The notes under the pieces were generated by a model. The model ran no database searches. It had not been told where the DNA came from and was given only the letters and a program-made list of their open reading frames with translations. A program made the translations under genes and the position numbers. A stretch of DNA of 64,000 bases from a virus: positions 1 through 64,000 of IMG/VR virus record IMGVR_UViG_3300020034_000008. One strand, 5' to 3'. Shown here in pieces: positions 1-64,000 of this stretch; within the stretch, counting starts at the first letter, position 1, and the number at the start of each line of letters is the position of its first letter.

Positions 1-2
1 TT

Positions 3-257
3 CTAGCCTTCCTGTTCTGAAAGTAAACGATCGGCTGTATCTGCAGACTCGAACATATCAGCGGCAAGCTTACGCGCTTCGCTTGGTGAGAGGCTAAGCC
101 CCACAAGCTTGACGTCGGTAACATCGCCCGAAGGATGCTTAACCCACAGATCAAGCTTGACCCATGCCACAGAGCTATCAGCGTTCGCGGAAAGGTTAGC
201 GGCGACAGTAGGCAAGCCAGTAATTCCCGGAGGGTTCTTTTTCAGTTTGATTCTCAT
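3..257 (-). CDS. hypothetical protein (early arm)
   Basis: ORF 3..368; start moved to the ATG at 257 (MRIKLKK), which has AAAGGA upstream. Confidence 0.6.
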   Translation of the reverse strand: MRIKLKKNPPGITGLPTVAANLSANADSSVAWVKLDLWVKHPSGDVTDVKLVGLSLSPSEARKLAADMFESADTADRLLSEQEG

Positions 258-262
258 GGTAC

Positions 263-490
263 TTAATCCTTTGTCGTTGCGTACATTGAACGATCTGGAG
301 TGTTGCAGATAGGGGCATCGGTTGCCCACACACGGAAGTATTCCCCGACGCAAGCGCAGCAACCACAATTGATCTTAACGGTAACGATCCATCCTTGCTC
401 TGTGCCAAATACAGCAATGCGGCGCATGGGAGGGGATAGCGTGGCAAGAGCGGAATCAATTGCCTGCAGGTGCATATCGTTTGTGATCAT
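263..490 (-). CDS. hypothetical protein
   Basis: ATGA overlap with the upstream ORF; CGCC/CAC cysteine cluster. Confidence 0.5.
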   Translation of the reverse strand: MITNDMHLQAIDSALATLSPPMRRIAVFGTEQGWIVTVKINCGCCACVGEYFRVWATDAPICNTPDRSMYATTKD

Positions 491-681
491 GACACACGTC
501 CTTTGATGTCATCGGTGATAAACGGATCTGCAGACCACAACAGGATCTCACAGACAAGCCCTTTCCAAGCGAAGCTATTGCGCCGGTCAGACTTGAGAAT
601 CTTACGACCTTGCGCCTTGCTTACCTCGAACCTGCCATTGCTGGCGACGATAACCCAGCGCGCTTGAATTTTGTCAGTCAT
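487..681 (-). CDS. hypothetical protein
   Basis: 64-aa ORF, GAAAGG RBS-like sequence, tiles with neighbours. Confidence 0.6.
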   Translation of the reverse strand: MTDKIQARWVIVASNGRFEVSKAQGRKILKSDRRNSFAWKGLVCEILLWSADPFITDDIKGRVS

Positions 682-722
682 GGCTTCTATCTACCTTTCT
701 GTTCTAGGTTTCGTATCCCTGC

Positions 723-914
723 CTATGCCGACCTTCCTTTGGTTTTGATGAATGTGGGTGGGTGATCGAAAACGTAAACCGTTGCCTTAGCCTGGAAATC
801 ACTGGAGTAATAGCCGGTAGCCTCAGTACAAGCTTGTTCAGCTGTGTCTGCAGTAACGGTTATGATCTTCGAATAGTTCGCGCTATAGGTCCAGAGTACA
901 TAAAACTTTGTCAT
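723..914 (-). CDS. hypothetical protein
   Basis: ATG at 914 (MTKFYVLW) after GAAGGGA, downstream of a repeated promoter-like element. Confidence 0.65.
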   Translation of the reverse strand: MTKFYVLWTYSANYSKIITVTADTAEQACTEATGYYSSDFQAKATVYVFDHPPTFIKTKGRSA

Positions 915-928
915 GGTGGATTCCCTTC

Positions 929-982
929 GTCTGTCGTTTTCGGTACTGTATATAAGTACCACGATTAAGGGCCGACGGTTCA
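929..982 (-). promoter_or_regulatory. repeated early promoter/leader, copy 1 (TGAACCGT-N12-GTGGTACTTATA...ACCGAAAACGACAGAC)
   Basis: Same boxes and identical 12-nt spacer as 1770-1821; both copies are intergenic and precede a gene start. Confidence 0.65.
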
Positions 983-1019
983 AGTTATTTGTTTTATTTT
1001 GAGGCTACCAGTGTAGACA

Positions 1020-1244
1020 CTACTCGCGTTCAGCTGTGAAGGTATCATCTTCCTGTGCGTCGAAGATGACGACAGACACGCCAGCGGGGGCCATGGCACC
1101 AAGCATGTAGACGTGGGTAACAGACCCGTTGCAGATCTCGACCATGCTACCGTCAAGGCGAGGCCCCACGGTTTCGCAGGCAGGGTTAACAGTGGTAGCT
1201 GGCGACAGATACAGCGACAAGGCGAGGAAAAGCGTAGTCATCAT
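1020..1244 (-). CDS. putative secreted small protein
   Basis: Hydrophobic N-terminus (MMTTLFLALSLYLSPA), AGGAG RBS, Cys pair. Confidence 0.6.
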   Translation of the reverse strand: MMTTLFLALSLYLSPATTVNPACETVGPRLDGSMVEICNGSVTHVYMLGAMAPAGVSVVIFDAQEDDTFTAERE

Positions 1245-1329
1245 TGGAAGATCTCCTGTGCAATTGGTTATCTGATCGATTGTACAGTCTATAGGACCTA
1301 GCAGCGTTCTGCTAAGCCCGAAGGCTGTA

Positions 1330-1575
1330 CTAGCGACGTCCTAAGCGTAGCAAGCGCGCCGATGCTTTTTGCACGTCAAAGGCATGGCCGCTAGCCTCGA
1401 ATTGTCCAGAACGTTGATTTCCGTTTGGCGAGCGATAGGTATGGTCGCCAGCAGGTTGACGATCGTCATAAACGCGCCATGCGCGCTCCGCTCCGGACAG
1501 CAGTGTCGAGAGGCGATCTTGACGGATCGGGGAAAGATTCGTGAAACTGATCGCGGTCTGAATATCCTTGTACAT
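1330..1575 (-). CDS. hypothetical protein
   Basis: 81-aa ORF, GGAG RBS. Confidence 0.65.
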   Translation of the reverse strand: MYKDIQTAISFTNLSPIRQDRLSTLLSGAERAWRVYDDRQPAGDHTYRSPNGNQRSGQFEASGHAFDVQKASARLLRLGRR

Positions 1576-1611
1576 GATGATTTTCTCCGGTTTTGGCGAC
1601 GTTTACGTGCG

Positions 1612-1740
1612 TTACTTGGTGCAGACGGCGCGAACGGTGGACCACGAAACCAGGCCGAAAAGCCAACCGTTGATCAGAGCATTGCGGTATTCGACGGTTG
1701 CAGAACCCTTGATGAAAGTCACGATTTGCTGATTTGACAT
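1612..1740 (-). CDS. small hypothetical protein (42 aa, MSNQQIVTFIKG...)
   Basis: Translated manually; GGAG RBS; follows promoter copy 2; below the ORF-track cutoff. Confidence 0.6.
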   Translation of the reverse strand: MSNQQIVTFIKGSATVEYRNALINGWLFGLVSWSTVRAVCTK

Positions 1741-1769
1741 TTTGACTATCTCCGGTTCAAAGTGTTTCG

Positions 1770-1821
1770 GTCAGTCGTTTCGGTCTATGTATAAGTACCA
1801 CAGTTCAGAGCGAACGGTTCA
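1770..1821 (-). promoter_or_regulatory. repeated early promoter/leader, copy 2
   Basis: TGAACCGT-N12-GTGGTACTTATA followed by ACCGAAACGACTGAC. Confidence 0.65.
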
Positions 1822-1840
1822 CATTTCGTCGAATTATTTT

Positions 1841-2194
1841 TCAAGTCTCAACAATCGAGGTAACGATCCCGGTACCACTGGCGTCCAGCGTGTAGACTGT
1901 GGCAGTACCGTCATTATTGGCATAAACGAACGTCTTAGCGCTTCCTAGCGTGCCCAGCAGGCGGACCCAGCGCTTATGCTCGCCATCGGTCGCACACTCG
2001 CCACGTGTGTGGCAAGCGTAAAACTCTGCAGTGGCGCGAGTCTCGCACACACCAGGCTGGCCAGTGACGGCGCGAACGCCAGCGCACGTAAGCGCGGCAG
2101 GTGCAGTAAGCTTTACAGCCTGGACACTCGCGTCCGTCTCACTTGTGAAGGAAAGTCCGGAGGAAAGCAGACGGAGAATGAGATAGTTAACCAT
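1841..2194 (-). CDS. hypothetical Cys-containing protein
   Basis: 117-aa ORF, GAGGA RBS. Confidence 0.6.
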   Translation of the reverse strand: MVNYLILRLLSSGLSFTSETDASVQAVKLTAPAALTCAGVRAVTGQPGVCETRATAEFYACHTRGECATDGEHKRWVRLLGTLGSAKTFVYANNDGTATVYTLDASGTGIVTSIVET

Positions 2195-2204
2195 GGGTTT
2201 TCCT

Positions 2205-2345
2205 CTAGTCCGTTGACGTTGTGAGGCGAGCCAAAATCATCAAAGCCGCTAGTGTGTACTCTTCTCTTTCCTCTACTGACCGCGACAGATCAAAGGCTTT
2301 GATCGTCAAGGCAATCGCGCGAGAGAGAAGGCTTTCAGTATTCAT
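2205..2345 (-). CDS. small hypothetical protein (46 aa, MNTESLLSRAIAL...)
   Basis: Translated manually; fills the gap; no RBS; lies directly behind a sigma28-like promoter. Confidence 0.55.
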   Translation of the reverse strand: MNTESLLSRAIALTIKAFDLSRSVEEREEYTLAALMILARLTTSTD

Positions 2346-2352
2346 GATCTAT

Positions 2353-2379
2353 ACATCGGTAGGTGCGCGGGAAACTTGA
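2353..2379 (-). promoter_or_regulatory. sigma28 (FliA)-like promoter TCAAGTTT-N11-ACCGATGT
   Basis: Close to the TAAAGTTT-N11-GCCGATAA consensus with exact spacing; ATG 7 nt downstream. Confidence 0.55.
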
Positions 2380-2381
2380 GG

Positions 2382-2630
2382 CTACTTGTTTTTTCGGCGA
2401 AGTAATTCGGCGATCGCGTCTTTTTCGGTATCAGCGATCCACGAAGGGTTATACGAACCTGAAACTAAGATCTGTGCGTCAAGGTCGTGCCAACCACCGA
2501 TCCAAGACTCGGCAGCATTCTGGCGCTGTATGCGCGCGGTAGAACCGTCGCTGAATACCAGGATTGTCCAGGTGCCGTTAACAAGGTCACGAGGTGACCG
2601 CGATCGGCTGGTTAGAGTAACCTTGATCAT
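2382..2630 (-). CDS. hypothetical protein
   Basis: Start at 2630 (MIKVTL) lies within a 16-bp repeat shared with the adjacent gene start. Confidence 0.55.
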   Translation of the reverse strand: MIKVTLTSRSRSPRDLVNGTWTILVFSDGSTARIQRQNAAESWIGGWHDLDAQILVSGSYNPSWIADTEKDAIAELLRRKNK

Positions 2631-2650
2631 GTTACACATGGCAGAAAACT

Positions 2651-2941
2651 TTAGGTGTGCGGACAATCGCGGCGCATTTTGTCGCACAATCGACAAATAC
2701 GGGAATCATTGCGCTCTGTTACTTCGACGTCTGACAGCGAGATCCTGTGATCGTGAGGCACGGCATAGCCAGGGCGGATCAGATCGGCAATAGCCGCTGT
2801 TTCGCCACGAGTAGAACGGCCAAGCGGGCAACCACTGAAGGGGTGTCCGTCGCTGTCTACCAACCACGCGAGATAATTGGTTTTGCCGCTGTCAACGCCA
2901 AGCGGCGTATCGTTTCGCAATTCAATCTTGACCTTGATCAT
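2651..2941 (-). CDS. hypothetical protein, C-terminal CxxC
   Basis: Start at 2941 (MIKVKI), immediately after the upstream stop. Confidence 0.55.
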   Translation of the reverse strand: MIKVKIELRNDTPLGVDSGKTNYLAWLVDSDGHPFSGCPLGRSTRGETAAIADLIRPGYAVPHDHRISLSDVEVTERNDSRICRLCDKMRRDCPHT

Positions 2942-2942
2942 G

Positions 2943-3230
2943 TTACCAATCTCCGAAAGTGCAGACCGGTCTGCACTTGGACACGGCGCAAGAGTGTGCG
3001 CGAATGTCGCGGATACGCATAGCATCGGAATCCTTGCGAGCGCTGGACCACACGATCGGCTTTGCGCCGGAGATTAACTCACGGCAACGGGGGCAGGAAG
3101 GATCCTTGCGGCCAAAAGTCATGGTGCAAGTTTCAGAGTATCGCACCTTGGCCGGTTTCGGCGACAATGCTTTTAGCTCTGTCGCTGGCTTGCCTGGCAT
3201 CGGGTGTCTAGCGTCTGATTTGTTTAACAT
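2943..3230 (-). CDS. hypothetical Cys-rich (zinc-finger-like) protein, first gene of the leftward arm
   Basis: C..CPRC and HxC..C..C motifs. Confidence 0.6.
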   Translation of the reverse strand: MLNKSDARHPMPGKPATELKALSPKPAKVRYSETCTMTFGRKDPSCPRCRELISGAKPIVWSSARKDSDAMRIRDIRAHSCAVSKCRPVCTFGDW

Positions 3231-3245
3231 TACGAATAGATACTA

Positions 3246-3262
3246 TAGCACGGTCTGTGCCA
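3246..3262 (-). promoter_or_regulatory. sigma54 -24/-12 promoter TGGCACAGACCGTGCTA
   Basis: GG-N10-GC with TGGCAC; predicted +1 near 3236, just upstream of ATG 3230. Confidence 0.65.
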
Positions 3263-3277
3263 TTTCGCCGAATTGTC

Positions 3278-3290
3278 TAAATGCTTGATT
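3278..3290 (-). promoter_or_regulatory. IHF-binding site AATCAAGCATTTA
   Basis: Exact WATCAANNNNTTR match at about -42 to -54 of the sigma54 promoter, the usual position. Confidence 0.55.
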
Positions 3291-3395
3291 TAACTAGGCT
3301 GTCTTAAACGTAGTGTGTAAACATTTACGCAATTTTGCCTTAAACCGCGCAACCTGTTACGCATATGTGCGCAATCTTATACGCACTATCATATC

Positions 3396-3411
3396 GGGCA
3401 TCTTATTTGCA
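3396..3411 (+). promoter_or_regulatory. divergent sigma54-like motif GGGCATCTTATTTGCA
   Basis: GG-N10-GC with TTGCA. Confidence 0.45.
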
Positions 3412-3600
3412 TTAGCTATAGGCAGTCAATACAGTGTACGTTACTCGTACTACACTACAGTCTCTAGCAGTACCCTGCCAGGCAGGCTAACGACGGTGGC
3501 AAGGTGCGCGTAAAAGTCGCGGGGAGGGATAGGACCTAGGAGAGTCCTAAGGAGTAGTGAGAAGGAATGAGAAGGAATGCTGTGTCGGATGCTGCCCGTC

Positions 3601-3616
3601 TGCACTAGTTATGCCA
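3601..3616 (-). promoter_or_regulatory. sigma54-like motif TGGCATAACTAGTGCA
   Basis: GG-N10-GC. Confidence 0.5.
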
Positions 3617-4069
3617 CTATCTCTAAACCCGATCATGCTCTTGATGCGTTTAAACGATGGATCATTTGTTGCATAACGTGTTTTATATGCATTATTCGTT
3701 TATGTAAGGGCAAATACAATTGACGCAAATGCTAAAAACGTCAAGGTTGAACGTTCTGGCCCTAGTTAGTAGCAGAGTGCCACTTTCCGCATGACGCGTT
3801 GCCTGTTTCGTCCTATTGCGTTTTAACCCTATGCGCACTTTTTTGCGCACATAAACAAATCATAGGGTTAGCAACGATGAATTCGCGGCGCGTTAAGTGC
3901 GGCTAGGTGAGGGTAAGCAGAGTTATAGCTCTCTGCATTACACTCATTATCAATCTATAGTCACCATAAGTTTGCGCAAAGTGCGTATGTGGACCCGTGT
4001 GGGTTCAGGCGGGCGAGGCGGACAGAAGTGCCACTTCTGCACCATTAGTGTGTATATGCACCAATGCTA

Positions 4070-4086
4070 TGCATGGGCTATGCCAA
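4070..4086 (-). promoter_or_regulatory. sigma54-like motif TTGGCATAGCCCATGCA
   Basis: GG-N10-GC. Confidence 0.5.
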
Positions 4087-4147
4087 CCTACGTATACACA
4101 CAAGGTGTGCCTATTCGTATGTGTAGCATGCTGTGTAACATAGAGAA

Positions 4148-4163
4148 TGTTTCACGTGCAACG
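4148..4163. promoter_or_regulatory. parS-like site 1 (TGTTTCACGTGCAACG)
   Basis: The reverse strand, CGTTGCACGTGAAACA, has 1 mismatch to the chromosomal parS consensus TGTTNCACGTGAAACA. Confidence 0.7.
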
Positions 4164-4188
4164 TAGGCGAAGACTCACCCTTGCGGTA

Positions 4189-4204
4189 TGTTGCACGTGG
4201 AACA
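4189..4204. promoter_or_regulatory. parS-like site 2 (TGTTGCACGTGGAACA)
   Basis: 1 mismatch to TGTTNCACGTGAAACA; starts 41 bp from site 1. Confidence 0.7.
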
Positions 4205-4213
4205 GTATTTATA

Positions 4214-4330
4214 TGCACTATGTGTGCCAATGCAGTGTATTTTGTTTATATGCAGTGTTTATGCCAAGTGCCATCATTGCATTAAATGGGCCAAGCTAAA
4301 CGAATTGTGCTGTAAGCAATAGATGTGCCA
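4214..4330 (-). repeat. tandem array of four sigma54-like -24/-12 motifs
   Basis: TTGGCACACATAGTGCA (4214-4230), TTGGCATAAACACTGCA (4251-4267), TTGGCCCATTTAATGCA (4278-4294), TGGCACATCTATTGCT (4315-4330); spacing 37/27/37 bp. Confidence 0.7.
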
Positions 4331-4715
4331 TGACGCACCCCCACACCTTAACGCGTTATTTCTCTCGACGAGGACGGCTACCAGATGTTTTATAAATAAA
4401 AATCGCTCGTCTAACCCTTCACATGCTTCGTTTATACGAAACAACATGGAATTAAGAGGGTTCTGCTAGAAAATAGAAAAATATAAGAAAAATTCAGAAA
4501 AATATAAAAAATGAAAAATTGCTCAAACACGTACATATTGCGTATAAATGAAACAGAGTGCTTCGTATATAATGAATAAATGGGATAAAGGTTGCTAATG
4601 CACTGCTGGAAGGAGCCAGGGACGTTACGTAGACCTGTGTAGAAAAATGCCGACCCCTCTTCCCTTCTCCGCTATTTTCTGATAAACCATTAATCCAAGG
4701 ACACCAAGTCCTGTC

Positions 4716-5021
4716 TTGGAACCCAAGATGCGTTCTTCCCGCAAAAGAGTTAAACGCCGAGACCGGCGCAAGGCAAAGCAGACAGGGTATCGTCGTGCAG
4801 GGAAGACTTCTATGGGTTCGCACGTAGGTCACGGAACTTCTGGAAGTCCTGGTGGCCCACGGAAGTTACCTCTAAAGGTTATTCGACTCGATAAGAACAA
4901 AGTTGCAAAGCCATTGCAGAAACGTAAACCACTTATTGTTGAGGTTGCACCTGAACAAGAGAAAGAGAAATACTCTGTGAAGGCTACAATTGCAGAAATA
5001 CTTTCCGCGAAAGGTAAGTAG
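4716..5021 (+). CDS. highly basic (Arg/Lys-rich) hypothetical protein
   Basis: First rightward ORF; start uncertain. Confidence 0.55.
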   Translation: MEPKMRSSRKRVKRRDRRKAKQTGYRRAGKTSMGSHVGHGTSGSPGGPRKLPLKVIRLDKNKVAKPLQKRKPLIVEVAPEQEKEKYSVKATIAEILSAKGK

Positions 5022-5023
5022 AT

Positions 5024-5155
5024 ATGATTTTAGACTTTGCTAATAAAAGAGAACTGTTTCAGATGGCTGTATGGGCTTTTATGGCAGGTGCTGGATTCGG
5101 AGGATTGGTTGGATTCTGGTTAGCATTAACGTTCGGTGTACGAGATAGAAGGTGA
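5024..5155 (+). CDS. small membrane protein (43 aa, MILDFANKRELF...)
   Basis: Translated manually; one Gly-rich hydrophobic helix; tiles between neighbours. Confidence 0.55.
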   Translation: MILDFANKRELFQMAVWAFMAGAGFGGLVGFWLALTFGVRDRR

Positions 5156-5159
5156 ATAG

Positions 5160-5363
5160 ATGAAATATAAAGTAGCTACTCCTGTTGATGCTTCTAAAGG
5201 AATTGGTGTTGGACAAAAACGTACTAGATGGGTGCAAATAGGTACGGGATGGAGTGACGATGTAGGAGGAAAGATAACAGTTGCTCTTTCTGCTCTCCCG
5301 TTTCGTTCAGAGTTTGTCTATCTGTTTCCGGTTGATAAAGAAGGTGAACGAGAGTATGATTAA
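5160..5363 (+). CDS. small hypothetical protein, possibly nucleic-acid binding
   Basis: WxxIGxGW...GxIxxxLxALP pattern; AAGGTG RBS; function is a guess. Confidence 0.55.
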   Translation: MKYKVATPVDASKGIGVGQKRTRWVQIGTGWSDDVGGKITVALSALPFRSEFVYLFPVDKEGEREYD

Positions 5364-5420
5364 GATGCGTGTGAGAAGTGTGAATAATAATGCCTGTGAA
5401 TTAAGGCGTGTTAAAGTACA

Positions 5421-6584
5421 ATGAAAGGACAAAAGATGCGTAAGTTAACTGTTGCGTTGATCTGTCTGCTAATGCCAGTGTTTTCGTGCGACGATGTTTT
5501 AGACAAAGACAAGATGGGTAAAAGTGTTTCTTCACTTGTCGTTGGTGACGGACCACAGGCTGATTTTGTTGGGCGCTCAGGCAAACGCTACAAGTGGCTG
5601 CGAAAGGTTCCTCTATCTACTGCTCCTGCGTCTAACGGGGAGTGGATTGATCGGGCACCAAAATCTACAACAACACTTGCTGTGCCTAATACTAGGGAGA
5701 GTCTGAGAGAGGGAATGCGTACACACCTGTTCACACCAAACGGTCATGAGTTCATTTCAGATGAGCCTGACGACAAGGTTGTAGACATTATCATGCAAGC
5801 TCAAGCTGGCAAGATCAAAATTGGCAGAGATGCCAATAGGTTTCCTACCAAAGAAGACAGCAGTGAGTTTGGTGTAACAAAGCAACCTTATCTGTGGGCA
5901 AACAATAGACACTTTGCTGGTTGTGATAGGACTAATTACCCACAAGCACAGGCTGTTTGGGTCAATGGTGATTCTGGTGGTTGTAGTGCCACGTTGGTTG
6001 GACCTCATACAGTGTTGAGTGCTGCTCATTGCTTCTACTACAACGGAAACACATCACAACTTACACCAGTTGGTTGGCGAGCAAAAGATTGGCTTACACC
6101 GGGAAAAAACTCAACCACTGATTGTGGTCAATCAGGGGAGCCATTTGGCAAATGGGGTGACTGGAGTGTAGCCATGCCTGGCTATTGGATGAATGGCGAT
6201 GGTAATTGGGATTTTGCAGTGTTAGAGGTTTTTCCTAATGAGACTGGATACAGTCCAGGTCAGTTATTGGGTTGGCTTGGACTAGAGACAGGTACAGAAT
6301 TTATGTTCGCTCAACATCAAGGTTTCCCTGGTGATAAAGAACCATACCCACAGCTTTGGGTCAGTACAGGGTATATAGGCGCAAACTACAACTCTATGCT
6401 GGTGGCTGGTCACACGGACATGACTGGTGGCGACAGTGGTGGTGGTATGCATAATGACTATTACAATGTGATGGGTACGGCTAGTAGAGTGTACCAATAC
6501 TGCTTTTTTACTTGTTCATATTATAATCTTTACCAGGCATGGAACAACAATTTCTATGCATTTGCTGTGCAGAATGGGCTTTGA
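5421..6584 (+). CDS. lipoprotein trypsin-like (S1) serine protease
   Basis: LSAAHC, DFAVL and GGDSGG catalytic-triad motifs; signal peptide ending VFS-C. Confidence 0.9.
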   Translation: MKGQKMRKLTVALICLLMPVFSCDDVLDKDKMGKSVSSLVVGDGPQADFVGRSGKRYKWLRKVPLSTAPASNGEWIDRAPKSTTTLAVPNTRESLREGMRTHLFTPNGHEFISDEPDDKVVDIIMQAQAGKIKIGRDANRFPTKEDSSEFGVTKQPYLWANNRHFAGCDRTNYPQAQAVWVNGDSGGCSATLVGPHTVLSAAHCFYYNGNTSQLTPVGWRAKDWLTPGKNSTTDCGQSGEPFGKWGDWSVAMPGYWMNGDGNWDFAVLEVFPNETGYSPGQLLGWLGLETGTEFMFAQHQGFPGDKEPYPQLWVSTGYIGANYNSMLVAGHTDMTGGDSGGGMHNDYYNVMGTASRVYQYCFFTCSYYNLYQAWNNNFYAFAVQNGL

Positions 6585-6588
6585 ACAA

Positions 6589-6723
6589 ATGTTAAAAATT
6601 GCAGTTGTGTTGCTGTTGTTGGTTGGGTGTGAAATGACAGATTGGGGTGTAGGCGACGGTAGTTGCGCGCTATCTTGCCCAGATGTTGGACAAGATGCTG
6701 GAATTGACGGAGAAGTAGACTAA
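6589..6723 (+). CDS. small lipoprotein (44 aa, MLKIAVVLLLLVGC...)
   Basis: Translated manually; LVGC lipobox, acidic tail. Confidence 0.65.
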   Translation: MLKIAVVLLLLVGCEMTDWGVGDGSCALSCPDVGQDAGIDGEVD

Positions 6724-6751
6724 ACAGCTACAAGTGGAGTATGGTAGCGAG

Positions 6752-8146
6752 ATGATAAAAACATCTCGCTACCTACTTCTTGTTTCAGTTCTGTCAACGC
6801 TAGTGTTCACGTCATGTGCTGGGTTTGGCACAAGTGTCAAACTAAAGGCAGAAGAACCTTCTGTTGTATCTACTCCGGTTATTACACCAAGCGGAGTGCC
6901 TAAGATACTTCTTAGGAAGCCTACACCTATTCAGTTTTGGGCAAATGTACCGGTTACTTGGTCATTAAGCTATGGGTTAGGTAACATTACGTGTTGTGGA
7001 TCGTACAATCCTCCAGCGACACATAACTCATGGAACACTGTATTTGTGATTGCAACAAGTGTTGCTGATCCAACGGTTTCATCTAGAGTTGCTGTTAGCT
7101 TCGGACCTTACGAAACACCTGTTGTTGTTGTTGAGCCGCCAGTAGTTGTGCCGACTGGCGGAGAACCACGACCTACTTGGAATCACGGCATAGGGTTCTT
7201 TGTTAAAGACGGTAAACTGTTTGATGCAAACGGAATAGAATTTATAGTGCGTGGTGTTAATAAATTACACTGGGACTCTGTAAGTGAAGGGTTAAAGAAC
7301 AGTGGAGCTAACACTGTGAGGTGGGATGTAAACATGACACGTCCTGCAGAAGGAAACGTGGCAATGCTTCTTGGGGCTGCTGATAAGGCAGGAACTGTTG
7401 GAAGCAAAGTAGTGGTGATGCCTGGTAATTGGGAGGGAACGTGTTCGTCAAATACAGACGTATTGACAAAGATTGTCGATAAATGGGTAGATCAAGCTGA
7501 AACGTGGAAGAAGTTAGAGAAGTACATGATTCTAAACATTGCTAATGAGTGGGGGCCAGCAGACAACGTGGTGTGGAGAGACAGTTATATTGCGGCAGTG
7601 AAAAGAATTCGTGCAGCAGGATGGATGGGAACTATATCTATTACAGCGGGTGCGTGTGGGCAAGATAGTCCAGATATTCTCAAATACGGACAGGCGGTAT
7701 TGGAGTCTGATTCAGAGAAGAATATAATCTTTGACTTACACGTTTATGGGTTTTTGTACGATTCAGCAGATGCAAAAGTTGCTCCTAGGTGGGGGCAAAA
7801 GGACATAAGTACAGTGTTTGCTGACTTGAAAGCTTCTGGACTGGTTGTTGTGATTGGAGAGTTTGGTCCTGGTAATAACGTAGGACCTTCACCAACAATG
7901 ATTCCACCGAAGAGGGTTGTTGAGTTGGCAGAGAAGAACGGAATTGGGTGGTTGGTGTGGGCATGGGACGACAACAATTTGATGGGTGGATTGAGTGATG
8001 ATAAGTGGTTCTCTATGTCTTATAAAGGAAAGTACGACACCTCTGCTGATTTGACTTTATTTGGAAAGGAAACAGTTGAAGATCCTGTTGTCGGATTAAA
8101 AGTTTTAGCTAAACCAGCTTCCATTTACACAGTAGGAGTTAAGTAA
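6752..8146 (+). CDS. lipoprotein glycoside hydrolase family 5 (beta-mannanase-like) with N-terminal Ig-like domain
   Basis: LFDANG..F..RGVN, NIANEW (acid/base), HVY, IGEFG (nucleophile), WxW; signal peptide ending FTS-C. Confidence 0.85.
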   Translation: MIKTSRYLLLVSVLSTLVFTSCAGFGTSVKLKAEEPSVVSTPVITPSGVPKILLRKPTPIQFWANVPVTWSLSYGLGNITCCGSYNPPATHNSWNTVFVIATSVADPTVSSRVAVSFGPYETPVVVVEPPVVVPTGGEPRPTWNHGIGFFVKDGKLFDANGIEFIVRGVNKLHWDSVSEGLKNSGANTVRWDVNMTRPAEGNVAMLLGAADKAGTVGSKVVVMPGNWEGTCSSNTDVLTKIVDKWVDQAETWKKLEKYMILNIANEWGPADNVVWRDSYIAAVKRIRAAGWMGTISITAGACGQDSPDILKYGQAVLESDSEKNIIFDLHVYGFLYDSADAKVAPRWGQKDISTVFADLKASGLVVVIGEFGPGNNVGPSPTMIPPKRVVELAEKNGIGWLVWAWDDNNLMGGLSDDKWFSMSYKGKYDTSADLTLFGKETVEDPVVGLKVLAKPASIYTVGVK

Positions 8147-8634
8147 TGTTAAAGAGAACGTGTTTTACGGTGTTAATTGTTGCTCTGCTTGGTTTTGCTG
8201 CATCGAAGTCAGCTAAAGCATTAGATTGTCTTTTTTGGTTTCCAAACTACACAGGGAACGGTTCGCCAGTATGTGTGTGGTACCAATTAGAGTTGTTACC
8301 TATTCCTGGTGCTAGATGGTGTGGCACACAAACTCAGCCAGGACCAAGAGAAGTTATGATGTGGGTCGATGTTAATTACAGTATTAACGCATACTGTATG
8401 GTAATTCCAGTTGCGCATCACAAGAGTCATGGCGGAACAAAGATGTATGACTTGTCTCCATGGGGATGGGATGACCCGTACTGGAAGATTTCTTCGTTTT
8501 GGTTTGGCTCTGAAGCTAAAGGTTTTGTTTATAGTGAGGCAGATTGGGAAGGAACAATCACTTATGTACCATCTGGGTCTGCCTGGCCGGATGTACGTTC
8601 AATGTCTATTAGTTCATTCGGTCTGTCTTACTAA
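8146..8634 (+). CDS. secreted protein with beta/gamma-crystallin-like motifs
   Basis: Signal peptide AKA; WVDVNYS...ISSF..G.....VYSEADWEG...ISSF pattern. Confidence 0.55.
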   Translation: MLKRTCFTVLIVALLGFAASKSAKALDCLFWFPNYTGNGSPVCVWYQLELLPIPGARWCGTQTQPGPREVMMWVDVNYSINAYCMVIPVAHHKSHGGTKMYDLSPWGWDDPYWKISSFWFGSEAKGFVYSEADWEGTITYVPSGSAWPDVRSMSISSFGLSY

Positions 8635-8638
8635 CTAA

Positions 8639-9169
8639 ATGAGTATCGCCATGCGCACTCTGCTGTTGTTTGTATTGTTTTGGTGTTTGGTGTTTTTATT
8701 TTCAAGTGGATGCGGAAGCATAAGTAGTCAAACAGCAAGAGGCGTGTGGGTTGAAGATGGGATTCCAATTGAACTAGCGTTAAGGGCCTGTTCCACTTGG
8801 GAGCCTGTTGGTGTAGAGTGCGTGGAAGCTGAATCTCGTGACTTAGCTCTGGTCGTTGTGAGTGACAGTCACGAGATCGGCTGCGAGCCAGCAGGAGGTG
8901 TTGTGTGGGCTGGTTCTGGTGGAAGAGGTATATCACCAGGATTCAGAGACTCATCAATTCCACAGAACGGATGGGTACACATACATATGGGTTGCTGGCC
9001 TGATTTGTCTTATTTGACTGATCCTAATTTCTTACCTGAGATGGCGCATGAATTTGGCCACGCATTTGGTTGTAGTCATGTTGAAAGAGGCGATGCACTG
9101 ATGTTTGCAGGAGGTGGACCTATGCGATTGACGACAGAAGATGTTAATGAATATTGGAGAGTGAACTAG
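8639..9169 (+). CDS. lipoprotein matrixin/metzincin metalloprotease
   Basis: HEFGHAFGCSH (HExxHxxGxxH) plus ALM Met-turn; SG-C lipobox. Confidence 0.85.
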   Translation: MSIAMRTLLLFVLFWCLVFLFSSGCGSISSQTARGVWVEDGIPIELALRACSTWEPVGVECVEAESRDLALVVVSDSHEIGCEPAGGVVWAGSGGRGISPGFRDSSIPQNGWVHIHMGCWPDLSYLTDPNFLPEMAHEFGHAFGCSHVERGDALMFAGGGPMRLTTEDVNEYWRVN

Positions 9170-9227
9170 TGACAGCCCAACAACAGCGCGAAAAGATTTA
9201 CCGGGATGCGCTTGTCGCGAAAGGTGA

Positions 9228-9887
9228 ATGCACATGAAACCCGCACGTCAGTTCGCGAACGAAATTGATCAGGCGCGCTTCGTCGACATATTGGGCATGG
9301 TTGAAACCGACCGTCGCGAAGTGCGCGCAGCGGCGTTGCGGGAGGCAGTTAAGGCACTGCGGTCGGCCGACTTCCTGGCGGACGGTTATCGCGCCGTAGT
9401 CGAGATGGCCGATGCGGCACATGAGTCTGTGTGCCCTTTTGATGCGACCAAGGTGGCCGACCGCGCGGAGCGAGGCGTGGGCTGGGAGTCACCGCCCGTG
9501 CAGCCATCGCCGCAACCAGAGCCCAGCCCGGAGTGGGCTGAATTTGAGGGCGGTGAAGTGCTGAGCCCCATCCCGGACGCGCCGGTACGGGGACCCAAGT
9601 GCACCTGTTGGGAAGGACTGGAGTTTGGAATTCACGCGTGCACATGTGGCCCACCCAAACCGCCCGTCCCCTCGCGCGCCGACGCCGAGGCCGACGAAAC
9701 AGAGGTGCGACGCTTAACCAACGACGCGGCCAAGAAACACGCGATTCGTTCGGTCCCCTCGTGCGCGGAGTTGATTGAGTTGATGTGTGCAAAACTAGGC
9801 TGCCCGGTAAGTAGCCAACTTGGCCGTGACCTGGCCGATGGCCTCGATGCGCTCATCAAAGCCGGGGCGGTGCGAAATGGCCTGTAA
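9228..9887 (+). CDS. hypothetical protein (GC-rich insert)
   Basis: 219-aa ORF with Pro-rich linker and CTC..CTC. Confidence 0.55.
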   Translation: MHMKPARQFANEIDQARFVDILGMVETDRREVRAAALREAVKALRSADFLADGYRAVVEMADAAHESVCPFDATKVADRAERGVGWESPPVQPSPQPEPSPEWAEFEGGEVLSPIPDAPVRGPKCTCWEGLEFGIHACTCGPPKPPVPSRADAEADETEVRRLTNDAAKKHAIRSVPSCAELIELMCAKLGCPVSSQLGRDLADGLDALIKAGAVRNGL

Positions 9888-9926
9888 ATGGTGTGGTCTC
9901 CTTGGTGGCTGCTGGCGGTGTAAGCC

Positions 9927-10181
9927 ATGAACCCGTCGGCGCTTGAGATTCTCCGGGCGTTCGCGAAGCAGGTTGCCAGCACCGACGAAGCCAGGAACTG
10001 GTTTATGGCCGCCCGCGCCGCGCTCGACGCGGCGGCGAAAGCGGAAGCCGAGCAACCGCCCCCGGCGCACATTGAGCGGTGCAACGCCATGGCCTGGAAT
10101 GGCGAGCGTTGCGTGATGGGCAAAGACGATGGGCACTCATTTCATGCCGCCGAGCGAAGTACGTGGCCGGTGCATCGATGA
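9927..10181 (+). CDS. hypothetical protein, paralogue A (MNPSALEILRA)
   Basis: N-terminal half duplicated in the next ORF; C-terminal C..C..H..H. Confidence 0.6.
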   Translation: MNPSALEILRAFAKQVASTDEARNWFMAARAALDAAAKAEAEQPPPAHIERCNAMAWNGERCVMGKDDGHSFHAAERSTWPVHR

Positions 10182-10459
10182 TCGCCCTGCGCGCCATGAA
10201 CCCGACGGCGATTGAGATTCTCCGGGCGGCGATGGAAGAGATTGCGCGCGACAGCATTGACCTCGCCTGGCAAAAGGACTTCGCCCGCGCCGCGCTCGAA
10301 GCGGCGGCGAAAGCGCCGGGTATTGCTGACAACAATGAGATGCACGCCGTTGCTTTGGCCGCTATTCAGCGGTGCGTGAACATCGGCCCGAATTCTAGAG
10401 AGACCGTCGCCGACGCTGTGCTGGTGGCCGTTGACGAATGGATGCGCGGTGGTAAATGA
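10178..10459 (+). CDS. hypothetical protein, paralogue B (..MNPTAIEILRA)
   Basis: ATGA overlaps at both ends; alternative start at 10196. Confidence 0.6.
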   Translation: MIALRAMNPTAIEILRAAMEEIARDSIDLAWQKDFARAALEAAAKAPGIADNNEMHAVALAAIQRCVNIGPNSRETVADAVLVAVDEWMRGGK

Positions 10460-10674
10460 AACGTCGACTTGAGTTGATTGTTACACACTCAATTACAGCC
10501 CCTGGACATTTATCTCTGCGCGCTATTGACGAGTTTGGAAATCAACATTCACTTCAACATGCATTAGATACTACAGGATTTGAAGCAGGAGACAGAGTGG
10601 CGCTTATAGACATAGAAGATGTAACAGCACGACCACCAGAAGTATTAATAGAGATTATAGAGGCAATGGACTAG
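10456..10674 (+). CDS. hypothetical protein
   Basis: 72-aa ORF, coupled start. Confidence 0.6.
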   Translation: MKRRLELIVTHSITAPGHLSLRAIDEFGNQHSLQHALDTTGFEAGDRVALIDIEDVTARPPEVLIEIIEAMD

Positions 10675-10677
10675 TAA

Positions 10678-11970
10678 ATGCGCACTGATGTTATGTACCG
10701 AGTAGAAGCAACAAGTTCTACTGTTGAGAAAGTTGCACTGCTGAAGACGATTGCAGACGATCGGTTGACAGTAGAATTATTGAGATTGGCATTGGACCCG
10801 TATATTACATTCGGTGTTACTATGAACCGAGAGACAATGTTGCGATTGGCTCAAAAACACCTAGAAGATGATTTTCCTGTTAGCGGCGGTAGTGCATATA
10901 TTACTGAAAATATGGCAATTCTTGGAAATGCAACACATACAATATACTGGTGGGAAGCATTTATATTAGTTCTTAATACTCTGTCTAAACGTGGTTTGAC
11001 AGGTAGTAAAGCAGAGAAGGCTGTAAATGATGTAATTGCAGCAGCACCTAGTCTTGCAGTAGCTGATTGGGCATGGCGCATTCTGAACAAAGATTTGCGG
11101 TGTGGAGTAAGCGTTACACTTGCTCTGAAAGCATTTCCTGGGTTGGTTAAGCCGTTTGCTGTTGCCTACGCGCACCCGTATAGAGACCAAGAGTTAAATT
11201 ACGATGGCTTTATTGAGCCGAAGTATGATGGTGAACGCTGCGTATACATTCGTGGCAAGGCAATGTCACGATACGGACTAGAGATGCCAGGTGCTCACGC
11301 TGCTCTAACATTGTCTGAACGCTTTAAAGATGACTGGGTGTTTGACGGAGAATTGTATAAACACGGAACACCGTTGAATATTATTCACGGTATGGCCAGT
11401 AAATCTGCGCCAAATGATCTTGTGTACGTTGTATTCGACGCAATTAACATAGATGAGTGGGATGTGCAAAATACTAGTTCATTTTACGATCGTAGAACAG
11501 ATTTAATGAGTCTTAGTTCTGGTTTTGGGTCACAAGTACAATGTACGCCATCTGAGTTTATTAATAGTGAAGGAGTTACAATTGAGTATCTATTGCAATG
11601 GCGAGATTATTGGCGTGAAGAAGGTTACGAAGGTGCAATGTGGAAGCGCTCTGACGCTAAATACTCATTTAGGCGAACTAACGACGTTATAAAACTGAAG
11701 ATGTTTGAGACTGTAGACGGTAAGATAGTTGACATGTACGAAGGCGAAGGAAAACACGCTGGAAGATTAGGCGGTCTTGTCATAGAACTACCAAGTGGTG
11801 TACAAACGAGGCTGGGTGGTGGTTTTAGCGACGCTCAGCGAGATGAGTTTTGGCAACTTGGCTCATCAATGTTTGGTCAGTATGTAGAAGGAATGGCGCA
11901 GGAAGGTAAGACTAAGAATGGAAAACTTCGTCACGGTAACTTTGTTCGTCTGCGTCCAGACAAGGAGTAG
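10678..11970 (+). CDS. lig: ATP-dependent DNA ligase
   Basis: EPKYDGER (motif I), DGEL, VFD, EGAMWK, KLK, C-terminal OB fold (GGGFSD, LRHGNF.RLRPDK). Confidence 0.95.
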   Translation: MRTDVMYRVEATSSTVEKVALLKTIADDRLTVELLRLALDPYITFGVTMNRETMLRLAQKHLEDDFPVSGGSAYITENMAILGNATHTIYWWEAFILVLNTLSKRGLTGSKAEKAVNDVIAAAPSLAVADWAWRILNKDLRCGVSVTLALKAFPGLVKPFAVAYAHPYRDQELNYDGFIEPKYDGERCVYIRGKAMSRYGLEMPGAHAALTLSERFKDDWVFDGELYKHGTPLNIIHGMASKSAPNDLVYVVFDAINIDEWDVQNTSSFYDRRTDLMSLSSGFGSQVQCTPSEFINSEGVTIEYLLQWRDYWREEGYEGAMWKRSDAKYSFRRTNDVIKLKMFETVDGKIVDMYEGEGKHAGRLGGLVIELPSGVQTRLGGGFSDAQRDEFWQLGSSMFGQYVEGMAQEGKTKNGKLRHGNFVRLRPDKE

Positions 11971-11973
11971 GAC

Positions 11974-12201
11974 GTGAGAGCTATTATAACTAAACCAGTT
12001 GTAGATAACACTGGTTTTACTATATTCAGCGTTGGGCAGACTGTAAAAGGTAAATTAATGGCGCATACTGCTCCAGATGAACAGTGGGCTGATGTTGGTG
12101 CATTTATTGTTAAAGTAGACGGATTTGAGTACGCTGTAGAGTGTGGCTACTTTAAACGACCATTTCGTATGCGTATAGAGGATTTTCTGTCTAGAGAGTA
12201 A
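11974..12201 (+). CDS. hypothetical protein
   Basis: AGGAG RBS. Confidence 0.6.
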   Translation: MRAIITKPVVDNTGFTIFSVGQTVKGKLMAHTAPDEQWADVGAFIVKVDGFEYAVECGYFKRPFRMRIEDFLSRE

Positions 12202-12205
12202 AATT

Positions 12206-12880
12206 ATGAAGTACATCGTCATATGTCTGTTGTTAATCGGTTGTGGGTCTATAACTGAGTCTATAGACGAGCATCCAGACTCTAGACAGTTCGATGTAGT
12301 GCCATCTGCGGATATTAATGGTACAGGTGGAACCAATGGATCTGGTGGCAATGTATCGCTAGATACAGGCACAGGTGGCTATACGCCTACAGGTAGTGGA
12401 GGGTCGTCACCAGGTACTGGAGGAGTGCAAGGCTCAGGTGGCTCGACACAAGCTACAGGTGGTAATAATGGTTCAGGAGGTTCAACTCCTGTAGCTTTAG
12501 CCTGTGGCCTGTCTCTGCCTATTTGCCCAGACACTGTTAGATCTGTTTATTTTAGCTTGGTTTACGCTATTCCTAACGATACAACAGGTTCACGAGAAGC
12601 AAGAATTTGTGCAATTAATGCACAAGGAGTGTCAATAGTAGACGACAAAGGTTCATTTGATAATGTACGTTGTGGTAACTGCGCAATGGGTATTGCAAGT
12701 GGAAAGCGTGGAGTATATAATTGCTTGATTCCAGCTTTTACAGTTCTTGGTGTGCATATGACGCTTCCAATAACAACAGAAACAGCTGTATACTGCCTGC
12801 CTCCTAATGGTAACTGTCCAGATGTCGGTGTTAAGTACACTAAATGGGATGGACATGAGTCTATAAATGGAGAACAGTAA
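12206..12880 (+). CDS. lipoprotein with Gly/Thr/Ser-rich linker and Cys-rich C-terminal domain
   Basis: LIG-C lipobox; repeated GTGG/GSGG. Confidence 0.75.
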   Translation: MKYIVICLLLIGCGSITESIDEHPDSRQFDVVPSADINGTGGTNGSGGNVSLDTGTGGYTPTGSGGSSPGTGGVQGSGGSTQATGGNNGSGGSTPVALACGLSLPICPDTVRSVYFSLVYAIPNDTTGSREARICAINAQGVSIVDDKGSFDNVRCGNCAMGIASGKRGVYNCLIPAFTVLGVHMTLPITTETAVYCLPPNGNCPDVGVKYTKWDGHESINGEQ

Positions 12881-12884
12881 GTAA

Positions 12885-13091
12885 ATGGCAAAGCAGGTAT
12901 CGTTAACACGTAAACATAAGACTGCGCTGGTTGATCTGTTTCAAGGTTCAACTAGTGTTGATGATCTCGATTTACAAGTAAAAATAGAGCTTATAGCTGC
13001 TGGATTGATTGACTATGGAGTTTTAACAAAAGAAGGCACCGTTAAAGCTCAAGAGTTGCTTGCTAAGGTAAAAAATGAGACCAAAACCTAA
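12885..13091 (+). CDS. hypothetical protein (possible winged-helix-like)
   Basis: LIAAGLID.G.LTKEG pattern. Confidence 0.6.
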   Translation: MAKQVSLTRKHKTALVDLFQGSTSVDDLDLQVKIELIAAGLIDYGVLTKEGTVKAQELLAKVKNETKT

Positions 13092-13305
13092 TAAAGGTCA
13101 GATCATTGCTTTGCCTGGTGCAGCTAGAGCAGATGATGCTCTAAAGTATTTACGCACTATTCTGGAAAATGATAAGCCAGATGGCGTTATACTTATAACT
13201 GTTGTAAAAGGCGTGGTAGATTTCAGGTTCTTCGGTCAAATTATAAGAAATGAACTGGCGTGGGCTGGTGCCACACTTTCATACGAAGCTGTACGGGAGG
13301 ATTGA
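13075..13305 (+). CDS. hypothetical protein
   Basis: 76-aa ORF tiling the operon. Confidence 0.6.
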   Translation: MRPKPNKGQIIALPGAARADDALKYLRTILENDKPDGVILITVVKGVVDFRFFGQIIRNELAWAGATLSYEAVRED

Positions 13306-13307
13306 AC

Positions 13308-13595
13308 ATGTTGAAGATTTTTACACTGTTTATGATAGTAATCTGTTTTGCTTTAGTTATTTCACGTACTAGCAAAGCCGCTTGCAAGGTCACCAACGAC
13401 ACTAACTTCTCGTTTACAGTGTCATCTGGACGCACCAGTAACCAACGCATACCTGCGCGCACGACAACGTTTGTGTCAGCAGGCAAGATCGTTGGAACAG
13501 CCCCTGATGGAACAACAATTGGTGGTTATTGCAATGATAGCGACGAACTTGTCATCAAATTATTTAAGGGCGTACCAGTGTTACTGCCACAATAA
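13308..13595 (+). CDS. secreted small protein
   Basis: GGAGG RBS, signal peptide (SKA-A). Confidence 0.65.
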   Translation: MLKIFTLFMIVICFALVISRTSKAACKVTNDTNFSFTVSSGRTSNQRIPARTTTFVSAGKIVGTAPDGTTIGGYCNDSDELVIKLFKGVPVLLPQ

Positions 13596-13636
13596 AACGA
13601 ACACAACCTAGGCACCACACCCTTACAAGTTTCGTC

Positions 13637-13822
13637 TTACCGTCTTTCATGCGTGTCTGACCGCACGCTGGCACGGTCGCTCCAATTGCCAACGCACAGA
13701 CCGATAAAACCAGCAACAATCAACGCATAACCGTAGCGTTGAACTTTTTCAGGCACTGGCATAAAGAACAGCAAAGTACCTATCAGAGCAATGATTGCAG
13801 GAAACGCTAATGAAATGGTCAT
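13637..13822 (-). CDS. small two-helix membrane protein
   Basis: Two hydrophobic stretches; lone antisense gene in a + strand gap. Confidence 0.55.
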   Translation of the reverse strand: MTISLAFPAIIALIGTLLFFMPVPEKVQRYGYALIVAGFIGLCVGNWSDRASVRSDTHERR

Positions 13823-13930
13823 ACTTGGAACATAGAAACGAATGTTAGTCTCAGTGCAGCATAATCGTACACTTTAGTTCAACTATGTAATTTAGCTTAT
13901 TATTTGGATAGTCGTTGTACATGAAATCTT

Positions 13931-14161
13931 GTGTTATATACTCAGGTTGTGGATGAAATTAGCCACGAAGACAAAACAGTTGCACGATGTATAAAATGCG
14001 GTCGTAAAGCATGGTTAGGAGGTCCATATACACCTGACGAGAAAATGGTGCGAGAGACTTGGCCTTGGTGCGCTAGTGGCCCAGGTTGGATGTGGTGTCA
14101 TTATTTCGACCAATACGAGTTGACCTTTGAAGACGATTTAACTGTCGTAGACAAAAAATGA
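13931..14161 (+). CDS. hypothetical protein with CxxC
   Basis: Followed by a terminator; start uncertain. Confidence 0.55.
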   Translation: MLYTQVVDEISHEDKTVARCIKCGRKAWLGGPYTPDEKMVRETWPWCASGPGWMWCHYFDQYELTFEDDLTVVDKK

Positions 14162-14162
14162 G

Positions 14163-14202
14163 GTGCTTCTAGGTGGTGAGCTTAGAGGCACTTTTTCTTT
14201 TT
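14163..14202 (+). terminator. rho-independent terminator
   Basis: GTGCTTCTAGG/CTTAGAGGCAC stem followed by a T-rich run. Confidence 0.7.
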
Positions 14203-14205
14203 GTC

Positions 14206-14235
14206 TTGATTTTGTAATACAAAATAGTCTACGTT
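14206..14235 (+). promoter_or_regulatory. sigma70-like promoter (TTGATT-N18-TACGTT) overlapped by palindromic operator ATTTTGTAATACAAAAT
   Basis: Palindrome 14209-14225; near-identical copy at 62119-62137. Confidence 0.6.
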
Positions 14236-14257
14236 CCCTTGCAGGAGGAGATCACTG

Positions 14258-14449
14258 ATGCCAAAATGCCGATGTAAGCCCGACTGTAAACTGGAGATAG
14301 AGATTGGTACGCCAATTGTGTATGTGAGTTTTTTCCAAATGCCGAAACCAACTGCTACAGTAGCTCTGGAACATTTACGTCAAACTGAAATTCCTGCTGT
14401 AGTTTCGTTGGTTGACGAAAATCCGAAACGGAATGGGCAGGTCGGTTAA
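14258..14449 (+). CDS. hypothetical Cys-containing protein
   Basis: AGGAGG RBS. Confidence 0.65.
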   Translation: MPKCRCKPDCKLEIEIGTPIVYVSFFQMPKPTATVALEHLRQTEIPAVVSLVDENPKRNGQVG

Positions 14450-14630
14450 GGGTAAAGCCCAACGAGGGCGCTCTATCTCTGTAAGAATACCAGATGAAGA
14501 CTACGTAGCACTAGAGTTAATCAAAAGTAAAGACTCAACAGGAAATCTTTCTATCAGTGACCTTGTTTTACACGGTATAAGGCTAGTAACAGGCAAAACT
14601 ACAGCTGAGCGTAAAACATGGAGTCTTTAA
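14433..14630 (+). CDS. ribbon-helix-helix DNA-binding protein
   Basis: RSISVRIPDEDYVALELI...SISDLVLHGI fits the RHH strand-helix-helix pattern. Confidence 0.7.
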   Translation: MGRSVKGKAQRGRSISVRIPDEDYVALELIKSKDSTGNLSISDLVLHGIRLVTGKTTAERKTWSL

Positions 14631-14632
14631 AT

Positions 14633-14857
14633 ATGCCAACTACAGCGACTATAACTAAAGTGTTGCTGACAAAAGTGTTAAATAACCACTATTGTACATC
14701 TCGTAAGTCAATACCAATGTATTGGCGGCCAATAGAGTTAGTAATTGCTCTATACCCTGAAACGGCTACAGATTTACAAGGTCTTTCACCAGCAGTAGCT
14801 TCATTCTGTGTAGTGTGTGGTGCTTTGTGGGTTGTTGTGCAGCGAGGTGATAATTGA
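14633..14857 (+). CDS. hypothetical protein with CxxC
   Basis: GGAG RBS; HYC...CVVCG. Confidence 0.55.
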   Translation: MPTTATITKVLLTKVLNNHYCTSRKSIPMYWRPIELVIALYPETATDLQGLSPAVASFCVVCGALWVVVQRGDN

Positions 14858-14859
14858 TT

Positions 14860-15063
14860 ATGTCTATTGTAGAAGATGAGGCTGCAATAAATCAGGCTTT
14901 AATCGCTACGTATGAAACTCGTGGTAGTGAGAGCTATATTCGTGTACGACCTAATGCACCACAAACTTATTATCCTGCGCAAGGTGGAGCCATAGTATTA
15001 ACATTCGATGCACTTGATGGTCTTGTTGAACTAGCAAAAAGGCATGGCTGGAAAGCACTATAA
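14860..15063 (+). CDS. hypothetical protein
   Basis: GAGGTG RBS. Confidence 0.6.
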   Translation: MSIVEDEAAINQALIATYETRGSESYIRVRPNAPQTYYPAQGGAIVLTFDALDGLVELAKRHGWKAL

Positions 15064-15064
15064 T

Positions 15065-15565
15065 ATGAATGAGCTTACTATAGCTACGCTGCTAATAGCA
15101 GAACAAGAGATAGGTGTAAGAGAAGATCCTAAAAGACCAAATCGTGGTAAACGTGTTGAAGAGTATCTACGGTTTGTTGGTCTTGACCCAGATAAAGGTG
15201 GTGCTAAAGGGTACCCTTGGTGCGCAGCTTTTGTCTGTTGGTGTGTAGGCCAGGCATTACTAGAGACTGGAATGCGACCTAGTTTGCGTTATTCAGGACG
15301 AGTGTTTAGACTACTTGAACTAAACCCTGGTTTAGTTTTGCCTGGTCCAATCGTAGGATCAATTTTCATTCATTTAAATCCCGATCAGACTGGGCACACT
15401 GGGTTTATTACGGGTTTGCGAGAGGGCGATTTTGTCGATACGCTAGAGGGAAATACCGACGGAGCAGGCAGTCGAACAGGTGGGCAGGTGATGAGGCAGG
15501 TTCGACCATACAGCTACGTGAAGAATTACCTAAAAATCGTCCCCCATGTTAGTCTAGTTGCCTAG
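15065..15565 (+). CDS. CHAP-domain peptidoglycan hydrolase (probable endolysin)
   Basis: GVRE...NRG..V..Y, PWCAAFV, GHTGF, EGNT. Confidence 0.9.
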   Translation: MNELTIATLLIAEQEIGVREDPKRPNRGKRVEEYLRFVGLDPDKGGAKGYPWCAAFVCWCVGQALLETGMRPSLRYSGRVFRLLELNPGLVLPGPIVGSIFIHLNPDQTGHTGFITGLREGDFVDTLEGNTDGAGSRTGGQVMRQVRPYSYVKNYLKIVPHVSLVA

Positions 15566-15573
15566 GAGGACCG

Positions 15574-16371
15574 ATGGCGTCCAAATCGACACTTTCGTTT
15601 GTTATGCAGGCAGTTAGGTCAGCAACTAATCGCGGTGATAAGACTTTTGAGTCAACTGTAACAATACCAGATATACTTGAATTTCAGGTTGTGGAAATGG
15701 TTGTGCCAGCAGGTGATGTTGGAGTACCTGTAAATTTTGGCCAGATCGAATCTGCTTCTGGGTTTCTTGTGTTTACATCCAAATTGATTGGTTTAAGAAT
15801 TAATAGTCCTAGTGCCCCACAAATTCCTTGTGGTTCTCAAACTGTTCTGCTTGATACAGCAGTTACGTCTCTGAATATAGACAATAATCTACTTGTAGAT
15901 GCTACAGACCAAACTGTTGAGATATGGTTAGCCTCAAAGCTTAACGGTGTAGCACCTGGATCTTTTGGAGGAGGAAGTATGATCGCAGACGATGTCGCCC
16001 TCGCTCAACCAGCTAATCCTGGGGCGAATGCAACTGCTATTGTTTTTGATACAACAGCTATAGGTGGTATAACACTTCAACAGCGTGCAGCACGTCTAGA
16101 TGTTCGAGAAGTTCTTGTGACTGTTGAAACTGATGTGGCTTGCAGGTTTTTTACTGCTTGGATTGACCCTCTAACGCCAACAATTTTTACTGTGTATAAT
16201 CAAGATCAAAATGATAATAATCCAGGTGAGGCTATTTTAGCAAATACACCGTTTTCAAGAATTGTAAACTGCATCGGCATTGACTCTAAGATCTATGTAA
16301 CAGTACCTGCTGGTCCAGCGCCTACTGTTTGGAAAGTGATGGCTAAGACTAGTCCACTGAGGAGTGCTTAA
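15574..16371 (+). CDS. hypothetical beta-rich protein, possibly virion-associated
   Basis: AGGAGG RBS; two beta-rich segments joined by a Gly linker. Confidence 0.6.
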   Translation: MASKSTLSFVMQAVRSATNRGDKTFESTVTIPDILEFQVVEMVVPAGDVGVPVNFGQIESASGFLVFTSKLIGLRINSPSAPQIPCGSQTVLLDTAVTSLNIDNNLLVDATDQTVEIWLASKLNGVAPGSFGGGSMIADDVALAQPANPGANATAIVFDTTAIGGITLQQRAARLDVREVLVTVETDVACRFFTAWIDPLTPTIFTVYNQDQNDNNPGEAILANTPFSRIVNCIGIDSKIYVTVPAGPAPTVWKVMAKTSPLRSA

Positions 16372-17134
16372 CGTGTCCACTGATAATGGGCGCACACCAT
16401 CTTCACCCGATTTTAAGGCTAATAACCCTAAGACGATTAATCTCAGTGCTGGTAAAAAAGTTTTTATTGTCCTTCAGGACTCAGGAACTAATACACCGTC
16501 AACTGTCCTTAAACTTAGACGTGGCACCACAGGCACACCAATTGCAGCTGCTGGGGCTGCTTCAGCATTTGCTGGAAGAGTTGAATTAGAACTCGATGAT
16601 GCCATTAATAATAGTCAAATTGCAGCAGTGTTGAACTGGTATTGGCGTGCAGTAGGTTCAAATATTGGTGCTGATTCTGGTGTATTATCAGTTATGGTAC
16701 AGTCGTCTGGAACGTTAAAGGAAGTTCTGCGAATCAACGACTATTCGGTGCAACTACCTGGTGGTAGCACTACAAATCCGGGCCACAGTTTTCCAGAAGA
16801 CAATAGACACGGCATGGGGCTCGACGGCAGCGGTCGTGTGTTCCTCGGCCACACCTCGTTACCTTTCATAGTTGGTGATACGGTAGGTGGTATTCCTAGG
16901 ATTGGTGTGCTTGAAAATGCTAATGCACCTGTTCCTGTTGCGGTAGTAGGTGCAAATATCACTAACAATGTCACGTCAGGTGGCTCAGCAAACGTGATCA
17001 ACAATATAACAGCTGCTAGTGGTGATGCTACAGCGGCCAAACTTACTGACACACGCGATGCTATTTTTCGACTCACGCAGGAAGTGTCCATGTTGAAAGC
17101 ACAACTAAAGTTGGTTGGCTACTGCAAGACATAA
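16364..17134 (+). CDS. putative fibre-like virion protein
   Basis: Gly/Thr/Ala-rich beta segments, C-terminal short coiled coil. Confidence 0.5.
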   Translation: MLNVSTDNGRTPSSPDFKANNPKTINLSAGKKVFIVLQDSGTNTPSTVLKLRRGTTGTPIAAAGAASAFAGRVELELDDAINNSQIAAVLNWYWRAVGSNIGADSGVLSVMVQSSGTLKEVLRINDYSVQLPGGSTTNPGHSFPEDNRHGMGLDGSGRVFLGHTSLPFIVGDTVGGIPRIGVLENANAPVPVAVVGANITNNVTSGGSANVINNITAASGDATAAKLTDTRDAIFRLTQEVSMLKAQLKLVGYCKT

Positions 17135-17136
17135 CC

Positions 17137-17790
17137 ATGTCATTAATTGCTAAACTACCTATTGCCAGGAACAGCAAGGTTGGTGTTATTGGCGATTCCA
17201 TCACGTTTTTTGGTTGGTATTACCATCTGATAGGTTTGTCTCGGTTTGCCACTGACATTGGTCGTTCTCCAAGCCGTGGTGGGTACTATAGAACCAGTGA
17301 GCCACCACTAGACATCGTATGGATTAACTCTGGTCAGTCTGGTGACAGAATTTCAAATATAGAAGCCAATGTAGCTGGCAGAATTACAGCATATCAACTT
17401 CAGGCTATTATTCTAGCTATTGGAGTCAATGATCTTAGGTTTGGTACTAGTCTCGGTACATTTTCCACGTTATTTAACAGTACAGTTGACCAAGCTCGTG
17501 CAGCACAACCGGGATTGAATATAGCTGCTACTGGTATTTTCTGTAATGGAGAAGATATACCTAATGCAACTGAGTCTGGTCTTTTAGCATTAAATGCTAT
17601 TCAAGCTGCAACTATGGACCGGGTAAATGGAACATGGACAGATGTGCATTCGAAGGTTGTTGAATGGGAAGCAGAAAACAATCCTTCGCACTTGCCTGGT
17701 GGGTTGTTGACAGATGAAGGATTTCACCCTAGCGACTTAGGAAAATTTAAGTTCTCAGAGTGGGTAAATCCTTATATACAATACATATAA
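17137..17790 (+). CDS. SGNH/GDSL hydrolase
   Basis: GDSIT, NSGQSG, GVND, EGFHP blocks. Confidence 0.85.
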   Translation: MSLIAKLPIARNSKVGVIGDSITFFGWYYHLIGLSRFATDIGRSPSRGGYYRTSEPPLDIVWINSGQSGDRISNIEANVAGRITAYQLQAIILAIGVNDLRFGTSLGTFSTLFNSTVDQARAAQPGLNIAATGIFCNGEDIPNATESGLLALNAIQAATMDRVNGTWTDVHSKVVEWEAENNPSHLPGGLLTDEGFHPSDLGKFKFSEWVNPYIQYI

Positions 17791-17803
17791 GTTGTAATGT
17801 ATT

Positions 17804-18118
17804 ATGTCTGATGTTTGGGAGAAACTTTTAAATGCAGGCAAAGAAGGTAAAGCCTTACAGGTATCTGTCCCTCCAGGGGCTAGAATTAGGCGGCAAAAAC
17901 GACCAAAGGCTGGGCGTCCTCGCGTTAGAGGGCCTCTCTTGTTCGGCGATTACGCTGGGTATGACCCAACGCAAGGGGGTCGGCCTTATTGCTATCTCAG
18001 AGGTTGCAACAAAAACCTCAGAAAAGACCAACCAATTGGTTGCTGTGCAGAGCACGAAGCAATTGTAGTCAAAGAAGCGGAAGAAATTCTGCGAAAGGCT
18101 AAACGTGAGGCGGCTTAG
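17804..18118 (+). CDS. hypothetical basic Cys-containing protein
   Basis: CxxxxC...CCxxH. Confidence 0.6.
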   Translation: MSDVWEKLLNAGKEGKALQVSVPPGARIRRQKRPKAGRPRVRGPLLFGDYAGYDPTQGGRPYCYLRGCNKNLRKDQPIGCCAEHEAIVVKEAEEILRKAKREAA

Positions 18119-18422
18119 TGGTGTAGAGATGCGAGAGGAGCTTCAAAATGCTCATGACTATGTTGTGCCATCAACGCAAGAAGATGAGGATAAACCACCA
18201 AGTCAATCTGAACTGCACGCTGATCGAATGCTGGTTGACGCTTTTGGAAAAGAGCAGACTCTTGATCCACCGCCGTGGATGCAGCGATTACGATCTGAGT
18301 TTACCCGTGGGCATGAGCAAGGCCAAAGACTACAACGATCTTTAGACCGTACAGAAAATACTCGCGGAATGACTAAGTCTTTTAACAAATTTGAACTGGT
18401 TAGAGACTGGGAACCTAAGTAA
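18105..18422 (+). CDS. hypothetical protein upstream of terminase
   Basis: Position fits a small terminase subunit, but no motif supports it. Confidence 0.55.
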   Translation: MRRLSGVEMREELQNAHDYVVPSTQEDEDKPPSQSELHADRMLVDAFGKEQTLDPPPWMQRLRSEFTRGHEQGQRLQRSLDRTENTRGMTKSFNKFELVRDWEPK

Positions 18423-18427
18423 TAGCT

Positions 18428-20140
18428 GTGAGTGTAGTTTCAGCTAAACAGTCTGTTCGCGATCAACTTGTGTGCCCTATGAGCACCAAGGAACTTGCGA
18501 CATTGATTCTGGGTATGGTTGAGCAGGTCAATAGTATTGACTTGTACGCCTACCAGCGTGTGCTAGCGTTCAGGATTATAGAATCTCTGCTGTTAAACGA
18601 TGGCGCTGTTATAACAGCCTTGTTTAGTCGGCAGGCTGGTAAATCATCTACGTTATCGTCTGTGGCTTTAGCTCTTTGTATATTTTTGCCTGGATTAGCA
18701 AACATCTATCCAAATGATGATCGTCTTTCTATGTTCAAAGACGGTGTTTGGATTGGTGTATTTGCACCAAAGCTTGAATTGTCTGGTCCTATCTACATTA
18801 AGATTAGAAATGTAGCTGAGAGCGACCATGTACGCGGGATAATGTCTGATCCTGAGCTAAATCTTACTATTGCACAAAGTCGTGGTGACTCTTTAGCGTT
18901 TAGTAATGGATCTATAGTTAAAGCTCAAACTGCTAGTGAGCAAACTATTAATGAGGGTGGTACATATCACCTTGTATTAATAGATGAAGCTCAACGAGTC
19001 AGTAAGTTTAAGATTCAAAAAGAAATTGGTCCGATGTTAAGTTCCACAAATGGATCATTGATAAAAATCGGTACTGCATGGATGAGTCGTGGTGGCTTTC
19101 ACAACGATATTCAGCATAATGTTGCTGTACAAGAGCGTGGTGGAGCACGTAATCACTACCAGTTTGATTACGAGCAAGTTATTGCTGAAAAGCGTGCTCT
19201 GTATAACAGACAGAAACGAGAGTTTGAAGCTGGTAAGAGAAAAGAAAAGCCAAATATCTTCCATCTTAAGTATGAGAAGTGGTTAATTGGTGAATTACAG
19301 CGCCTAGCAGGTAACAAAGACAGCGAAGAATTCAAGATGAATTTCCGACTCCTTTGGCAGGAGTCGAGAATGATTGCAATAAAAGAGGTTGTGTTAACGT
19401 CTTGTGCTTTGCAAGGTTCAGAAATGAACCAACCAAAACATGCTGGTTACCAAGTAGCTTCTCTAGACGTCGCAAAAAGTGTGGATTCTACTGTTTTAAC
19501 AGTGGTGGAAGTAGAGCGTACTTCTGTTATAATCGACAAGAATAGTCGTATACCTTCTGGCCAGATACAGCAGCCACAGATTTATCAGCGAAAGTTAATT
19601 CTTGGTTGGCTAGAGTTGCAAGGGTCGTTCGAAGGCATACAGTACAATGGTATACAAGCATTTCTGAAAGACTACTCTGTGCGTTACATGCTTGTAGACG
19701 CCACAGGAATAGGTGACCCTGTGTGCGAGCGACTGCAGGTATTGTTAAGTGGCATAGAAGTTGAGCCATTTAAGTATAACACCTCTAGTAAAAGCGATCT
19801 ATACAAATACTATTTACAAGAGTTAGAGGCTCAACGTGTACTTTACCCTGCTGGCGCCCTTACACAACGCTCTAAAGAGTACCAAAAGTTTGTTCAACAA
19901 CATACAGATTTAGAAAAAGAGTGGCACGGTAGCTATATGATTTGTCATGCACCTGAAGGTGAGCATGACGATTATCCAGATTCTGCCGCTGTAGCTGTGT
20001 GGGCTAGCCGCAAAATTATTGAAGATAATCCAATGGTTGAGGTAGAAGTTGAGTCGTACAATCGAGAAGATGTCAGTCGGCGTCACCCTGGCGTTCGCGG
20101 AAATAGTCGCGAAAGTCGGTACGTGCGCAGGCGGCATTGA
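18428..20140 (+). CDS. terL: terminase large subunit
   Basis: YQ motif, SRQAGKS Walker A, LVLIDEAQ Walker B, nuclease motifs LDVAK..D, DATGIG and HDDYPDS. Confidence 0.93.
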   Translation: MSVVSAKQSVRDQLVCPMSTKELATLILGMVEQVNSIDLYAYQRVLAFRIIESLLLNDGAVITALFSRQAGKSSTLSSVALALCIFLPGLANIYPNDDRLSMFKDGVWIGVFAPKLELSGPIYIKIRNVAESDHVRGIMSDPELNLTIAQSRGDSLAFSNGSIVKAQTASEQTINEGGTYHLVLIDEAQRVSKFKIQKEIGPMLSSTNGSLIKIGTAWMSRGGFHNDIQHNVAVQERGGARNHYQFDYEQVIAEKRALYNRQKREFEAGKRKEKPNIFHLKYEKWLIGELQRLAGNKDSEEFKMNFRLLWQESRMIAIKEVVLTSCALQGSEMNQPKHAGYQVASLDVAKSVDSTVLTVVEVERTSVIIDKNSRIPSGQIQQPQIYQRKLILGWLELQGSFEGIQYNGIQAFLKDYSVRYMLVDATGIGDPVCERLQVLLSGIEVEPFKYNTSSKSDLYKYYLQELEAQRVLYPAGALTQRSKEYQKFVQQHTDLEKEWHGSYMICHAPEGEHDDYPDSAAVAVWASRKIIEDNPMVEVEVESYNREDVSRRHPGVRGNSRESRYVRRRH

Positions 20141-20158
20141 CATCGATTGACGTATCTG

Positions 20159-20188
20159 TTGCGTAAAACGCAAATCCGGTGCTACCTT
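20159..20188 (+). promoter_or_regulatory. sigma70-like promoter (TTGCGT-N18-TACCTT, extended TG) with palindrome TTGCGTAAAACGCAA
   Basis: Intergenic; the palindrome overlaps the -35 box. Confidence 0.45.
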
Positions 20189-20257
20189 TAGGACAAACGC
20201 GCAGTCATGGCGATCGGTTCGCTTTGACGCCGGAAACTCGTCCTGAGGAGGTTCACC

Positions 20258-20692
20258 GTGGCACGTACCAACATCACCAAACGTCAGATTCGATTCCCGA
20301 TTAGCTCTGCCAACCGCGATCTGCTTTTCAATAAGCTTGCCGAGCATGACGCTGCTCTGGATTCGATGTCCGGTGACGGAACAGCAGCCTCACTTGAGGA
20401 AACTGTTGTTGCTGCCGGTCCTCTGAATCCTAACATTCTGATTACCAATCTGAGTGTTACAGGTACAGTTGCATACACACTGGCTGCTGGCACGAAGATC
20501 GGCCAACGCAAACTTATTAGGCAAGTTGTTGCTGCAACTTCACCTTCTGGTACTATTGCTGGAACATTCAAGAGTGGCGCTACTACAGGTACATCACTCG
20601 GTATCTGGGATGCATTGACTGATACTGCTGAGATTTTCTGGAATGGTACTCAGTGGACTGTCGGAGCTTCTGTTGGTGTTGCTGTCACCTAA
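20258..20692 (+). CDS. putative head fibre/decoration protein
   Basis: GAGGAGG RBS; TLAAG..GQ.K.I...WNG..W beta domain. Confidence 0.55.
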   Translation: MARTNITKRQIRFPISSANRDLLFNKLAEHDAALDSMSGDGTAASLEETVVAAGPLNPNILITNLSVTGTVAYTLAAGTKIGQRKLIRQVVAATSPSGTIAGTFKSGATTGTSLGIWDALTDTAEIFWNGTQWTVGASVGVAVT

Positions 20693-20705
20693 GTTGTAAT
20701 TTAGT

Positions 20706-20900
20706 ATGTCTGGTAATGTTTATGCTTTAGTAGCTGAATTTGAACGTAGTCCTACTAAACAGGGTTGTTCTACGTTTATAAAGGGTTTACTACTGCAGTT
20801 AATAGACGCAGGTACAGACCAGGCTAAATTGAGGGTTTTGATCAAAGATCTTCAATCGGCTGTTTTGGTTGTAGATTTTACATCTGAACCTGCTACATAA
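20706..20900 (+). CDS. hypothetical protein
   Basis: 64-aa ORF. Confidence 0.5.
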   Translation: MSGNVYALVAEFERSPTKQGCSTFIKGLLLQLIDAGTDQAKLRVLIKDLQSAVLVVDFTSEPAT

Positions 20901-20914
20901 CACGAGGTGAAGTA

Positions 20915-21115
20915 ATGGCAACAGGACATAGGGGTGGTTTTAAAGTAACTGTTCAGACAGTAAATCTGATGGCAGATCCTTTGCCTCAGCCTAGCTTGTC
21001 TGAAGGTTTAGCTCTTGGTGTTGGTAAAGCCCATCGTCAAGACGTTAATGGAGGAGTTGAGTTTCGTAATTTTCGTCGCACTACTCCACTAAAACTTAAG
21101 AATATAATTAAATGA
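20915..21115 (+). CDS. small basic hypothetical protein
   Basis: GAGGTG RBS. Confidence 0.6.
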   Translation: MATGHRGGFKVTVQTVNLMADPLPQPSLSEGLALGVGKAHRQDVNGGVEFRNFRRTTPLKLKNIIK

Positions 21116-21288
21116 GTATATTGACTATACTCATTATTTTGCTTGTTGTTGCCGCTTGTGGTGGGTTTTGGTCCAATAGTGGTGGCAGAACATACGGATC
21201 GTATGGATGGTCGCCCTTAGGCGTTATAGTTATTATTTTGGTAGTTCTTTTAGTTACAGGTAATCTAGGACATATACGACTTAGATAG
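21112..21288 (+). CDS. small two-TM membrane protein, DUF3309-like
   Basis: Translated manually: MSILTILIILLVV...YGWSPLGVIVIILVVLLVTGNL; ATGA overlap. Confidence 0.6.
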   Translation: MSILTILIILLVVAACGGFWSNSGGRTYGSYGWSPLGVIVIILVVLLVTGNLGHIRLR

Positions 21289-21292
21289 TTTT

Positions 21293-21736
21293 ATGGTTAT
21301 TCGTTACTACGGTCGTGAGATTGACCCTTCCATTCTGTCTAAAGCAGGGTGGAGGGGTCGTCTTGTTCGTATGTATGCACGCATAGTCGCTTGGTTAGAA
21401 CGTAAAATTGAGTGGCATGTTATGCATGTACTAGCTGCACAAGCTGGTGCAACAAAAGAGAATGTACATAATCTTGAAACAGTCTTTGATGCTGAAACTG
21501 GAAATAAACGTAGCACTGTATTGATGGGAATGTTGAATACAGACCTTGTAGAGAAGAGATACTCTGCACGTAAGTCTTCAGGAGAAGATCCTAAGACATA
21601 CAGGCAGAATCGGTCAATGCGAACGCAAGATTTTCTGGCTCGCTACGCTGGTGTTGGTAGAGCAGGTGCGTATCGCTACGCGCGAAATCAACGCCTTGCA
21701 GCGCCTGATGGTGATGTAGACGAAGGAGAAACTTAA
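21293..21736 (+). CDS. hypothetical protein
   Basis: 147-aa ORF. Confidence 0.65.
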   Translation: MVIRYYGREIDPSILSKAGWRGRLVRMYARIVAWLERKIEWHVMHVLAAQAGATKENVHNLETVFDAETGNKRSTVLMGMLNTDLVEKRYSARKSSGEDPKTYRQNRSMRTQDFLARYAGVGRAGAYRYARNQRLAAPDGDVDEGET

Positions 21737-22045
21737 ATGGCTATGAAAGTTGGAGGCCCTGGTTCAAGAGGGGCTAAATTTGAGATAAGTCGTAATGGTA
21801 AAGTTCAATACTTTCACCACGGTAATACAAAGCATCCTAGTGGGCATGGGCTCGCGCATCCTATTATTAAGCCTATTGTTAAGCCAGTAATTCCTAAGTT
21901 AATAGTCAAGCAGCTACCTAAAAAGGAAGACAAGCCAAAACAAAAGTTAACTAGAGAGGCTAAGCCTAGTCCGCCTAAATCTAGTAAGGCACTTAATCAT
22001 CATATTGCTACAGGTCACAAAAACCTGCTGATTAAACGTGGCTGA
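21737..22045 (+). CDS. Lys/His/Pro-rich hypothetical protein
   Basis: AAGGAG RBS. Confidence 0.65.
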   Translation: MAMKVGGPGSRGAKFEISRNGKVQYFHHGNTKHPSGHGLAHPIIKPIVKPVIPKLIVKQLPKKEDKPKQKLTREAKPSPPKSSKALNHHIATGHKNLLIKRG

Positions 22046-22217
22046 TAAAACACCTGTAGCTAAAGTTGTGGAACGTAAATTTCCACACCTATCACATGGC
22101 GCTTTTCCTTCTACCTCTGACACTGTTAAGTTACCTGAAACTGCAAAAGATGAACCGGAAGGTAATGTAACACCTCTGTCTTGGTGGAGACGTATGGTCG
22201 GGAAGAAGGCAGGCTAG
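22038..22217 (+). CDS. small hypothetical protein (59 aa)
   Basis: Translated manually, GTG start, fills the gap to the portal gene. Confidence 0.5.
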   Translation: MADKTPVAKVVERKFPHLSHGAFPSTSDTVKLPETAKDEPEGNVTPLSWWRRMVGKKAG

Positions 22218-22220
22218 TTT

Positions 22221-24287
22221 ATGTCAATGACTTTCGGTGCCTTTACTTCTGCTGGGTCTGGTGGAGGCTCAGCTTTCCAGCGCGTTATAGACCCTAGTCA
22301 ACTAGGCATGTTTTTAAATCTTGAAGCTGCAGAGATGCAACGGCTTAAGAGATACACAGAGTATTGGCGCTTCTACCTCGGTCAGCATTGGCAATTCACA
22401 CGCGAAGATGGAGAGCCTCTTGTCACACTGAACTATGTTCAGCTTCTTGTAGACAAAGCTACAGCTTGGCTAGTTGGCCAAGATATGACAATTAAGGTAC
22501 CTGACGCTCTAAAAGATCACACGCTGCCTGTGTTGCAAGAGGTTTGGGAGTACAATAACCAGGGACAGACTCTGTATGATATTGGAACTGTCGGCGGTGT
22601 AACTGGTGATGCGTTTATTCTTGTTACCTATGTTGAACCTACTGCGCAGGCGAAGCGTATTAATCCACATACTGAAGGTCGTATACGCATTCAGCTTATA
22701 GGTAGCGAACAGGTGTACCCTCAGTGGGACCCTATGAATATAGATGTACTAAAAGCGGTACGAATTGAGACAATTTTCTACGACGATCGTAACACAGACA
22801 TTCAAGATGGTAGTCAACAGCAGGGTCGGCAACTGCAAGCTCGTCGCTGGACACAGACTATTACAGCCACAGAGATTATAGAGCAGTTTCAAGGCGGTGA
22901 AAGGATCTCTAAACCAAATCCACTTGGCGAAATTAGCCTTGTTCACATTAAGAACAAGAGTGTGCCAGGTGAATATTACGGTTTGAGTGACGTGGTTAAC
23001 GTTGTCGATCTCAATAGAGAATTGAATGAGAAGGCGACTGATATATCAGATATAGTTAATTACCATGCTGCCCCTGTAACAATTATACAGGGAGCTAAAG
23101 TTAGAAATTTAGACCGATCTGCTCGTAATATTTGGTCTGGTTTACCTGCTGACGCTAAAGTATACAACCTAGAATTGCAAGGTGATCTTGCTGCTAGTTT
23201 GAACTACTTTGGTACTATAAAGAATTCAATGCTTGAAATTGCACAAACACCGGCAGCTACGCTAGGTGAAGCTCAAGCTATATCAAATACATCCGGTACT
23301 GCCCTGCACACACAGCATCAGCCTTTGATCGAGAAAACTAATCGTAAGAAGACTACATATCAACCTGGTATTGAGCAAATCAATTACTATATTCTTCGTA
23401 TAAAAGAGACTGTAGACCCTTCGTTTATCCTGAGAACCGATTTGTGCCGCCATTGCGGTGGGCGCATAGTAGAATTTGTTGAGCCATATCAAGGCAAACG
23501 TCGAAAATGTTATATGGTCGAACCTCAAACGTTCGAATTTATGAATCCGGACGATGTAAAGATTAAGTATGTACGTCAGCATTCGTTCGGACAAAAGGTA
23601 GAAGAAGCGACTTTTTCTCAAGTTAAAGCTGAAGCTGGTGTTCATGCACCTTCGTTTTGGGACCCTACGCCGTCTATGTCTGCTGATGAAAAAGCAGCAC
23701 AAGACCACGAAGAATTACTGAAACAGGTTCCACCTGAAGTATCTGTTAACCCTGAAACAGGTGCTGAAAAGCGTATAGAGGGGTTTAAGCCAGAAACACC
23801 TATTGCGCAGGTACCTCAAATGCCTATGGAGGCTATAGAGCTACCTGCCGAACCTGAAAAGGTCACTCTGCGAATTGTGCAGTACGATACAGTTACTGGT
23901 AATGAAATTTCTAGTACAGATACTGTTGTAGACGTTGTGCCAACAGGTTGTGAACGTAGTGAGTATCTGAATCCATACTTTAACACAGTTCTTTTCAATG
24001 ATACTGTTCCAAAGGATAAGCAGCTTGTTGCTGATCTTATGGAAAAGTATCAGAAGAATGGCTGGGTTTCTAAACGGTGGATTAGGAAACAGATAACTGA
24101 AGTTGAAGATCCAGAAGCTATGGAAAAAGAGATTGAAGATGAAGCTTCAGATGCTATTGGCCAGGCACAGAGCCAAGTAGATGCCGCCGCAGCAGAAGAT
24201 GCTTCTAATAAATCTGCTGCGTTACAAGTTCAAAATGCTGATTTGCCAATTGGTAATCAAGGTCAAACAGGGGGACAGGTAACATGA
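22221..24287 (+). CDS. portal protein (SPP1 gp6-like)
   Basis: Y.RFYLGQHW, NY...LVD, NPLGEI.LVHI.N....YGLSD, SGTAL motifs; lies between terL and capsid. Confidence 0.9.
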   Translation: MSMTFGAFTSAGSGGGSAFQRVIDPSQLGMFLNLEAAEMQRLKRYTEYWRFYLGQHWQFTREDGEPLVTLNYVQLLVDKATAWLVGQDMTIKVPDALKDHTLPVLQEVWEYNNQGQTLYDIGTVGGVTGDAFILVTYVEPTAQAKRINPHTEGRIRIQLIGSEQVYPQWDPMNIDVLKAVRIETIFYDDRNTDIQDGSQQQGRQLQARRWTQTITATEIIEQFQGGERISKPNPLGEISLVHIKNKSVPGEYYGLSDVVNVVDLNRELNEKATDISDIVNYHAAPVTIIQGAKVRNLDRSARNIWSGLPADAKVYNLELQGDLAASLNYFGTIKNSMLEIAQTPAATLGEAQAISNTSGTALHTQHQPLIEKTNRKKTTYQPGIEQINYYILRIKETVDPSFILRTDLCRHCGGRIVEFVEPYQGKRRKCYMVEPQTFEFMNPDDVKIKYVRQHSFGQKVEEATFSQVKAEAGVHAPSFWDPTPSMSADEKAAQDHEELLKQVPPEVSVNPETGAEKRIEGFKPETPIAQVPQMPMEAIELPAEPEKVTLRIVQYDTVTGNEISSTDTVVDVVPTGCERSEYLNPYFNTVLFNDTVPKDKQLVADLMEKYQKNGWVSKRWIRKQITEVEDPEAMEKEIEDEASDAIGQAQSQVDAAAAEDASNKSAALQVQNADLPIGNQGQTGGQVT

Positions 24288-24469
24288 ACCCATATAAGAT
24301 AAGCGCAAAAACAGCTAAAGGTCGCGCAGCAATGAAAAAGGTTGGTAAAAAGGTTGGCCCCCTTGCTGGCGACATAACTGAAGAACGCGAGTCAGATAAA
24401 GCTGATTCGGTTGAAATGAACGAAGCTGATGACGTTAAACCGCTGAAGAAATCTACCAAAGAAGAGTAG
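24284..24469 (+). CDS. small charged hypothetical protein
   Basis: ATGA overlap with the portal stop. Confidence 0.6.
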   Translation: MNPYKISAKTAKGRAAMKKVGKKVGPLAGDITEERESDKADSVEMNEADDVKPLKKSTKEE

Positions 24470-24471
24470 TT

Positions 24472-24843
24472 ATGAATACTTTCGCACAATCACCACTCTC
24501 TCTGTTGTTAACACCAGAGGTATCTCAGGATGCTTCTACACTAGCTGTAGTTGGTGGTAGACAATCTAGTAATAGGCTGCCTCTGTACAGAACGTGCGCA
24601 GAAGAGTCAGTTGCACCTTTTATTGCACGTATTACGAATAAAGTGCAAGCTGATCCACGACGTTATACTGTTCTTCCTGGTGGTGGAATAGTGTATGAGC
24701 CTGGCGAAGAAGAGAAGCTAGGACAAGTCGATTTGACAAGAATACGAGGTGCAGAGAGCCAAGGTCGTATGTCTTCTGCATATCGTATGTCCAGGTACAC
24801 TGTGTTTAGTGGTGCATTTAACTGTGGAGGAGACAATAAATGA
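24472..24843 (+). CDS. hypothetical protein
   Basis: 123-aa ORF. Confidence 0.6.
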   Translation: MNTFAQSPLSLLLTPEVSQDASTLAVVGGRQSSNRLPLYRTCAEESVAPFIARITNKVQADPRRYTVLPGGGIVYEPGEEEKLGQVDLTRIRGAESQGRMSSAYRMSRYTVFSGAFNCGGDNK

Positions 24844-24906
24844 GTATGTTTAAACTGATGCTGTGCAACTGTACAGTATATGCGCCACAGGTCAACAGAA
24901 TTAAAG

Positions 24907-24936
24907 TTGCCTCTTTCGGATAATACGCCGTATAGT
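24907..24936 (+). promoter_or_regulatory. sigma70-like promoter TTGCCT-N18-TATAGT
   Basis: Intergenic, 9 nt upstream of ATG 24946. Confidence 0.4.
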
Positions 24937-24945
24937 TTAACCATC

Positions 24946-25188
24946 ATGAGAGCCGTACCAGACACTGGCATGGAAGAAGAGTACGACGATCGCGGTTTTG
25001 GTGGGATTGTTGGTGCAAATCGCCATGTTCCACCTTACGACCACTCCAAGGTAGAGACGTGTCCTGATTCGTCTCCTGCTGACTATGGCCCAGCACCTGG
25101 TTTGAATCCCGACTACGGGTCTAAAGGTGTTGATGGTAAGCCAGTGAGCGGACATGTTACGAAAACACGGCTATCTTTAGGTAAGTAA
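24946..25188 (+). CDS. hypothetical protein
   Basis: Start chosen at MRAVPD, downstream of the promoter-like sequence. Confidence 0.55.
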   Translation: MRAVPDTGMEEEYDDRGFGGIVGANRHVPPYDHSKVETCPDSSPADYGPAPGLNPDYGSKGVDGKPVSGHVTKTRLSLGK

Positions 25189-25221
25189 AGATTCTCTGTA
25201 ATCTAATAAAGGAGTAAGCAA

Positions 25222-25473
25222 ATGGCGACAGGACAAGGCAAAGCACGTAGCAACATGGTGAAGGCTACTCGTTCGGGGCGGTTCCCGAATGCGTACGGAA
25301 CATCTCAGGGAGAAACGTCTGGTGCGGGGTCTATCTTTGCAGCGGAACTAAACGAGAGACCGAATACCTCGAATCCGCGTAATCAAGGCCCTGTGCGTGG
25401 TGGATCCCTTGTTGGTGAATCCACTATTCCTATTGCTACATTTGAAGATCGACAAGTTGATAAAATTACCTAA
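25222..25473 (+). CDS. hypothetical low-complexity protein
   Basis: AAGGAG RBS. Confidence 0.65.
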   Translation: MATGQGKARSNMVKATRSGRFPNAYGTSQGETSGAGSIFAAELNERPNTSNPRNQGPVRGGSLVGESTIPIATFEDRQVDKIT

Positions 25474-25516
25474 AAGGTAGGTTGATTTAAAACATTAAAC
25501 GTTTGTAGGTGAAACT

Positions 25517-26716
25517 ATGCCAAATTTAGCACCGACTTTAGCACAGAGCACACCAACGCTTAACGGCGTTGTTGGGCAAGACTTGACACCTGTTGTGGAA
25601 TCCCCGGCAAGTACACCTTCGACCGAAGCACTTGACATCAATAATCCAACAGTTCGTACATTGATTGAAAATGCTAGGTCTGAGGAGAAGACGAAACTGT
25701 ACGCGACAATCGAATCGTTGAAGGAAGAGATCAAAGGTCTTAAGTCAAAGCTGTCTGAAAAGATGAGCCCAGACGAAAAGATGGTACAGATGATCGAAGA
25801 CCTTCAGCGACAGGTAACAGAGTCAACTGAACGATTTAATGCTCTTGTTAGCCAGGCAGACGTTGATAGGCAGAATTATGCTACTGCACTCAAAAATGCC
25901 AAACTACAAGGTTATTTAGATCGTAGGTTACGCGAGGAAAAAGACAAAGGTACGAAGCTTGTGCTCGAAATGGTTGTTGGGTCTACAGAACAGGAGATCG
26001 AACAATCTATCGTAGCGTCTGCGGCTGAAGAGTCTAGACGGCGAGCAATGTACCTTCAGGAGTTTCAGCAGCAATACGGCACTAATGGCGGGACTGTTGT
26101 ACCAGTTTCCGTTACCGCTGTTCCTGTTGTTGTTACACCTACGGTTCAACCAGCGGCGTTTCCTGCGCCGTTGAACGCATCACCAATTCCTAACGCTGAT
26201 CCAGGATCAGAAGCTTTTGTTGCGCGAGTAGCAGAGCTTACGTCCCCTGAAGCAGTGCGTAGTGGTGATTATGCGAAGAATCGTACTGAATTGCTGGCCG
26301 CTGTACGACAAGGGAGAGTACCTCCTGCCGGCGTACCGTTTGCCAACATGCCACGCGCGTATGTGCCGCAACAGCAGCATGGACAAGTTACACAGCCAAC
26401 AGGACACCCTACTGGCCCTGTGATGAATCCTAATATGCGTACTTCTGCGCCACAGCCTCTTCCTATTGCAACAACACAACCAGTTAGTGCTACAGGTGTT
26501 CAGCCTGTGATGGCACCAGCACCTGCTGAAGGATCTGCAATCGCAGAGATGCGAGCACAGGCTATTCAGCACGCTACTACCGCTCTTGCTAATCCAGCGC
26601 ACGCTGGGCGCGCAGAAGTCACTAGCGGTAGGCCAACAGCACATCCTGAATATGGTGGAGTTGCAATGAGAACCCCTGTATTCGACGGTCGTAATCCGAT
26701 GGAACGCACAACGTAG
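25517..26716 (+). CDS. capsid scaffolding protein
   Basis: Coiled coil (ARSEEKTKLY..IE.LKEE) plus Pro/Ala-rich tail, directly upstream of the capsid gene. Confidence 0.7.
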   Translation: MPNLAPTLAQSTPTLNGVVGQDLTPVVESPASTPSTEALDINNPTVRTLIENARSEEKTKLYATIESLKEEIKGLKSKLSEKMSPDEKMVQMIEDLQRQVTESTERFNALVSQADVDRQNYATALKNAKLQGYLDRRLREEKDKGTKLVLEMVVGSTEQEIEQSIVASAAEESRRRAMYLQEFQQQYGTNGGTVVPVSVTAVPVVVTPTVQPAAFPAPLNASPIPNADPGSEAFVARVAELTSPEAVRSGDYAKNRTELLAAVRQGRVPPAGVPFANMPRAYVPQQQHGQVTQPTGHPTGPVMNPNMRTSAPQPLPIATTQPVSATGVQPVMAPAPAEGSAIAEMRAQAIQHATTALANPAHAGRAEVTSGRPTAHPEYGGVAMRTPVFDGRNPMERTT

Positions 26717-26787
26717 GAAACAAGTCAAAATCTAAACGCATACAACGTTTAGATACATTTAACAAGACAACCGAGGAGTAAGGACCA

Positions 26788-27771
26788 ATGCCCAGCGTAC
26801 TCAATACAGCCGTCACTACAGGCCCTGGTTTTAACCAGATGCTTGACGCTACCCGCGACGTGTTCTCTGCCGAAATATGGTTTGCAGCCCTTCCAGTGCT
26901 GAAGTTTGACCAGTTCACTACCAAGAAGACAGAACTTGGTGTGCAGCCTGGAAAGACGATCTTGATTCCCAAGTACGGGAATATCAAGCGCGGTGGAAAG
27001 CTTGTCGAAGGTGTGCGCATGAAAACGCAGGCTATGAGCCTGACGTCTCAAGCCATTACTGTGGACGAGTATGGTAATGCCATCGGATTTAGCGAGTACC
27101 TGTTGCAGGTGTCGTTCTACGACCAGCTTTCGGCTGCGTCGCTGTTGCTTGGTCGCGATATGGCAGTTGTGCTTGATACCGTTCTGCGTGACGCGATCAT
27201 GCTGGGCACAAACGTTATTTATGCGGCTGGTGGTACTTCTCGTGTGACTATTGCTGCTACTGCTGTGTTTGATACTCGCGTGATTAAAGACGCTGTTGAG
27301 GTTCTTGAGACCAATAACGTCCCTAAGTGGGGTGGCGACCATTACATTTGTTTCTTGCACCCACATCAGGCTCGTGGGTTGAGAGACGATAACGACTGGA
27401 TTAATGCTTCGCTGTACTCTGGGGCTACTCAGATCTACACAGGAGAGATTGGTCGTTACGAAGATACACGATTCATCAGCACAACTGTTATGCCGAACGG
27501 CAAAAACTCTGCTGTTGACGCTATTACTGGTGACTTCGCTGACATCGGATACTCGGCTGTTCTTGACAACGCTGGTGTTGGTGGCACTGTTGATGTTTAT
27601 CAGGCTGTGTTTTTTGGCGAGTATGCTCTTGGTCATGCGACCGCTTTACCTGTTGAGCTTCGTGATAACGGCGTTGAAGACTTCGGCCGTGAACACGGCT
27701 TGGCTTGGTATTCTATCTTTGGCCAAGGAATCTTAGAGAATAATAACGTCGTGATCGCTGAAACGGCGTAA
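26788..27771 (+). CDS. major capsid protein (N4 gp56-like, HK97 fold)
   Basis: F.QF..K..ELG..PG.TI, EYGNA, HP.Q..GLR.D..W, GEIG.YE..RFI, DFGR motifs; GAGGAG RBS. Confidence 0.92.
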   Translation: MPSVLNTAVTTGPGFNQMLDATRDVFSAEIWFAALPVLKFDQFTTKKTELGVQPGKTILIPKYGNIKRGGKLVEGVRMKTQAMSLTSQAITVDEYGNAIGFSEYLLQVSFYDQLSAASLLLGRDMAVVLDTVLRDAIMLGTNVIYAAGGTSRVTIAATAVFDTRVIKDAVEVLETNNVPKWGGDHYICFLHPHQARGLRDDNDWINASLYSGATQIYTGEIGRYEDTRFISTTVMPNGKNSAVDAITGDFADIGYSAVLDNAGVGGTVDVYQAVFFGEYALGHATALPVELRDNGVEDFGREHGLAWYSIFGQGILENNNVVIAETA

Positions 27772-27803
27772 TCTCTAACAAAAGATAACAAGGAGAATCA
27801 AAC

Positions 27804-28469
27804 ATGGCTTTAGTTGCGAATGTTCCTATCATTGATGCCCCTCACCCTGGCATCAACGAGTCTATTCTTCAAGAATCTCCAATTCTATTGGAGGTTCCGC
27901 TGGCGATGCCTGATGATGACACAACTGCCTACGTCTTTACTGGTGCAGGCCAGTCTGGACTTCCGCCTCGTACTGTTACAGTGCTTCGTCACACTGGTGG
28001 CGATATTACTAACACTGTCAACGCGAACTGGGCTGTTAATAACGGTGATACTATTCTGTATCAGGTTGATGCTGGAGGAACTGGCAAGTTTGTGCAGTTT
28101 ACGCACGCACTAGCCGGTGTTACCAACGGCGCCGCTACCGCTGTTCAGGTTGCTGCATCGCTAAATGCTGATACAACGTTCAAGAAGACTGCTGTTGCTG
28201 TTGCTGGTTTGACAGCCAATAGAGTTTCTATTTTCGCAACATTGCCACGCTCTGCCATTCGTGTTGTTGGTGGTACGGCGCAAACTGTTATTCTGTTCCC
28301 AGGAACGGCAGCAGATTACCAGGCTCGCACCTATGTGTCACAGTCAGTGTCTGTAATTGCTGGCGGTACAGGTTGGTCTTGGTCTTATGCTGCTGCTACT
28401 AAGACTTTGACTGTACAGAATGAGACAGGTGGTGCTGTTAACCGTGTTTTGATTGTGATTGAGCGTTAA
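27804..28469 (+). CDS. putative capsid decoration/structural protein
   Basis: Follows MCP, strong RBS, Ala/Thr/Val beta-rich. Confidence 0.6.
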   Translation: MALVANVPIIDAPHPGINESILQESPILLEVPLAMPDDDTTAYVFTGAGQSGLPPRTVTVLRHTGGDITNTVNANWAVNNGDTILYQVDAGGTGKFVQFTHALAGVTNGAATAVQVAASLNADTTFKKTAVAVAGLTANRVSIFATLPRSAIRVVGGTAQTVILFPGTAADYQARTYVSQSVSVIAGGTGWSWSYAAATKTLTVQNETGGAVNRVLIVIER

Positions 28470-28499
28470 ACAACAGTATATTGAACAGGAGTACATGAA

Positions 28500-28835
28500 A
28501 TGGCGTTTACTAGACGACAGCAGCATACTGCTGCTAAATCGACAGAACACGAAGCTGTAGAGCCACACGATGATGATGCTGTTGCTACTGCTGCTGAATT
28601 GTCTGATGATGAAGCATCTGAAACACCGACTGCAGCCAAGTCAGAGCCTAAGATCGAAGAGATTGAAGTGGCTGACGTGGTTGCAGTAGTTGAAGAGAAA
28701 CTTGTAACAATCGTACCGCACGTTACGCTTACATCGTGTCGTATTGGGCCGAAGATGTACTCTTTTCTTAAAGGTGTTCCTGTTAAGGTCCCAGCTGGTG
28801 TTAGAGCACATCTTCAGGAAAAGGGTATTTGTTAG
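28500..28835 (+). CDS. hypothetical head-associated protein
   Basis: Acidic N-terminus, G...KVP..V..HL.EKG C-terminus. Confidence 0.6.
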   Translation: MAFTRRQQHTAAKSTEHEAVEPHDDDAVATAAELSDDEASETPTAAKSEPKIEEIEVADVVAVVEEKLVTIVPHVTLTSCRIGPKMYSFLKGVPVKVPAGVRAHLQEKGIC

Positions 28836-28876
28836 TTCTCTAGTTTTATTAACCTCTCTACACGAAAGGCTATACG

Positions 28877-30340
28877 GTGGGCATTGCTCAGTCTCTAGTT
28901 GCGCAGCTTAGACGCCGCGTAATGGATGAGCGTGTTAGCCGTGTAGCCTTTCGTTTGCAGTGCATAGACGAAGCAGCTACTGATTGTCTTATTAGTATCA
29001 CTAATCGACAGTTACAGAGCAACGTTCTTAATGGTCGTATAGCTGAAGATTTGGCTATAGACCTTGAAGCTACATCATCTTTCTCTGTTAAGCAGTTAAT
29101 AGAAGCTATAAATGATACTCCTGGCTACAGAGCAGTAGCTGAGAGTGATATAGAGCCGAATCATCCTGCCGATGACTTAGAAATTGTCGGCAGTATGTCA
29201 ATCGTTGATGAAGCTGCAACGTTAAAGCATCATCTGTTTAGCGACGATGAGATGCTTGAAATTGTCGACAACGCTTGTCGACGACACAATGTCTCATATA
29301 CTCCAGAAACTCTGCCTCAGAATGAGTTTATATTCGTTCTGATGTTGGGCCACGCTGAGGTTTCTCGTAGGCTGGCTAGTGATGCAGCTAAACGGCGAAA
29401 CCTTCAGAGCAGTGCAGACCAGCTTCTTGAGGTGGCGCGTGATTTAGAGGTTGCATATGCGAACGATATACGCAGACAGCAACGCGCGATCCCTGTCCCA
29501 AAGCTTGACGAGAATAAGGTAGACCAAGGCGATGTAGTTATTGGCACATTTTCGCGCCGGTCACCACGCAATGGCTTCATGGCTCCTCTGTCTAATGAAG
29601 GTTTGTTGACAGCCAGTAAGTTACTTGAGATAGCACCTGACGATGTAGAAGATACAAAAGTTACTTTGCGTTGGGATCGAAACAGCGACATTAGATTTTA
29701 CTCGTATGAACTTTGGCGTGACACTGTGCCTGATGTTCAGCGACAAGACACGTATTACAGATCAAATTATCACACATCTGAACTTCTTAGACTACAATTT
29801 AAGCATCCGTCTACATCGAAGTTAGTATATAGGTCTTATGGCCCGTATAGTTCTAGAGATGCAAGTAGTTATATGTACCAGGCTGGTCAGTTAGCGACTA
29901 CGTTTGTTGATGTAGGATCTGGTGATCAAGCTGGACAGGCACCCGACTCTGTTATTATGGCACCACCACTTGAGCCAGATACTGTTTACTATTGGCGATT
30001 GTATATAATTGGAATGAATTATGAAGTTGTGCCTTCTAATGTTGTGTCAGCTAAAACAAAGAGTCTTCGCGCTTTGTTCGCAATAACGACACCTATTACA
30101 CCTATTTTAGGCTTGGCTGGCTCAACGTTTACTGTGAAGGGTGAACGATTTGACTCTACAGTTGGTCTTACACTTGGCGGCAAAACTATTGTGCCAACAG
30201 TGTTGAACCCAACTACAATGACGGCTGTTGTTCCTACGTTTAATAGCCCAGCAGCTAAAGGCACGCGTTATGACGCTGTGCTGTCGTCTGCTAGTGGCTT
30301 AAAAGACGTGATTGTGCAAGCTTTTCAGTATACAGGCTAA
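28877..30340 (+). CDS. head-tail adaptor/neck protein with FN3-like and IPT/TIG-like domains
   Basis: Position; FSDDEM helix motif; VTLRW...LEPDTVYYWRL (FN3); P..G..G..FTVKG..F (TIG). Confidence 0.6.
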   Translation: MGIAQSLVAQLRRRVMDERVSRVAFRLQCIDEAATDCLISITNRQLQSNVLNGRIAEDLAIDLEATSSFSVKQLIEAINDTPGYRAVAESDIEPNHPADDLEIVGSMSIVDEAATLKHHLFSDDEMLEIVDNACRRHNVSYTPETLPQNEFIFVLMLGHAEVSRRLASDAAKRRNLQSSADQLLEVARDLEVAYANDIRRQQRAIPVPKLDENKVDQGDVVIGTFSRRSPRNGFMAPLSNEGLLTASKLLEIAPDDVEDTKVTLRWDRNSDIRFYSYELWRDTVPDVQRQDTYYRSNYHTSELLRLQFKHPSTSKLVYRSYGPYSSRDASSYMYQAGQLATTFVDVGSGDQAGQAPDSVIMAPPLEPDTVYYWRLYIIGMNYEVVPSNVVSAKTKSLRALFAITTPITPILGLAGSTFTVKGERFDSTVGLTLGGKTIVPTVLNPTTMTAVVPTFNSPAAKGTRYDAVLSSASGLKDVIVQAFQYTG

Positions 30341-30342
30341 GT

Positions 30343-30840
30343 ATGATTACTGTTAAAACAACAGGTGGTTGGGGTACCTTCGCTGGCACGATTAGCCAAG
30401 CTAAGGGAAAAATACGCACAGAAGGCAATAAAGCTGTAAAGAAATTAGCTGATGATGCTTATGGACATCTTGTAGAAGATATAGTTCTACAGCGGCTAAC
30501 GTTGGCACCTCTGTCAGCACCATATGCTTCAACTAAGCCTCCTGGTAGACCAATACTCATGAATTCACAAGAGTATGTTTTACAACTTGGCGTACTTAAA
30601 GACCAAGGTGGTTATCGTCTAGGTTTAAAGAAGGGCTCAAAACTTAAAGGCGACGATAGCAGTCGACATGTAACGAGACGTCGTAATAAGGGTGCTTCAC
30701 TAGAACAAGTGGCAACGTATCTTGAATTTGGTACTTCTAGAATGCCACCACGTCCGCATTGGCGTACTACAGAGGCGTGGGTAAAAACACAGGTTGGTGA
30801 TAGGGGTTTAGACGTTTTGAAAGACGTCTTTAAGACTTAA
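30343..30840 (+). CDS. neck/tail-completion protein (HK97 gp10-like)
   Basis: PLS..YA..K and A.YLEFGTSRMPPRPHW motifs. Confidence 0.75.
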   Translation: MITVKTTGGWGTFAGTISQAKGKIRTEGNKAVKKLADDAYGHLVEDIVLQRLTLAPLSAPYASTKPPGRPILMNSQEYVLQLGVLKDQGGYRLGLKKGSKLKGDDSSRHVTRRRNKGASLEQVATYLEFGTSRMPPRPHWRTTEAWVKTQVGDRGLDVLKDVFKT

Positions 30841-31604
30841 TGCCGTTCAATTCTGTAGACATAGCAGTTGGCTATGCTCTATTAGGCATTGACCCTGTTA
30901 AGCCTACGTTACAGACGGCTGATTTAGGTGGTATTGGTCGTGGTTTTAAGACCGCCGCTTTTGACGGTGTACGTGGCGACATGGCTAAGTCTCAGACTAG
31001 GCTTGGTAGTCGTCATATTTCGTTTAACGGCGTTAAGACAGAGATACCTGTGTTTAGATTTGCTACACGAGGTAGGCGTATTGTTGAAACGTGGCCATCT
31101 TTGTCTTTTGAGTTGGTAAACTTTAGTTTTGCACCACAACGCTACATATGGCGAGCAGATCAGTTTAGAGACCCTGTTTCTACATCGTTTAAGTCTTACA
31201 CAGAGACTACTTGGTCTGGTAAGAAAATGCCAGGAGTAACAAAAGAAGGACCAACTTTGTTAAGTGTAAGAGACAATCCAGAGCCTTTTGATTTGATGTT
31301 TGAGGTCAGGTCTTGGTCTAAAGAGGCGATTGAATCTTACGCATTAAATCGAGTTATACTTGAGACATTTCCAGCCCGTGGTGCTCTTAAATTTGTTCAG
31401 GAGAGTGGCGAACCTAAAGTATGTGAGATGGCTCTACAGTCCGTCATATGCATGGACGATGACGAGCCAACGCTTGAAGATTCCGAGAAGGCTGCTTTCT
31501 CGTGGGTTTACACTTATGTTGTTGAGACATTCCTTGATAACACTGAAGTTGTAACCTTGAAACGAACTATCACACAACCAGAGTTAACTGTGGGGATTTT
31601 ATAA
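30840..31604 (+). CDS. putative tail terminator/sheath stabiliser
   Basis: Position before sheath; P.PFDL.FEV..WS motif. Confidence 0.6.
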   Translation: MPFNSVDIAVGYALLGIDPVKPTLQTADLGGIGRGFKTAAFDGVRGDMAKSQTRLGSRHISFNGVKTEIPVFRFATRGRRIVETWPSLSFELVNFSFAPQRYIWRADQFRDPVSTSFKSYTETTWSGKKMPGVTKEGPTLLSVRDNPEPFDLMFEVRSWSKEAIESYALNRVILETFPARGALKFVQESGEPKVCEMALQSVICMDDDEPTLEDSEKAAFSWVYTYVVETFLDNTEVVTLKRTITQPELTVGIL

Positions 31605-31819
31605 TGGCTTTTGAAATTACTAATCAGACACGCCAGCAGCATGTGTACAACCTGCTTAGTGGCAAGTCTATAACTCTTATGCCTGTTATGTCTACAGACA
31701 CTACAGGTCGTACTGACGTGGCTATGGTTGCCGAGAGCGACGCTACGTCTTCTGATATTGTTAATGGATGTATTGTTGGTGATATTGCCATTCGGCAGAT
31801 TCACACAGACCAAGATTAA
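31604..31819 (+). CDS. hypothetical protein
   Basis: 71-aa ORF before sheath. Confidence 0.6.
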   Translation: MAFEITNQTRQQHVYNLLSGKSITLMPVMSTDTTGRTDVAMVAESDATSSDIVNGCIVGDIAIRQIHTDQD

Positions 31820-31868
31820 GTTAATTTTGTACCGATAAATAGTCGGTACCAAACAAGGGAGTCTACAG

Positions 31869-33635
31869 ATGGCCGAAATGTTAAGCCCCGGTGTGCAGTT
31901 TACAGAGCCGCGCACGGCTCCCAACGATGTGCCCAGTGCATCCACAGCTGTTGGTTTGATGCTTGGCATTGCCGAACGTGGGCCAATCAATGATGCACAA
32001 CTTATCGGTGACTTTGGTACCTACGTGCGAATTTTCGGTAACTACTACCTTGGTAGCCCGCTGCCTGGAAGTGTTAAAGGATTCTTCGATAACGGCGGCA
32101 AGTCTCTGTGGGTTACTCGCGTTGGGCACTATACAACGATCACTGATGCAACTACGCTCGATGCTGTTAAAGCTATTTATCAATTGCAAGGTGATGGTCC
32201 TGCGAATACAGCGCTTATCTCTGCGTCGTCACATGGCCAGCACGGCAATGCTCTGTCTGTCACAACTGCACGAGTTAACACTCTGATTGCGAAAACAACG
32301 GCACTGTTAGCTGCGTCTGCGCAGTTGTCTGCACCTCTTGACGACGTTAGACGAGTTTACGTTGGTGCTCAACTTCTTCTTGCAGATGCTGGTACACCTT
32401 CACAGCACGCGCGTGTAGTTGTTACACGAGTTGATTCAGCTCAAAAGCTGGTATATTTTATATCAACTACGCCTACTGGTGCTATTGCGTCTGGTGGCAC
32501 AGTTACTCTTGAAGAGTCTGACATATCGATCTTGCGCGAAGGATCGTTTATTGAGAGAATTTCTCGCCTTGCTATGTCAACGTTGGCTGGAGAGTTATAC
32601 TTCAAGGATAAAATCAACAATAAAGATCCTGTACGTCAGATTGAAGTTACAACTGACAGTGCGTTGGCTGCAACTAATGCCGTTGATCCTCGTCCGCTTG
32701 TTGTTACAAGTCAGCCACTAACTACTGGCTCTGACGGTACTACACCTAATGATGTTGACCATGTTGGAAGTTCTGCTTCTGCCACTGGTTTATACTCGTT
32801 TGATGTCATTAGCCAAGGTAATCTTTTAGCAATCCCTGGACGTCCTACACTAGCTGTGCATAACGGAATTATTACATACGCTGAAGCACGTAAGACGCTA
32901 TTTGCTATTCTGGCTGTTAACAAAGGCCAAACACCTATACAGGCTCTTACTTATGTGCAAACTACGGCTAATTTGTTCAGTGAGTACGCTGCTGTATATT
33001 ATCCTTGGATAAAGATTGCTGATGCAACTACTGGTCAGCTTGTTGACCATACTCCTGAAGGTATGATTATGGGTGACTACGCTCGCACAGACGCTACGCG
33101 CGGAGTGCAGAAAGCACCTGCAGGAACGCCGGATGGGCGATTGATTAATGCTCTTGGACCAGAACGTGTGCTTACTCAAACTGACCGTGATTTGCTGTAC
33201 CCTGCCAACATTAACCCGATTATTGCACCTACTGGGCAGGGGACGATTACGTATGGTTCGCGTACGTTGTCGTCGGGTGACTTCCGGCAGATAAACGTGC
33301 GCCGTGTGTTCCTCTTTTTCAAGTTGTCGTTAGATGCAGGTACAGCGTGGGTTGTGTTCGAAGAGAACAACTCACAGACTCGCGGTAAGGTGCGTAAGAC
33401 TGTGGCCGCGTTCTGCTTGCGCCAGTGGCGCAAGGGTGTGTTGATGGGTGACAAAGCATCGAACGCTTTTATAGTTCAGTGTGATGAAGACAACAATCCA
33501 CCTTCTGTAATTAATGCTGGACAACTCGTGTGTAGTGTTAGCTTGGCTGTTTCACGACCTGCCGAGTTTGTTACCTTTGAATTGCGACAGGATACGCGTA
33601 GCGCCGATGCAGAATTAGCGGCTGCTGGTCTTTAA
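31869..33635 (+). CDS. contractile tail sheath protein
   Basis: LSPGV..E, G.AERGP, FF.NGG, AAVYYPW, KAPAG, INVRR, W.VFE.N, PAEFV. Confidence 0.95.
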   Translation: MAEMLSPGVQFTEPRTAPNDVPSASTAVGLMLGIAERGPINDAQLIGDFGTYVRIFGNYYLGSPLPGSVKGFFDNGGKSLWVTRVGHYTTITDATTLDAVKAIYQLQGDGPANTALISASSHGQHGNALSVTTARVNTLIAKTTALLAASAQLSAPLDDVRRVYVGAQLLLADAGTPSQHARVVVTRVDSAQKLVYFISTTPTGAIASGGTVTLEESDISILREGSFIERISRLAMSTLAGELYFKDKINNKDPVRQIEVTTDSALAATNAVDPRPLVVTSQPLTTGSDGTTPNDVDHVGSSASATGLYSFDVISQGNLLAIPGRPTLAVHNGIITYAEARKTLFAILAVNKGQTPIQALTYVQTTANLFSEYAAVYYPWIKIADATTGQLVDHTPEGMIMGDYARTDATRGVQKAPAGTPDGRLINALGPERVLTQTDRDLLYPANINPIIAPTGQGTITYGSRTLSSGDFRQINVRRVFLFFKLSLDAGTAWVVFEENNSQTRGKVRKTVAAFCLRQWRKGVLMGDKASNAFIVQCDEDNNPPSVINAGQLVCSVSLAVSRPAEFVTFELRQDTRSADAELAAAGL

Positions 33636-33660
33636 TCTGTAACTTTACTAGGAGATATAA

Positions 33661-33693
33661 ATGTCACGTACCAGCGTTGAGACTAACAACTAA
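33661..33693 (+). pseudogene. truncated 5' end of the tail tube gene (MSRTSVE-TNN-stop)
   Basis: AGGAG RBS plus the same first 7 residues as the tube gene at 34326. Confidence 0.8.
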
Positions 33694-33696
33694 ACC

Positions 33697-34320
33697 ATGC
33701 CGTTCGGTCTCATTAAACGAAGGTTTGGCATAGAACGAGCGTGTGCTTGTGGCTGTGGTCTGCTATTACCAAAAACTGTCTATCACGGTAAGATGCGTGA
33801 GAAATATGGTAAATACCCGCGCTTTATAGTTGGTCACGCAACTAGAGATCCTAAAATAAAGTTGCTTATAAAAGGAAGACCAGACGTTATAAAGCAGTGG
33901 TTGATAGACAACGAAGGTAAGTTTAAGTGTCAGTGTGGAGGATGTGACAGAACTATTAAGTTACAACGAGACTACCACAGTAAAGGTGTGCCTCAATACG
34001 CGCATGGACACCACCCGAATAGTTCCAAAAGCTCTGCACAGTTGGAGTTAGGTATAAATACTATTAGGCGCAAATTTTTAATGGCAGACCGTGTAGACGC
34101 TCTTGTCAGGTATGACTATCTGTGCGCAGTTTGTGGGTGGGGTGGTAAAGATAACGTTAAATATTTTGAATTTGACCACATTGTTCCTATCGCTAAAGGT
34201 GGGCTAACATGTGCCGATAATTGTCAACCATTGTGTCGTACATGCCACAAAGCAAAAACTAAACAAGATAACAAAGAACGAACCACCCATGTTGTTGGGC
34301 AAGGGTTTAGAGGAGCGTAG
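33697..34320 (+). mobile_element. HNH homing endonuclease
   Basis: CAVCG...EFDHIVPIAKGG....NCQPLCRTCHKAKT; two N-terminal CxCG(G)C...GH repeats. Confidence 0.9.
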
Positions 34321-34325
34321 TATAC

Positions 34326-34793
34326 ATGAGTAGAACTAGCGTTGAGGACCCCCTTAAGGTTTTTAGATTCGTTGTTGAGATCAACGGAATGGCTAAGGCT
34401 GGGTTCATGGAATGCTCTGGCCTTGAACGTACCTCTGACGTTACAGAGTATCGTGAAGGTGGAGACAACTCTACTCCTCGCAAATCACCTGGCTTGTCCA
34501 AGTTCAGCGACATTACGTTGAAGCGTGGGCAGGTGATGGATGAGGGGCAGAATGATCTTTACAATTGGTCTCAAGAGGTGTTTGATGTCGAGTCTCTTGG
34601 TGTTGACGTGCGCGACTTCCGTCGCGATGTTGACATTGTTGTATTCGAGCGTGGCGGTTTGGAAGCTATTCGTTGGCGCGTACATAACGCTTTTCCGTCG
34701 CGATTTAAGACACCAGACATGAACGCTACCAGTAGTGACGATGCAATTGAAGAGATGGTATTGACATACGAGGGATTTCAGAAAGTCGTTTAG
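34326..34793 (+). CDS. tail tube protein (T4 gp19-like)
   Basis: DPL..FRF.VEI.G...GF.ECSGL, YREGG, PGL.KFSDITLKRG. Confidence 0.95.
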   Translation: MSRTSVEDPLKVFRFVVEINGMAKAGFMECSGLERTSDVTEYREGGDNSTPRKSPGLSKFSDITLKRGQVMDEGQNDLYNWSQEVFDVESLGVDVRDFRRDVDIVVFERGGLEAIRWRVHNAFPSRFKTPDMNATSSDDAIEEMVLTYEGFQKVV

Positions 34794-34856
34794 TTAAACG
34801 AAGTTTGACTGTTATTTTATTTGCACTGAGATAGTCATGCACAGGAGAATTGACAT

Positions 34857-35684
34857 ATGGGCGACATGGAAAATACTGAAGAGACACCGGAGGACCAACC
34901 AGCGGCTTTAATTTCGCCGTTTTCTACTAACGTTAAGTTTCCTTTAGATTTACCTGGAGGATACCTTGATGCTAGTGGAGTATTACATAAAGCTATTACT
35001 TTGCGCCCAACTACAGGCGTAGAAGAAGACATCTTGGTAGACGACGGTCGTACCGAAGTCAACAAAATGCGAGACGTTCTGGCTAACTGCCTCGTCAAAC
35101 TTGGGCCATACGACGTTGCTACTGCTAAAGTAGGCGACGTTTACAAGGTGCTTGACGGTATGTTTGCTACGGATCGCGCTTTTGCGCAGATAGTGTTGCG
35201 TTGTATCTCTGTCCCTGAAGGTGACAAGATTCGCTTCACGCAACACTGTTTGCAAAAAATGTGTGGCAAGGACTGGAATAACGTTCTTGATTTAAGCACG
35301 TTTCCTGTTAAGCCTATTGTTGAAGCTAAAGCAGAGTATGACTTTGTTCTTCCACAAAGTGGAGATAAAGTTAAGTTCCGGTTATTGCACGCTAGTGATG
35401 ATCAGCTGATCAGTGAGTTGCAGACTCGCTACCCGACACAGCTTGTGTCTGCTATCATGTGGCTGCACATGGTATCTATAAACGGCAAGAAGGTTCCTGC
35501 TCCTCGTGACTTGCAGAAGATGAGCAGCTTTGACCGCGCGTCTTTACGCAAGGTAATGGAGCAAGCAAACGGCGGGGTGGATTTGAGCTACAGCGCTCAG
35601 TGTCCTAAGTGTAGAAACGTTGTGCCAGGTGCTCTGAGGCTTGACAGTTCTTTTTTTCTCCTCTCGTCGGGCTCACCAGACTAG
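34857..35684 (+). CDS. tail assembly chaperone
   Basis: Between tube and tape measure; LPGGY, CxxC motifs, C-terminal FF slippery site. Confidence 0.75.
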   Translation: MGDMENTEETPEDQPAALISPFSTNVKFPLDLPGGYLDASGVLHKAITLRPTTGVEEDILVDDGRTEVNKMRDVLANCLVKLGPYDVATAKVGDVYKVLDGMFATDRAFAQIVLRCISVPEGDKIRFTQHCLQKMCGKDWNNVLDLSTFPVKPIVEAKAEYDFVLPQSGDKVKFRLLHASDDQLISELQTRYPTQLVSAIMWLHMVSINGKKVPAPRDLQKMSSFDRASLRKVMEQANGGVDLSYSAQCPKCRNVVPGALRLDSSFFLLSSGSPD

Positions 35685-35905
35685 CTAGCTACGACGGAGA
35701 GCATGAGAATTTTACAGCGCTAGATTTAGACATGTTGTTACTTGGCGTTAAGCTAAGGTGGCAACCAAGTGAGATAGCTGCATTAACATCTAAACGTAGA
35801 ATGAAACTATCAAGATATTTGATGGCCCAAACACAGAAAAACTCTGCACCAATAGAAGACACAAACAAGCGATCGAAGAGAGTGCTGTTTACACCACCTA
35901 AATAG
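35651..35905 (+). CDS. -1 frameshift extension of the tail assembly chaperone
   Basis: T TTT TTT heptamer at 35651-35657; the -1 frame is open to TAG 35903-35905 (...LLLGVKLRWQPSEIAALTSKRR...). Confidence 0.75.
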   Translation, partial: FFSPLVGLTRLASYDGEHENFTALDLDMLLLGVKLRWQPSEIAALTSKRRMKLSRYLMAQTQKNSAPIEDTNKRSKRVLFTPPK

Positions 35906-35907
35906 AA

Positions 35908-37812
35908 ATGAATAGCTTCACATCCAGATTTGGTATTCTGTTCTACGCAGACACCAAACAAGCTGAGTCGGGCTTGCAAAGACTATCAGGCATGTTTAGT
36001 AACATGCATCTTAGTCTTATGGCCATGCAGAACATTTCTGGCCATGCCTTCTCAGCTATGTCTGACGCTATTATAGGGTCTGTTAAGGCTCTAGTTGGTA
36101 CAGCGGCTGAGATGGAGAAGACAGAAGCTCTGTTTATGTTTGCTTTCAGGGACATGGGTGAGGACGCTCATAAAGTCTTTGAGGCTGCACAGGAAGCTGG
36201 TCTAAGGTCTATACAGACTACAAAAGAGATTATAGATATTACCAAAGATTTAAAGCTCATGGGCAAGGTTAATATATTTGACCCAGAGATGCCTAAGCTT
36301 ATGGACTCTACTAAAACCAAATCGTTAGAGTTAGTAGACGTTATTGGTGATATGGCATCTCAGCTTCAGTTTGGAACTCGTTCAGCTAAGTTCGGTTTGA
36401 TGGCTTTGTTGAACGGTGACTGGAACTCAGCTAAGCGACACCTTGATCCGATTGCTGGCGTAATCAAAGAGTATAAAGCTGCAATGCAAGGCGCAGGAGA
36501 TCAACAAGAACGACTACGTCGTATTGCTCCTCTGTTAGCTCGTGACTTCGGTGGCGCTGCCGATGCTATGAAGAGTACCTGGGAATTCATCTCAATGCAG
36601 ATGACAGACATTGGGGAAAAGTTGCTGAACACATTCGGCAAACCAATGATGAATTCATTAAAAGTATCACTTCGTGAGTTTCAGAATTTCTTTGTTGGCA
36701 ATCCTGATGGTATTATTCTTAAAGAGAATATTCATCGATTAGATGCGATGAAAGATGTCTTTGCAGATATGGGCGAGAAGCTCGGGTTTGCTGCTGTGTT
36801 TGTCAAAGACGTGGCACTTGGTTTGTTTGAAATACTACGCACACATCCTGGCATTATAAAGATTGTAGCCCAATTTGCTATAGCTGCTACAATTTTAACT
36901 GGCATAATAGCTACTGTTATAGGTTTGAAAGTCGCCTTAATGGCACTTGTATATGCTGGTCCAATGGGGGCAATTATAGCTGCCCTATCATTAGGAGCAT
37001 TTCTTATTGGTAAGTGGGCTGTAGGCGGTGAGGGGATTATAGACACCTTCTATAAATTTAGAATTGTGTCTATTGGCGTAATGGAGATCCTCTCCACAAT
37101 GTCTGGGCATACAGCACAACTAAGCGAAGAGACAGTTAAGTTAGCTAACGAAAAAGGTGTGCTTGGTCTTATAATCAAGATCGGTATGTTTGCCTATCGT
37201 GTTAGTCGTGTGTTGGACGGCATCAAAGACGCCATTATGAATAACATAGGTATTATTCAGACAGCGTTTATGCCAGCGTGGGAAGCTGTAGATGGAATTC
37301 TTGCTAGCTTAGGTATGAAAGCTACAACATCATCTGATAAATGGCATGATGCAGGTAAAACCATTGGTGAAGTAATGACAGCTATAGCTGTTGCTATTGG
37401 TACTGTTGTCTCAGCTTTAGCTCAAATTACTGCATGGATTGTAGAGAATAAACCTGCTTTAATGGTTGTTGCTGGCGCACTTGGTGTAATTGTTGCTGCT
37501 AAAACAGCAACATTTGGCGCTGGAGTTTATGCAGGTTCAAAACTGGCACCTATATTAGATAAAGGTTACGGAGAGAAAGTTGAAGATGCCTTCTTCGGCG
37601 GCAAAGAACGCAAAGCTGAAGCTGAGGCTACATCTGCAACTACCACAGAGTTAAGACAGAAAAGACAAGCAAGAAAAGAGGCAGGTAGTGCTAGTGGTAC
37701 TAACTCTGTTATAAACATCCACAATTATGTAGACGGTGAGAAAGCTGCGCTTAAGCGCTACGAGATTGCTGGTGCTCGCGGTACGTTCAACATGACTCAG
37801 GATGTAGAGTAG
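35908..37812 (+). CDS. tape measure protein
   Basis: Helical, Ala/Gly/Ile-rich with hydrophobic segments; canonical position. Confidence 0.85.
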   Translation: MNSFTSRFGILFYADTKQAESGLQRLSGMFSNMHLSLMAMQNISGHAFSAMSDAIIGSVKALVGTAAEMEKTEALFMFAFRDMGEDAHKVFEAAQEAGLRSIQTTKEIIDITKDLKLMGKVNIFDPEMPKLMDSTKTKSLELVDVIGDMASQLQFGTRSAKFGLMALLNGDWNSAKRHLDPIAGVIKEYKAAMQGAGDQQERLRRIAPLLARDFGGAADAMKSTWEFISMQMTDIGEKLLNTFGKPMMNSLKVSLREFQNFFVGNPDGIILKENIHRLDAMKDVFADMGEKLGFAAVFVKDVALGLFEILRTHPGIIKIVAQFAIAATILTGIIATVIGLKVALMALVYAGPMGAIIAALSLGAFLIGKWAVGGEGIIDTFYKFRIVSIGVMEILSTMSGHTAQLSEETVKLANEKGVLGLIIKIGMFAYRVSRVLDGIKDAIMNNIGIIQTAFMPAWEAVDGILASLGMKATTSSDKWHDAGKTIGEVMTAIAVAIGTVVSALAQITAWIVENKPALMVVAGALGVIVAAKTATFGAGVYAGSKLAPILDKGYGEKVEDAFFGGKERKAEAEATSATTTELRQKRQARKEAGSASGTNSVINIHNYVDGEKAALKRYEIAGARGTFNMTQDVE

Positions 37813-38666
37813 TGGCTATTCTTCTTCGTAACCCTCTCGCTCCTGGCGGTGCTTCTGCGTTCTCACGGCTTGCGCCACGTCCTCCAATCGTGGCTGGCGT
37901 TATCGCCGTTGCGTTCCGCCATCCGACTCCCCCGGTGTCTCGTGTGCCTGCTGGTGCGCGTATAGCTCCTGTCGAACGCGGTGCAGGCTCTGTTGGGCCA
38001 CCTGTGGCACGTTTTGAGAGAGACAATGCAGGTTTTGTTAGTCCTAAAGTCGATAAAGGTAGACTGACTAATTTGCGCACACGTCGTGCTCATTTTTTCA
38101 TGTTTAACCCAACAGAGATTAATCGTACAGACGGTTGGTCTTGGTCTTCACACAGAGTCCCTGGTGCATCTCATCCTGTTGTCTCTGGCGGCTCTGGTGG
38201 TGATAGGAAGATTTCATTTACTCTCTACTTTGACGCTGACAGAGGGCGCTCTGACAGTCGACGAGAAGGTACAGGTGAGGCTTCGCTAGACTTAACCATG
38301 GAACTTAATGCTTGGCGCTCAATGACTTATCCACAGGACTCTCGTAGCAACTCTCTTCCCGAGCGTGGTCCAGGTAGGTTCATATTGAACTATGGGCCAC
38401 TGTTTAATGGAATTGAAGTTGTTGTAGACTCTGTTAATGTTAATGTAATAAGTATGACTCCTAAGCTACAACCTATGCGCGCTGTCGTGTCGATAGATTT
38501 AACAGAAGTTGTACGTAAGAGTATATTCTCAACAGACGAATTGCGCCTACCAGCCACCTCTGGAAAACTTCAATTTGATCTTGGCACTGCTCTTATTACA
38601 TCGTCTGAGGCTTTTGATGTTGTAGAGGGTGGTGAAATCGATAACGGTGGAGCAGGGCCACTATAA
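37812..38666 (+). CDS. tail tube initiator/baseplate protein
   Basis: FMFNPTEI...W....VPG.S.P.....G.R.ISF.L.FD. Confidence 0.75.
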   Translation: MAILLRNPLAPGGASAFSRLAPRPPIVAGVIAVAFRHPTPPVSRVPAGARIAPVERGAGSVGPPVARFERDNAGFVSPKVDKGRLTNLRTRRAHFFMFNPTEINRTDGWSWSSHRVPGASHPVVSGGSGGDRKISFTLYFDADRGRSDSRREGTGEASLDLTMELNAWRSMTYPQDSRSNSLPERGPGRFILNYGPLFNGIEVVVDSVNVNVISMTPKLQPMRAVVSIDLTEVVRKSIFSTDELRLPATSGKLQFDLGTALITSSEAFDVVEGGEIDNGGAGPL

Positions 38667-39046
38667 TGTCTGTAAGTGAAGAGAGCCGATACAACTTTAC
38701 GGTGCGTATGCGCCAGGTTGATATGGCTGGTCAATTGGTTGAGCCAGAAAGGCTTGACCTTCCTTACCCGCGTACACCTGTTATTCGACGCAGTCGTCCT
38801 GATTTGCACGAGTACAAGGTTCGCGAAGGTGACACTTGGAGTAATATTGCTTCACGCTTTCTGCGTGGACGCTCTGATTTGTGGTGGGTTATTGCTGAGT
38901 TTACAGGGGTTGTAGACACATTCGAAGAGTTAGTTGTAGGAGCTATTCTTCGCATTCCGTCGTTTGAGATGGTGATGTTTGATGTGTTGAATTTCGCTAT
39001 TGAGCAGCCGCGTAGAGACTCTGCATTCACTGACGAAGGTACGTAA
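38666..39046 (+). CDS. LysM-domain baseplate protein
   Basis: Y.VREGDTW..IA..FL....LWW.IAE...L..G..LRIP. Confidence 0.85.
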   Translation: MSVSEESRYNFTVRMRQVDMAGQLVEPERLDLPYPRTPVIRRSRPDLHEYKVREGDTWSNIASRFLRGRSDLWWVIAEFTGVVDTFEELVVGAILRIPSFEMVMFDVLNFAIEQPRRDSAFTDEGT

Positions 39047-39048
39047 CA

Positions 39049-40398
39049 GTGGCAAAGGGTGATGTCTATACAGACTATATGTACCCGATGGTCATCGTTA
39101 GAACCACGGCTGGATCTGTATTTGACACAGAAGTCATTGAACGTATGACGTCTTTTGAGTTTCATGATGAGTTGAATAAGGTTGATATGGCAAGGCTTCA
39201 CATTAGCTATGATGAAGCCTTTGCGAGAAATGATCCGTTCGAAATTGATTCACGTTGGATTTTTCGTTGGGGTTATCCTCACGACATGTCTAATCCGCGT
39301 GAGATGAGACTAAAGTTCTACGAGCCAGACTTTCCGCAAGATGGTGCGCCTGTTTGTCTGTTAACGTTTATGGCTGCTGGAGCTATTAAACTTACACAGG
39401 TAAAGAAGGCATCAAATTGGGGTTTAGTAACAACATCTGAGATCGCAAAGAAATTAGCTAAGCGATATCATCTAAAGTCAGACGTAGATGATTCGAATGA
39501 TAAGATGCCTGAACCATATATGCAGCCTTCCAACTTAAGTGATTGGGAGTATCTACATATGCTGGCAGATGAAGCTGACTTTGAAGTTGTTATTGAGAAC
39601 GGTATATTGTTCTACAAGAGTAGAGATACTAAGCGTAATGAGGCTCCAAGAGTGGAACTTGTATATGGTGGTGACTATATGCCATCGCCATTGCTTCGCT
39701 TCCACCCTAAAATCTCAGGTAAAAAGGGCAAAGTTAAAGTCTCGTCTGCAAATACAAAATCAGGTAAGCATGCGCAGAGTGTGGCATCTAATGCGACTAC
39801 TAGTCAGAAAACATCTTTAGGCCATTTGCCACCACAGCCTGCACACCCGATAGACGTTGACTCGCACCCTAAAGGTACTGTTGATAGAGAAGTAAGTGCT
39901 ATGGGCGAGACTAAAAAGAAAACGATCTTCAGTGCAGAGCTAGAGACTGGTGTATTAACTGGACTTGAGTTGAAAGACTCTGCTGATCATTCAATTACAA
40001 GTGCAACTACACAAGATAATAAAGCTAAACAACTTGCCACATCTATAAAGAGAAGCTTCTTAGAGCGTGCAGTTGAAGCTGAAGCTGAGTGCATTGGTAG
40101 TCCACGTTTCCGTGCGAAGATCAATTTCAGCATTCAGGTACCTGAACGTAGATTAAGCGGACTTTGGTATGGACATGGCGCTGTACACAAGATTGACAGC
40201 AATGGGTATAACACACGCTTAGACCTTAAGCGTGGCGCGTACAATGTACCTAAAGCTAAACGCACCAAAGATGCACCAAAGACTAACGACAGTGGTGTTA
40301 AAGGTGCAGGAGATTTGCTTAAGATTTATGGTGTAGACGTCAACGACGGTGTAAACGGCTTTCTGTTTGGTCCACGTAGGTCAGTAGATTCAAAGTAA
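39049..40398 (+). CDS. baseplate hub protein (late control D/gp27-like)
   Basis: WGY, Q...SDW.YL..LA....F, G.P..RA, LSG.WY....H. Confidence 0.8.
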   Translation: MAKGDVYTDYMYPMVIVRTTAGSVFDTEVIERMTSFEFHDELNKVDMARLHISYDEAFARNDPFEIDSRWIFRWGYPHDMSNPREMRLKFYEPDFPQDGAPVCLLTFMAAGAIKLTQVKKASNWGLVTTSEIAKKLAKRYHLKSDVDDSNDKMPEPYMQPSNLSDWEYLHMLADEADFEVVIENGILFYKSRDTKRNEAPRVELVYGGDYMPSPLLRFHPKISGKKGKVKVSSANTKSGKHAQSVASNATTSQKTSLGHLPPQPAHPIDVDSHPKGTVDREVSAMGETKKKTIFSAELETGVLTGLELKDSADHSITSATTQDNKAKQLATSIKRSFLERAVEAEAECIGSPRFRAKINFSIQVPERRLSGLWYGHGAVHKIDSNGYNTRLDLKRGAYNVPKAKRTKDAPKTNDSGVKGAGDLLKIYGVDVNDGVNGFLFGPRRSVDSK

Positions 40399-40404
40399 CC
40401 TAAA

Positions 40405-40941
40405 GTGAAATATAATGGCAAATATTTTGGACTTGTACGAGATACAAATGATCCAGAGCAACGAGGAAGGATACGTTTATTCTGCCCGGAGGTTATGGGC
40501 GGGATCGACAATGCAAATCAATGGCTTGATTGGGCACTCCCGTGTTTTCCATGGTTCGTCAATCAAGGTATTGGACTCAATTTCATCCCACCCAAAGGTG
40601 ACGTGTGGGGAGTTTGGGTTGAATTTAGACAGGCCGATATAAAGTACCCAATCTGGACAGGTGTATTTCCTCTTGGCAACTTACGAGTAGATCAAACAAA
40701 AACAACATTCCAAGCTGAAGAAAGACTATTACTTGGTAAGGATGCAGATGAAGCGGCTGTATTGGGAAATACGTTTGTTAGTTTCTTTAATGAGTTCTTT
40801 GATCAGATTACAATTGAGACACACCCAACAGCGGTTGGACCGTCTGGACCACCGTTGAACATTGCTGCTTATTCGGCTCTTAAGGCGAAATTAAACACAC
40901 TGCTTAGTAACTATGTGTTTGTAAAGAAGACTTCGCCATGA
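40405..40941 (+). CDS. baseplate spike (gp5/gpV OB-fold)
   Basis: G.V.D..DP..RGRIR...P, WA.P, P..G..VWVEF..D..YPIW.G; HP...GPSGPP C-terminus. Confidence 0.88.
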   Translation: MKYNGKYFGLVRDTNDPEQRGRIRLFCPEVMGGIDNANQWLDWALPCFPWFVNQGIGLNFIPPKGDVWGVWVEFRQADIKYPIWTGVFPLGNLRVDQTKTTFQAEERLLLGKDADEAAVLGNTFVSFFNEFFDQITIETHPTAVGPSGPPLNIAAYSALKAKLNTLLSNYVFVKKTSP

Positions 40942-41459
40942 GTCTGAACAGTGCAACATTGCAGGTTAGTTTAGCAACTCTATTTAGCGGAGCGTTCGTG
41001 TTTCCTGGCGAAGTTGTAGGTAGGTGGCCGGTCGACAAAGCCGAATGTGCTTATGCCTGGACAAAGTGCTACGCAGACTATGCTGCTACAGCACAATCCT
41101 GCCAAGGTGTCAATCCCTCAACTTTGGTTTCAGCTAGAGCAACCATGCAGTCTGCACTTTTACTAGCTTTAGACACAATTGATCCGGCATCATGTGCCAG
41201 CGCTATTGCTGCTGCTATGACTGCTTTTTGGCTTACGCCACCTATTGTATTCACAGGAGCTACAGCAGGATTAGTTAGCTCTGTTACAGGCACAGCAGCT
41301 TTACAGTCTACGCTTATTTTAAATTGGGCGTCTAATGTTGCCGCACACATCTCTGCTCAAGATGCTGCTACACAACATGCTTCTGTATTTGACACATTTA
41401 CAAAAACAGTAATTGTAGCTCACATTGCGCCTGGCGCGTGCTCTGCACCGTTGGCGTAA
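40938..41459 (+). CDS. hypothetical Ala-rich baseplate-region protein
   Basis: Coupled to the spike gene. Confidence 0.6.
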   Translation: MSLNSATLQVSLATLFSGAFVFPGEVVGRWPVDKAECAYAWTKCYADYAATAQSCQGVNPSTLVSARATMQSALLLALDTIDPASCASAIAAAMTAFWLTPPIVFTGATAGLVSSVTGTAALQSTLILNWASNVAAHISAQDAATQHASVFDTFTKTVIVAHIAPGACSAPLA

Positions 41460-41468
41460 GGAGATTAC

Positions 41469-44400
41469 ATGGGTGCGGTAGTTCAAATTAATGCAGTGTC
41501 AACGCGCGTAAAAGACGTGCCGTTTGGTGTTGCTGTGTCTTTATTGAATGCATCTCTTGGTGGTGTCACCTCTCAGAAGTGGGAAGTAGTTGCGTACTCA
41601 CAAGACATTTACGGTAACGAGCCAGACCCAGCTAACTACTCTGGTTGGACACTTACAGGTAAAATCTTTAGTCGTACGCAATCTGGCACATACCCTGCTG
41701 TTACGTTTACGCCTGACATTTCTGGTAATTATATAATTCGTCTTACAGACACAACTAATGTTGATCCATTACTGTGGACTATTCAGACTGCTGTTGTTCG
41801 CGTAAAGGATCAATTATCTGGTGGCTATATACCTGCGCCAGGAGAAAACGATGAAGTTGACACAGACCGTGGATGGTCTTTAGAGCGTAATCAAGACCTA
41901 CGCATACAAGCTAGGTTTGCTGCATATGGCGGTCATATGCGAGTTGTAAACCTAACAGGTTCGACAATTGCGAGAGGAAAAATCTGTAAGGTTATCGGCT
42001 TTACAGATATGCACACTGTCGGTGGAAGTGCTGTTCCTGGTGGTTCTACCGTACGTAGAGAGCGTATTGCTAAAGTACAAGTAGCTAACTCCAGCGACAG
42101 CGACGCCACAAACGCAGTCTATGTGCTGGTAACTGAGCCTGCTGGTTTACTTAATAATGGAACTAGTTATGCTCTGCGCAATGGCATGTTCGAAGGTGTT
42201 AATCCTAGTACAGGCGGTGTTAGTGTAAACTTCTCTGGTTTTACAGTTGCAGCACTCGTCTATCTGAATACAACAGGTGACATAGTAAGTGCTCCTGCTG
42301 GCTCGAACACTGTAGCTATTGGACGATGTATTGAAAATGGTTCAGACGGTGATATGCTGTTTGATGGATCATTTTCACGATCGTTTACCAGTAAGTTTAT
42401 CGTTCAAGGTACGGTTGACTCTCAGTTACCAAACGCACAATTTTTAGGGGCTTTAGGTACAGGGCTTGTAAAGAACACGACAACAACAGGTGTGTTGTCT
42501 ATAGCTGCATCTGGTACTGATTACGAAGTTCCTTTGACTTTCTCTACCCCTGGTAATACTCGAACAGGAAATAACGTTACAGCAGACTACATCACAGGTA
42601 AGGCAGGCAATCAGCAGTGGTACGGCGGTTTTGCGTCTGGTGACGGTTTAACCATTGACGCAAACTTTAATGCAACTAAAGGTCCACTACGTTTGAATGC
42701 TGCACGTATGGGCTTCAATCGTGTGGCTGGGTCGTCGAATATGTACGATTTCGACCTTACTCAGACGTTCAATCAAGACGACACAACTACGTTAGATGCA
42801 TTCTTCATTCGTGGTAGTACGGTAACATTCAACGAAGACATAAACATAAACTCGGCTACGCGAGTTGCATACGTATCGATTGGACAGCCTACGTTTTTGA
42901 ATGCGTTCGATAACGACATTGGTCCTACGCCAGACGGAATCTCGACACTTTGGATCGAGGGCGAGCCAATTTGTGATGGCTGGGATGATGAAGAAAACAA
43001 ATGGGCTGTTTACGTAAAGAGTGGTGATGTCAGAGCAGCTTCTGGCAACGTCTGGGTTGGTGGTTTCAGTGGCGTTCAACTTGATCGTAATGGCAATCAA
43101 GCTATACAGAAGCTAATTGGTGGTTCATTAAGTGTAGTCAACTTAGTTCCTTCTCAACCACTCAATTTTGGTGTCAGTGGAAATACACTGGCTGTTCGTA
43201 TAACTACACCTAGTGGCAACGTCGGCTTGTCTGTTGCTCCTGGTGCAGCTAACCGACTGCGCGTTAACTCGTCACAGACTGTGGCTAGCGGAGCTAGCGC
43301 AACGCTTGACTCTGTGTACTTTGATCCTTCTACTATAACCATCACTGGTGTTACTACGATTGCTACTGCTCTTGGCTTCAATCAGCATACGTTTGCTGCG
43401 CCAGTGCTTAATGGCGCTGTAACAATTGGAGTAGCTGCTACGGTTGCTATTTCTGGTGCGCCGAGTGGCACAGCTACAATTACGCAACCGTTATCATTGT
43501 GGGTTCAGGCTGGCAACGTTCGTATCGCTAGTTTAAATGGTTTGCTGAAAGGTACAACTGGCATTGTTGGTGTGGCCACTGCTGGTACAGATTACTCACT
43601 GCCGATCGCAGCTGCTGACACGACAGTCATTTTCCCCACGGCGACCACTGTACGAGTCAATTTGTTGCCGTCTAAGTTCGTTGTGCAAGGCACGACAGAC
43701 ACTATGTTGCCGAATGCACAGTTTCTAGGTGCGTTGGGGACAGGGCTTGTCAAGAACACAACTACCACTGGTGTTCTGTCTATTGCAGCTGCAGGTACAG
43801 ATTTTGAGAGTCCGCTGACTTTTAACAGCGGTTTGACTCGTGCTACTAATACAGTTACCAATGATTTGTTCACAGGTAAGGGTGCTGGTCAAAGTGTTGT
43901 AGGCGCTACTTCAAATGGAGGATTTTTAACTCTTAGCTCGTCATCTGGAACTAAAGGTTTGATTAATTTTGGAGCGAGTAATTACGATGAATTAGGTAAT
44001 GTATTAAATGTAATAGGGTCCTCTACTTCACAGAATACTCCTGTTGTTACAGTACAGTCTACAAGTGCGTCTGGTGTGGCACCGATTCATTTTAAAATTA
44101 ACGGTGTGTTGCGTGGTGGACTTCGCGGCGATTCTTCTGGTAGCATGACGTGGTTTGCTCAGGGTGCTAATCATTACTTCTTAACAGGTGGTGAATTTGG
44201 AGTAGGGTCTATTAAGGCCAAAATTTTTGCTAATGGTAATTTCCTTGTTAGTGATCCTGGAGTTAGTTTTGACGCTACAGATTCGGGTGCCCAGTTTGGT
44301 ACAAGTGGGACGTCAAGTGGGTCGCAAGTAACTCGTTTTGCTACCAATCCGGCTAGTATTGTAGCAGCTAGTGGCGCAGCACTTGATGCTCACAGCTGGG

Positions 44401-46148
44401 ACAATGTTTTAATCTCGTTGACTGGTAGCACTACCATCACTAATGCGGCTGGATTTAATTTTGCAATTTTCAATGCGCCATCACTACTTGGTGCCAGCCC
44501 TGTTACGGTAACGCATGCCGGTACCTTGGTAGTGTCTGGCCCACCAAATCCTGGCCCGAATATAACTATTACGAATGGGTATGCGTTTTGGGTAAGGTCT
44601 GGCACCACGAAGCTTGCTGGTACTGTTATAGCTGGATCTTTAAATGGAATGTTGAAAGGTGTAAGTGGTACATTAACTGTTGCCACAGGTGGAACCGATT
44701 TTGCCTTGCCATCAGTCAATATAATAGCCGGTACCGGTCTTACTGGTGGTGGCACTATTGCAACAGATGTTACTTTGAATGTTATTGCTAACGCAGATAA
44801 CTCTATAGTCGTAAACGCTAACGATATACAAGTTGGAGTTATAAACGATACACAACATGGCAATCGTGGCAACGGAGCTTTACATACAGTAGCTACCACA
44901 TCTGTAAATGGATTCTTTGCTGCAACAGATAAAAGCACACTTGCTAACTCTAAATTCTTTGTTGGCAACTCAACTAATGCACCAGCCTCTGCTCAAAATC
45001 TAGGTGCTCTAGCATCAGGCATGTTGAAGCACACTGTATCTACAGGTACATCAACTATTGCTGTTGCTGTCTCTGGCACAGATTTTGAGTTACCACTGAC
45101 GTTTAGCACAGGACTAACGAGAGCTACTCAAACTATCACTGTTGACTTATCTACAGGCAAAGGCACAGGTCAAAGTGTGTATGGTGGTCTTACTTCAGGT
45201 GATCTAACACTTCACTCTAATACTAGTTCTAATGGAAAGATTTTCTTTAGCTCAAGTAACAATGGGTTTAATGAGTCTACAGGTAATTTTTGGCTTGGGC
45301 TATCTTCTCCAATTAGTTCTGCTCTGGTCCATATAAATCGTGATAGTAATGCTATTAATGAGTTGTTTAACACCAATCCAAACACAGGTGGTGCTGCTGG
45401 TTCAGCGTTTATACTTGGATTAGATATAACTAGTGATACAACCAAATATTTACAAATGAAAATGTTTGGTACTTCTTTTACAACGTCGGGTCTTATATCT
45501 GCCCAGGCAGGTATAATTGAACATAAACCATCAAACGGTGCGCCATTTTTACTTAGTCAAGCTGGTACTGGTGATGTTGTATGGACTACTACTAGTAGTG
45601 TTACAGAGAGAATGCGGCTGTTTAATAATGGACACTTTCAGATCGGATCGGTAGCAACTGACCAAGCTGCTCAATTCTCTCTGACTGGTACGTCAACTAC
45701 GGCCCAGGTAATGCGTTTGAAGACAACACCAGCTACACTAACTGCGTCTACGAGTTTAGTGCTTAACGCCTATAGCTGGGATCCAGTAACAGTTACTTTG
45801 TCGGGTGGAACTAACGTAGACACATCATCTGGGTTAAATCTTATCAGCATAAATTCTCCTAATTATACAAACAGTAGTGCTATGACAGTTAAAAATGCTG
45901 CAACTCTAGCTATTACTGGAGCGCCTGGTGGTGGTGGAAGTCTCAGTATTACCAATCGTTACGCGTTTTGGGTGCAAAATAATTTGTCCAGATTTGACGG
46001 CAATTTTGCATCTCCGTGGTTCGTTATTTTTGAGGTACCGGATCAAACATCACCTGCTGAACTTGGTACACCATTTAAAACCTTACCTGTTAAGGTGGTT
46101 GGTGATTCTACTGTTTATCACATTTTGTTATACACTGATGCTGGTTAA
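41469..46148 (+). CDS. long tail fibre protein with internal modular repeats
   Basis: 1559 aa, Gly/Thr/Ser-rich, recurring SKF.VQGT...AQ.LGAL..G..K...GTD.E.PLTF modules. Confidence 0.8.
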   Translation: MGAVVQINAVSTRVKDVPFGVAVSLLNASLGGVTSQKWEVVAYSQDIYGNEPDPANYSGWTLTGKIFSRTQSGTYPAVTFTPDISGNYIIRLTDTTNVDPLLWTIQTAVVRVKDQLSGGYIPAPGENDEVDTDRGWSLERNQDLRIQARFAAYGGHMRVVNLTGSTIARGKICKVIGFTDMHTVGGSAVPGGSTVRRERIAKVQVANSSDSDATNAVYVLVTEPAGLLNNGTSYALRNGMFEGVNPSTGGVSVNFSGFTVAALVYLNTTGDIVSAPAGSNTVAIGRCIENGSDGDMLFDGSFSRSFTSKFIVQGTVDSQLPNAQFLGALGTGLVKNTTTTGVLSIAASGTDYEVPLTFSTPGNTRTGNNVTADYITGKAGNQQWYGGFASGDGLTIDANFNATKGPLRLNAARMGFNRVAGSSNMYDFDLTQTFNQDDTTTLDAFFIRGSTVTFNEDININSATRVAYVSIGQPTFLNAFDNDIGPTPDGISTLWIEGEPICDGWDDEENKWAVYVKSGDVRAASGNVWVGGFSGVQLDRNGNQAIQKLIGGSLSVVNLVPSQPLNFGVSGNTLAVRITTPSGNVGLSVAPGAANRLRVNSSQTVASGASATLDSVYFDPSTITITGVTTIATALGFNQHTFAAPVLNGAVTIGVAATVAISGAPSGTATITQPLSLWVQAGNVRIASLNGLLKGTTGIVGVATAGTDYSLPIAAADTTVIFPTATTVRVNLLPSKFVVQGTTDTMLPNAQFLGALGTGLVKNTTTTGVLSIAAAGTDFESPLTFNSGLTRATNTVTNDLFTGKGAGQSVVGATSNGGFLTLSSSSGTKGLINFGASNYDELGNVLNVIGSSTSQNTPVVTVQSTSASGVAPIHFKINGVLRGGLRGDSSGSMTWFAQGANHYFLTGGEFGVGSIKAKIFANGNFLVSDPGVSFDATDSGAQFGTSGTSSGSQVTRFATNPASIVAASGAALDAHSWDNVLISLTGSTTITNAAGFNFAIFNAPSLLGASPVTVTHAGTLVVSGPPNPGPNITITNGYAFWVRSGTTKLAGTVIAGSLNGMLKGVSGTLTVATGGTDFALPSVNIIAGTGLTGGGTIATDVTLNVIANADNSIVVNANDIQVGVINDTQHGNRGNGALHTVATTSVNGFFAATDKSTLANSKFFVGNSTNAPASAQNLGALASGMLKHTVSTGTSTIAVAVSGTDFELPLTFSTGLTRATQTITVDLSTGKGTGQSVYGGLTSGDLTLHSNTSSNGKIFFSSSNNGFNESTGNFWLGLSSPISSALVHINRDSNAINELFNTNPNTGGAAGSAFILGLDITSDTTKYLQMKMFGTSFTTSGLISAQAGIIEHKPSNGAPFLLSQAGTGDVVWTTTSSVTERMRLFNNGHFQIGSVATDQAAQFSLTGTSTTAQVMRLKTTPATLTASTSLVLNAYSWDPVTVTLSGGTNVDTSSGLNLISINSPNYTNSSAMTVKNAATLAITGAPGGGGSLSITNRYAFWVQNNLSRFDGNFASPWFVIFEVPDQTSPAELGTPFKTLPVKVVGDSTVYHILLYTDAG

Positions 46149-46190
46149 TAGTTTCCTAGTCAGTAGTTATAAATAAAAGGCGAAGTAACT

Positions 46191-46664
46191 GTGTCCCTAA
46201 TTGAACAAAGGAAAATGAACATGGGAAAAGAAGCCAGGAACAAGAAGGAAGCATCGGTAATTGTTAGTCCTATTGAGTTAACAGATCGTGAAAGATTTTT
46301 TCTCTTTATGTGGATGGAGCAAGCTGTTCCGTCAACTGAGATTGAAGATAAACGTCGATACACTGAAACGTACGAGCAGCTTAAGCTAGACGAAATTCAG
46401 GAAGAGATTGTAACGCTTGGTGGCAAAGGCACAACAAATCTTGAATTTAAATTTGAACACTCTGATCTTAGAAAGGAACCAGGTACTGGTAGCTTGTTCG
46501 ACATTACTAAAGCTACTAGCGATTATATGAATAAATTCTTCACAGCAAAAGAACCACCTATGTCTGGTCCTTATGTTCGTCATCTTCTTCCTGTGCAGGA
46601 GAGAACTATTCTGTACTCTGCTGGCAACTACAAGGTTCCATCACAATTGAAAGAGGTTGGATAA
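46191..46664 (+). CDS. hypothetical protein, possible fibre chaperone
   Basis: Directly downstream of the fibre gene; charged. Confidence 0.55.
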   Translation: MSLIEQRKMNMGKEARNKKEASVIVSPIELTDRERFFLFMWMEQAVPSTEIEDKRRYTETYEQLKLDEIQEEIVTLGGKGTTNLEFKFEHSDLRKEPGTGSLFDITKATSDYMNKFFTAKEPPMSGPYVRHLLPVQERTILYSAGNYKVPSQLKEVG

Positions 46665-47035
46665 TGAAGAATTTTATTCTGTTATCTGCTATCGCTTTTA
46701 CACTTTCTTGCAGTCATATTCCACCAACAGTAGTTGACACTACACAGACGATCGCTGTCGATTGTTTGGCACCAGCAGTTAGAGATGTCGCTACGTCACT
46801 TCTAGACGACGTTGCTTCCGCTTTGCTTACTGGTGGCGATTGGAAAGCTGCTGTTAATAATATTGCTACTCGTATCAAGACTAATGGAATGGAAGCAGTT
46901 TGGTGTGCTGTTAATTACATTAAAGCAGAGGCAACAACTAAATTGTTTGCTAGCAAACGAATGGATGATGCAACAGTAGCACGACAGCAACTTATGTATG
47001 ACCGAGCTAGCGCTTGGTTAGCAGACCACAAGTGA
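46664..47035 (+). CDS. lipoprotein
   Basis: MKNFILLSAIAFTLS-C lipobox; helical mature part. Confidence 0.7.
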   Translation: MKNFILLSAIAFTLSCSHIPPTVVDTTQTIAVDCLAPAVRDVATSLLDDVASALLTGGDWKAAVNNIATRIKTNGMEAVWCAVNYIKAEATTKLFASKRMDDATVARQQLMYDRASAWLADHK

Positions 47036-47739
47036 GTGAAATAGCCGTCATAAACAGGTCACGTCTCTCTGACACGGAGGTTGCATTCATGACGGCTGGA
47101 TGCGACCTTCAGCTTAGAGAGCACTTCTTGCCTTTATGGGAGGGAGTCGAGTACACGCCTATTCGTTTTTATTCTAATGAAAAGGATTTGCCTCTAGTCT
47201 CAGATCTTGTTCGTTTGATGGTAATTGCTGACGTTATAGACGAGCCAGGTGCCTTGGGCTATCACACTATGGACCCAATGATTCACGGTATTGTGCTGGC
47301 TCAGTCTGATGGATCTACAAGTTCTATTTTATCACATGAGATTTTAGAGATGGCTGTAGATCCTCCAGCTAGTCGTTGGACTATGATGCCTGACGGGCGT
47401 TATGTTGCTGAAGAGATATGTGATCCTGTAGAAGCAGACTACTATCTTATAGATGTAGAAATATTTGGTGATAAGAAGCCTGTACTCGTTTCTGACTTCG
47501 TTACACCTGCGTGGTTCCTTAAAACAGGACTAGGCCCTTATAGTTACCTTGATCGTGCTCCTGCGCCGTTTATGTTGGCACCTGGTGGTTATATGATTGT
47601 GCGAGAGGGACATAATATATACGATGTATGGGCAGCTAAACCTGACGCATCAGTCAATACTGTCACACAGTCAGCCATAACCAGAGCACGCAAAGTGTGG
47701 TCACGCACAAGCAGGTTAAGAGCACGAGGCGTGCGATAA
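47032..47739 (+). CDS. putative metal-dependent hydrolase/peptidase-like protein
   Basis: GALGYH...SHEILEMAVDP...EICDPVE...VSDFVTP.WF motif set; GTGA overlap. Confidence 0.55.
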   Translation: MSEIAVINRSRLSDTEVAFMTAGCDLQLREHFLPLWEGVEYTPIRFYSNEKDLPLVSDLVRLMVIADVIDEPGALGYHTMDPMIHGIVLAQSDGSTSSILSHEILEMAVDPPASRWTMMPDGRYVAEEICDPVEADYYLIDVEIFGDKKPVLVSDFVTPAWFLKTGLGPYSYLDRAPAPFMLAPGGYMIVREGHNIYDVWAAKPDASVNTVTQSAITRARKVWSRTSRLRARGVR

Positions 47740-47743
47740 ACAA

Positions 47744-48124
47744 ATGGCAACTGGGTGGGGCAGGCAGTCGTGGGGGCCAGACGTTGGTGCTGGCGGTGGA
47801 TCTGCCGACAGTACCGGGCCTGTTATTACTAACGTTACTCCTGCACAAGGTGTACGACGTGGCTCAACACAGTCAGTTCAATTTGATGTTACAGACGATG
47901 TTGCTTTAAGAAGAGTCTTTCTTTACGCCAACTTCTCTGTTGACAAAGCATCAGAAGTTGTATGGAATGGTCTTATATTTTTATTCCCATACGGTCTGTC
48001 TATTCGTACAGAGCTTATAGCTGGCAGGTCTTATCGTTATATAATTAGTCGTCAAGGTGGTTGGCCAACAAATGATCTGGCTCTAACAGTTAATGCAATT
48101 GACTCGTCAGCTAATGAAGCATAA
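47744..48124 (+). CDS. Ig-like virion protein
   Basis: WG...WG start, D.TGP.ITNVTP...V.A.D...N. Confidence 0.55.
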   Translation: MATGWGRQSWGPDVGAGGGSADSTGPVITNVTPAQGVRRGSTQSVQFDVTDDVALRRVFLYANFSVDKASEVVWNGLIFLFPYGLSIRTELIAGRSYRYIISRQGGWPTNDLALTVNAIDSSANEA

Positions 48125-48595
48125 ATGCCTGTAACACTTACATGGCCAGTTACGCAGACCTTTGATGGTCAGACACAAACGTTTGGCCGTCATGTCTCGT
48201 TTCTTGGGAAAGGTCTACTATCTCCTTTACGTGAAGACAACACCACTGGAGATTTTCAGGTTGTAAGTGACGAGGCCAATGTGAAGCAGTGTCTGCGCGA
48301 TGGGATCCTTACAGCCATTGGTGAGCGAGTGATGTTGGAGCCATTCGGGACCATCACACCAACTTTGCTATTCGAAGAATCTGATGTTGTAGTAGACTTA
48401 CTGCAACCTTCTATAAGTGACTATGTACAACGATTTGAGCCTCGTGTGATTTTGCAGAGCGCTCAGGTAAACATGGATTCTGCTAATCCTGCTATGACAT
48501 CATTTAATGTATCAATTGTATACGTTATACGAGCAACTAATGCGAGACGTAACTTGGTTTTTCCGTTCTATCTAGCTAGCACAGATAGGGGATAG
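48125..48595 (+). CDS. baseplate wedge protein (gp25/GpW-like)
   Basis: T..GERVM...FG....LLFE...EPR, NLVFPFY. Confidence 0.9.
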   Translation: MPVTLTWPVTQTFDGQTQTFGRHVSFLGKGLLSPLREDNTTGDFQVVSDEANVKQCLRDGILTAIGERVMLEPFGTITPTLLFEESDVVVDLLQPSISDYVQRFEPRVILQSAQVNMDSANPAMTSFNVSIVYVIRATNARRNLVFPFYLASTDRG

Positions 48596-48597
48596 AG

Positions 48598-50607
48598 ATG
48601 TCATTGGCTACAGTTGGTGGATCTTCTCTACTAAGTAGAACCGGAAGTCCTGTTATCGACTACACAAGTCTTGACTTTGCGGCAATAAAAGATGACTTGA
48701 AGAAGTATGCGCAAGCCACATTCTCAGACAGATGGACAGACTTCAATCCTAGTCAGTTCGCTGTCGTATTTCTGGACTTGATTTCGTATATGGGTGACTT
48801 GCTAACGTTCAATCTGAATGCTGCAATACGAGAGGTAACAGCTTCAACTTGTCAGCGTAGAGAACACCTAGCACAGATCGCTAAGTCATTCGATTATTTT
48901 ATGGCTTCTGCTGGTCCTGCTAGTGGCGTTGTGCGGGTGAATGTAAACGCTGCCAATCTTCCTATGGCTATAATAGCTGCTACTCAGCAATGGTCTGCTG
49001 GCGATATTATATTCCAGCCTTCACAAGATATAACTCTAATTGCTGTTGCTTCTCCTATAGCTATTGACAACGGTGATGGTACTTGGGACTTCTTAATACC
49101 AGTTATAGAAGGTCAGCAACTGACAGACGTTACACTGGGAGTGTCTGATGGCACGCGTGAGCAGTCGTTTGCTTTAACTCAAACACCACTATTAGACAAT
49201 ACACTGGTTGTTAAGGTGAACGGTTCTGCTTGGAGCCGTGTAACTACATTTACTAATAGTGGGCCAACTGACACTGAATATTTGGCTGAAACAAATGATG
49301 ACGATAATACAACAATATTCTTTGGTGACAATGTAAACGGGAAGATTCCACCACTTGGTCAGACTGTCACAGCTACTTGGAAAGCTGGTGGTGGGCAACG
49401 TGGCAATGTAGGTATCGCTACAGTTACTACTATTACTACTCCTGTTACTGGTATGAATAGTGTCACTAACGATTCTATAATGACTGGTGGATCTGAGCGA
49501 GAGACACTTAGTCATGCACGTTCGGCTTTGCCAAAATCTTTAGTTGCTGGTGATAGAGCTATCTCTATTACGGACTATGCAATTGTTGCTAAGCATACTT
49601 CGACTAGTGTGCAAAAAGCTTCGGCTCGCTTTTCACAGGACGGAGTAGTTGAAGTGGCAATCGTGCCTAACGGCGGCGGGTTACCTGGTGACACACTTAA
49701 AGCTGCGGTATCTACTTATGTGTCTGCTCGCAAAGCTGTTGGCCAACGTATACGCATTATAGACCCGACGTATATAAAGATAGCTGTGTCTGTCGACGCT
49801 TACGTTGACCCATCTAGTGACAAGGTACTTGCTAAGCAGCGTGTATCTGACTTATTTCTTACTGCTGATAGTACCGATATTCAAGATGCTATTTTTGATT
49901 TGCCAAATGTTGGTTTTGGCGCAAGAGATGATGACCATCAACCACAGCTTACTATTCAGCGCGTCTACGATCTTCTGAATGAACTTAAAGCTGTAGGTAT
50001 ACCAAGCACTAGGCTTATATCATTTACGACTAGCCCTATAGCAGTGTCTGTTGGTGCTGCAACAGGTAATGGCACATTTACTTTTACTACAACTGATACT
50101 GGCGCTAAGAAGCGTAGGCAGTGGCGTGTAGTGTTTACGTCACCTACAACGTACACAGTTTATGAACGTGTTTTTGGTACTATAACATCTATTAATAAAG
50201 ATGTATTGACTGACGATCGTGGTGGATTTCCTGCTTTTCCTGTTGGGTCAAAGTTAAATCCAAATTCTACACAGTCGTCAACTTACGGTGTAGACATAGC
50301 TAGCTCAACAGACAAGACTGTTAAACGTATTGCGTCTGTTGGCACTCTGTTGACTGTTGCTAATGTAGGCGACTCATACTATGTAGAGTGGTTGGCTACT
50401 CCATCCGTAGGCACAGTTGGAGTTACCTTTGTGCCAACCGGTTCAGGTGTATCTTGGTCATTTGTTGCTGGCACCATTGCATATGTAAATGGAGATGAGT
50501 TCGTTGTAACTGTGTTTGCAGAGGTTGATGACTTAGTATTACCAGCAGACCAAGTGCCAACGTTAGCAGCTACTGACTTAATAGTAAACATAAGGACAGC
50601 CTTATGA
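48598..50607 (+). CDS. baseplate wedge protein (gp6/J-like)
   Basis: IDYTS.DF..IK, WTDFN.S, FGD..NG..PP, GGG..GNV, GG.ERE, RA....DY. Confidence 0.9.
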   Translation: MSLATVGGSSLLSRTGSPVIDYTSLDFAAIKDDLKKYAQATFSDRWTDFNPSQFAVVFLDLISYMGDLLTFNLNAAIREVTASTCQRREHLAQIAKSFDYFMASAGPASGVVRVNVNAANLPMAIIAATQQWSAGDIIFQPSQDITLIAVASPIAIDNGDGTWDFLIPVIEGQQLTDVTLGVSDGTREQSFALTQTPLLDNTLVVKVNGSAWSRVTTFTNSGPTDTEYLAETNDDDNTTIFFGDNVNGKIPPLGQTVTATWKAGGGQRGNVGIATVTTITTPVTGMNSVTNDSIMTGGSERETLSHARSALPKSLVAGDRAISITDYAIVAKHTSTSVQKASARFSQDGVVEVAIVPNGGGLPGDTLKAAVSTYVSARKAVGQRIRIIDPTYIKIAVSVDAYVDPSSDKVLAKQRVSDLFLTADSTDIQDAIFDLPNVGFGARDDDHQPQLTIQRVYDLLNELKAVGIPSTRLISFTTSPIAVSVGAATGNGTFTFTTTDTGAKKRRQWRVVFTSPTTYTVYERVFGTITSINKDVLTDDRGGFPAFPVGSKLNPNSTQSSTYGVDIASSTDKTVKRIASVGTLLTVANVGDSYYVEWLATPSVGTVGVTFVPTGSGVSWSFVAGTIAYVNGDEFVVTVFAEVDDLVLPADQVPTLAATDLIVNIRTAL

Positions 50608-53189
50608 GCACAACGCTTCTAGCTACCAATCCATTCACAGATAGTTTTACCGACAATATTGTTGGTTTGCCGTGGATTGCTCTACCGTCTCCGATGACAG
50701 CAGGCTGTACAATTACCGAGGCTAGTGGTGTAGAGACATTTACTATTACTTCCGGAACAGACGCTGCATTCACAGGTGTGTTTCCTGCACCACGTCTTGA
50801 GCTTCCAATCTTTGCTGAGGACCTTACAGGCATTGGTACTAGCGCCAATAACTTCATGGCTACGTTCAAGATCACAGTATTAACTGTGGTTGGCGTGGCT
50901 GGTAAGCGCGCTGTTGGAGGATTTGGACTGTGCAAAGTTAACCCTGATACTACACATTCACTTCTGCCAATTATAGAGTTTGGTGGCGACAATAACGCAA
51001 GTAAACGTGCCTATCATTCTTGGGGTGGAGCAATAGGCTCTGTTGCCGACGTTGCAATACCAAACTCTGGCACTTTACCACTGTTTGTTCGTGTTTTACG
51101 TTTGGACAACGTTGTTTACGCTGAGTATGCAACTACTGTTAGTGGCCCGTGGTTTAACTTAACCACGACTGCGGCTACCGGTAGTATGCCTCGTGTAAAT
51201 GGAACTGGTGGCGATTATGCTCGCGTTATGTTGTATGCGAGGAATGAGACTTCTGGATCTGGCATAACATTCTCTGTAGATGATTTTAGTATTACGTGTT
51301 GGCCACGTTATGCACAATCTGTTGTTGTAGCGAGTCTTAAAGCTAAGACATGGCAAGGTGGAAGTAGAATTGATTTGTCATGGACTAACCCTGGCACTGG
51401 TGAAAATGTGCCTAGGTATATGTCTATTAGACGATCTCGTTATGGTCACCCAGAATTACATCCACATCTATATATTGGTGCTGCTCCTGTTGGACTTGGT
51501 ATTAATACGTTTGGTGAAGAGATTTATTCAGGTGTACCTATATCGTCCTTTACAGATACTGTGTTAACAGATCGGTTTTATTACTACACAATCTTTATGA
51601 CTCGTGCTCCTCTTGCTGCAAACTTTGCAACTGACGCAGGAACTGTAGCTCAGTTTGCTAATCAAGCCTCCGATACAGACTGGGGGCCACAAGCTGGGCT
51701 GCAGAACAAAGTCACTGGCTTGTCTGTTCGTGACTACTATGCAAGCAGTGGACCTTACATGTACGAACGATTCCCACAGACATACAGAGCACAGGATGAA
51801 CAGGATCGTGTAGACATAGGCGCTGCACGAGGTTTGTTAGATAAGTGGTCTGAGTTTGCACAGGCAGGTATTGACGAGTACCGAGCTATAATTAAAGGTG
51901 CTGGTTTAATTCGTGATGCTGACAAAGCACCATTAGGCATGGTTGGAGATAACTTTGATCAAACATCTATTGTCGATTCTTTTTTAAGAGACCGTGGTAT
52001 CAATCCTTCTTTGCCGGCACTAGACGCGCTTACCAAGAGAAGACTCTGGCTTGGAGCTATAGGCTGTTTTAAATTGGGTGGTTCGCACGACGGCGTATGT
52101 AACTTTGCGAAGCTGATCACTGGTTGGCGTACGTTGACGTGTGAGGAGCCTGGCGGCGATACATCGTCACGCTATCTACGAACGTGGGACGAAGTTTACG
52201 TTAAAGACACGTTCAATATTGCCAAGACATCTTTAACTTACACGGCAGGACAGGTTGTCATTGCTGGTGGCACACTTACTCCATCTAAATACAAAGGTAG
52301 TTACTACGTTGACTACTTCGGCAATGTTAAGTTGATTATAGACAATACAGCAACTACTATCACATTCGTAGACACTTCGTGGGTAGGATACCCAGAGGTT
52401 GTATTTACAGGTATTAAGAATGGAGCTAACGGAGTAGATATAACATCTGGATGGCACTTTGCTGCACATCCTAATGACTGGTCTTACGATGGCGCAAAGA
52501 TTTTACCGTCGGCTGATAACACTGTTAGGACTATAACATTAACTGATTACACGCCTACAGGCCCAAGTTTTCAAGTCACTGCTGCACCGCCTGCTGGATC
52601 AACTTCTTATGCAGTCGCTAGTGCAATCACTGCTGGTGGTAGTTTTGCGGCTCGTGTTGTTACTCACCAATTTCACTTGTACTCTGGTCTTCCGACCTGG
52701 CTGTATAATCCAAAGAGTGATTTGGCTCTTATTGGAACAGTAACTGATCCGTTCTACGTGATGTGGCTGGGCACTAATTATTACGGTAGTGGTACTCGCG
52801 TTACAGCAGGCATACGTGACTACCTGATTCGAGTGCCTACAGGTGCGGCTAAATATGCGTCTCTTGCAGTCCTGTCCACTATCGGAGCTACAAACGAAAT
52901 TTGGTTTACTACTGCGGACTTATCTGGTGCTACTGTACTACCAGGGGATTACGTAAACCCGAATCGAAACCAAGGCCAGTGGTTCCGTATCGTACATGTA
53001 GTTGTAAGCGGTGGTACAACAAAAATGCGTGTAGAGCCAGTCTCTGGAATGGATCCTGCAGCACTAGCGACTGTGGGCGACATAGCTATTATTGCACCTA
53101 GAGTAACTGTAGACAGGGATCGTTTTGTGCGCTCTATACTCCCACTCATTCTACCTGCTGGCAGTGTTCTGTTTGTTTACTACAACTAA
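50604..53189 (+). CDS. baseplate wedge/tail protein (gp7/P2 I-like) with N-terminal lectin-like domain
   Basis: Follows the J-like gene; Y..FP..YR..D, K.GG..G......ITGW, ILP.G C-terminus. Confidence 0.65.
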   Translation: MSTTLLATNPFTDSFTDNIVGLPWIALPSPMTAGCTITEASGVETFTITSGTDAAFTGVFPAPRLELPIFAEDLTGIGTSANNFMATFKITVLTVVGVAGKRAVGGFGLCKVNPDTTHSLLPIIEFGGDNNASKRAYHSWGGAIGSVADVAIPNSGTLPLFVRVLRLDNVVYAEYATTVSGPWFNLTTTAATGSMPRVNGTGGDYARVMLYARNETSGSGITFSVDDFSITCWPRYAQSVVVASLKAKTWQGGSRIDLSWTNPGTGENVPRYMSIRRSRYGHPELHPHLYIGAAPVGLGINTFGEEIYSGVPISSFTDTVLTDRFYYYTIFMTRAPLAANFATDAGTVAQFANQASDTDWGPQAGLQNKVTGLSVRDYYASSGPYMYERFPQTYRAQDEQDRVDIGAARGLLDKWSEFAQAGIDEYRAIIKGAGLIRDADKAPLGMVGDNFDQTSIVDSFLRDRGINPSLPALDALTKRRLWLGAIGCFKLGGSHDGVCNFAKLITGWRTLTCEEPGGDTSSRYLRTWDEVYVKDTFNIAKTSLTYTAGQVVIAGGTLTPSKYKGSYYVDYFGNVKLIIDNTATTITFVDTSWVGYPEVVFTGIKNGANGVDITSGWHFAAHPNDWSYDGAKILPSADNTVRTITLTDYTPTGPSFQVTAAPPAGSTSYAVASAITAGGSFAARVVTHQFHLYSGLPTWLYNPKSDLALIGTVTDPFYVMWLGTNYYGSGTRVTAGIRDYLIRVPTGAAKYASLAVLSTIGATNEIWFTTADLSGATVLPGDYVNPNRNQGQWFRIVHVVVSGGTTKMRVEPVSGMDPAALATVGDIAIIAPRVTVDRDRFVRSILPLILPAGSVLFVYYN

Positions 53190-53198
53190 GGGGTAGTT

Positions 53199-54581
53199 AT
53201 GGCTGACGTTACACAGAACACATTCGACGAGACAAAGAAGTATGTTAAAACTATATTTCAACGTGGTCGTAATGTACTCGATTCAGAGTTAAATGAATTA
53301 CAAGACGATGCCCGCGTAAATTTCTATCGAGAGATGCAAGTTGTTTTTGGTACAGACCTTGTAGTTAAAAGTGCTGTTTCTTTTGCTATAACTGGTGGTA
53401 CAAATCAAATTACTATTGCCGCTGGTATAGGTTCTGCTTACGGCTATATAATTAGTCAAGCGTCACCTATAAACGTAACTGGTCTTACAACGCCTGGTGG
53501 TGCCAGAACAGACTGTGTATGGCTGTCTATTTCAGAGAGTGAAATAGATAGCGTTGCTGATCCAGCAATTGCTACTGCTGCTCTTGGAGAAACCACACGA
53601 AGATCTAAACTTGTAATTGGTTGGGGCGTAACTGAGAACTCTCTAGTGCCTCCAGCAAATACAGGTGAACCGTGGGCTGTAGGTGTTGTCTATATACGAG
53701 TTGCATTATTGTCTCGTATAGCATCAGTGACTATAGATAGCTCAATGATATACGATCGTAAACAACTATTTCGCCAGTATATTGGTAGTCTGTCAGCAGA
53801 CTTTGTACCTATTACTAGTTATTTATATGACGATGTATCTCACTCAAATGTAGACAGACTTGGTTTCGACAACTTTGGAGCGGTAGGTAATTGGAGAGAA
53901 GACTGGAGTTGGAAGGCTAGCTCTGGTTCATCGGACTATGCTGCTAGAAACTACACGTTTCTGTCTAATGGTACAGGGTCTGCTCTACGTGATCCTCCTG
54001 TTGCAGGCATAGAGTTTGGCACTGGTATAACTATACGCTGTGGTGTTGGAGAAGCGTCAGGTAAATACGCACAAGTCAAACAAAACTGGCTTATAAGTCC
54101 TAATACAAAAACTCTATTCGCTATAGAGTGGTCTGTTATATACGGAGGTACAGAAGTAGCAGGGTTTGGTGCCGCTACTACACAAATATTTCGTTGTGGA
54201 TTAGCTGATACTCTTACAACAGGTGTACCTTCTGTTGCTGCTGCTTACTTTGAGTGGAGTGGGCCTTCACTAGCTGAGTGGAATGCAAAGGTTGTCGGGG
54301 CGAGTAGCAGTGGTGCTTTTACAGCCGTGTCTGGTGGCACAGCGCCTAGACACTTTAGAATCGAGATAATAGGATCTGCTGCTGACTCACTTTCTGCATC
54401 TCGTGTAAATTTTTACATTGATAACAGGTTAGTAGACTCAAACACGTCTTCTTACCCTTCTACTGGCACACTAGGTTTCTTTTGTTCTGCTGTGTCTACA
54501 GGTACAACTGTGATTGACACAATGGTAATTTCAGATGTTCGTGCAGCGTGGCGCCGAATGGTTACTCCATCTAAACGCTAA
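53199..54581 (+). CDS. baseplate-anchored tail fibre/spike protein
   Basis: N-terminal FD..K.Y...FQ.GR..LDSELNELQD motif; C-terminal beta-sandwich. Confidence 0.7.
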   Translation: MADVTQNTFDETKKYVKTIFQRGRNVLDSELNELQDDARVNFYREMQVVFGTDLVVKSAVSFAITGGTNQITIAAGIGSAYGYIISQASPINVTGLTTPGGARTDCVWLSISESEIDSVADPAIATAALGETTRRSKLVIGWGVTENSLVPPANTGEPWAVGVVYIRVALLSRIASVTIDSSMIYDRKQLFRQYIGSLSADFVPITSYLYDDVSHSNVDRLGFDNFGAVGNWREDWSWKASSGSSDYAARNYTFLSNGTGSALRDPPVAGIEFGTGITIRCGVGEASGKYAQVKQNWLISPNTKTLFAIEWSVIYGGTEVAGFGAATTQIFRCGLADTLTTGVPSVAAAYFEWSGPSLAEWNAKVVGASSSGAFTAVSGGTAPRHFRIEIIGSAADSLSASRVNFYIDNRLVDSNTSSYPSTGTLGFFCSAVSTGTTVIDTMVISDVRAAWRRMVTPSKR

Positions 54582-54886
54582 TGAGTGCAACATACCAACA
54601 TTCTGTAGGGATTGAAATCTCTATTACTCTGCCTTCTTGGGCATTGAACACTGTTGATGCATCTCTTACAGCTAAACTGGTTAAGCCAGATGGCTCTACT
54701 TTGTTTAAGGATGACACTGATGTTATACAGACTAATTGGCCTGTAGTCGTGTATACGACTAAACACGGTGAGTTAGATCAAGTTGGTTTGTATAAGTGGG
54801 CACTTACTCTTCGTTATACTGGTAAAGAATTTCCACTTGACCCTATTCAGTTTCGTATTTGGCCACAAGATAGAGAGGGGTCATAA
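54581..54886 (+). CDS. small Ig-like (BppU-like) virion protein
   Basis: KPDG...Y.T..G.LDQ.G.Y pattern. Confidence 0.55.
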   Translation: MSATYQHSVGIEISITLPSWALNTVDASLTAKLVKPDGSTLFKDDTDVIQTNWPVVVYTTKHGELDQVGLYKWALTLRYTGKEFPLDPIQFRIWPQDREGS

Positions 54887-54890
54887 CTGA

Positions 54891-55178
54891 ATGATGATCG
54901 ATATAAACGGCAATGTCATAGCTACTGCTGTTAGTACATTTGTTACAGTAGGTGGAATTCTTATTTGGTTCGGTTTGAATGTACTAGGCAAAATAAGTGG
55001 CTTAACTAAATCAGTTGCTGATTTAAAAGACAGCATGGCTGAGATGAAGGTAGAGCAAAAAGCGTCTGTATTACATCTGGATATAAAGCTAGATAAATGG
55101 GGCGAGCGTTTAGGCGAAGCTGAGATTCACATTGCTGTGCTTAATTCAAAAGCGCAAAACAAAGATACAGAGGATTAA
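54891..55178 (+). CDS. membrane-anchored coiled-coil protein (holin/spanin-like)
   Basis: One TM followed by a coiled coil. Confidence 0.55.
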   Translation: MMIDINGNVIATAVSTFVTVGGILIWFGLNVLGKISGLTKSVADLKDSMAEMKVEQKASVLHLDIKLDKWGERLGEAEIHIAVLNSKAQNKDTED

Positions 55179-55182
55179 TAAT

Positions 55183-55527
55183 GTGGATGAGATTACACCT
55201 CATAGTCACCCGCTATCTCTCGAACCTAACGGACACTCGAAAGAGTATAAGGCTGCAATTGCAGCAGCAACGTCTCTTGTCGATCTTGCAAGGTACTTGT
55301 CTGAGAGCGCATCAACTATCGATACGCTGGAGGGAGTGGATCGAGTCACCGCGATGGCGGAAATACAGATTCGCATCACCGAGTGCGCAGAAATGCTTGC
55401 GGGATCCAATAACTCTAAACGGAATGATCGATCAAGTAGAACGAGACTTACAGCTTTGACTTTCGTAATAGTAGGCCAACTAAGCATGGTAGCTATAGCT
55501 GGTATACTATACTTCTTGTTGCACTAG
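55183..55527 (+). CDS. hypothetical protein with C-terminal TM helix
   Basis: GTG start after GAGGA. Confidence 0.55.
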   Translation: MDEITPHSHPLSLEPNGHSKEYKAAIAAATSLVDLARYLSESASTIDTLEGVDRVTAMAEIQIRITECAEMLAGSNNSKRNDRSSRTRLTALTFVIVGQLSMVAIAGILYFLLH

Positions 55528-55535
55528 GGGCGTAT

Positions 55536-55916
55536 ATGACTTCTACAGAAATTATTGCAATTATAGGTTCTATAGGAGTTTTAGTTACAACTGTGTTTAC
55601 TGCCTGGGCTGCATTTAAAGCTAAGACTGCTGCTTCTGCGGCAAAAGTTATTGGTGATGAGAATAAAGTGACAGGTGTAACGCGTGATAAGAAACTGGAT
55701 AATATCACAGTTCTTGTCGACGGCAGATATGGACAAGTTCTACAAGAATTAGCTGACATGAATAAAAAGTTTGCTATCCTAACTGGAGTGTCAGAAGACC
55801 ACGATAGAGCCGTTGTTGCGCAAGATAATGCTAACGCTCAACATGATCGAACAGCCGCTGCCTCTAGAGTTATTGCTGCTGGTGGAAGTGTAAAGTTGCC
55901 CGATACTAAGCTATAG
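55536..55916 (+). CDS. membrane protein, holin-like
   Basis: N-terminal TM, I..LVDGR motif. Confidence 0.55.
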   Translation: MTSTEIIAIIGSIGVLVTTVFTAWAAFKAKTAASAAKVIGDENKVTGVTRDKKLDNITVLVDGRYGQVLQELADMNKKFAILTGVSEDHDRAVVAQDNANAQHDRTAAASRVIAAGGSVKLPDTKL

Positions 55917-55918
55917 TT

Positions 55919-56689
55919 ATGGCAATTAATACTGGACTACGTATTGCGTATATATTGAAGAGACGTCGTGGACGTGGGGGTAAAAAACCACTTGTGCTTC
56001 CTGGCCTTGCGTTTGCCCCACTATGGTTCGATGCGCAGGACATCAACGCCGGTGCCGGACAGCCGCTGGACGGCGCGGCGATCGCAACGTGGAAAAATAA
56101 GGGCAGCATCGGCGCGGGCGGCGACTGCGTGCAGGCGACGGGGGCTAACAGGCCATTGTTCAAAACCGTCGGCGCTGTCGGTAAGTTGAACAACCTGAGC
56201 ACGGTTCGATTCGACGGGGCCAACGACTTTTTGGTATCGGCCGACTTTACGGCTCTCACCCAACCGACCCTGGTTTGCCTCATAGGCAGTCGAAACGGCG
56301 CTGCCAGCCAGGTGTTCTGCGCTGGCAATGGCGTGACGAACAGGAACCAGATTTGGTACGACGCCTCTGTTAACAAATGGGCGCTATATGCTGGCGCCGT
56401 TACCGACGGTGCGTTAACTGCTGACGACGCCAAATATACGATGTTCGCTGCTACATTTAACTTTGCGTCTTCAGTGTTTCGGGTCAATGGCGCGAACAAT
56501 GCCATCGGCAATCCCGGGAACAACGTTCTTGACGGTTTCTCTCTTGGCGGCGACGAGGGCGGCGGCGCGCCCCTCAATGGGGACATAGTTGAAGCAGTCG
56601 TGTATGTCGACACAGCCCCAAACCTTGTGGCGCGAGCGCTTTCGTTTGAAGCGTACGCAGTTGCAAAGTATGGAGCGTTTTCGCAGTGA
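55919..56689 (+). CDS. LamG/concanavalin A-like lectin-domain virion protein
   Basis: LWFDA.D, W.NK, QAT..NRP, VRFDG.ND, GDI.E..VY...E.Y...KYG. Confidence 0.75.
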   Translation: MAINTGLRIAYILKRRRGRGGKKPLVLPGLAFAPLWFDAQDINAGAGQPLDGAAIATWKNKGSIGAGGDCVQATGANRPLFKTVGAVGKLNNLSTVRFDGANDFLVSADFTALTQPTLVCLIGSRNGAASQVFCAGNGVTNRNQIWYDASVNKWALYAGAVTDGALTADDAKYTMFAATFNFASSVFRVNGANNAIGNPGNNVLDGFSLGGDEGGGAPLNGDIVEAVVYVDTAPNLVARALSFEAYAVAKYGAFSQ

Positions 56690-56774
56690 GCCAAACTAAC
56701 CCACTACAATTTGTCGTTATGCTCAGAAAAGATTTTGATCAATCTATGCAACTAATTGAGAAAAAGGAGTAGCC

Positions 56775-57626
56775 ATGTCTGTACGTCTATTTGATATCGG
56801 TCGTCAAAAACTTGCTGACGACGCTGACTGGGACACCGACACTATTAAGGTCATGCAAATTGATCTTGGCGTTACAGATACGATGGTTAAAGCTATCACA
56901 AGCTCAACAAACGCTACTCCTATTGTTGTCACCTGTACAGCGCACGGTTTCGCTAATGGAGATATTGTTTATATTCGTGGCATTGTTACTGGCACGTCTG
57001 GTAATGGAACGTGGCAGATTGCTAACCAGGCAACCAATACATTTGAGCTTAAGACTGTTAAAGACAATCTGAGTGCTGTTGGCAATGGTGTTGGTTCTGG
57101 TGGTGTCGTCATTAACCTTGGCGCGTCTACTACAAACCTTGGCCAGATTGATGGCGGACGTATTGGCACAGACCAGACGCTTGGTACAAAGACTTTAGTC
57201 AACGGTGTGCTTGACGCTGCTGACCCGACGTTCACAGCCGTTACAGGCAACGTAGATGCCATTGTGGCATACAAAGACACAGGCGCGGCTGGTACATCTC
57301 CTCCGCTTATTTGGATCGATGGCAAGATGCAGATTGTTGTAGCAGCTGATGCTGCTGGGTCTGCTACCCTTCTATGGGTGGAACAGCTTGCTGGTCCTAT
57401 TGCCTCTGGCATTGCGTTCGTTACTTCTGCTGGTGTTACTGTGACTACAACGTCCAGTGCTGTTGCTGGCGCTAGGAGTTTGGCGGTTAGTGCTTTGTCA
57501 GGTGCCGTTGCTGCTGGACACACTGCTGACGTTGCTACAACAGGTGCCGGTCTGCCGTTTACTGGTGGTGGTGGATCTTATACGTATCAATTCGATAACG
57601 GCGTTAATAAGATCATCAAGCTTTAA
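56775..57626 (+). CDS. putative virion fibre/filament subunit
   Basis: DW.TDTIKV start, inserted IT..TNA.P.V.T...HG..NGD.V.I domain; AAGGAG RBS. Confidence 0.6.
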   Translation: MSVRLFDIGRQKLADDADWDTDTIKVMQIDLGVTDTMVKAITSSTNATPIVVTCTAHGFANGDIVYIRGIVTGTSGNGTWQIANQATNTFELKTVKDNLSAVGNGVGSGGVVINLGASTTNLGQIDGGRIGTDQTLGTKTLVNGVLDAADPTFTAVTGNVDAIVAYKDTGAAGTSPPLIWIDGKMQIVVAADAAGSATLLWVEQLAGPIASGIAFVTSAGVTVTTTSSAVAGARSLAVSALSGAVAAGHTADVATTGAGLPFTGGGGSYTYQFDNGVNKIIKL

Positions 57627-57637
57627 CAAGTGATGAC

Positions 57638-58051
57638 ATGGATGAATCACTGCACATGATTGAAGCACGAGGTGAGTTGATTCCACATCCAGAAGAAAGA
57701 GGAGTCTATGATTGGATGGTGAAGTTAACTCTTGCTAAAAGAGAAACTGATCCAATTACCAAGGATCAGTTTTGGCGAGAGATTGATCACACTGTAGTAA
57801 ATCACCATGGTTTAGACTTTGGGGGTGCAACTGTTATTGCCCTTCAACGCAAATTGTTTAACGCCATTGGTGAGCCAAGTGCTGTGCGCACAATTGTGCA
57901 GAGGTCTGGCGATGTGTTGACGCTAGACTGGCTGCAAGGTCCAGATAGTAAGCAAGTCGAAGTCAAAAACAAAGCAGCTATAAACGCTGCAGGTGCATTG
58001 ATAGAGGAAGCTAGATTAACACTTGCTAAAGTAGGGCTGATAGGAGGCTGA
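57638..58051 (+). CDS. hypothetical protein
   Basis: 137-aa ORF. Confidence 0.6.
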   Translation: MDESLHMIEARGELIPHPEERGVYDWMVKLTLAKRETDPITKDQFWREIDHTVVNHHGLDFGGATVIALQRKLFNAIGEPSAVRTIVQRSGDVLTLDWLQGPDSKQVEVKNKAAINAAGALIEEARLTLAKVGLIGG

Positions 58052-58055
58052 TAAA

Positions 58056-58511
58056 ATGGCTGATCTTACTGCCCCACAACTTGTGACATTGGCTACTGAG
58101 ATTAACACTGATCCCAAGGCACTTACATACTTGCCTGCTAGCAAGAACAATATACAGATTGCATCAATTATAAATACAGTTGGTGCATCAGTTGAAACTG
58201 TGCGAGCAGGGCTTGTGACATCTGCTCAAGTTATGGGCGCGATACTGTTGAGTGAGTTGGCAGCATCGCTAACTACACAACCACAACTGTTTCAGTTCTT
58301 GTACTACATCAGTTCTGGTTTTGTAGATTTCAGCAATACTAATGTTCGTGCAGCAATGGTAAGCCTTTTCCCGGTAGGTACTGCCCCAACTACAAGAACA
58401 AATTTTCAGAATCTTGTTGATAGACCAGCCAGCAGGGCTGAGGTTTTATTTGGTGCTGGTCAAATTATCTCACCATGGGATGTTGGTCGTGCTCTCGTAA
58501 GGCCGGCTTAG
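58056..58511 (+). CDS. hypothetical protein, paralogue 1
   Basis: AGGAGG RBS; collinear similarity to the next ORF. Confidence 0.7.
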   Translation: MADLTAPQLVTLATEINTDPKALTYLPASKNNIQIASIINTVGASVETVRAGLVTSAQVMGAILLSELAASLTTQPQLFQFLYYISSGFVDFSNTNVRAAMVSLFPVGTAPTTRTNFQNLVDRPASRAEVLFGAGQIISPWDVGRALVRPA

Positions 58512-58531
58512 ATTTTGATTGGAGGTTGAAT

Positions 58532-58972
58532 ATGTTGGATTTAAATGATGAAGCACAATTATTGCGTTTAAAAACTGAATTAATTAGTAACCCAAAGTTA
58601 TTAGCTTATGCAGGTAAAACTGATGCTGACATTGCAACGTTGCTTAATACAGTCGGCGCATCTAATGAGAAGCAAACCGGCGCTGGTGTAGTCCCTACAC
58701 AAGTCTTAATGAGTTGTATTGTGCTGTCAGAGTGGCTACTCCTGCAACCAGCACTTCAGCAACGATTGTCGTTTTGGTTCAGTGCTGGGTCTTTAGACAC
58801 TGGTAATTCAAATGTAAGAGAGGCAGTCGCTAGTGTCTTTGGTGGTGGTACTCAGACACAAGCGAATTTATTAGCCGCAGTAGATAAACCAATTTCTCGT
58901 GGAGAGTCTTTGTTTGGTGTAGGCACTGTTGTATATCCATGGGATGTTGGACGAGCTAAAGCACTACCGTAG
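58532..58972 (+). CDS. hypothetical protein, paralogue 2
   Basis: GGAGG RBS; shares NTVGAS, NVR.A, SR.E.LFG.G and PWDVGRA. Confidence 0.7.
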   Translation: MLDLNDEAQLLRLKTELISNPKLLAYAGKTDADIATLLNTVGASNEKQTGAGVVPTQVLMSCIVLSEWLLLQPALQQRLSFWFSAGSLDTGNSNVREAVASVFGGGTQTQANLLAAVDKPISRGESLFGVGTVVYPWDVGRAKALP

Positions 58973-58982
58973 GAGACTCTAA

Positions 58983-59459
58983 GTGGCATCAGAGATTAAA
59001 GATAAACTGACAACTCCAGCGGCTCTAACTATTACGTTAGCGTCGCTGGCATCGTCGACAACCTTTGTTGGTCGCCAATCTACGTTGGTTGATAATACGA
59101 CTAATCGTTATTCTCTGATTCATTTATTTAATAAATTTACACAAGGTACGACACCGACTGGAAATAAAGGTGCCTATGTGTTCGGTATACGCGGTGACAA
59201 AGACGCAACGACACCTCATCGTTCTGATAATGCAGGTGCTAGCGATGCAGCGTGGACGCGTAACAATGCTGAGTTTTTAAATGTTGGTCGTAACTTAGCC
59301 AGTCCAGCTACTGGCGACGTGATTTATATCGAATCGTTCATCGTAAACCCCGGCCCCGAGTGGGGGATCGGCGTATACCACGATACTGTAGCTGCTCTAA
59401 ATTCAACCGGTACTAACCACTGGGCACGCTGGGTAGGAAATAACCCAGAAGCACAGTAG
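58983..59459 (+). CDS. putative virion beta-sandwich protein
   Basis: TITLASLASS...GRQST.VDN; AGGAG RBS. Confidence 0.6.
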   Translation: MASEIKDKLTTPAALTITLASLASSTTFVGRQSTLVDNTTNRYSLIHLFNKFTQGTTPTGNKGAYVFGIRGDKDATTPHRSDNAGASDAAWTRNNAEFLNVGRNLASPATGDVIYIESFIVNPGPEWGIGVYHDTVAALNSTGTNHWARWVGNNPEAQ

Positions 59460-59471
59460 GCGTATAGAGAC

Positions 59472-61877
59472 ATGGGGCTCTTTAACGGAGCATCAACCTC
59501 TAATTTTAGAGAATACGCGAACAACGGACGCTTCAATGTCGCGACGACTCACACGATTGCGATCTGGGTCTTCCCACTAGCGACGCCAATAGCGCAGTGG
59601 GGCTTCGCTTGTCGTGGCGTCGGCACACTTTCTGGCGAGTTCACGCTTGGTACCCCTGCCGCCACGACATTCAACCTGGCGCGTGCGAGCTTCACGACTG
59701 GCTCCCTCATCACGCTGGCCGACACGCTACAGTGGACCAACAATCGTTGGTTTCATTTCTGTCAAACGTGGGACGGCACCAACTTTCGCCTCTATGTCGA
59801 CGGCAAGCAGCGGGCAAGTAGCGTGCCTGGTGGTACTTGGACCCAAAGCACAACGACCAACATCCGGCTTTGGATGCGTACCGACGCCACGATCGGAACC
59901 ACCAACTGTTACCTGGAACAGTTTGGTTGGTGGAGAACTGCATTCTCGCCGATGGAAGTTGATGCACTATCAAGAGGCATTAATTTTACTAAAATAAGAC
60001 GAGAAGACGCACTGATTCTGGACCCATTGCAAGACCCATCACAGCGAGAGTTAGTAGCTGGTTTAGGAACAAATACAGGCACTTTATCTATAGTAATGCG
60101 TGCTCCTGTACAGCGTACGCCCTTAAATTACCCGCTTGCTAAGCCAAAAGTAATGCGTGGCCTCTCGCGTAAACGCTACTATGTTAGTCCTGCTGGAGTA
60201 ATTATCCTATTACTATCCGGTGATACTACTGATGAGAGTTCAGGTGCCAGTACATTAACATCTACAAATGCATTTGCTGGCCAATATAGTTTAGAGCGTC
60301 CTGGTGCTGAAACACTGTCGGTGTCTGGAGCACTATCTGGACCATTCAGTGCAGAGTTTCCTGGTGCATCAAACACGTCAGGCTTTCTTGCTTTTGCCGG
60401 CATACAGTCAATTGAAGCAGCTGGTGCTGAGACACTAGCGTCAACAAATCTACTGTCTGGAAAATATAGCGACGAAAGATCTGGCGCAATATCTATTGTT
60501 CAAGCGCTTCTGATGGCTGCTGGACTTTCAAATGAAGCGGCGGGATCAGCAATATTAACAGCAAGCAATATACTGTCTGCTGGATCCTCGTCCGAATTAC
60601 CTGGGGCTGAGTCTTTAACTGGTACATTGCCTTTATTCGGTAAGTACAGTGACGAGAAGTCTGGTGCGTCTACGCTTACTAGCACTCTTGGTTTAGCCGG
60701 CGCATTCTCAGACGAGCGTGCAGGTGCTAGCTTACTCTCAGTATTGAATCAACTGAGTGCTGGCAGATCAACAGAACTTGCTGGCGTTCTTTCACTCCTT
60801 GGTTCTTTATCGTTAGCAGGACCATACAGCGAAGAAAAAGCTGGTGCAATAACACTACTAGTAAGTGTTGCGCTTCTTCTTTCTGGTGCTTATAGCTCGG
60901 AGCGTGCTGGTGCTGCAACGCTTGCATCAACACTCGCACTATCTGGTGGTTTATCAAACGAACTGCCTGGGGCTGATTTACTTCTAGCTGTTCTTAGCTT
61001 GGCCGGTGGACAGACAACAGAAGCACCAGGATCAGTCTCTGTTTTAGCTGGTATTGTATTGTTGTTGCTTTCCGGCGCGTACAGTGGCGAACGGTCTGGA
61101 GCCAGCACACTAGCATCCACTCTTGGATTGTTTGGCGGACTATCTAACGAGACAGCAGGAGCAGAATTACTTCTAGCCTCGTTGAGTTTAGCTGGTGGGC
61201 GAACATCTGAGCAGGCAGGAGCAGCGTCAGTTGTTGCTGGTTTAATTACGCTGCTGTTGGCCGCAGGAGTAAGCGGCGAGAAAGCAGGAGCGCCAACACT
61301 CCAGACAGTTTTACAGTTCGCTGCCGGTCTCTCTGGCGAAAGAAGTGGCGCTAATTTACTTTCCAGTACGAGCACTCTGTCTGGTGGTTTGACAGAAGCA
61401 GCGAGTGGTGCAGTTACTTTAGTTCGCTCTCTTTTGTTAGCTTCTGGCATTTCGTCAGAACGCGCTGGCTCATTTATTACATCAGCAGTAGCTGGCTTGA
61501 GTTCTGGTGTCTCATCAGAGGTGAGTGGCAGTAGTTTGTTGTCAGCTTTACTTTCGCCAAAAGGTGTAGGTTCTTCTGAACAGGCCGGCACTGTATCTCT
61601 GGTAGCTATTTTACAACTGTTAATGTCAGGTGGACTATCGTCGGAAGCTGCTGGCGCTCTACTCGTGCAGCAGCCTGCGCTTACAGCTGAAGTCCACCGA
61701 ATGATTCGTGGCTTCGTCAACGCGCATTCAAGTATGTCGGCGAAGGCCAGCACTCGCTTCAGCGTGGCATCGAAGGTCAACGCCAGGGGCGATGTGGCAT
61801 CGAAGACTGATGCGAAGGGTGACGTGAATGGTTTGGTAGACGGATCTGGGAAACCGATTCGCGGAAAACCACACTAG
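59472..61877 (+). CDS. LamG-domain protein with long ~21-aa repeat stalk
   Basis: W.HFC.TWDG...LYVDG LamG motif; more than 20 repeats of L.G..S.E..GA..L. Confidence 0.75.
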   Translation: MGLFNGASTSNFREYANNGRFNVATTHTIAIWVFPLATPIAQWGFACRGVGTLSGEFTLGTPAATTFNLARASFTTGSLITLADTLQWTNNRWFHFCQTWDGTNFRLYVDGKQRASSVPGGTWTQSTTTNIRLWMRTDATIGTTNCYLEQFGWWRTAFSPMEVDALSRGINFTKIRREDALILDPLQDPSQRELVAGLGTNTGTLSIVMRAPVQRTPLNYPLAKPKVMRGLSRKRYYVSPAGVIILLLSGDTTDESSGASTLTSTNAFAGQYSLERPGAETLSVSGALSGPFSAEFPGASNTSGFLAFAGIQSIEAAGAETLASTNLLSGKYSDERSGAISIVQALLMAAGLSNEAAGSAILTASNILSAGSSSELPGAESLTGTLPLFGKYSDEKSGASTLTSTLGLAGAFSDERAGASLLSVLNQLSAGRSTELAGVLSLLGSLSLAGPYSEEKAGAITLLVSVALLLSGAYSSERAGAATLASTLALSGGLSNELPGADLLLAVLSLAGGQTTEAPGSVSVLAGIVLLLLSGAYSGERSGASTLASTLGLFGGLSNETAGAELLLASLSLAGGRTSEQAGAASVVAGLITLLLAAGVSGEKAGAPTLQTVLQFAAGLSGERSGANLLSSTSTLSGGLTEAASGAVTLVRSLLLASGISSERAGSFITSAVAGLSSGVSSEVSGSSLLSALLSPKGVGSSEQAGTVSLVAILQLLMSGGLSSEAAGALLVQQPALTAEVHRMIRGFVNAHSSMSAKASTRFSVASKVNARGDVASKTDAKGDVNGLVDGSGKPIRGKPH

Positions 61878-61882
61878 GAGCC

Positions 61883-61911
61883 TTGACGCCGGCTTTCGGA
61901 TCTGCCATCCT
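61883..61911 (+). promoter_or_regulatory. sigma70-like promoter TTGACG-N17-CATCCT upstream of the tRNAs
   Basis: Good -35, extended TG, weak -10. Confidence 0.45.
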
Positions 61912-61966
61912 GTGTGAATTCCAGGTGGGTAGGATCTCTAGATGTCCCGCCCACACGGAAGTCAAC

Positions 61967-62040
61967 GGTGGCATAGCTCAATCGGTTAGAGCAAACGCTT
62001 TATAAGCGTTAGGTTGTTGGTTCAATTCCAACTGCCACTA
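61967..62040 (+). tRNA. tRNA-Ile(UAU)
   Basis: Acceptor GGTGGCA/TGCCACT, anticodon arm AACGC-TT TAT AA-GCGTT, TTCAATT T-loop; no encoded CCA. Confidence 0.9.
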
Positions 62041-62046
62041 CTATCC

Positions 62047-62118
62047 GCCCTCTTAGCTCAGTGGTTGAGCAACAGTTTTGTAAACTGTAGGCCATCGGTT
62101 CAAATCCGATAGAGGGCT
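62047..62118 (+). tRNA. tRNA-Thr(UGU)
   Basis: Acceptor GCCCTCT/AGAGGGC, ACAGT-TT TGT AA-ACTGT. Confidence 0.92.
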
Positions 62119-62137
62119 TTTTGTAATACAAAATCAA
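62119..62137. promoter_or_regulatory. second copy of the palindromic operator (TTTTGTAATACAAAATCAA)
   Basis: 18/19 match, inverted, to 14206-14224. Confidence 0.6.
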
Positions 62138-62150
62138 CTGGAGATAGAAG

Positions 62151-62333
62151 ATGACTGCTATTCATACTGACCTATTACGAGTACTAATTGCTGCACAAGT
62201 ACAAGTTATTGCACACGTTGATAGAGAGTCTGCTGGTGAATTGCCTGGGCCAATTCTTAATCAATTAGACTATTGGCTAGTGCAAGCTCGCAAGTTAGTT
62301 GTCAGATTGAGTATGGAAGATAAAGGAAAGTAG
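62151..62333 (+). CDS. hypothetical protein
   Basis: GGAG RBS. Confidence 0.6.
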   Translation: MTAIHTDLLRVLIAAQVQVIAHVDRESAGELPGPILNQLDYWLVQARKLVVRLSMEDKGK

Positions 62334-62336
62334 TAT

Positions 62337-62597
62337 ATGGGCGCTGCACCACAATTGAAATTCAAAGAGTATCATGAACCTGAAGGTGTTGGTTGGGGTA
62401 CACTGTGGACAGTTGTTGATGTTGGACCAGGACAATATGAAACAAGAGAAGTTCAAGCTTATGCTGTTAAAGATGGGTGGGTTGTTAGGATTGGTTGTTT
62501 CCGTATGTACGTATCAACAGGTACTTTGCATACCACGCAATACGCTGCTGAGAGACGCGCAGAGTTATTGACACTTACAGATCGATATAATCGTTAG
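62337..62597 (+). CDS. hypothetical protein
   Basis: AAGGA RBS. Confidence 0.6.
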   Translation: MGAAPQLKFKEYHEPEGVGWGTLWTVVDVGPGQYETREVQAYAVKDGWVVRIGCFRMYVSTGTLHTTQYAAERRAELLTLTDRYNR

Positions 62598-62603
62598 TTT
62601 TCT

Positions 62604-62684
62604 GGCCGGATGATGGAATGGTAGACATCGTGGATTTAAAATCCACTGACGAAAGTCGTGCGAGTTCAAGTCTCGCTCTGGCCA
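62604..62684 (+). tRNA. tRNA-Leu(UAA)
   Basis: Acceptor GGCCGGA/TCTGGCC, GTGGA-TT TAA AA-TCCAC, long variable arm GAC-GAAA-GTC. Confidence 0.92.
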
Positions 62685-62726
62685 ACGAATGTACTGAACA
62701 GAAACCAACTGAACAGGAGATAGAAA

Positions 62727-62942
62727 ATGCACACTCGTCCTTCGCCTTTTCCGCGTGTTCTTAATGACGGCCGTATTTGTGTTGATGAGAAATGTACGTG
62801 TGGTCGCTACCGCAGTAGTCATGAAGATACAGTTGCATACGGGCATGGTCCATACCTTATTGGTGACAGACGTGAATGTCCTAAATTCTCGTTCGCTACT
62901 TATGTCTTTGATCGCTCGATTGCTTTTACAGGCGCAAGGTAG
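62727..62942 (+). CDS. hypothetical Cys/His-containing protein
   Basis: AGGAG RBS; CTCG....H...C..F. Confidence 0.6.
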   Translation: MHTRPSPFPRVLNDGRICVDEKCTCGRYRSSHEDTVAYGHGPYLIGDRRECPKFSFATYVFDRSIAFTGAR

Positions 62943-62970
62943 TCTGTAGCTTATGGCTTTCGGCTACATA

Positions 62971-64000
62971 ATGCCGACGATCGTAGTCGGAGCTATGACG
63001 AAGATACCTAAGCATCTTTTGCTTAGTGTCGACAAAGAGAAGAAGGCTCTGACTGTCAGCAATACTTCAAAGTGGATAAAGATAAAGCGTGGATTCGGAA
63101 AAGTAGCTGATGATGAACCTGACTTCTATTATCTCTTTGAAGAAGATAAACATAATCTTTATGTACCGCGAAATCACACGCCAGTTCTGCGTAACGATGT
63201 ACTTCGAGACCACGACTACAGAGTGATTACACCGGACTTCTCTTCTCGTAAGACTGTACTTGGAGTTGACAGAGTTAGTTTGGGGCCTAATGAGTGGCAA
63301 CCGGAAGACCAGCAACCAGCCTTTGACTCGTTAGTCAAGCCCACAGCTTGGCCCTATGGAAAGATTCTTGCTCTTAGGTGTGGTTTTGGCAAAACGGTTT
63401 GCGCATTGAAGGCGGCACACGCCAGGGGAGTACGTACACTTTGGGTGACAGTTACTACACTTTTGATTGAACAGATTAAGCCAGAGATAGAAAAGTGTCT
63501 TGGTATTCTGCCTGAAGATGTAGGGCACATTCAGGGTAATAAGCAGAACTGGAAGGGTCGTTCAATTTCAGTTGCCATGTTGCACACTCTTGCTTGTAGA
63601 GAGTATACGCAAGAGTTTTGGGATTACTTTGGTTTAATTATCTTTGACGAAGGAGATATGTTGGGTGTTAATACATTTAGCAAGATTGCTGGAAAGTTCT
63701 CAGGTGAACGATGGCTACTGACAGCAACACCAGAGCGCGACGACAAGATGGGCGTTCTGTTCGAGAAGCACACAGGGCCAGTATGCTACAAAAATTTAGA
63801 GTATACGTTGAAGCCAGATTGTTACATTGTAAAAACAGACGTCGACTCAAAGTGCGAACATAAGTCTGGATGGGATTCTGTACGCAGAGAGCAACGTACT
63901 CACTTTGCAGTTACAGCAAAGAAACTGTTACTTGATACTAATAGGCACGAGTTGCTATTGAGTCAGATTGCTAAAGCAACAGAACATGACCGGACTTGTC
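62971..64000 (+). CDS. superfamily 2 helicase (partial, runs off the window)
   Basis: Translated manually: CGFGKT (motif I), IIFDEGD (motif II), LTATPER (motif III); absent from the ORF track because it has no stop in the window. Confidence 0.9.
   Translation, partial: MPTIVVGAMTKIPKHLLLSVDKEKKALTVSNTSKWIKIKRGFGKVADDEPDFYYLFEEDKHNLYVPRNHTPVLRNDVLRDHDYRVITPDFSSRKTVLGVDRVSLGPNEWQPEDQQPAFDSLVKPTAWPYGKILALRCGFGKTVCALKAAHARGVRTLWVTVTTLLIEQIKPEIEKCLGILPEDVGHIQGNKQNWKGRSISVAMLHTLACREYTQEFWDYFGLIIFDEGDMLGVNTFSKIAGKFSGERWLLTATPERDDKMGVLFEKHTGPVCYKNLEYTLKPDCYIVKTDVDSKCEHKSGWDSVRREQRTHFAVTAKKLLLDTNRHELLLSQIAKATEHDRTC

Follow-up and report, generated by a model that had tools for sequence, protein, structure and literature searches.

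A cluster of sigma-54-type sites, possibly a leftward promoter stack, between the divergent gene arms of an uncultured soil myovirus

The DNA stretch analysed here (the window) covers positions 1 to 64,000 of a linear viral contig of 74,330 bp in IMG/VR (IMGVR_UViG_3300020034_000008), with a completeness of approximately 72%. The phage is a myovirus, with terminase, portal, sheath and tail genes. An ATP-dependent ligase gene is also found on the contig, and the replication genes, encoding a helicase, a helicase loader, DnaB and a primase, are located at contig 62-74 kb. Near-identical DNA was detected only in two DNA runs of one soil metagenome sample and in no listed RNA run. The closest isolates, Bacillus phage BCD7 and the Streptomyces BRock-like phages, are about 33% identical in TerL and sheath. 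Searches with TerL, portal, ligase and the adjoining protease against IMG/VR, JGI metagenomes, GTDB genomes and isolate phages revealed no nearer kin, with matches at about 30% identity. A Myxococcus host, as envisaged in the initial annotation, is not supported by these comparisons, in which no link to a myxophage was found and the nearest isolates are the distant Bacillus and Streptomyces phages named above. The GH5 gene was also examined for a clue to the host, and its nearest Atlas clusters are mixed. The contig has a G+C content of about 45%, with a patch of 62-65% at window positions 9200-10400; the 219-aa ORF of this patch (gene 9228-9887) has no informative homologue outside its own record.

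The feature under study is a 1.5-kb gap (positions 3231-4715) that separates minus-strand genes on the left from plus-strand genes on the right (Table 1). The left arm consists of small, tightly packed minus-strand genes down to position 1. A single base separates the stop codon of its first gene from the start codon (ATG) of the gene that comes next (2651-2941). A 15-mer, ACCTTGATCATGTTA (plus strand), is present at both 2620-2634 and 2931-2945, across two successive stop/start junctions of this arm. The second and third left-arm genes were considered as paralogues; this was rejected, as their proteins are not similar. In the right arm, all genes from 4716 to the contig end at 74 kb are on the plus strand. 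When read from the ATG at 4729 (4729-5021), the first right-arm protein is extremely basic and rich in arginine and lysine, and it might bind nucleic acid.

The absence of a credible ORF in about 1.1 kb of this region, as first described, holds for nearly all of the gap; the exception is a 48-aa ORF at 3577-3723. This is the sole gap ORF with a family match (phrog_11709, unknown function, E 2e-4), and the remaining short ORFs have neither a family match nor a ribosome-binding site. The start region of the 48-aa ORF, GAGAAGGAATG, is duplicated, and the minus-strand site at 3601 lies inside the ORF.

Table 1. Features within and next to the gap between the gene arms (window coordinates; scores from the sigma-54 weight matrix described in the text).
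Feature	Position	Strand	Score (bits)	Sequence and remarks
First left-arm gene	2943-3230	-		95 aa, Cys-rich, ATG at 3230, no family match
Sigma-54-type site	3247-3262	-	12.7	TGGCACAGACCGTGCT; GC 17 nt from ATG 3230
IHF consensus	3278-3290	-		AATCAAGCATTTA; 16 nt upstream of the -24 element of site 3247
Weak sigma-54-like site	3396-3411	+	8.9	GGGCATCTTATTTGCA; about 165 nt upstream of ORF 3577-3723
Small ORF	3577-3723	+		Candidate gene for a 48-aa hydrophobic, Cys-rich peptide; GAAGGA ribosome-binding site
Sigma-54-type site	3601-3616	-	13.1	TGGCATAACTAGTGCA
Sigma-54-type site	4070-4085	-	17.7	TGGCATAGCCCATGCA
parS-like 16-mers	4148-4163, 4189-4204			TGTTTCACGTGCAACG, TGTTGCACGTGGAACA; 41 bp apart
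Stacked site	4214-4229	-	17.7	
Stacked site	4251-4266	-	13.7	
Stacked site, weak	4278-4293	-	7.9	
Stacked site	4315-4330	-	13.3	
Phased A-tracts	4470-4519			Period 10-11, 35% G+C block; upstream of the stack in the leftward view
Weak sigma-54-like site	4581-4596	+	9.3	TGGGATAAAGGTTGCT; about 135 nt before the first right-arm gene, facing it
First right-arm gene	4716-5021	+		Small, very basic protein, no family match

Eight motifs resembling the -24/-12 elements of sigma-54 promoters had been reported between site 3247 and position 4330, seven on the minus strand and one on the plus strand, and all eight were confirmed in place and orientation. The start-to-start spacing of 37/27/37 bp in the four-site stack (4214-4330, minus strand) is likewise correct, as is the distance of about 1 kb from the stack to the first leftward gene, with its ATG at 3230. 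The GG-N10-GC geometry is exact in all eight sites, a TGGC start occurs in seven of them, and six conform to TGGCAY-N6-TGCW. The six good sites all face the left arm. Site 3247 is the promoter-proximal site of that arm; the other five are 370-1,100 nt away from the gene towards which they point, and the intervening DNA contains no credible leftward ORF. The leader predicted from site 3247 is only about 6 nt long and has no ribosome-binding site. The matrix scan returned one further weak plus-strand candidate at 3658.

The clustering of these motifs, mostly on one strand, is well borne out by counts over the whole contig. Counted over both strands of the 74,330 bp, the pattern GGC[AC]Y-N5-NTGCW occurs 11 times, with eight of the occurrences at the array. 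The stricter TGGCAY-N6-TGCW occurs eight times in the window (six times within 3247-4330), as against 0.98 +/- 0.90 expected from dinucleotide shuffles, and none of 100 shuffles reached eight matches. The initial annotation had further predicted that a whole-contig scan with a sigma-54 matrix would show strong local enrichment. A weight matrix was constructed from 228 distinct sites in arrays of other phages, none of them from the window, and its six best positions among approximately 148,000 in the contig were 4214, 4070, 4251, 4315, 3601 and 3247, all in the array and all on the minus strand. Scores of the good sites range from 12.7 to 17.7 bits, compared with a median of 24 and a 5th percentile of 14.6 in the training set. 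In relation to the extended consensus YTGGCACGr-N3-TTGCW, a T at -15 is found in only two of the eight window sites. No window site combines TTGC with R at -20 as in the strict near-perfect form (TGGCAYG-N4-TTGCW, at least three in a row), and a strict triple-site pattern would miss the window array. The spacers between the half-elements differ in every copy, so that the conserved part is the bipartite core alone. An extended motif, TGGCAY-N6-TGCATATAAA, was also searched for in IMG/VR and set aside, as it gave chance matches without kinship to the window.

Several other elements are present in the same gap. The IHF consensus beside site 3247 is one of seven matches to this consensus in the window. 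The 74-kb contig has no parS-like 16-mers other than the two at 4148 and 4189, and 1 Mb of other array loci yielded none. The same pair (4148-4204) also forms a long predicted hairpin in the leftward RNA (-38 kcal/mol for 121 nt, z -2.7); the 16-mers may be bound by a host ParB or may simply represent this hairpin. The A-tract block at 4470-4519 is situated between the right arm and the stack, and an intrinsic bend is probable there. The block contains AGAAAAAT four times and is flanked by similar 13-mers, TGCTTCGT(T/A)TATA, at 4424 and 4559. Sigma-70-type promoters and terminators in the gap were at chance level, and Rfam gave no family match in 2800-5000. NtrC-type boxes were also at chance level, and adjacent matches with two mismatches at 4038 and 4057 are not convincing.

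The parS-like pair and the AT-rich block of phased A-tracts raise another reading of the repeats, in which they are sites for a phage protein, serving as operators, as origin iterons or, with the parS-like pair, as part of a partition or packaging complex, and their likeness to sigma-54 sites is due to chance. Origins are often found at divergent junctions such as this one. The GCA-N7-TGC core is itself a short inverted repeat, several sites form fuller palindromes (GCAC-N5-GTGC), and the sites share features that depart from the sigma-54 consensus, such as an A after TGGCAY and the extension TGCAT(ATAAA). However, a matrix derived from the sigma-54-type arrays of unrelated phages selects exactly these sites, and their spacing matches that of the same class of arrays. 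The sites have a fixed, asymmetric orientation, and conservation of the bipartite core alone, with differing spacers, is unlike iterons. No ParB_N domain was found in the 74-kb contig. The replication genes are 60 kb away, and a better origin candidate lies next to them, at contig 68,399-68,465 (L120 6400-6466). There, the 218-aa ORF that immediately precedes the helicase-loader and DnaB genes contains a repeat array (period 30, 10-bp-phased units) that is a candidate for an iteron origin. Binding of the motifs by a phage protein is considered distinctly unlikely.

Comparable arrays were sought in the IMG/VR viral collection using a design of two TGGCA-N7-TGCA units placed 8-30 nt apart. This two-unit pattern was found at 120 or more viral loci; a complete scan with the reversed pattern as control yielded 50. 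At least five motifs per 600 bp were present in 46 of the 118 loci fetched, compared with two of the 50 control loci, both of which are plain tandem repeats. Three of the 46 were coding repeats and were dropped, leaving 43 array loci in 20 DNA-level clusters, one of them large. At positions that the search did not constrain, these arrays agree with the published sigma-54 consensus: an A follows TGGC at a frequency of 0.96, Y comes next at 0.97 and then R at 0.92, while the first T of TTGC reaches 0.87 and a T before TGGC 0.63. A-rich positions are found further upstream. In the large cluster, the GG and GC elements are invariant and the spacers are variable. The original assignment of the motifs to the -24/-12 type is supported by these free positions. 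Judged from the exact GG-N10-GC geometry, the ranks assigned by a matrix built independently of the window, and the spacing and location typical of the class, the window sites are probably sigma-54 sites in nature.

Neighbouring sites on the same strand in these arrays are separated by 25-30 or 36-41 bp, with a trough at 31-35 bp. The two modes were seen in three sets (the big cluster, the 19 other DNA clusters and 88 new loci) with a search that permitted every value across the mode range. They are one helical turn apart, at approximately 2.5 and 3.5 turns, and the 37/27/37 spacing of the window falls on both. The two modes suggest that several complexes bind at once, which would be compatible with a platform or sponge component. 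Sites of the large marine group face one another in an interleaved layout at 20/26 bp, and the group of L138 (8236-8447) has nine sites in 210 bp with strands alternating at these distances. Another locus (L124, 18-256) carries eight sites with a 27-bp period at a contig end. A divergent-gap position was observed for 22 of the 30 array loci with both flanks called or, after dereplication, for five of 12 DNA-level clusters. The window gap has the same divergent layout, and no phage RNA polymerase gene was found in its contig. Of the 32 pattern matches in one 147-kb record (G001, locus L166), 30 are concentrated in a 10-kb region at 5.9-16 kb, where single sites are scattered among small ORFs in addition to a dense block; in its gap, leftward sites are on the left and rightward sites on the right.

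A stricter pattern of three consecutive consensus sites matched 120 or more viral loci, compared with just 10 in the 596 Gb of prokaryote genomes searched. The stacking habit is thus viral rather than bacterial, and since bacteria almost never stack sigma-54 promoters, it is not ordinary promoter design. The 10 prokaryote loci (L331-L340, from GTDB) are mostly on MAG contigs of 12-45 kb from diverse phyla, while one is on an Actinoplanes contig of 549 kb; mis-binning of phage contigs may account for these loci. Seven cultured phages were checked and carry no array: HTVC115P, CRP-125, HMO-2011, CRP-3, CRP-9 and MQM1, which are relatives of the large marine array-bearing group, and YuA. Thus, no laboratory model was found.

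The window array scores below the other arrays and includes two weak sites, as might be expected of a decayed array or of recombined promoter fragments whose function has been lost. However, six intact GG-N10-GC cores remain on one strand, the typical 27/37-bp spacing is retained and an IHF box stands beside the gene-proximal site, which makes decay very improbable.

Accounts of phage transcription usually invoke sigma-70 promoters, sigma factors made by the phage, or phage polymerases. Neither a T7-type RNA polymerase (PF00940, for which the positive control worked) nor a sigma-70-family gene was detected in the contig. Together with the lack of enrichment of sigma-70 promoters in the gap, this implies that the phage needs the host polymerase and another type of promoter. 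To our knowledge, sigma-54 is the sole bacterial sigma factor that is unable to start transcription without an ATP-driven activator. The AAA+ activator domain PF00158 gave no match in the 74-kb contig, which is 72% complete, and a sigma-54 domain was likewise absent from the contig. No regulator family was recognized among 54 small ORFs. Similarly, PF00158 was absent from five further records with arrays, including one with a completeness of 100%. Four of these five, the 100% complete one among them, were also searched for a T7-type RNA polymerase and have none.

On this evidence from sequence, there is about an even chance that the array represents real host sigma-54 holoenzyme sites that serve mainly as a leftward promoter stack. 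The promoter reading follows from the orientation of the good sites, all of which face the left arm, from site 3247, which abuts the first gene and is accompanied by an IHF box, and from the outward-facing sites of G001. Motif clustering, the ranking by a matrix from other arrays, the class spacing, the divergent-gap location and the precedent of phage YuA were also counted in its favour. Counted against it were the sub-consensus sites, the distance of five of the six from any gene, the almost absent leader at 3247, the lack of PF00158 in the contig and in five other array records, and the lack of enrichment of NtrC boxes.

Under the promoter-stack reading, the array would be placed in the main control region of the phage, in the gap where the two gene arms diverge. 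Site 3247, with the adjacent upstream IHF box, would drive the left-arm operon (1-3230), whose small genes look early. Transcripts begun at 3601, at 4070 and in the stack at 4214-4330 would reach the left arm after crossing about 1 kb of untranslated DNA, the long hairpin at 4148-4204 included. Firing would require an AAA+ enhancer-binding activator, which would be supplied by the host. Since no activator gene is present in the 74-kb contig, leftward transcription would be coupled to a host activator, and hence to the physiological state of the host. At approximately 2.5 and 3.5 helical turns, the 27/37-bp spacing would place neighbouring complexes on opposite faces of the DNA, so that several polymerases could be poised together. 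What the sequences show directly is the motif, with its clustering, strand, spacing and position, and the recurrence of the class in other phages; from these we infer sigma-54 binding, promoter activity, the use of a host activator and simultaneous occupancy, as well as the opposite-face arrangement of neighbouring sites.

The initial annotation had proposed a different function, in which the array is a decoy or loading platform where host sigma-54 or its holoenzyme forms stable closed complexes that are rarely or never activated. In one variant, replicating phage DNA soaks up scarce sigma-54 and shuts down the host sigma-54 regulon, or stores polymerase. It is established biochemistry that sigma-54 closed complexes are stable without an activator, and the absence of an activator gene from this contig and from the five other records fits such a function. 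Near-confinement of the stacks to viruses (120 or more viral loci against 10 in 596 Gb of prokaryote genomes) and the remote position of most window sites from genes point in the same direction. Spacing modes one helical turn apart fit close packing of several bulky complexes, and the face-to-face 20/26-bp interleaving in the large marine group is a poor layout for productive transcription. However, a sponge needs neither a strand bias (six of six good sites) nor a proximal site with an IHF box nor the outward split of G001, and sub-consensus sites would be odd in a trap meant to bind tightly. The proximity of site 3247 to an ATG, its IHF box, the uniform orientation of the sites and the G001 split look promoter-like instead, and the decoy or platform was not retained as the main function; it is regarded as unlikely for the window. 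A trap version extended to all phage stacks, in which several holoenzymes are held as closed complexes on opposite faces of the DNA and the small sigma-54 pool of the cell is drained as phage DNA replicates, is also doubtful.

Viral contigs often carry arrays of this class, bacterial genomes almost never do, and the arrays follow a clear helical spacing rule. If phages set their main control region on sigma-54, infection would be tied to the signalling state of the host; alternatively, a scarce host factor would be captured by DNA alone. Should the trap reading be true, the host regulons for stress, RNA repair, motility and nitrogen would be silenced, or polymerase would be stored on the phage genome. 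With the window, the class gains a soil myovirus whose array is weaker, points in one direction and is mixed with parS-like sites.

Bacterial sigma-54 promoters, such as glnAp2, pspA, fdhF and nifH, are single, enhancer-dependent and paired with an activator. The window shares with them GG and GC elements 10 nt apart, TGGCAY at -24, TGCW at -12, an IHF box upstream of the proximal site and an orientation towards a gene arm. It differs in the number of sites, with six to eight within 1.1 kb and a four-site stack at 27/37 bp, in the lack of an activator gene or recognizable enhancer boxes, in the distance of most sites from genes and in the T at -15, which is mostly missing. The left end of phage T7 carries the tandem early sigma-70 promoters A1-A2-A3, which are about 125 bp apart and fire without an activator. 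The resemblance to the window lies in host-polymerase promoters arranged in a row before early genes, with a long untranslated leader; the T7 promoters, however, are of the sigma-70 type, wider apart and activator-free. Iterons and parS centromeres resemble the window in its oriented short repeats, its gene-free and partly AT-rich region and its two parS-like 16-mers. In contrast to such elements, the window core is bipartite with varying spacers, no initiator or ParB gene is nearby, the repeats are not near-identical and the replication genes lie at 62-74 kb.

Among phages, the closest published case is Pseudomonas phage YuA, for which a sigma-54-like promoter was reportedly described by Ceyssens in 2008. 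This single promoter has been confirmed by start-site mapping (PMC10914365). Like the window phage, YuA has no RNA polymerase of its own and uses a host sigma-54-type promoter; unlike it, YuA has no array, and its six scattered pattern matches are not above a reversed-pattern control. The initial view that no such phage element had been described agrees, for arrays, with a full-text literature search that found no describing paper; single sigma-54 promoters, however, are published for YuA (PMC10914365). The class of phage sigma-54-site arrays thus appears to be undescribed in print. Its other members, the arrays of uncultured phages (L124, L126, L138, L166), share with the window the motif, the two spacing modes and a gene-poor gap that is often between divergent arms, and they likewise have no activator or phage RNA polymerase gene. 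These arrays are near-perfect (median 24 bits), usually denser (5-13 sites per 600 bp) and often on both strands, whereas the window array is weaker, spread over 1.1 kb, nearly one-stranded and mixed with parS-like palindromes.
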